From: Candidatus Undinarchaeales archaeon | GTDB taxonomy: Archaea > SpSt-1190 > JASMDC01 | Direction: 5' to 3' | NCBI GenBank assembly: GCA_030753015.1 | Contig: JASMDC010000038.1 | Location: forward strand, 1-25,951 | DNA: 25,951 nt | In this document: positions 1-25,951 of the stretch, one piece after another | Numbering within the stretch: the stretch's first letter is position 1 | Layout: every line of letters begins with the position of its first letter | Notes under the pieces: generated by a model | Told to the model about the DNA's origin: nothing | What the model saw: only the letters and a program-made list of their open reading frames with translations | The model's database searches: none | Program-made: the position numbers and the translations under genes

Positions 1-104
1 ATCGCATCAGGGTCGAGTGCTTTCCTTCGGTACTTTACGCACTGGACGAAATGATACTGTAGTGCATAGACAGAATGAGCTCCCTTGTCCAGGTCGTATA
101 TCAT
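1..104 (-). CDS. tnpA: IS200/IS605-family HUH (Y1) transposase TnpA, N-terminal part (runs off the window)
   Basis: Hand translation from ATG at 104: MIYDLDKGAHSVYALQYHFVQCVKYRRKALDPDA. This matches the typical TnpA N-terminus (HSVY.L.YH.V..VKYRRK). Not in the ORF track. Confidence 0.9.
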   Translation of the reverse strand, partial: MIYDLDKGAHSVYALQYHFVQCVKYRRKALDPDA

Positions 105-225
105 GGTTACTAATAGTAGACCGCGCGTTAACATATATTTAGGGGGGGCGGCAGACCGGTATTCCTGTGCTCCTTCTACCTTTCGGCTCCATCACCTCCC
201 TTTCGGAAGGGGACTTCCCGCCGAA
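1..225 (-). mobile_element. Left end of an IS200/IS605 element
   Basis: Upstream of tnpA the minus strand reads TTAC|TTCGGC-GG-GAAG-TCC-CCTTCC-GAAA-GGGAGG-TGATGGA-GCCGAA. Inner hairpin 195-210, outer stem 182-187/220-225, TTAC at 229-226. The exact boundary is inferred. Confidence 0.7.
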
Positions 226-248
226 GTAAAAAAGTTAAAACGCACTTC

Positions 249-300
249 TGACACTCCTTTCACAAAGTGTCACTGCCCAGTAAAGACAAGCTTTATATAG
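249..300 (+). promoter_or_regulatory. Inverted repeat TGACACT-N10-AGTGTCA upstream of a TATA box for the gene at 337
   Basis: tgacact 249-255 and agtgtca 266-272; tttatata 292-299; AGGTG SD-like at 326-330. Confidence 0.5.
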
Positions 301-336
301 CCCACTACCCCCGGAACCGCCCCGTAGGTGTTGGTT

Positions 337-1290
337 ATGTACAGTGCTGCGGACATCGACCTGGAATCCGATGGGTATGCTGCAGCCAACCCTTCTGAAA
401 CGGCCGTCACCACCTGTGACCTTTCAGGATCCCGTCTCACGGGGTATGCAATCAAGGCCGCCATATTCGTTGGCGGCTGCTATGTCCTTGACGCGGTCAC
501 GTCCCTCGCTGGCGGATACACCAACCGCATAGGTCAGGATCCTGACCAGTACCTATCCCCTGACGGGCAGGCACGCGTCGCGGAGGCCCTGGGTACCGAT
601 GAGATCTGGTCCGAGATCGAGCACGATCCCTCGTCCTACTCCGGCCTCGATATCGTCGGTCGCATCCATTCCCGGGTCATGTCGCAGCTCGAGTACGACC
701 AGTCCATCGCCAGCACGGGCATCGATGACGCTCTGAACTCAGGAAAGGGCATCTGCTTTGACTACTCGGGCATGACCTACTCGGCTTTCCTCAAGCTAGC
801 TGCCGACCATCCCGAGCTCAACGAGCAGCTGGCCGCTGTCCAATGGTCGTTCGGTGTGTATGGAGAAGAGGAGATGGCCCATGCATGGCTGCAGGTGCGC
901 GGTGATGATGGTGCATGGCACCATTACGAGACGACCGCCGACTATGTCACAGGCGACATGAGCGAGGGGGACAACGTCATAGATACGCCACCGCTGATGG
1001 AAGGGTACCACACAGCACTGGGTGGCAAGCAGACCGACGCCGCGGGCAACGTCCACAGTTTTGTCGAGTGGGACAAGGTGATCATCCCCGAGATTTCTGC
1101 GGGCGAGCAGCTGGTCAACACATATGAGGTCCTTTCCGGGAACGACATCCCCAACGAGCTCGAGGCGTACCTCCCGCAGAGCCACATCATCGCCGGAGCC
1201 AGCCTTGGTGCCGTCCACGGTACACGGCTCGCACTGAAGGCCGGCTGGGACCTTGTTCGCGGGAAGCACCGGGAAAAAGAAAAGGAGTAG
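337..1290 (+). CDS. Membrane-anchored transglutaminase-like (papain-fold) cysteine protease
   Basis: GKGICFDYS (Cys), AHAWLQV (His), W..YETT where DPT is usual. Hydrophobic segments near both termini. ATG 337 preferred over GTG 328 because of SD spacing. Confidence 0.75.
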   Translation: MYSAADIDLESDGYAAANPSETAVTTCDLSGSRLTGYAIKAAIFVGGCYVLDAVTSLAGGYTNRIGQDPDQYLSPDGQARVAEALGTDEIWSEIEHDPSSYSGLDIVGRIHSRVMSQLEYDQSIASTGIDDALNSGKGICFDYSGMTYSAFLKLAADHPELNEQLAAVQWSFGVYGEEEMAHAWLQVRGDDGAWHHYETTADYVTGDMSEGDNVIDTPPLMEGYHTALGGKQTDAAGNVHSFVEWDKVIIPEISAGEQLVNTYEVLSGNDIPNELEAYLPQSHIIAGASLGAVHGTRLALKAGWDLVRGKHREKEKE

Positions 1291-1377
1291 GCCTTCGCGG
1301 ATCCGCTATCATTATCATCTAGAGTAAGAACTAGATGCGAGGGATTACTCCCCCGCACCTCTGTTCTTTCCGCACCC

Positions 1378-2157
1378 TTACGACGTGAAGGTATCCTGCA
1401 GCTGGTCGATAGCGGCCTGCTTCACCGCTAATTGCTCTTCGAGGTTCGCCATCTGGTACTTGACGTAGAGACCCCCGAAGAACGGCACCTTCGCAAGAAA
1501 GCTGTCCTGGACCTTCTGGGTCCGAGTCACCTGCTCCTCCTCGACCATCTGGTCGAGCTGTTGGTACAATCCCGGATCATCCAGTCCGAGGACCACGGCC
1601 GTATTGCCCGAGGTGTTCGAGTAGCTCGACAGGTCCGCGAGAAGGTCGTACACAACGGTCTTTGTGTCGAGCCTCGCTGCGGTCTGCTGGATGCCAGAGA
1701 TGTCCTCTAGCGCGTCCAGATTCCCGACGAGGTCCCCGGGGAGGCATCCGTAGGCCTGGATGGTCACCGAGAGCGTGTCGGTGTTCCGGGTCACGGTGTT
1801 CGGCCCTGCCGAGAGCGCCTCCTTTGAGACGTTCTCACGTTGGACGAACTTATAGCCCGGTCCGAATCCGATCAGGGTGAGGTAGCCCTCCACCTGGGCA
1901 TGTATTCCGAGCTCATCGCACTGGTCCTCGACCGTGGACAGGGTGTTCAGCAGGTCGTGTTCGCTCACGCCTGACTCGTGCATCGTACCGCTACCCCTCA
2001 TGAGGGAGTAGGAGATGCTCGTCTCAGTTCCAGCGTATACATTCTGCATTCCATTATTGGACGCCACTGCGCCGCCGATCGCATCGAGGAACTCGCAGGT
2101 GTCACCGGACACCTTATCCTCATAGGGCATGTGCACGCGTTCATTCTCAAGGTACAT
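1378..2157 (-). CDS. Hypothetical acidic protein with C-terminal amphipathic/coiled-coil region
   Basis: 259-aa ORF; AGGTGA SD at 2169-2164; TATA-like element near 2191-2199; C-terminal FLAKVPFFGGLY followed by a heptad-like helix. Confidence 0.7.
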   Translation of the reverse strand: MYLENERVHMPYEDKVSGDTCEFLDAIGGAVASNNGMQNVYAGTETSISYSLMRGSGTMHESGVSEHDLLNTLSTVEDQCDELGIHAQVEGYLTLIGFGPGYKFVQRENVSKEALSAGPNTVTRNTDTLSVTIQAYGCLPGDLVGNLDALEDISGIQQTAARLDTKTVVYDLLADLSSYSNTSGNTAVVLGLDDPGLYQQLDQMVEEEQVTRTQKVQDSFLAKVPFFGGLYVKYQMANLEEQLAVKQAAIDQLQDTFTS

Positions 2158-2373
2158 TTGATTTCACCTGAGGCGCCCGAGGACCGATTGTTTTTTATAG
2201 TTATCGTAGGGTACGGGTATATTATCTACGTTATTCGCGTTATTCCACCTAAATGGGACATTATTACGAATTCTTAACGCACATGGGACATCACCCCCTT
2301 GCACCAGTTCACTACCGCGCAGTAACAACAATAACCGGAACATATATATACTGGAAATGCCTACTATACTCCA

Positions 2374-3084
2374 ATGGCGTCTGGTAATAGTGAGGTCGAC
2401 GATTTCATGGCCTCACTGGGTATCAGCACGGAAGAGCTGGACCAGTTGCAGATCAAGACGGACGACGGCTGGGAGTCCGCCTCATCATACGATCCAAAGA
2501 GATGGCAGGACAAACAGGCAACTCGGACAGATCCAGCCCATGGCCAGTATGACACCAAGAACAGTGCGTCATACTCCTCGCTAAAAGCCATGGAGATGGA
2601 CGAGCGGCTCGACATGTACAGTGGCATCAACGTCGGAGGGAATCACCTCATCCACGTAACAACGGACGAAGGTGTGGAGGGCATCCTGAGGGACGGCTAC
2701 ATGAAGGCCGGCGGCGCACAGAAGTACGCGAGCGAGCGTGGCAGCCGCACAGGACGTCCCATAGGAAGGGGCATCTATACCCTTGACACTCACGACGATC
2801 CTTCCCTTGATCAGATCCTGACACCCAACTTCCTCGGTTTTGCGTTCGAGAAATTCCATAATGAGGGCCTCAGGGTGCTGAGGATACCGAAGTACAATCC
2901 CACATCAGGAGCCAACCTCAGGTACGACCTCCCGTCCCGACCGGATCCCGGAGAGCACGGGTACGCCATCATCCAGCAGCAGCAGCTCCCCTATGACAAG
3001 GTCGAGACCCTGGCGTTCAACGGAGCGGGCAAACTGGAGTGGGCACCGATCTCGGAGATCGCGGGGGGCGGTTACTCGCTCTAG
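2374..3084 (+). CDS. Putative ADP-ribosyltransferase-fold protein (H-Y-[E] clade)
   Basis: LIHVTT..GV.GIL..G ... GRGIY ... AII....LP.DKV follows the PARP/Tox-ART pattern HxT..I...G..G.GIY. TATA atatatata at 2342-2350 suggests a leaderless start. Confidence 0.65.
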   Translation: MASGNSEVDDFMASLGISTEELDQLQIKTDDGWESASSYDPKRWQDKQATRTDPAHGQYDTKNSASYSSLKAMEMDERLDMYSGINVGGNHLIHVTTDEGVEGILRDGYMKAGGAQKYASERGSRTGRPIGRGIYTLDTHDDPSLDQILTPNFLGFAFEKFHNEGLRVLRIPKYNPTSGANLRYDLPSRPDPGEHGYAIIQQQQLPYDKVETLAFNGAGKLEWAPISEIAGGGYSL

Positions 3085-3238
3085 TGAACCTCGCAGAAAA
3101 CCGTAAGAAAACGTGGTACTCGGTCCAAATTACAGACAAAAACGAGACAATTTTATTAACCCATAATAAAATATATTAAGGAGAAGCCCCATATTAATCA
3201 ACAGGGCTTTTGCCCTATCGTGACCAAACCGCCTTTGC

Positions 3239-3261
3239 CTTCCCTCTTCTTTTCTCTTTTT
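3239..3261 (+). terminator. Pyrimidine/U-rich archaeal terminator-like tract
   Basis: cttccctcttcttttctcttttt directly abutting the stop of the convergent gene. Confidence 0.5.
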
Positions 3262-3982
3262 ACCCACTAGGGATAAGACCCTCGATTGTCATGGCGGAGA
3301 GGGCCGCGTCCACTATGGACCGCTTACCACGGATACGGACACGCACCTCTCCCTTGCCCGGGTAGATACCGATCTTGGCACCGGTACTCTGAACGATCGC
3401 ATAGATGGGTTCGGCGACAATGGACTCGTCGGGAGTAAGGAGGACACGCTCCTCGACGACCTCGTCACTTGACCCGACCGGAGGAAAGAGCTCGCCCAAA
3501 AAGTGCCTGAGCTCGGAGGGCACACCCGGGAGGAGGTACACGACGAGCGTACCGGACTCGATGCGGATGGCGGGCGCAACACCGACGGCGTTCCTTACAG
3601 GCACCCCGCCCTCCGGGACCCGGGCCATGCGCAGGCGTACGTCCGTGATCTCGCCCTTCCCCCTGCTCCGGTAGGACTCTTCGACCCATTTCTCGACCTG
3701 GGGGTCCACGGCGACGGGGCGCGAGAGCGCGCTCGCAACAGCATCGATGGTGATATCGTCATGCGTGGGGCCCAGACCGCCCGAGACGACAAGGATGTCA
3801 GAGCCGTCACGTGCACGATTGACCTCGGCGACGATGGCGTCAACGTCATCACCCACCACCGACTGGCGGACGATGGTGGTGCCCGCGGTAACGAGCGCCC
3901 GGGCCATGTCGGAGGCATTGGTGTTGACGATCTCCCCACGGAGGACCTCATCGCCTACGCAGAGCACCGTCGCGCGGACCAT
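3260..3982 (-). CDS. Stand-alone COG1058 / CinA N-terminal molybdopterin-binding-like protein (ADP-ribose/FAD pyrophosphatase family)
   Basis: VGDEVLRGEIVNTNA, VGDD, SGGLGPTHDDIT, N.VGVAP, LPGVPSE. No PncC domain. The upstream part of the 481-aa track ORF is a shadow of the plus-strand gene; likely start MVRATV at 3982. Confidence 0.9.
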   Translation of the reverse strand: MVRATVLCVGDEVLRGEIVNTNASDMARALVTAGTTIVRQSVVGDDVDAIVAEVNRARDGSDILVVSGGLGPTHDDITIDAVASALSRPVAVDPQVEKWVEESYRSRGKGEITDVRLRMARVPEGGVPVRNAVGVAPAIRIESGTLVVYLLPGVPSELRHFLGELFPPVGSSDEVVEERVLLTPDESIVAEPIYAIVQSTGAKIGIYPGKGEVRVRIRGKRSIVDAALSAMTIEGLIPSG

Positions 3983-4034
3983 GAAGAGGACCATCCCAGC
4001 AACACATAAAACGGTGAGGGTCGAAAGGATTGGA

Positions 4035-4745
4035 GTGGCGGAGCATGACGACCTCGAGCGCCTGGAGATCTCGTGCAGGTTCAGCGAGAAGCACGAGGAC
4101 TGGGACGAGGCGGCCGAGGGCTGGGAGGTGTTCGCAGCGCTGCAGGGCGAGCAAGGTACCTGGGACAAGGCCGCAGAGGCGCTTGAACATGCGGCCGTCG
4201 ACTGGCGCAAGGCCGGGCTGGACGATGACGAGAACGGCGCATGGCGCAAGGCCGCGAACGCATGGGAGCGAGCCGAGCAGAGCGACAAGGCAGCGGTCGC
4301 CGCGGAGAACGCACGCGACTGGACACGTGCCATCGGCCTGTGGCGGTCACTGGACAGAGAGGATGACCTGACAAACGCCCTGGAGAAGGCCCATCTCTGG
4401 GAAGAGGCCGCACCCCGTTGGGAGAAGAAGGGTGACTGGAAGCGGGCAGCTAAGGACTGGGAGCGCGTGAAGGAGTGGGGGAAGGCGGCTGCTGCATGGG
4501 AAAAGGCAGAGTTCCCGGTGACCGCTGCCGACCTGTATGAGCGCGTGGGGAACGCAGATGCGGTGAGCCGCCTGCTGGCCACGGTTGCAGAGAAGCGGGC
4601 AGAGGCCCAACGGCTCGAGGTGAGGGAGAGGTTCGAGGAGGCCGCGAAGCAGTGGGAACGCGTGGGTGAGATCGAACGTGCCAACCTCTGCGTACGCCAG
4701 CACAACCTGCGTCTCGAGAAGGAGCGCTCGCGTGAAGTTTTATAA
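4035..4745 (+). CDS. Alpha-solenoid (TPR/SNAP-like) protein with 13-aa Trp repeats
   Basis: WEEAAPRWEKKGD/WKRAAKDWERVKE/WGKAAAAWEKAEF/PVTAADLYERVGN. GTG start at 4035 chosen to avoid overlap with the divergent COG1058 gene. Confidence 0.75.
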   Translation: MAEHDDLERLEISCRFSEKHEDWDEAAEGWEVFAALQGEQGTWDKAAEALEHAAVDWRKAGLDDDENGAWRKAANAWERAEQSDKAAVAAENARDWTRAIGLWRSLDREDDLTNALEKAHLWEEAAPRWEKKGDWKRAAKDWERVKEWGKAAAAWEKAEFPVTAADLYERVGNADAVSRLLATVAEKRAEAQRLEVRERFEEAAKQWERVGEIERANLCVRQHNLRLEKERSREVL

Positions 4746-4900
4746 ACGATCTCGACACTTTCATGACCTAGGTACCCTACTTCTAGATACCGGTTTATCG
4801 CTCTAATTATTAATATCGTGATAGGTCATATCAAAATAAGTATCCTTTAAAAACGATGAACGGAATCACAATCCTTACCCAGTCTGATAGGTGAGAGGGA

Positions 4901-5971
4901 ATGGACTTCATTATAGAAAATGCCCTGAAGAACACGCGTGAAACACCGGATTTCATGGACGCCGTTGGAGCACCCCGCATATTCGTTGTCGGGTGTGGTG
5001 GGGCTGGTAACAACAGCATCCACCGACTTCACAACATGGGTGTCAGCGGCGCAGAGATCATTGCGATCAACACGGACAAGCAGCACCTGGACAACAGGCA
5101 CGCGGACACCAAGATCCTTATAGGGGCCGAGGTCACCCGTGGTCTCGGTGCCGGCGGATTCCCTGATGTCGGGAAGAAGGCGGCCGAGGAGTCCAAGCAT
5201 GAGCTCCAGCAAGCGATAGGGAACGCCGACCTCGTGTTCATCACGGCAGGTATGGGCGGTGGTACCGGAACCGGCTCGGCCCCCATCGTGGGCGAGATCG
5301 CCCGCAACAAGGGCGCCATCGTGATCGGTGTCGTGACGATGCCCTTCTCCCTGGAACGGGCACGGCGCATGAAAGCCGAGACCGGCCTTCTCGAGCTGCG
5401 CAAGCAGGCCGACACGGTCATCGTCATCGAGAACAACCGGCTCGTCGAGGTCGCAGGGAAGCTCCCGCTCGGGCAGGCGTTCGCCGTGGCGGACGAGCTG
5501 ATCGCCATGATGATCAAGGGTATCGTGGAGACAATCGCTGTCCCCTCGCTCATGAACCTCGACTACGCGGACGTCAAGGCCATCATGCGCGATGGCGGAG
5601 TGGCCATGATCGGTGTTGGCGAGGCCACGGGCGAGAAGAAGGCACATGACGCTCTCCAGAAGGCGCTGACCACACCGCTCATCGATGTGGACTACAAGGG
5701 CGCGACGGGCGCGCTGGTGCACATAACCGGTGGACCCGACCTGACCCTTGCCGAGGCCAACGAGATCGGTGACCTTGTGAGCCACAACCTGGACGCGTCA
5801 GCAGGCGTCATCTGGGGCGCGCGCGTTGACGACGACATGGAGGGCCGCATCCGGGTGATCACCATCATCACCGGTGTGAACTCGACCTGCATCCTCGGAG
5901 CGAACCAGGAGAAGAACGAGACGAAGGACGTTTCGAGCCGCTTCAAGGACATCGGCCTGGACATGATCTAG
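4901..5971 (+). CDS. ftsZ: Cell division GTPase FtsZ, archaeal FtsZ2 type
   Basis: GGAGNN, INTD, GGGTGTG, NLDYAD, VHITGGPDLTL, IWGAR; C-terminal GLDMI; AGGTGA SD-like upstream. Confidence 0.97.
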   Translation: MDFIIENALKNTRETPDFMDAVGAPRIFVVGCGGAGNNSIHRLHNMGVSGAEIIAINTDKQHLDNRHADTKILIGAEVTRGLGAGGFPDVGKKAAEESKHELQQAIGNADLVFITAGMGGGTGTGSAPIVGEIARNKGAIVIGVVTMPFSLERARRMKAETGLLELRKQADTVIVIENNRLVEVAGKLPLGQAFAVADELIAMMIKGIVETIAVPSLMNLDYADVKAIMRDGGVAMIGVGEATGEKKAHDALQKALTTPLIDVDYKGATGALVHITGGPDLTLAEANEIGDLVSHNLDASAGVIWGARVDDDMEGRIRVITIITGVNSTCILGANQEKNETKDVSSRFKDIGLDMI

Positions 5972-5982
5972 GCCTGGACCAC

Positions 5983-6018
5983 GGCCGGGTCCTTCGGGGC
6001 CCGGCCACCCTCTCTTCT
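5983..6018 (+). terminator. GC stem with cUUCGg tetraloop followed by a pyrimidine tract
   Basis: ggccgggtcc-ttcg-gggcccggcc (5983-6006; one G-U pair), then accctctcttct. Confidence 0.6.
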
Positions 6019-6076
6019 CCGGGGACCGCTTCTCCGGAGCCATCTATTTATAGAATAGACATGCCTCTCATTCTCA

Positions 6077-6628
6077 ATGGGTCGCATGGGTTTCCTGCAT
6101 GCTCGCAAACTCCGCAAGGCGCGGGAGGACCGTGAGCTCGCCGCTTTGAAAGGTCCATCCCAGGAGCGGCAGGAGACAGAGGAAGAGGTACATGCCCGCG
6201 TAAGGCTCGAGGAGCCCATCATGGCGTCCTGGGAACAGGGGCCGTCAGTAGAAAAGCTCGCCGACTCCCTCGAGCAGGCCGCAAGCGACCTGGAGTCGAT
6301 CGGGCGGGCGCGGGAGGACCTCTCAGGTCTCGGGGACAGGGGCCATGACGAACCGGCCCCGGTGTTCGATGAGCGGAGCGAACGCGCAGGTGAGGTCGGT
6401 GGATCCTCGAGGGAGCAACCCGTGCGCCAGCGTGGCCCCGGAGATGTCCAGGCACCGGACCAGGCAGTGCTCGACGACCTCGCTGAGCATCGACAAACGA
6501 TCATCGCGCACCTCGAGAACATGCGCCAGCGGATAATTGACGATCCGCTCCTCTCGCAGGAGGACCGCGATACGCTCCTGGCAAAGATCCAGCGCAAGCT
6601 CAACGATGCCCGCGGGCTCACAAGTTGA
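6077..6628 (+). CDS. Hypothetical charged protein with disordered middle and C-terminal helical hairpin
   Basis: 183-aa ORF; TATA tatttata about 25 nt upstream. Confidence 0.65.
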   Translation: MGRMGFLHARKLRKAREDRELAALKGPSQERQETEEEVHARVRLEEPIMASWEQGPSVEKLADSLEQAASDLESIGRAREDLSGLGDRGHDEPAPVFDERSERAGEVGGSSREQPVRQRGPGDVQAPDQAVLDDLAEHRQTIIAHLENMRQRIIDDPLLSQEDRDTLLAKIQRKLNDARGLTS

Positions 6629-7412
6629 GCAGACGTCGCGCGTTCCCGCCGAGTATGAGCTCTTTCTCGTCCTTATCAAGTGGGAGGATGTCGATCTTCA
6701 TACGCTCAACGCTCGGATGGGAGAAGGGTGAGTCCGATCCGAAGAGGATGCGCTCCGGGCCGTAAGCCGCCGCCGCGATCAGGATGTCGGCGTGGACCGC
6801 GGTGGACGTTTCGAAGTAGACGTTGGGGATGTTCCGGAGCTTCTCCCTAGTGCGGTCCTCGTGTCGCCCAAGGTGGCCCACGATCAGCTTGAGCTTGGGG
6901 AACTGGCGGGCCAGTGGGATGAACTTGACCGGCGTAGTAAAGCTAACGTCCCCACGGAGCCGTTCCTCGCTGGGGATGTACTCGCTGTGGATGAGCACGG
7001 GCATTCGTTCCTCCTCGGCGATGTGGAGTATGTTGTAAAGACGGGGATCGTCGAGACCGAACGCCTGCGTCCGCGGATGGAGCTTGATGCCAAGGGCTCC
7101 CTTCTTGATGCAGCGCTTGAGCTCGCCCACACCCTTGTTCTTCGGGTTGAGCCGGCAGAAGGCGAGCAGGCGCGGATGCTCGTCGCATGTATCGAAGATA
7201 AGGTCGTTCTCCTTGCGGAACGTGCCGTCCTTGCTCCGGCCGAAGGGGAACGTCACGGACTTTTCAATGCCCGCCGCGTCCATCTTTTCGATTATATCCT
7301 TGCCGAACTGCTTGAATAGGAGCTCGTCAGGATTGAACATGGTCTGCGGGTGCTTGACCGGTTCGTCCGTTCGCCCGCCCTTCCCGATGTGGTTGTGGAA
7401 ATCGATGATCAT
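6618..7412 (-). CDS. Amidohydrolase_2 family TIM-barrel metallohydrolase
   Basis: IIDFHNH, GIKLHP, PVLIH, IVGHLG, ILFGSDSP, GGNARRLL. ATG 7412 preferred over GTG 7433 given the TATA near 7441-7447. Confidence 0.92.
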   Translation of the reverse strand: MIIDFHNHIGKGGRTDEPVKHPQTMFNPDELLFKQFGKDIIEKMDAAGIEKSVTFPFGRSKDGTFRKENDLIFDTCDEHPRLLAFCRLNPKNKGVGELKRCIKKGALGIKLHPRTQAFGLDDPRLYNILHIAEEERMPVLIHSEYIPSEERLRGDVSFTTPVKFIPLARQFPKLKLIVGHLGRHEDRTREKLRNIPNVYFETSTAVHADILIAAAAYGPERILFGSDSPFSHPSVERMKIDILPLDKDEKELILGGNARRLLNL

Positions 7413-7662
7413 CGGACCTGTTGAATTGCTCACCTTCTTTTTATAAAGGCTCAGGATGGCACCGGGGATCGCGACCTCGCGGCCAATTCTACGAATAACG
7501 AAGTGCAGGCGATGCCAATGGACACAAAACGCAATCTATAAAAGGCGGAAGGGGGGCGATAAGACCTCTTGGGGGTCCGGAAAGCAGCCTCATCCGCTTG
7601 AAACAAAGTATATACACAATATACCCAAGTGATTAAAGGAAGTGACCGGACCGGGGTACGCA

Positions 7663-8364
7663 ATGATGATGGAAATCGACCTTGACTCTTATGGTCTTGA
7701 TGATGGTGCGTCGGCCCATACCGCCGACATGTACTCCTCGAGCGATGATCTGGACATGCGCGACCACGCTACGGCTCTCGTAACGATCGGGGCCGGTATA
7801 GCTGCGCTCACCCTGGGCGCGGCGGCCGTGCAATATGGTACGAGGTATGCCGAGCACAAGGGTGCCTATGACGAGCACCCTGACGGTATCGAGGCCACCA
7901 AGTGGGGGAAGATAGAGGAAGATCTGTCCGATGCCCAGCGCGATCTGAAGGACTATGACTATACCACGACGACCTATATACCCATGCGCTCGGGCGACGT
8001 CACCATCATGATGCCCATCACCCATTACCACCACCACGCCCCTGATCCCGCTTCCGCCGGTGGCCACATCGCTGCAGCAGAAGGGTATCTGGCGCAGGTG
8101 AAGGACGGGTCCGATGCCGTGACCGGCGCGCTCGATATGGCTCGCGATGGGATCGCTGCGGGCGAGTACAACGGCGCCATGGACATCCTCGGTAGCATGG
8201 CCAGGAGCGCGGGTGGCCAGGAGGCCTCGTACATCGACCAGACCCAGCCCATCTATGACGAGATGCAGAGTGCTCTCACCGGGACCGTGCTCACCGGCAT
8301 CGGCGCGGGTGCCGCGGGCATCACTGCCGGGATCGCGGCCAAGAAGTGGCACGATGAGCAGTAG
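7663..8364 (+). CDS. Orphan membrane protein with acidic N-tail, two Gly/Ala-rich hydrophobic segments and a His cluster
   Basis: ALVTIGAGIAALTLGAAAV and VLTGIGAGAAGITAGIAA; internal THYHHH; TATA aagtatata near 7606-7614. Confidence 0.7.
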   Translation: MMMEIDLDSYGLDDGASAHTADMYSSSDDLDMRDHATALVTIGAGIAALTLGAAAVQYGTRYAEHKGAYDEHPDGIEATKWGKIEEDLSDAQRDLKDYDYTTTTYIPMRSGDVTIMMPITHYHHHAPDPASAGGHIAAAEGYLAQVKDGSDAVTGALDMARDGIAAGEYNGAMDILGSMARSAGGQEASYIDQTQPIYDEMQSALTGTVLTGIGAGAAGITAGIAAKKWHDEQ

Positions 8365-8434
8365 GTCCCGTTGACGTCCCGGGCGCGTGCTCGCAGGACT
8401 AAGCAATAAAAGGCTTGACATCCATCCCGCGAAC

Positions 8435-8965
8435 GTGGGAACCCAACGCCCCTCCGTCACGGTGCTGCGTCTTAATCACCGGCGAGGACGCGATGCACGG
8501 ATAACGAGCCACTGCGGGCTCGTGGCACGTGCAATGGGCGCCACGGACATCGCCATCGCCGGCGAGAAGGACGAGAACGCCCTGGAGAGCATCAATGATG
8601 TCGTCGAACGGTGGGGCGGTGACTTTACGGCACGGCACGAGTCGAGCCCCCTCAAGCTCATGAAGGACTGGGAGGGCAAGGTAGTCCACCTGACGATGTA
8701 CGGGCTCCCCGCACAGGACGTCGCCCCGGCACTGACGGGCACGGACGAGCCCCTCCTCCTGGTGATAGGCGGTTCGAAGGTCCGCAGGGAAGTGTACGAC
8801 ATCGCGGACCACAACGTCGCCGTGACCGGTCAGCCGCACTCGGAGGTGGCCGCCCTGGCGATCTTCCTTCATCTCCTCTACGGTGAGGGGGCCCTATCAC
8901 TGGAGTTCCCGGGCCCGATGAGGATAGTGCCCACCGAGCATGGGAAGGTGATCATAGATGACTGA
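8435..8965 (+). CDS. trm56: tRNA (cytidine(56)-2'-O)-methyltransferase, SPOUT family
   Basis: LRLNHR..RD.RITSH..LVARA.GA, VHLTMYG, NVAVTGQPHSEVAALA. Start uncertain (in-frame GTG 8435). Confidence 0.93.
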   Translation: MGTQRPSVTVLRLNHRRGRDARITSHCGLVARAMGATDIAIAGEKDENALESINDVVERWGGDFTARHESSPLKLMKDWEGKVVHLTMYGLPAQDVAPALTGTDEPLLLVIGGSKVRREVYDIADHNVAVTGQPHSEVAALAIFLHLLYGEGALSLEFPGPMRIVPTEHGKVIIDD

Positions 8966-9602
8966 GAACGGACAGGACCGGGACGAAGAGGCCCGACAGG
9001 ACGGGGCGGAGGCCCCGAAGCCAGAGGCGCAGGACGCGCCACAGGAGCGGATATTCCATCCCCGGGAGGAGATAGAGCTGTTCTCCTACCTGCTCCGCCC
9101 CACTTCGAAGCTCGGGCTCATGGCCCGGCACTGGATACTCGCTCCGGTTATGGGCGGCGGGTGCATCAACCTACTCTGCCGCGGACCGGCGGTCACCGAA
9201 GAGGTACGTGCGTTCCTCTACGACATGAACGATCGCATCCCGTTCGCCCACCTCTACTTCTCCAACACCATATCCCGCTTCTCCCTTGAAATGGTGCTCA
9301 AGCAGCGCCATACGGCGATCATCGACAGGTTCGAGCACGCGTCCATCGGTAACGTGGACGACATCATCCAGGCACGGCGCGCGGGGCCGGTGGAAGCGGG
9401 CGTGATCTGCATCACCGAAGTGGACGAGGCCTTCTCCACCGAAGACATCTACGATGACAACCGGTTCAGCGAGATGGCCGTCTCGGGGTTCCTGCTCTTC
9501 GTCATCGAGGAGTCCCTCCTCACCGGGCTGGAGGAGCCAATCATCACCGAAGAGGGCGATAAGGTGTTCAACCACTTCCTGCGTCGGTTCGGAAACCGGT
9601 AG
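8958..9602 (+). CDS. Hypothetical protein, possibly a degenerate MCM-like AAA+ domain
   Basis: Start overlaps the trm56 stop. VMGGGCINLLCRG...IP...AIIDRFE...GVICIT...SGFLLFVIEE aligns by eye with the MCM core, but no Walker A Lys. Confidence 0.6.
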   Translation: MTENGQDRDEEARQDGAEAPKPEAQDAPQERIFHPREEIELFSYLLRPTSKLGLMARHWILAPVMGGGCINLLCRGPAVTEEVRAFLYDMNDRIPFAHLYFSNTISRFSLEMVLKQRHTAIIDRFEHASIGNVDDIIQARRAGPVEAGVICITEVDEAFSTEDIYDDNRFSEMAVSGFLLFVIEESLLTGLEEPIITEEGDKVFNHFLRRFGNR

Positions 9603-9610
9603 TAACCGAT

Positions 9611-11332
9611 ATGGAAGGTACCGTCGCACGGATGCTTACCAGGGGCGTCCTGGCACGGACCGTACTATTCAGCGCTGTCGCCATCATGTTCCTGGCACCC
9701 CTGTTCCAGGACTTCCACCGATTGGGGATCCATGACTGGGACCAGCACGAGTTCTATCATGCCGTACCACGTGAGACCGTCCTACGCTACTGGCAGTTCC
9801 CCCTCTGGAATCCCTACCAGTGCGGTGGGAACGTGATGCTCGCCAATCCACAATCGACCTTCCTCTCGCCATCGTTCCTGCTGGTGCTCCTGTTCGGTGT
9901 GATCCCCGGACTGAAGCTGAGCGTCCTTGTCCATGTCGTTATCGGGATGTACGGCATGTACCGGGTGGGGGCGACCCTCGGGCTGCCGAGGACCGGCCGC
10001 ATCGCAGCCGCGTTCGTCTTCATGCTCAACGGCGCGTTCGCTTCCCATGCGGCCCTGGGGCACACGACCTTCCTCCCCATCGCGTTCATCCCATGGGTGT
10101 TCGATGCCTATCTGCGGTCGTTCGACGACCTACGGTACGTGGTGCCCGCTGCCGTGTTTAGCGCGATCATGGTGTTCGGTGGAGGTGTATACCCGTTCGT
10201 CTTCACCATGCTGTTCATCGTGGTCCACGCCGTGCTGAAGGCAGTCCAGCTCCGTTCGACGACACCACTACAAGCCACGCTCGCCGTCCTCGTGCTCACC
10301 TTTCTCGTGGCCTCGGTCAAGCTCGTCCCGCTCATCGAGCTCCAGCTCGAGCGCTCCCTCGAGCGACGGGTGGATCCCGGCTACACCATGGCCCTTCTTG
10401 CGCTGGCCTTCGTCGAGGACGAGCTGAACACCAGCGACCTCCCATATGGCATCTCGCCCGACCAGGTCTACTTCTGGCACGAGTATTACGCGTACATCGG
10501 GTTGATCGGGCTGTCCGCCTCTCTCCTCGGAGCCGTGGTGTCACTTGGCGACCGGTGGCCGCTCGTGGTCGCGTGCATGGTCATCATCATGCTCTCGTTC
10601 GGCACCAACGCCTTTATCGATATCTGGCGCCCTGCGCACGCCCTACCGGTGGTCCGCTCCCTCAGGGTTCCGAGCAGGCTCAACATGGTGTTCCTCTTCT
10701 GCTTCGCGGTCTTTGCGGGCCGAGCGTTCTCGTCGCTCAAGCGGTGGGGCGTCCCGTCGTCGGTCGTCTCTGTACTGGTGTTCGCCCTCCTCGCTGATAT
10801 GATCTATGTCAACGGTGACCTGTTCTACATTTCTTTCACGAGGACGCTGCCGCCCGTCGGCCCTGCACGATCCTTCCATCAGGTCCGAGTACCCGGAGAG
10901 GACCGCTTCAAGGTGCAGTACCCGATCTTCCTCCTGAACCTGGGACTGGTCAATTGCTACGAGCAGGCCAAGCCGCCGATCCGTGCACGTGCCGTGAGCG
11001 ACAAGGGATACCGCGGCGAGGTGTACTATCTATCGTCCCCTGGAACTCCCGAGCTCCTCAGCTTCTCGCCGAACCGGCTCGTCATCGGCGTCGATGTTAC
11101 CTCGCCCGACACCCTTATCGTCAACCAGAACCATGATCCCGGGTGGAAGGGGACCGACCACCAAGTACGCGCCGAAGACGGGCTGATCGCGGTCGATATC
11201 GAGCCGGGCGATACGGAAGTGATCTTGTACTACCGCCCGACGTCGTTCCTGCTGGGCTCGTTGCTCACCGTCATCGGCCTCGGTCTCGGCGGATTCTTCT
11301 TTACCCGTGGACCCAGGACCGCCGGACCGTGA
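9611..11332 (+). CDS. Multi-pass YfhO-like / GT-C-type membrane glycosyltransferase
   Basis: DWD...PLWNPY.CGG....ANPQ, many TM segments, R.PSR motif, C-terminal SPN.L.....NQN.DPGW domain and a final TM. Confidence 0.75.
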   Translation: MEGTVARMLTRGVLARTVLFSAVAIMFLAPLFQDFHRLGIHDWDQHEFYHAVPRETVLRYWQFPLWNPYQCGGNVMLANPQSTFLSPSFLLVLLFGVIPGLKLSVLVHVVIGMYGMYRVGATLGLPRTGRIAAAFVFMLNGAFASHAALGHTTFLPIAFIPWVFDAYLRSFDDLRYVVPAAVFSAIMVFGGGVYPFVFTMLFIVVHAVLKAVQLRSTTPLQATLAVLVLTFLVASVKLVPLIELQLERSLERRVDPGYTMALLALAFVEDELNTSDLPYGISPDQVYFWHEYYAYIGLIGLSASLLGAVVSLGDRWPLVVACMVIIMLSFGTNAFIDIWRPAHALPVVRSLRVPSRLNMVFLFCFAVFAGRAFSSLKRWGVPSSVVSVLVFALLADMIYVNGDLFYISFTRTLPPVGPARSFHQVRVPGEDRFKVQYPIFLLNLGLVNCYEQAKPPIRARAVSDKGYRGEVYYLSSPGTPELLSFSPNRLVIGVDVTSPDTLIVNQNHDPGWKGTDHQVRAEDGLIAVDIEPGDTEVILYYRPTSFLLGSLLTVIGLGLGGFFFTRGPRTAGP

Positions 11333-11395
11333 TGGCGTCTGCGGAGCACGTAATTTTATATTACACTGCCTTTGATTAGCCGGGAGTGTGATAGT

Positions 11396-12862
11396 ATGAG
11401 AGAACACAATTCGATCACTTTGTTCGTCATCGTCCTGGTACTCGCCGTCGTGCTGTCCCCTATGACAACGGCGGACGCGATGCGGGACATGACCATCGAG
11501 ACCGCAATGGGGATGATACCTGAAGAACAAAAGGGCCTCATCACCGCAGAGGAGATTGGCGAGCTCTACGACCAGGGACTCACCAGCCCTGCCTCGCTCG
11601 GAGCTGCCATCCAGACCATCCTCTCACAGAAGCAGGCCGCTGCCGAAGCACCCAAGGAGGTCCCGTCGGTCGAGCCTGTGGACGTACCAGTTGAAGATGT
11701 GCCGTCCGTGGAACCCGTGGGCTCCGGCGAGCTCCCCGAGTACGCGGTAACAGGCATCCCCAAGACCATCCCTGCAGAGCTCATCGAAGCGGGTGCGGAG
11801 GCGGAGTTCATCGACATCCTGTGCCAATACGCTCGCGTAAACACGAAGCCTTTCATCGATACCGCCGATTTCGCCATCGTAAAGTACGTGGAGGCTGCGA
11901 AGCGCTATCCCTTTATCAAGAGCCTGGACATAGCCCCTCTCGCGGCCAAACGCGGGAAGGTGCTGGACAAGATCGATGTCGTGTGCTCGTCCGATGCTGC
12001 CAACTACTACGAGAACACCCAGAGCCTCGTTGGTGAGCTGAGCGGACCTGATGCACTCGGTCCGCAGCTACAGGGGGCCATCACGGCCGTTACCAACGAT
12101 ATATTCTCGTACGTCATGGGTGGCGGGTCCGTGTCCACCAAAGAACTGGAAGCATACTTCAGGGAGTTCGAGAGCGAGATCCGTTCCGTCTCCACGATGC
12201 CTGACGAAGAGGGATTGAAGGAGCTCAACCGTCTGTACGGTGAGATCACCGTCAAGGTCCTTGCCTACAGTGAGAAGAAGGTGAAGGCGAACAAGAACAT
12301 CCTCGTAGAAGAAGGGATCGATACCACCGAGTTCGACTCGGGTCTGACCTTCATATCCTCGAAGGCCTCCGAGGCCGCAGCTTTCTTCGCAACGAACCCC
12401 ACCGAGGAGGCGCGTCGTGAGTTCATCGGCGCCATGCTCAAGGAAAAGGTCAGCGTGGAGAGCAGGATCGCCTCGGACCTGGGTGCACAGGTCATCCGCC
12501 TCTCGCTCTCCCGGTCCAAGAGGTTGAGTGCTGCCGCCGACAAGAAATTCGGTGCATCTGATCCCAAGGGGCCTGTCGACAAGGACGTGGAAGACCTCCG
12601 TACAGAGCACAATGCTCTGGTCGTGCTCCGCAATTCCATCATCCAGGACATCGTGGACACCGTGGCCGAGCATTACCCTGAGTACAAGGACCGTGTCCTT
12701 GAGGACGAGGCCGAGATCGAGGCCGTGCTCACCCGGTTCCAGGAGCTGGGTGCCGAGGGTAAGATCGTCATAAGGGGTTCAGCGCCAGTTGCCAAGCTCA
12801 AGCAGTTGCGTGCGAGCTGCAAATCAATGCGAGGGAACCTCAAGGCCAAGGGGGTGAAGTGA
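11396..12862 (+). CDS. Secreted, largely helical hypothetical protein
   Basis: Signal peptide MREHNSITLFVIVLVLAVVLSPMTTADA; VPSVEPV twice in a linker; TATA at 11354-11361; GGGAG SD-like. Confidence 0.75.
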   Translation: MREHNSITLFVIVLVLAVVLSPMTTADAMRDMTIETAMGMIPEEQKGLITAEEIGELYDQGLTSPASLGAAIQTILSQKQAAAEAPKEVPSVEPVDVPVEDVPSVEPVGSGELPEYAVTGIPKTIPAELIEAGAEAEFIDILCQYARVNTKPFIDTADFAIVKYVEAAKRYPFIKSLDIAPLAAKRGKVLDKIDVVCSSDAANYYENTQSLVGELSGPDALGPQLQGAITAVTNDIFSYVMGGGSVSTKELEAYFREFESEIRSVSTMPDEEGLKELNRLYGEITVKVLAYSEKKVKANKNILVEEGIDTTEFDSGLTFISSKASEAAAFFATNPTEEARREFIGAMLKEKVSVESRIASDLGAQVIRLSLSRSKRLSAAADKKFGASDPKGPVDKDVEDLRTEHNALVVLRNSIIQDIVDTVAEHYPEYKDRVLEDEAEIEAVLTRFQELGAEGKIVIRGSAPVAKLKQLRASCKSMRGNLKAKGVK

Positions 12863-13152
12863 TGATGAAACATGTTATCGCCTGCATCCTCATGCTGTGC
12901 CTTATGGCGGGCTGCTCGTCCGGTCCTGCGGACGATGGAACCCCGCCCGAAGGCAGCGCAACCGCAACACCCACGGTCGAAGCTGGTACCGGTGAGACGG
13001 CGCCAACCGCCACACCTGATTTGATAGCTGCCGAATCTGTCGACGATATCGAGCTCCCGCCGGACTCTGACGTCGTGGATGCGGCCTCCGATCTCGGGAT
13101 GGACTCCCTCGACATGGAGAACCCGTTCCCGGCAGAAGTGGATATCTCCTAG
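12859..13152 (+). CDS. Small acidic Pro/Thr-rich lipoprotein
   Basis: MMMKHVIACILMLCLMAG-C lipobox; GTGA/TGATG coupling with the upstream stop. Confidence 0.75.
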   Translation: MMMKHVIACILMLCLMAGCSSGPADDGTPPEGSATATPTVEAGTGETAPTATPDLIAAESVDDIELPPDSDVVDAASDLGMDSLDMENPFPAEVDIS

Positions 13153-13185
13153 TGGTCGGAACCGGTAAAAGGTCCTATCGGACTA

Positions 13186-13626
13186 TCAGAAGGAGAAGCA
13201 GCCGTCCTCGTACTGTTGGGCCTCACCTGATAGCTCCATTACCCGGAGAAGGGTCTCCATATTGGTCATGCCGCGTCCTGCATAGGGATTGTCGTTCGCG
13301 ACCTGGTCGAGGGAGACGTATCCGTCGTTGAACTGGTCAGGTAGGACGCCCATGTCCACCATGGCATCGATGTAGGTGCTCCTCGGTGAAGCGCGAATCG
13401 GGCCTTGTGCATGACTGGTATCGGTAGAATATGATGCCTCGCCCTTGTCAGGCTCGCTCGAGACGGTACTATAATCGAGAGCGTTCGCCAGATCACTGTA
13501 CGATGAACCGGTCTCTTGGTGTTCGACGACGTCCCTGTCCTCGGTGCCATGATAATAGGAGCTGCAGTCACCGGTCTCATTGACCCCGGTACCGGTCGGC
13601 TCGATCGTAGTGGCGAACTGGAACAT
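13186..13626 (-). CDS. Orphan acidic protein
   Basis: 146-aa ORF; GTGA SD-like upstream; own TATA promoter. Confidence 0.6.
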   Translation of the reverse strand: MFQFATTIEPTGTGVNETGDCSSYYHGTEDRDVVEHQETGSSYSDLANALDYSTVSSEPDKGEASYSTDTSHAQGPIRASPRSTYIDAMVDMGVLPDQFNDGYVSLDQVANDNPYAGRGMTNMETLLRVMELSGEAQQYEDGCFSF

Positions 13627-13662
13627 GGTTTATCACTTAGTTAATTGGTCACTTTCGGAAAC

Positions 13663-13701
13663 TGTTACTACTATATAGTGGTGATAGTTTATATACTTTT
13701 C
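13663..13701 (-). promoter_or_regulatory. BRE-TATA promoter with palindrome, copy 1
   Basis: Minus strand gaaaagtatataaac...; near-palindrome ACTACTATATAGTGGT at 13667-13682; 32/39 identical to 14632-14670. Confidence 0.75.
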
Positions 13702-13747
13702 TATTGTCCACTCTTTAACGGGTTAAGCCTATTGAAAAAGGCAGTGT

Positions 13748-14632
13748 TCAGGAAGGGGTACCGTCCATCTCTATATGATCGATCTCGTCATCACCTGTGA
13801 ACAGGCCCTTGACGTAGGATGAGCTATTCTTGATGAAGCTCCCCTTCTTCTCTGCCTTGACACCGTTGTATATTGCATCAGCGGCGAAAATGAGGTTGAG
13901 CGGGAACGGGCTTACGAACGCGAGGGAAGTAGAGATACCGGTATGGGTCGCGTTGAGCGTACCGTCCTTATCCCTCTTACCGAGCCATTCGCGGGTTTTG
14001 TTGGCACCCTTCCGCAAGTACTTGTTGAAGCCTTTGGCCTCGGGCTCTTCAGGATTACCGTGAGCATTGTAATGACGGGCGGTGAGGTTGGCACCGAGCT
14101 GTGCGAGGTAGATGGGGGTGTAGACCGGATGACAGGCCTTGAATCCTTTTACCAGCTCCATCGAGGCCCAGAAGCCTGGTGAGAGGTTGTCATAGACATC
14201 AGTCGAATGTTTATTGAGCTTCTCCAAGTAGGTTTCGTAGTCCTCTTTACCATAGCGATGACCGAAATCCTCGAGGAGCTCGAACAGTTCCTTGCCTTCC
14301 TCATTCTCCTTTGTGGCATACCCGCTGAAATGGTCACCGGACATGAACCCTGATATACCCTGGCGCTTCCCGTAGATCTCGTGGTCCGCGGAGGTATAGA
14401 GCTTACCGCCGCGGGATGGTTTGAACGACCGCTTCTCATCCGATTTGAGATTATCAGCAAGAATGGTGGCCTCGGCAGGATCGAGGTACATGAAGCTCTT
14501 GTCACCTGACGCGAGCTCGAGGTAGTGCCGGCCGTCCTCCTTGACCTCTCGAAGGTCGAGACTGTCGAAGTTGTGGCCGTAGGAAATTCCCTTATGTCCG
14601 GGCTCCAAACTGTAGGAGTCAAGGATTTCCAT
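13748..14632 (-). CDS. Orphan protein with C-terminal hydrophobic segment
   Basis: 294-aa ORF with a leaderless start directly behind the shared promoter. Confidence 0.7.
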   Translation of the reverse strand: MEILDSYSLEPGHKGISYGHNFDSLDLREVKEDGRHYLELASGDKSFMYLDPAEATILADNLKSDEKRSFKPSRGGKLYTSADHEIYGKRQGISGFMSGDHFSGYATKENEEGKELFELLEDFGHRYGKEDYETYLEKLNKHSTDVYDNLSPGFWASMELVKGFKACHPVYTPIYLAQLGANLTARHYNAHGNPEEPEAKGFNKYLRKGANKTREWLGKRDKDGTLNATHTGISTSLAFVSPFPLNLIFAADAIYNGVKAEKKGSFIKNSSSYVKGLFTGDDEIDHIEMDGTPS

Positions 14633-14670
14633 GTTACTACTATATAGTAGTTATACTATAAAAACCTTTC
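14632..14670 (-). promoter_or_regulatory. BRE-TATA promoter with perfect 16-bp palindrome, copy 2
   Basis: ACTACTATATAGTAGT at 14636-14651, between the TATA (tttttata on minus) and the ATG. Confidence 0.75.
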
Positions 14671-14809
14671 CCTTTTCGTATAGGTGGACATCGAACAGAT
14701 ATCGATAAGGAACGATTACTTTTCTGTAGAGTCCGGATATTTTTTCGCTCGAGCTTTCCCATAAACTTTTTAATCAGGCGGACCCGCGCGACGTCACCTG
14801 GGGACAGAC

Positions 14810-15616
14810 ATGATGGAGGACCTCTCACTCGGAGAAGAGATCGCTCAGCTTCGAGAACAAGGATACGACGTTTTCGACCTGCACGGTCATTCGAGGTACT
14901 CCGATGGTGACCGGACCCCAGAGCAGATGGTCAGGTACGCACACGATCTGGGGCTCTCGGGTATCGCGATAACGGACCATGATGGCATAAAAGGGTACGA
15001 ACGAGCTCGTGCGGAGGCCGAGAAGTATAATGACGGCTTCATAGTCGTGCCCGGTGAAGAGGTCTCGTCAGAAAAAGGGCACATACTCGCATACGGAGTG
15101 TCCCAGAAGGTGCTCGGTGGGCTATCACTGGAGGAGACGACCTCTCTCATACATGAGCAAGGTGGCGTCGCTGTAGCGGCACATCCCTATTCAACGCTCG
15201 GGACGGGGGACCCCTTATCGTTCGAAGAGTTGTCTGACCGTCAGTTCTCGCTCCTGGACGGCGTTGAGACGTACAACGGTTCGGTGCTTTGGCCTAAGGA
15301 CGCTAACGAGAAAGCAGAGAAGCTCGCCGAAACGTACGGGCTGGCAAAGATCGGTGGCTCGGACGCGCACACACGATGGGCCCAGGGGCTCGGGCTCACC
15401 ATTACGGAAGATGTCAACGATGTCGAGGGATTGCTAGAAGCAATTAGGGAAGGACGGACGGACTCTGTAAAAGCTGCGGTGAACGATCGGACATCGATTA
15501 AGGTACGCAAGTACGCAGAATACTTCATCGGTGGTATCCCGAGAGGGATCCGATACCTATGGACAGCGTTCAGGGAACGGTTCATTGATCCTGAAGAGAA
15601 CGAAGAACACCCCTAA
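14810..15616 (+). CDS. PHP-family metal-dependent phosphoesterase
   Basis: DLHGHSRYSDG, ITDHD, GEEVSS..GH, AAHP, GGSDAH. Confidence 0.92.
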   Translation: MMEDLSLGEEIAQLREQGYDVFDLHGHSRYSDGDRTPEQMVRYAHDLGLSGIAITDHDGIKGYERARAEAEKYNDGFIVVPGEEVSSEKGHILAYGVSQKVLGGLSLEETTSLIHEQGGVAVAAHPYSTLGTGDPLSFEELSDRQFSLLDGVETYNGSVLWPKDANEKAEKLAETYGLAKIGGSDAHTRWAQGLGLTITEDVNDVEGLLEAIREGRTDSVKAAVNDRTSIKVRKYAEYFIGGIPRGIRYLWTAFRERFIDPEENEEHP

Positions 15617-15683
15617 GGATAGGCTAATGATTTCCGGTTCTTTATGGAAACTGAAATAAAGGGTTACCTTCAAGAAATCGCCA

Positions 15684-16541
15684 ATGGCCGCAGTTAAGAA
15701 GCGAGATCCTATTAACGAGTACGAGGCGGGGCTCATAAGATTAGGTGATATGGCCCGTTACCTCCTGATCGGATACTTCGGTGGAGTGGCTGGAGTGGTG
15801 CTAGCCAGTGTCTTCGAAGAAACGTTCGGGATGGCGGTGTTCGGTGGAGTGCTCGGGCTCGCGATAGGGCTCCCATCGGGACACAGGACCACCGTCGCAC
15901 GGAACATCATAGCCGGATTCGTGGGCATGCCGCTCGGGCTTCAGCTCGGGTGGTTCGTTGGTGGGAACTTCCCTGAGCCGTTCGGAGCGCTCGCAGCGGT
16001 CGTCATGTGGGGTGGCATCGTAGGACTTGCGTTCGGTCTGGCCCCTCCTTATTCAAGGGGACGTGTAAGGTCGACCCTGGCGGGAGCTGCTGGGATGCCG
16101 TTCTCGTTGATCGTGGTGATAGGATTGAGCATCATGATTGGTGGCGCACCGAACGCGGACCTCGCGTTCTCAGGAGGGTTCTCGTACATCTTCGCGGCCT
16201 GGGGTGGCTTCGTAGGTCTTTTCCTAGCTACAGCCTCGTTCCTCAACGACCGGGAGATCGAAGTAGCACGGCTCAAGTGGGATTCACGTAAGGAAACGGA
16301 GAAGAAGGCGTCCGAGATCAAGGAGAAGCCCGCTATCAGGAAAAAAGAGGCCCCTGAGCCCAAGGGCAAGAAGAAGGAATCCTTATCCCGTGACGAAGGG
16401 CCCAGCTCCGAGGACAAGGTCGAGAAGGCCGGTGGAACGAAGAAAGCGCCAAAGGACGAGGGAAAGAAGAGGAGCCGTAAGAGGCCAGAGAAGAAACGTG
16501 CGAAGAAGGGCTCCAAGGGGCGTAGTAAGAAAGGCAGCTGA
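15684..16541 (+). CDS. Gly-rich multi-TM membrane protein with long Lys/Glu-rich tail
   Basis: About six GxxxG-rich helices followed by a tail ending KKRSRKRPEKKRAKKGSKGRSKKGS. Confidence 0.75.
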   Translation: MAAVKKRDPINEYEAGLIRLGDMARYLLIGYFGGVAGVVLASVFEETFGMAVFGGVLGLAIGLPSGHRTTVARNIIAGFVGMPLGLQLGWFVGGNFPEPFGALAAVVMWGGIVGLAFGLAPPYSRGRVRSTLAGAAGMPFSLIVVIGLSIMIGGAPNADLAFSGGFSYIFAAWGGFVGLFLATASFLNDREIEVARLKWDSRKETEKKASEIKEKPAIRKKEAPEPKGKKKESLSRDEGPSSEDKVEKAGGTKKAPKDEGKKRSRKRPEKKRAKKGSKGRSKKGS

Positions 16542-16570
16542 GCGCTGCTGAAAGATGAATTGTCCTAGAC

Positions 16571-16738
16571 TTACTCATCCGAGTTCATGTTGAGCGGAGA
16601 CTCATCGTTCTCGAATTCCTTGTCGTTCGAATCCTTGACATTCCCATCACCGAGGTAATGGTTGATCTTCTTCTTCTCCTTCCAGATAGTCTTATGGGTC
16701 TCCAGGTCCGTGAACATCTCGGAGCTTTGTGAGTTCAT
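16571..16738 (-). CDS. Small 55-aa hydrophilic protein (below ORF-track cutoff)
   Basis: MNSQSSEMFTDLETHKTIWKEKKKINHYLGDGNVKDSNDKEFENDESPLNMNSDE; GGGGA SD-like; cttatatag TATA about 35 nt upstream. Confidence 0.6.
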   Translation of the reverse strand: MNSQSSEMFTDLETHKTIWKEKKKINHYLGDGNVKDSNDKEFENDESPLNMNSDE

Positions 16739-16927
16739 TCAGGTCCCCTAAAATTAACTGTATGTTCTAATCTATATAAGACTTTAGCATGGTTTATAAG
16801 ATATTCGTCGAATTAAACAAGGATTGTTAAGTTCTAGCCCATCGGTAGCATAAAGAATACCGATTTCCGAAATGGACAGAGAATTGCCCTAGATTCGTTG
16901 AACAGGGGCGAACGCTCCGGACTCTTC

Positions 16928-17638
16928 CTATCCTTCGTCGAACTGGTCCAGTGTGCGCATTCCCCTTGCCAGTCGCTCACCTGCGATCCCCGGTCCTTCC
17001 AGGCCACGAATGGTCTCGAGCACATTCTTGACAAACCGGTCCTCGTCGCGTCCCATCTCGATGATGAGCCGGTGTTCTTTGGGGAGAGAGGTGAGCCGGC
17101 GCTGGATCTCTTCGGCCAGTTTCACGTCGACCGGACGGACACGCCATCCCCTTTCGAGAGAGGCGCGGTCAAGCGAAGCGGCGACATCCTCGACGATGAT
17201 GATAGCGAGGTCCGGGGTCACGGCGAAGGGTACCACGGCTGTCTTCAACCATGATTTCAATCGTCGATATTCCTCGCTCTCGGCATCGTCCTCCTGCAAT
17301 CGGGGGACGAGCGTCGCCGCGATAGTGTCCATGTACCCGGGCTTCACCGCCCAGCGTCCTGCTTTGATTGCCGGGGCGATAGAGCGCTCGGTGAGGAACG
17401 CCGCATCAGCGGACATGAGGAGGACCTCGGCCACGGGGGAGATGCGTAGGAACGGGTCTGCGGAATACCCGTGCGTGAGGGCTGTACCAGCGATACCTGC
17501 GGAGAAACGTGGGACCTTTACGAGGTCAACGCCCTCCTCCTCGAGGGCTGCGGATAGCTTGGCGGCGATGCGCGCTGCCGTCCCGACCACGGCCGATTCG
17601 ACGGTGATGAACCGTCCCCAGATGATGTTGTCTTCCAT
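16928..17638 (-). CDS. Thymidylate-kinase-fold protein with degenerate P-loop
   Basis: GRFITVE start, EVLLMSAD...IAPAIKAG.W.V..GYMDT, PDLAIII match the TMK scaffold; GKT and DR motifs are missing. Confidence 0.7.
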   Translation of the reverse strand: MEDNIIWGRFITVESAVVGTAARIAAKLSAALEEEGVDLVKVPRFSAGIAGTALTHGYSADPFLRISPVAEVLLMSADAAFLTERSIAPAIKAGRWAVKPGYMDTIAATLVPRLQEDDAESEEYRRLKSWLKTAVVPFAVTPDLAIIIVEDVAASLDRASLERGWRVRPVDVKLAEEIQRRLTSLPKEHRLIIEMGRDEDRFVKNVLETIRGLEGPGIAGERLARGMRTLDQFDEG

Positions 17639-17644
17639 GTTCTT

Positions 17645-18127
17645 TCACCCCTTCTTCTCATCGATTGGCATTGGTGCGTCGCAGTACGGACATGCGCTCC
17701 TTCCTGACGGTATGGGTGCTCCACAGGAGGAGCATTTCCCCCCGCTCCGCCGGAACATCGCCATCTCGACGAGTTCCTGCTCGCGCATGTACCCGCCAAG
17801 GACGCCCCCGAGAACACCGAGAACGCCAACATAAGTGACGATGATCACAAGGATGATGAAGCCGGCACTACGCACGAGGTCACCTATGATCGGGATGCCC
17901 TCAAGGATGCCGACGATCATCTCGGACAGGAAATATGCAGGAACGACCATGATGGCCGTCATGAGAAGACCGGTGACGAGACCGCCCCACACACCTTGAG
18001 CTGACAGGTAGCCTGCGGCGAAGCCGCCGATAAGGGGGGCGAGCTCCTCGACGAACGGTACGAACAGGACGACGAGGCATATCGCAACGCCGGCAAGAGC
18101 GCCGATCAGAACATCCGATGCACGCAA
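17645..18127 (-). CDS. Small multi-TM membrane protein (DUF5518-like) with C-terminal zinc ribbon
   Basis: PLIGGFAAGYL helices; CSSCG...CPYC. TTG 18127 has a GAGGTG SD (alternative GTG 18136). Confidence 0.7.
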   Translation of the reverse strand: MRASDVLIGALAGVAICLVVLFVPFVEELAPLIGGFAAGYLSAQGVWGGLVTGLLMTAIMVVPAYFLSEMIVGILEGIPIIGDLVRSAGFIILVIIVTYVGVLGVLGGVLGGYMREQELVEMAMFRRSGGKCSSCGAPIPSGRSACPYCDAPMPIDEKKG

Positions 18128-18137
18128 ACAACCCACC

Positions 18138-19226
18138 TCAATCGAGGATGAAGCGACGACGCACGATCATCTGGACCACGGCCGTTCCGAAGATGACCAC
18201 GAGTCCCACAGCGATGCTCGAGGCGACGCCCTGGACGCCGAACTCGGGATTCAGGATGGGCTCGGTGGCCTTCTGGGCCATGAACGCGATGGTCACCGTA
18301 TACACCACCAGAGTGAAGTACCGTAGCAGCTTTCCGGTGTCGGGGAGCGCGTCGATGGACTTGCCCAGGAGCGTGAAGATGACGGCTGCCGAGAACCACA
18401 CGACCGCGCCGGCCACGAATGCACCGGCGGCCTGCATGGGATCGTTCCCACCCCGCTCCATCTCGCTCAGTCCCTGCGTGATCGAGAAGAGGATGAGGAT
18501 GATGGTGATCAGGTAGGTGATAAAAGAGATCCTCGCCTCGCGGTAGGCGTTGAAGACCTCGCCGAAGAAGTCCTCCACGAACCGTTCCATGTGGAATCCC
18601 TTGAGGACGAGATAGGTCCCAAGGACACCTGCGAGGATGCGCGAGCCCTCCCATCCGTAGATGAAGAAGACGAGCGCGGCCAGCCCCGGTACGCCAAGGA
18701 AGAGCGCGGAGAGGTTGGGATCGAGTGTGGCCTTCTTGATGAACTCGGCCGTCATATAGTAGAATCCCTCGAGGCGCTCGGACTGCTTGACCACCACGCG
18801 ATCTACGGAGTCTATCTTCACTCTCGACTCCACCATCGGAGTGACACTCTCGTCCTCGGCACCGTCCGTCACAAGGATGACCGACTTGGCCTTGGTCTTT
18901 GCGAGGACGTTGTCGAGCTGAGCGGAGAGCTTCATGTCCGACGTTGTCCCCACTGAGACATCGCCGGTGATTGCCGCGATGAAGAACCGCGTGATGCCAT
19001 CCTTACTCTGAGCGAGCTCCCGGTAGACACGAACGCCCTCGAAGAGTGTGTTTGCATCGGTATCGGTGGGATCGGCAAGGGCCAGCTTGACGGCGGCCTT
19101 GATCACGTCCTCCTCGCCCATCACAGGCCCGTCTATCTCTGCCTTTCGGCCGAGGTCGTCGTCCCGGTCGATGACTAGGATGAGCCGAACGTCCTCCTCT
19201 GCCCCCTCTGTAGTAGAAGCGGCCAT
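18138..19226 (-). CDS. DUF373-family archaeal membrane protein
   Basis: LVIDRDDDLGRKA...PV.G, DPTDTDAN, VTDGAEDE, VVVKQS then TM helices. The upstream track extension is an RPA shadow. Confidence 0.88.
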   Translation of the reverse strand: MAASTTEGAEEDVRLILVIDRDDDLGRKAEIDGPVMGEEDVIKAAVKLALADPTDTDANTLFEGVRVYRELAQSKDGITRFFIAAITGDVSVGTTSDMKLSAQLDNVLAKTKAKSVILVTDGAEDESVTPMVESRVKIDSVDRVVVKQSERLEGFYYMTAEFIKKATLDPNLSALFLGVPGLAALVFFIYGWEGSRILAGVLGTYLVLKGFHMERFVEDFFGEVFNAYREARISFITYLITIILILFSITQGLSEMERGGNDPMQAAGAFVAGAVVWFSAAVIFTLLGKSIDALPDTGKLLRYFTLVVYTVTIAFMAQKATEPILNPEFGVQGVASSIAVGLVVIFGTAVVQMIVRRRFILD

Positions 19227-19292
19227 CCGGATTGAAAGGTGCCAGGTGAAAGATATAAGTGTTGGCCTGCCCCGCTGCTGCCGGGATCCCTC

Positions 19293-20366
19293 ATGAGCAA
19301 TGACATGGATACGCTCGTGGAACGCATAGCCACCGAGTCCGAAATGACGGCTGACGAGGTGCGCGCAGCGATAGAGAAGAAGAAGAAGGCGCTTGCTGGG
19401 CTCGTGTCTGAGACCGGCGCCGCCCACATAGTCGCGAACGAGCTGGGTGTAAAGACCCTTGAGCGGACGCGGCCTGCGGTACGTTCCATCGGGGAGCTGT
19501 CCGAGAACATGCGCGAAGCGGACATCATCGGCCGAGTGGTCAGGGTGTTCCCGCCGCGTGAGTTCTCCCGCAAGGACGGGTCCCTCGGTCGTGTCGCCAA
19601 CATCATCATCGGCGATGAGACGGGGACCATCCGGGTCTCCTTCTGGGACAAGGGCGTCGAGGTCATCGATCACCACGGTCTCGAGGCCGGCACACCGGTC
19701 AAGCTTGTCGGGGGATTCATCAAGCGGGATAACATGGACCGCATCGAGATGAGGTTCACAACGCGCTCCCGCATCGTCGTGGATCCCAAGAACGCGGAGA
19801 TCCCGCCCCTCGAGAAGCTCGCTACCGGTAGTACCGGCGGGTCCGCTCCCGCTCAGCGCCTCCTGCTCAGGGATGCTGTCCCGGGTGACGTCGTGAGGAT
19901 CAGGGCAACGGTGGTACAGCTCTTCGAGAACAATCCTCTTTACGAGGTGTGTCCATCCTGCGGGAAACGCATCAGGGCCGACGAGAAGGGGAAGTTCGTG
20001 TGCGCCGAGCACGGTGAACAGGAGCCTGCCTACAATATGGTAGTGTCCGCCACCGTGGATGACGGTACAAACTGTCTGCGTGCTGTGTTCTTCCGGGATA
20101 ACGCTAGCGACTTCCTGGGCCTTTCCGTAGACGACGTTCGTTCCGAGGGCGAGAAGGCGGGCGACATGACCGCGGCAATTTCCCGTTCAGCGGGATCTCT
20201 CCTGGGGCGCGAGCTCCTGCTCGAGGGACGCGTCCGATTCAACGACATCAGCGACAGGAACGAGCTCATGGTCAACCGTGTCTCCCCTCCGAACGCCAAG
20301 GCCGAGGCCGAGGCGCTCGTCACTGAGCTTGAAGGGAGTACCGGCACGCCACCCTCTCCATCTTAA
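19293..20366 (+). CDS. rpa: Replication protein A (OB folds with zinc finger)
   Basis: N-terminal helical domain (AHIVANELGV), OB GDETGTIRVSFW, CPSC..CAEH, DDGT. Confidence 0.9.
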   Translation: MSNDMDTLVERIATESEMTADEVRAAIEKKKKALAGLVSETGAAHIVANELGVKTLERTRPAVRSIGELSENMREADIIGRVVRVFPPREFSRKDGSLGRVANIIIGDETGTIRVSFWDKGVEVIDHHGLEAGTPVKLVGGFIKRDNMDRIEMRFTTRSRIVVDPKNAEIPPLEKLATGSTGGSAPAQRLLLRDAVPGDVVRIRATVVQLFENNPLYEVCPSCGKRIRADEKGKFVCAEHGEQEPAYNMVVSATVDDGTNCLRAVFFRDNASDFLGLSVDDVRSEGEKAGDMTAAISRSAGSLLGRELLLEGRVRFNDISDRNELMVNRVSPPNAKAEAEALVTELEGSTGTPPSPS

Positions 20367-20392
20367 TAATACTTGGGCGGGTGTAGTATATC

Positions 20393-21334
20393 ATGGACCC
20401 TACGATAGAGGAGCTGCCGGGCATCGGACCCAAGACCGCAGAGAAGCTCCGCGAGGTCGGATACATCGACGTGCTCGCCATTGCTGCAGCTTCCAGTAAT
20501 GAACTGATGGCCGCTGCTGATATGGGCGAGTCCCTGGCCATGAAGGTCATCGCCGCAGCACAACAGGTGCTGGACATTGGCTTCGAGACCGGTCTTGACG
20601 TCCTGGAGAAGCGTAAGAAGGTGGTCAAGGTCACCACCATGTCGACACAGGTGGACGAGCTCCTTGGCGGTGGGGTCCAGTCGCAGGCCATAACAGAGGT
20701 CCACGGCCCCTTCGGTTCGGGGAAGAGCCAGATCGCCTTCCAGATCGCCGTCAGTGCGCAGCTCCCTGTCGAGAAGGGTGGCTTGGACGGCCATGTCGCC
20801 TTCATCGACACCGAGAACACCTTCAGACCCGAGCGCATCATGGGCATCGCTGAAGCGCTGGGGCTCGATCCCGAGGAAGTGCTCGGTCGCATCCACATCG
20901 CACGCGCCTTCAACTCGGACCATCAGATGTTCATGGCCGACAAGGTCGAGGAGCTCATCAACAAGGACGAGATCCCCATCAAGATAATCATCGTGGACTC
21001 CCTCACGGCGCATTTCCGAGCGGAGTACGCTGGTCGAGGGAAACTGGCCGAGCGCCAGCAGAAGCTAAACCGCCTCCTCCACAACCTCCAGCGCATGGCC
21101 GATATACACAACCTCGTGGTGTTCGTCACCAACCAGGTGATGTCGAAACCCGATGTGTTCTTCGGACCGACCCTGGAGGCCATCGGAGGGAACATAGTGG
21201 GCCATGCGGCCACGTACAGGCTCTTCCTGCGACGAGGGAAGGGCGGAAAGCGCGTGGCACGGCTCATCGATTCACCGGACCTGCCCGAGGGTGAAGCGAT
21301 CTACTCGCTCACTTCTGAGGGGGTCCGCGACTAG
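20393..21334 (+). CDS. radA: DNA repair and recombination protein RadA
   Basis: Hh[45 protein letters not shown]; no intein. Confidence 0.98.
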
Positions 21335-21344
21335 GGGTCGACAG

Positions 21345-22013
21345 GTGCTAGTTGGCCTCGTCGCAGACATCCACGGCAACCTTCACGCCCTGGAGGCAGT
21401 TCTGGCCGACCTGAAATGCGACGAGGTCTGGTGTCTTGGTGATATTGTAGGGTACGGCGCCTTCCCCGAGGAGGTCGTGGACCGGGTCCGGGATGAGGGC
21501 ATAAGGTGTATCAAGGGGAACCATGACGATGCAGTGGTCAGGGGGGACTTCAAATGGTTCAATCCTCGTGCTGCATCTGCGGGGCGGTGGAGCAGAAGTC
21601 GGATCGGTGCCGAACGACGTACCTTCCTCGAACGGCTCCCGGAGACGCTGGAGCTCCATGGCGTAGCGCTCGTCCACGGATCGCCCATCGATCCGCTCCA
21701 TGAGTACGTGGACCCGGGGTGCAAGGAGTCCAGACTCAAGAGATTTCTTGAGATGACGTCCACACGTGCTCTCATGGTGGCCCACACACATCAACAGTTC
21801 ATACGGAACGTCGGTGGCGGGTTCGTGGCCAATCCCGGATCGGTGGGACAGCCCCGCGACGGTGATTGGCATGCTGCGTACGGGCTGCTCGACACCGAGT
21901 CATTGAAGTTACGGATGAAGAGGGTCCGATATGATGTGAAGGCGGCAGCACGCGCGATCCGTGACGCAGGATTGCCGAACGCTATCGCACTGAGGCTCTT
22001 TGAGGGTTGGTGA
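21345..22013 (+). CDS. Calcineurin-like metallophosphoesterase
   Basis: DIHGN, GDIVGYG, GNHD, HGSP, AHTH, NPGSVGQPRDG; in-frame GTG at 21345 after radA. Confidence 0.92.
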   Translation: MLVGLVADIHGNLHALEAVLADLKCDEVWCLGDIVGYGAFPEEVVDRVRDEGIRCIKGNHDDAVVRGDFKWFNPRAASAGRWSRSRIGAERRTFLERLPETLELHGVALVHGSPIDPLHEYVDPGCKESRLKRFLEMTSTRALMVAHTHQQFIRNVGGGFVANPGSVGQPRDGDWHAAYGLLDTESLKLRMKRVRYDVKAAARAIRDAGLPNAIALRLFEGW

Positions 22014-22049
22014 AGAAAGTTTATGGTCGGGGCCTTTCGACCCCGGACC
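22013..22049 (-). terminator. GAAA-tetraloop hairpin with U-rich tail downstream of the histone gene
   Basis: Minus strand ggtccggggtc-gaaa-ggccccgacc-ataaactttctt. Confidence 0.55.
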
Positions 22050-22060
22050 GTGAACACAGA

Positions 22061-22261
22061 CTATCTGGTGGCCAGTTTGATGTCCTTGGACATCACGGTC
22101 TTGCGACCGCTGTGCTGAGCGATCTGGAACGCACGCTTTGAGATGTCCGAAGCGAACTCCTCGAGGTTCTCGATCATGAAGTCGACAGCGTCGACGCTCA
22201 CGCGCTTGGCACCGGCGTTCTTCATTAGCCGAGCGAGGGCGGCATGTGGAAGTTCTGTCAT
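22061..22261 (-). CDS. Archaeal histone (HMfA/B-like)
   Basis: MTELPHAALARLMKNAGAKRVS...HSGRKTV..KDI.LA; AGGTGA SD before ATG 22261. Confidence 0.95.
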   Translation of the reverse strand: MTELPHAALARLMKNAGAKRVSVDAVDFMIENLEEFASDISKRAFQIAQHSGRKTVMSKDIKLATR

Positions 22262-22387
22262 AGGTCTCACCTAGGGCTTCAGGGGAGGGTAACTATTATA
22301 ATGCTATTGCCCGGCCGGGGTCGGAATGCCGTCCGCGCCCGCACATCTTTTTAAATATCGCCCTCCACTCCGGTCGCGGGACTATCC

Positions 22388-23161
22388 ATGGGAAAGAAAC
22401 TCCGTCTCTCTCGCATCAGTACCAATGGGCGATTCGTAACCGTACCTATGGACCACGGCGTGTCCATGGGCCCTATCAAAGGCATTGTCGATCCAATCTC
22501 AACCGTCTACTCGGTCGCCGAGGCGGGAGCCACGGCAGTGTTCCTCCACAAGGGGCTCGCTCGAATGCTGACGACTGCACCGTGCGGGCTCATTCTCCAT
22601 CTTTCGGCATCAACATCGATGGCGTCCGATCCCAACGCGAAGGTACTTGTGGCTGGTGTCGAGGACGCTATTCGCCTTGGGGCCGATGCGGTCTCCATCC
22701 ACGTCAACGTGGGAGCCCACACCGAGGAAGAGATGCTCGCGGACCTGGGGATAGTATCATCGACATGCGAGGAGTGGGGTCTGCCCTTAGTGGCAATGAT
22801 GTACCCGCGGGGACCCGGGATCGACAATCCGTTCGATCCGGACCTCGTCGCCCATGCCGCCCGACTCGGCGCGGAACTGGGTGCTGACGTGATCAAGACA
22901 TCGTACACAGGGGATACCGACTCGTTCGAGAAGGTCATCGAGGGCTGTCCCGTCCCGGTCATCATTGCAGGGGGTCCGCGGTGCGATACTCCTCGCGACA
23001 CTCTCGAGATGGTCCGCGGAGCGCTCGACGCAGGTTCCCAGGGAGTCGCGTTCGGAAGGAACGTGTTCAGTTGTGAAGATCCCGGTACCATGGTGCGTGC
23101 CTTGCGTGCCATAATCGTCGACGATGTGAGCGTCGATGAGGGCCTGGAGGTCATGGGATGA
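22388..23161 (+). CDS. aroA': 2-amino-3,7-dideoxy-D-threo-hept-6-ulosonate synthase (class I aldolase family)
   Basis: PMDHG, MMYPRG, ELGADVIKT, IAGG, GRNVF; adjacent to aroB'. Confidence 0.88.
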   Translation: MGKKLRLSRISTNGRFVTVPMDHGVSMGPIKGIVDPISTVYSVAEAGATAVFLHKGLARMLTTAPCGLILHLSASTSMASDPNAKVLVAGVEDAIRLGADAVSIHVNVGAHTEEEMLADLGIVSSTCEEWGLPLVAMMYPRGPGIDNPFDPDLVAHAARLGAELGADVIKTSYTGDTDSFEKVIEGCPVPVIIAGGPRCDTPRDTLEMVRGALDAGSQGVAFGRNVFSCEDPGTMVRALRAIIVDDVSVDEGLEVMG

Positions 23162-24168
23162 AGGAGCTGTGGGCCCTTCTCCAGCCAGATGAAGCGTGGG
23201 TCAGGACTGTCCGCGAACTTGGTGTGACGACCTTTCTTGCCCTCGGTGAGGATGTGAAATGGGCGCTCGAGCACCGTGAAGCCCTTGGCATCACCGTTGC
23301 CGCACCGGACCCCGAGGCTGACCTGATCGTTACCACGGACCCTGCCAAGGCGGCCGGTGGCGTGCTCTATGTCAAGCTCTCAAGTGCTGAAGAACTTAAG
23401 ATGCTGGAGAGCTGTGAGGCGTCCACGGTAATCGTCGAGGCATCCGACTGGCGGATCATCCCGCTCGAGAACATCATAGCATCCTCTCTCCGCGTGCTGG
23501 GGGTCGTCTCCGATGTCGAGGAGGCCAGGCTGTTCGCCACCATCCTTGAGAAGGGTGTGGACGGGCTCGTGGTCCGTGACGATATCGAGGCCGTGCGTGA
23601 TATGCTGAGCGAGCAGGCACGCCACATCGAGCTCGAGCCCGTGGAGATCTCCGAAGTGAGAGAGATCGGGGAGGGTGACCGTGTGTGCATCGATACCTGC
23701 TCCATCCTTGAGCCGGGCGAGGGCGCTCTCGTTGGGAACCAGGGTGCATGCCTCTTCCTCGTGCACGCCGAGAACGTCGAGAATCCCTATATCGCTACAA
23801 GACCGTTCAGGGTGAACGCGGGACCGGTCCATGAGTACGTTCTTGTGGGCGACCGTACGCGCTACCTCTCCGAGCTCGAAGCCGGTGAGCCGCTCTTGGT
23901 CGTCAGGACCGACGGGGCCACTCGCATCGTCACCGTGGGCCGGGCCAAGATCGAGCGTCGCCCTTTGGTCCTTGTCGTGGCCAAGATGGGTGATATCCCC
24001 GCAAAGACGGTACTCCAGAACGCCGAGACCGTAAGGCTCGTGCGGCCTGACGGGAGTCTTGTGCCCGTGACCGAGCTCAAGGCAGGTGACGAGGTACTTG
24101 CCTATCGCGAGGCCCCTAAGGGGCGTCACTTCGGTATGGCCGTCGAAGAGACCATCGTGGAGAGATGA
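23158..24168 (+). CDS. aroB': 3-dehydroquinate synthase II
   Basis: DW.IIPLEN, GDRVCIDTCS, RPFRVNAG, GRAKIERRP, LQNAETVRL, RHFG; ATGA coupling. Confidence 0.95.
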   Translation: MKELWALLQPDEAWVRTVRELGVTTFLALGEDVKWALEHREALGITVAAPDPEADLIVTTDPAKAAGGVLYVKLSSAEELKMLESCEASTVIVEASDWRIIPLENIIASSLRVLGVVSDVEEARLFATILEKGVDGLVVRDDIEAVRDMLSEQARHIELEPVEISEVREIGEGDRVCIDTCSILEPGEGALVGNQGACLFLVHAENVENPYIATRPFRVNAGPVHEYVLVGDRTRYLSELEAGEPLLVVRTDGATRIVTVGRAKIERRPLVLVVAKMGDIPAKTVLQNAETVRLVRPDGSLVPVTELKAGDEVLAYREAPKGRHFGMAVEETIVER

Positions 24169-24169
24169 A

Positions 24170-25441
24170 ATGGACGCGGTCGTGCGACCGGGTGAGGTCA
24201 CAGGGAGCGTCCGGGCCCCTCCGTCGAAGAGCATCAGCCATCGTGCCCTACTACGAGCCCTTCTTGCTCATGGCCGTTCGACCATCCAGAACTTGAGCCG
24301 ATGTGCGGACGTCGTTGCCACACTAGAGGCCTGCCGTACCTTCGGAGCAGAGGTCGGAGAGGACCCTGAGCTGATAACGCTGCACGGGTGCGGACCCGAA
24401 CTGACCGTCCCTGATGGGGCGATCGACTGCGCGAACTCGGGAACGACACTGCGCTTCTTCACCGTGGCAGGATGCCTGGCTCCGGGAGCTGTCCGGCTCA
24501 CAGGGGACAGTTCCTTGACGCAGCGGCCGATGGAGCCGTTGCTCGCAGCGCTCAGGGGATTGGGTGCCGACGCACGCAGGGACGCCGACGGCAGCGTCAC
24601 CGTCCGAGGGCCCTTGAAGCCCGGCTCGACCATATTGGACGCCTCGGCGAGCTCCCAGTACCTCTCGGCGATGCTCCTGGTGCTCCCCGTGCTCGAAGGG
24701 GACTGGCGGATCGATCTTGCAGGGCCCCTGGCATCCCGCGGGTACGTCGACCTCACGCTCGAGGCCCTTGACGATCCTTCGTTTGCGCGGATTGATGAAG
24801 GTGGCGCTACGATCAATGGTGGGATCAAGTACCCGTCAATCGAGCGGACCATCGAGGGCGACTGGTCCGCCGCTGCCTTCCCCGTGGCCGCTGGACTCCT
24901 GGGTGGCGAAGTCCGGGTCCAAGGCCTTGTGAAGTCCTCCCGTCAACCGGACCGGGCCCTGTTGGGACTCATCGACCTCTTGGACGGCGAGGTATCATGG
25001 GAAGGGGACACACTCATCGCACGGAGATCCGAGCTCAATGGGACCGAGCTCGACGTGTCCGACACGCCGGACCTATTCCCCGCTCTCCTCCTGCTCGCAG
25101 CACGCGCCCGGGGTACGACCACCATTACCGGGACCGCCCGACTGCGGTACAAGGAGTCTGACCGGGTCTCCACCTGCACAGACGTGCTCAGGGCCATGGG
25201 GGCCGATATAGCCGTCGGTGATGACCGGGTGGTCGTACGGGGAGTGCCCTCACTCCGTGGTGCCGAGGTCACCTCGCATGGGGACCACCGTGTCGCCATG
25301 ATGGCCGTCACGGCAGGGCTCGGTGCGACAAATGCCACGATGATCCAGGGCATGGACTGCTTGGATGTGTCATGGCCGGGATTCCTTGAGGCCGTGAAGG
25401 GGCTTGGGGGACTGGTGAGGACTACCGCTCCTCTTCCCTGA
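24170..25441 (+). CDS. aroA: EPSP synthase (3-phosphoshikimate 1-carboxyvinyltransferase)
   Basis: PPSKSISHR, NSGTTLR, SSQYLS, KESDR, DHRVAM; ATG 24170 just after the aroB' stop. Confidence 0.95.
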   Translation: MDAVVRPGEVTGSVRAPPSKSISHRALLRALLAHGRSTIQNLSRCADVVATLEACRTFGAEVGEDPELITLHGCGPELTVPDGAIDCANSGTTLRFFTVAGCLAPGAVRLTGDSSLTQRPMEPLLAALRGLGADARRDADGSVTVRGPLKPGSTILDASASSQYLSAMLLVLPVLEGDWRIDLAGPLASRGYVDLTLEALDDPSFARIDEGGATINGGIKYPSIERTIEGDWSAAAFPVAAGLLGGEVRVQGLVKSSRQPDRALLGLIDLLDGEVSWEGDTLIARRSELNGTELDVSDTPDLFPALLLLAARARGTTTITGTARLRYKESDRVSTCTDVLRAMGADIAVGDDRVVVRGVPSLRGAEVTSHGDHRVAMMAVTAGLGATNATMIQGMDCLDVSWPGFLEAVKGLGGLVRTTAPLP

Positions 25442-25862
25442 ACATCTTTCGCCGCGGAAGCTCTAGCTCCCTGTCGAGCTCGTTAGCGATCTCCTGCATG
25501 TTCTCGAACATACGTTGGACATCATGCTGGAGCTCCATGAGCGTGCGCTGGAGGTTGTTCCTCCTGAGCAGGTACCGGCTCTTCTTCCGCTCGACGATGC
25601 CGCTCTGGAGAAGGTGGTTGAGGTGATGGACGATGCTCGTCCGTGAGAGCCCGAACTCCTCCACGAGCTCTGAACTGGTCACGCCCGTGCCGTCCTGAGT
25701 GGTGATGATCACACGCTTGAAGACCCGCATGCAGGTCTTGTCCTTGTCCTTGGGTCCGCACAGGCCGAGCGCCTCGCACATCCATTCGAGGTCCTCATCG
25801 ATGCTAGGTTCGATCGGCAACCGCTTGCGATAGATGACGATGCGTTCTTCCAGTGTGGACAC
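25422..25862 (-). CDS. Winged-helix transcriptional regulator (ArsR/TrmB-like)
   Basis: TSSELVEEFGLSRTSIVHHLNHLLQSGIVE..Y.L plus a C-terminal coiled helix; TATA upstream near 25895-25905. Confidence 0.85.
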   Translation of the reverse strand: MSTLEERIVIYRKRLPIEPSIDEDLEWMCEALGLCGPKDKDKTCMRVFKRVIITTQDGTGVTSSELVEEFGLSRTSIVHHLNHLLQSGIVERKKSRYLLRRNNLQRTLMELQHDVQRMFENMQEIANELDRELELPRRKMFREEER

Positions 25863-25951
25863 CTGCTTCGTTTCTTAGTGTATACTTAGGTGCAACTTAT
25901 ATAAAAGTTTTTTTATCAGCAATGTTTGTTAACAGTTTTTAGTTAATCTAT

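Follow-up and report, generated by a model that had tools for sequence, protein, structure and literature searches.

The orphan gene P0001 in the window, the whole 25,951-nucleotide stretch of archaeal DNA that was analysed, is a real gene under purifying selection with a strongly constrained C-terminal domain, and it is restricted to one genus of uncultured marine archaea. Judged by sequence and models, its product probably represents a new, lineage-restricted and very divergent family of ADP-ribosyltransferase (ART)-like proteins that would use NAD. Beyond Tpt1/KptA, little is on record about archaeal enzymes of the ART superfamily, and minimal ARTs like Arr illustrate that sequence methods can fail to detect the fold. 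If the orphan is an active ART, it stands for a new family that is detectable by language-model and structure methods only, and it gives access to NAD-dependent modification in a marine archaeal lineage that is abundant but uncultured. If it is not, it serves as a warning that embedding neighbours, combined with HxT and GxGIY motifs, can lead astray, and that a functional pairing should not be deduced from a position beside a widespread housekeeping gene.

The orphan gene, its conservation and its distribution

The gene is present as a single copy in the genome to which the window belongs (G000) and its product has two parts (Table 1). The acidic N-terminal extension, predicted before at about 85 residues, was found to comprise residues 1–83, with 20.5% D+E and 9.6% K+R; the corresponding means for long ORFs of this genome are 13.3% and 10.3%. 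The extension contains conserved EVDDFM.SLGIS..ELD.LQI and GW.S.SSY.PKRW blocks, and neither a signal peptide nor a hydrophobic segment was seen in its sequence. Comparison with the orthologue from a genome of the same genus (G001) gave an overall dN/dS of 0.118 at a dS of 0.87; residues 84–236 had a dN/dS of 0.063 and residues 1–83 one of 0.283, and the dS of the orphan comparison was about 0.9–1.0. The acidic part is probably a separate, less constrained module with a regulatory or partner-binding role. The orphan was intact and had no variant position in contigs from four of four sequencing runs (four studies). The stretch of the window as such was present in 20 sequencing runs (12 studies), of which 7 may be the source of the DNA.

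The orphan status of the gene held up: the only copies among 5.8 billion clusters and 1.84 billion representatives are 84–86% identical. Relaxed profile searches with the C-terminal domain yielded 65 candidates at E ≤ 10, and the only members of the family in this set were the three already known. No relatives of the orphan were found in JGI metagenome contigs and IMG/VR, queried with A1 and A2, and tblastn gave one chance match (E 9) in phages and no match in plasmids. Seven weak matches in other archaea (E 0.03–0.41) were discounted; both of the two that were inspected look like chance, one reading by eye like a B subunit of an A/V-ATPase, the other being a long acidic protein of the surface type.

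Table 1 Features at and around the orphan gene (positions in the window)
Feature	Position	Strand	Basis or remark
orf259, divergent neighbour, lineage-specific multi-copy family	1378..2157	-	no Pfam, PADLOC or NCBIfam match
Two copies of ATGGGACAT at a distance of 30 bp, divergent promoter region	2253-2261, 2283-2291	.	both kept in G001
TATA-like ATATATATA, ~28 nt 5' of the orphan ATG	2342..2350	+	putative promoter element
Orphan gene P0001	2374..3084	+	open frame, 236 aa plus stop; real protein-coding gene
N-terminal acidic extension, residues 1-83	2374..2622	+	composition, dN/dS
C-terminal domain of residues 84-236, putatively with a divergent ART-like fold	2623..3081	+	dN/dS, ESM-Atlas, hhalign
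H94-V95-T96, candidate NAD-ribose-contacting HX[S/T], strand 1	2653..2661	+	invariant; hhalign
G131-R-G-I-Y135, candidate nicotinamide-stacking Tyr strand	2764..2778	+	invariant except R/K132; putative role
G193-E-H-G-Y-A-I-I200, a candidate among others for the third (acidic) catalytic position	2950..2973	+	present, invariant
A+T-rich convergent spacer, 175 bp, with T-runs on either strand, where both transcripts end	3085..3259	.	sequence
Stand-alone COG1058/CinA-N gene (ADP-ribose pyrophosphatase family), housekeeping type	3260..3982	-	Pfam, NCBIfam, PDB

Fold and candidate catalytic residues of the C-terminal domain

The motifs of the C-terminal domain follow one another in the order H94-V-T, G103-I-L-R-D-G108, G131-R-G-I-Y135 and G193-E-H-G-Y-A-I-I200, and their residues are invariant across the three to four known copies except for R/K132 in GRGIY. 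HVT..I...G and GRGIY, from which an ART had been proposed, are present, but the spacing given for them was slightly off, I104 being located eight residues past T96. A loose regular expression (H.[ST], 25–50 residues, G.G[ILVM][YF]), which was defined after the fact, matched 4 of the 1780 ORFs of at least 300 aa in the window's genome, and stricter forms matched 0 of 1780. At a rate of about 0.001 per 236-aa protein, a few chance cases are expected per genome; therefore, the motifs lack significance when taken by themselves. The H-x-T, GIL..G and G-[KR]-G-I-Y..D blocks of the orphan are reminiscent of HGS, ILSQGL and GKGIYFAD in PARPs.

Methods that do not depend on the motifs gave indirect support to the ART fold that the original prediction had put forward; its further suggestions of a module with COG1058 or of a toxin found no support. 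By ESM-Atlas features, residues 84–236 were nearest to clusters of Tox-ART-HYD1 (two clusters, 4 of 30 matches) with a score of 0.95, which about 1 in 100 shuffled proteins reaches as well. When only named clusters were considered and PF15633 was excluded, a PARP-labelled viral cluster (0.92; 3 matches) and Arr-ms (0.91; 24 matches) followed. The ten best named feature matches were all from one clan, an agreement that is also obtained by a third of shuffled proteins, and the shared-feature counts, 149 and 145 (of 256), fall short of the 170 that same-family matches typically have. The Atlas's own model of the orphan (pTM 0.60, pLDDT 0.64) resembled DUF952 clusters with a TM of 0.50–0.53 and unnamed viral proteins with a TM of 0.56–0.60; the Atlas tool itself treats its searches by feature and by structure as a single source of evidence. 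Profile alignment with hhalign of the orphan against 87 Tpt1 fragments gave a score of 20.75 (P 0.013, probability 3.4%), which was reached by 2 of 110 real control segments of 153 aa and by none of 50 shuffles. In this alignment, NHLIHVTTDEGVEGILRDG of the orphan was placed on LYHGTs..IL.eGl, pairing LIHVTT...GILRDG with the catalytic LYHGT...IL.EG of Tpt1. The alignments with Arr (P 0.45) and DUF952 (P 0.15) were not significant, the His motif again being the anchor, and three of three hhalign runs thus put H94-V-T on the His of the catalytic unit, which reads LYHGT in Tpt1, HGT in Arr and HcST in DUF952.

It is possible, if doubtful, that the orphan is not an ART at all but a lineage-specific alpha/beta protein of another fold, whose motifs and language-model neighbours are coincidental. 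The chance rate of the motifs, the behaviour of shuffled proteins in the Atlas and hhalign probabilities that never exceeded 3.4% speak for this, and so do the searches against known families. The orphan had no Pfam, PHROGs, PADLOC or NCBIfam match at E up to 10 and no match in the PDB, neither by sequence nor by profile. HMMs of the ART families PF15633, PF12120, PF06108, PF00644 and PF14487 were not matched in the window's genome at E ≤ 10, nor was that of Tpt1/KptA (PF01885) at E ≤ 1e-5. AlphaFold2 failed twice, with pLDDT values of 34.4 for the full-length protein (three-sequence alignment) and 32.7 for residues 80–236 (two sequences), both unusable. The Foldseek comparison with the PDB that had been proposed as a check returned noise and no ART (best E 1.2, TM ≤ 0.34), and it is uninformative owing to the pLDDT of 32.7 of the query model. 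Members of Tox-ART-HYD1 were found in none of 17 genomes of the window's phylum and in none of 401 of a second phylum; a third phylum gave one marginal match (24.9 bits) among 285 genomes. Against a different fold stands that the feature embedding, the structural neighbours in the Atlas and the Tpt1 profile alignment lead to one superfamily with the His unit at the same position, and that no competing family appeared in any search. The reading that we prefer is that of a cytoplasmic, lineage-restricted protein whose C-terminal ~150 residues would form a very divergent ART of the H-Y-[E/D] branch, for which the chances seem about even; this placement, with the same even chances, would group the orphan with minimal Arr, Tox-ART-HYD1, DUF952, Tpt1 and PARP-core proteins.

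We infer fold, NAD use, catalysis and residue roles alike, and a reaction of this ART-like domain might proceed as follows. Strand 1 with H94-V-T, an HX[S/T] motif whose role in ARTs is described (PMC8120803), and the next helix (GILRDG) would bind the riboses of NAD+, and Y135 of GRGIY would stack on the nicotinamide. The oxocarbenium intermediate would be stabilised by a downstream invariant acid, with E164, D185, D191 and E194 as candidates, and ADP-ribose would then be passed to an acceptor, be it a protein, a nucleic-acid end or a small molecule. The third catalytic residue, suspected in GEHGYAII, had rightly been called ambiguous, since E164, D185, D191, D208 and E211 are rivals and two registers are possible. 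In the alternative, low-confidence Arr register, the GRGIY strand precedes the catalytic Asp, giving H94/Y118/D141-142, and D141 or D142 would be the stabilising acid.

Comparison with known ART systems

Tox-ART-HYD1 (PF15633), for which PMC3482391 gives the signature H, [RK], [FY], [DE], resembles the orphan in having a small domain (profile of 97 positions, 124–134 aa in the Atlas clusters), and the orphan sequence, too, can be read as an ordered H ... R/K ... Y ... D/E. Unlike members of this family, neither the orphan nor any other protein of the genome gave a PF15633 match (25-bit bar) at E ≤ 10. According to PMC3482391, Tox-ART-HYD1 is the C-terminal toxin module of secreted polymorphic toxins and has an adjacent immunity gene; it sits at the tip of RHS, T6SS or T7SS toxins, whereas the orphan is predicted to be an archaeal protein of the cytoplasm that stands alone and carries an acidic N-terminal extension. 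An immunity gene of the Imm-My6CBD type was not seen beside it, the neighbours being orf259 and the COG1058 gene.

Arr (PF12120; M. smegmatis, PDB 2HW2; triad H19-Y49-D84) is a minimal ART of ~16 kDa that has, like the orphan, no obvious sequence likeness to other ARTs, and 24 of the 30 named Atlas feature matches of the orphan were Arr-ms clusters, with scores up to 0.91. In contrast, the PF12120 HMM was unmatched (E ≤ 10), the hhalign P of 0.45 was obtained against 15 Arr homologues, and the hallmark blocks of these homologues (NHVYFT, GRIYVVEPTG and EDDPNVTDKKFPGNPT) are absent from the orphan but for a faint IY....DDP echo. DUF952 (PF06108; Caulobacter CC0527) was the sole named structural neighbour in the Atlas, covering residues 88–234 at a similar size; it is an ART-like H-H-h protein, whereas the orphan has a Tyr in the GxGIY strand, and it was matched neither by HMM (E ≤ 10) nor convincingly by hhalign (P 0.15 against nine homologues). 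The PARP core (PF00644, H-Y-E) was the first named feature match after exclusion of HYD1 (0.92), in a cluster of which 16% of the members carry PF00644, but its HMM did not match at E ≤ 10 and the domain of the orphan is half the size of that of PARPs and has no regulatory or PARP-alpha-helical domains. For DarT (PF14487), the HMM was likewise unmatched at E ≤ 10, and the sole macrodomain gene of the genome is located on another contig (C75), not next to the orphan.

The best profile-profile score was that of Tpt1/KptA (PF01885), with LIHVTTDEGVEGILRDG of the orphan falling on the LYHGT...IL.EGL unit of the ART domain of Tpt1. It would agree with an ART fold that is not a protein transferase but acts, like Tpt1, on phosphorylated RNA ends, or that binds NAD or ADP-ribose without catalysis, like DUF952, whose clusters were the only named structural neighbours. 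Canonical Tpt1 is absent from both G000 and G001 and present in 11 of 61 genomes searched, which fits such a role. Just the C-terminal His unit aligns, however; the orphan is without the N-terminal winged-helix domain of Tpt1, its N-terminus has no counterpart of the invariant LRH.P, R and RA.YGHS catalytic residues, and the feature search ranked HYD1, PARP and Arr, not Tpt1. We consider this reading very improbable.

Neighbouring genes and regulatory sequences

The gene facing the orphan encodes, as predicted, a COG1058 protein without PncC: its 240 aa comprise the CinA N-terminal domain and a KH-like tail and no further domain. It matched MoCF_biosynth (PF00994, 2.3e-31), weakly CinA_KH (PF18146, 7.5e-05) and NCBIfam PRK01215 (9e-47), and its relatives in the PDB are CinA of T. 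thermophilus (4ct8, 1.8e-28) and Ta0487 (3kbq, 1.1e-27). The absence of PncC is no peculiarity of this gene; the stand-alone form of COG1058 is the usual one in archaea. According to PMC3680494, ADP-ribose pyrophosphatase activity is known in bacterial members of COG1058, with ADP-ribose as preferred substrate. The orphan could be an endogenous NAD-consuming writer and the COG1058 enzyme could clear or recycle free ADP-ribose, a pairing that we regard as unlikely. The two genes adjoin in both genomes in which the orphan occurs, a contig of run X8 spans the pair, and their transcripts could overlap because the convergent 3' ends share the spacer. But the two genes converge as separate units and form no operon, and since both genomes are of a single genus and collinear across 12 of 12 genes compared, the adjacency carries no information. 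Homologues of the COG1058 gene (33–39% identity) are found in 10 of 59 other archaeal genomes, all without the orphan; adjacency itself could be assessed in one genus only. Stand-alone COG1058 genes are reported from about half of archaeal genomes. The COG1058 protein is 73% identical between G000 and G001 and has eight variable positions in the sequencing runs, whereas the orphan has none, which gives no hint of a constraint in common. The functional pairing that had been proposed is unsupported, and the position of the orphan beside COG1058 is most likely incidental. Taken jointly, a native archaeal ADP-ribosylation module beyond the Tpt1 family, consisting of a new one-lineage, minimal H-Y-[D/E] ART with a regulatory acidic N-terminus for endogenous, regulated modification of a cellular target, and of a tail-to-tail COG1058 gene for ADP-ribose recycling, has a slight probability.

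A role as toxin or defence effector of the Tox-ART-HYD1 or DarT kind, neutralised by orf259, by the acidic N-terminus itself or by the unlinked macrodomain protein, would fit with the best Atlas match being a polymorphic-toxin ART family, with phage proteins as structural neighbours, with a restriction to one genus as often seen for accessory conflict genes, and with the one macrodomain gene on C75. In addition, orf259 has its promoter region in common with the orphan and belongs to a family with four paralogues (29–34% identity; three on contig C106, one on C76), one of which adjoins an integrase fragment. None of the four has an ART-like neighbour, though, and neither the orphan nor orf259 had a PADLOC match; an upstream transglutaminase-like gene reached 11.4 bits, which is chance level. 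The orphan has no secretion signal and no RHS, PAAR or other delivery domain, repeats or ends of mobile elements were not found at 2100–3300, the surroundings are of the housekeeping type (COG1058, FtsZ and aTrm56, with an upstream ABC transporter in G001), and purifying selection is strong with no diversification. The locus showed neither defence genes nor mobile elements nor a partner that resembles an immunity gene, and the toxin reading of the original prediction has gained no support and has a low probability.

The convergent spacer was considered as unusually conserved, but its identity of 85% to G001 is within the range of other spacers (76–86%); no Rfam family was matched, and its predicted folding is unremarkable (fold z-scores of -0.45 and -1.44). 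On the other side of the orphan gene, the distance of the TATA-like element to the ATG suggests a leaderless or near-leaderless transcript. The promoter role proposed for the element is based on the spacing of TATA elements to start sites in archaea, and the block ACCGGAACATATATATACTGGAAATGCCTACTATACTC around it is identical in G001. The orphan is therefore predicted to have a conserved promoter of its own, and the ATGGGACAT pair may be binding sites of a regulator.

The orphan gene and its surroundings

The window corresponds to the entire contig C49 (25,951 bp) of an archaeal assembly of 3.85 Mb in 117 contigs, and archaeal markers including FtsZ, aTrm56, RadA, RPA, DHQ synthase II and EPSP synthase were found on it. 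In the original prediction, an orphan ORF with HVT, GRGIY and GEHGYAII motifs behind an acidic N-terminus was described next to a convergent stand-alone COG1058 gene. Indeed, residues 1–83 are acidic (D+E 20.5%) and are followed by H94-V-T, G103-I-L-R-D-G, G131-R-G-I-Y135 and G193-E-H-G-Y-A-I-I, and the neighbour matched, besides Pfam, NCBIfam PRK01215 (9e-47) and the PDB entries 4ct8 and 3kbq. Since ORF, acidic stretch, motifs and COG1058 identity were all found, this observation was correct.

Features of the orphan region (window coordinates)
Feature	Position	Strand	Remarks
Transglutaminase-like gene	328-1290	+	Transglut_core 7.3e-05
orf259	1378-2157	-	divergent neighbour of the orphan; lineage-specific family, five copies in the genome
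9-mer ATGGGACAT, two copies	2253-2261, 2283-2291		30 bp apart, divergent promoter region of orf259 and orphan
Orphan (P0001)	2374-3084	+	ORF, 236 aa
A+T-rich spacer			175 bp, between orphan and COG1058 gene
Stand-alone COG1058/CinA-N (P0002)	3260-3982	-	convergent; MoCF_biosynth 2.3e-31 and weak CinA_KH
Repeat protein gene	4047-4745	+	acidic, Trp-rich; between COG1058 and FtsZ; weak SNAP/TPR-like match 2.6e-4

The ORF is a genuine, strongly constrained and genus-restricted gene. An orthologue with 84% identity is located at the equivalent position in G001, a genome of the same genus, and the Nei-Gojobori dN/dS between the two was 0.118 overall (dS ~0.9–1.0), 0.283 for residues 1–83 and 0.063 for the C-terminal domain, residues 84–236. 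The stretch 1378–3982 was present in 20 listed sequencing runs from 12 studies; every one of these runs is a marine or seawater metagenome, and seven may themselves be the source of the window DNA. Contigs from four runs (four studies) showed no variable position in the orphan and eight in the COG1058 gene, and one run contig bridged both genes.

The 40 bp upstream of the orphan ATG are identical in the genome of the window (G000) and in G001 and contain ATATATATA, centred ~28 nt before the ATG. Judged by the usual archaeal distance between a TATA element and the transcript start, the position of ATATATATA suggests a leaderless orphan transcript. Both copies of ATGGGACAT are kept in G001 and, therefore, are candidate regulator-binding sites. 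Intergenic spacers between 1291 and 8386, compared with locus L010, are mostly 76–86% identical between the two genomes, and about half of the orphan's synonymous sites differ; since the spacers are thus the more conserved, they seem to be densely packed with constrained signals.

The orphan is very isolated in sequence space. A search of 5.8 billion clusters retrieved only two others, both 86% identical (three proteins among 530 candidates), 1.84 billion 50%-representatives yielded one cluster, and a profile of the C-terminal domain added nothing new at E <= 10 (three proteins among 65 candidates). Relatives were found neither in JGI metagenome contigs and IMG/VR nor in phage and plasmid records, and among 61 archaeal genomes only G000 and G001 gave significant matches. 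Pfam, PHROG, PADLOC and NCBIfam returned no match up to E 10, and the PDB none better than E 0.95.

Predicted likeness to ADP-ribosyltransferases

The gene is predicted to encode, most probably, a new and highly divergent ADP-ribosyltransferase (ART)-like family with an acidic N-terminal module. Direct searches with HMMs gave nothing in G000 (PF15633, PF12120, PF06108, PF00644 and PF14487 at E <= 10, PF01885 at E <= 1e-5), and AlphaFold2 gave no usable model (pLDDT 34.4 for the full length, 32.7 for the domain), the domain model producing only noise in Foldseek. Indirect lines, namely Atlas features, Atlas structure and a Tpt1 profile comparison, converge on an ART. The feature and structure results from the Atlas are, however, to be taken as a single line of evidence, and its shared-feature counts (149 and 145 of 256) stay below 170, the usual value for true members of a family.

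In the ESM Atlas feature search with residues 84–236, the two nearest clusters were Tox-ART-HYD1 at 0.95, a level reached by shuffled proteins about once in 100. With Tox-ART-HYD1 excluded, the named neighbours were a phage cluster labelled PARP, at 0.92, and clusters of Arr-ms, which at 0.91 made up 24 of 30 matches. The ten best named matches all belonged to one clan; by the tool's own statement, one in three shuffled proteins shows such agreement as well. Structural neighbours of the Atlas's own model of exactly this protein (pTM 0.60, pLDDT 0.64) were unnamed phage proteins (TM 0.56–0.60) and, as the single named family, DUF952 (TM 0.50–0.53), which also belongs to the ART clan.

Natural sequences of Tpt1 (80 loci yielding 87 fragments), Arr (15) and DUF952 (9 rows retained out of 10) were compared with the orphan by hhalign. 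Tpt1 scored 20.75 (P 0.013, probability 3.4%); as a control, 153-aa segments were drawn at random from long ORFs of G000, of which 2 of 110 scored as high, as did none of 50 shuffles. In the Tpt1 alignment, the orphan's NHLIHVTTDEGVEGILRDG aligned with the Tpt1 unit LYHGT...IL.EGL and its EGLRVLRI with the G-I-k-I-y-K strand. The alignments with Arr (P 0.45) and DUF952 (P 0.15) were not significant, although they anchor at the same histidine. Taken together, an ART fold is rather likely; for an active NAD-using enzyme the chances are about even.

H94 matches the HX[S/T] motif, which PMC8120803 describes as ribose-contacting, and Y135 is a candidate for the aromatic position. The third catalytic residue had been called ambiguous, and it has several acidic candidates: E164, D185, D191, E194, D208 and E211 are all invariant, and a low-confidence alignment placing IYTLDT-HDDPS on Arr IYVVEPTG..EDDPN offers a second register, H94/Y118/D141-142. 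The Tox-ART-HYD1 signature of H, [RK], [FY] and [DE] (PMC3482391) can also be traced in the orphan, but a pattern this loose has no value as a test.

Proposed partnership with COG1058 and possible role in defence

The proposed partnership of the orphan with the COG1058 gene was not supported, and a functional pairing appears very improbable. The two genes run towards each other from separate promoter sides, and their shared adjacency in G000 and G001 is uninformative because the region is collinear over all 12 genes compared. Outside the genus, 10 of the 59 archaeal genomes encode a COG1058 homologue, all ten being devoid of the orphan, and the 15 small-genome members of the phylum contain neither gene. 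Archaeal COG1058 is always single-domain and found in about half of genomes, according to PMC3680494; therefore, the absence of PncC is the default state. G000 encodes one macrodomain protein, unlinked to the orphan, and no ARH was found in it.

That the orphan is a toxin or defence effector appears improbable: its context is one of housekeeping genes (upstream of the transglutaminase-like gene, G001 has an ABC transporter), it has no delivery domain, and 2100–3300 is free of repeats and mobile ends. PADLOC matched neither the orphan nor orf259, and the transglutaminase-like gene upstream only at a chance-level 11.4 bits. The orf259 paralogues, three in tandem at C106:26120-28721 and one at C76:2500-3264 (L147, L148), have no ART-like neighbours; the C76 copy adjoins an integrase N-terminal fragment. 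Members are 29–34% identical, share the N-terminal block MPYE.DVS..TY..LGAIGE and are without Pfam, PADLOC or NCBIfam match.

Further observations

In each of the four runs, ~35 bp within the COG1058 gene, at 3748–3785, match contigs that belong to other organisms of higher abundance, from which depth spikes and loose ends arise; this is a very conserved COG1058-family motif region, not a joint in this genome. The transglutaminase-like protein is 48.6% identical to its G001 counterpart, the surrounding genes 73–96%; it has a 47% paralogue on contig C72, and the spacer behind its gene (87 bp in G000 versus 570 bp in G001) does not align. With 3.6–3.8 Mb and a contamination of about 5%, G000 and G001 are alone in the phylum in having large genomes, the remaining 15 species representatives having 0.6–1.2 Mb, and represent either an unusual large-genome lineage or mixed bins. 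Three FtsZ-like genes are present in G000, on C49, C65 (70% identity) and C25 (46%). For the repeat protein encoded between COG1058 and FtsZ on C49, conservation in G001 is 90%, and weak paralogues lie on C28, C21 and C55.
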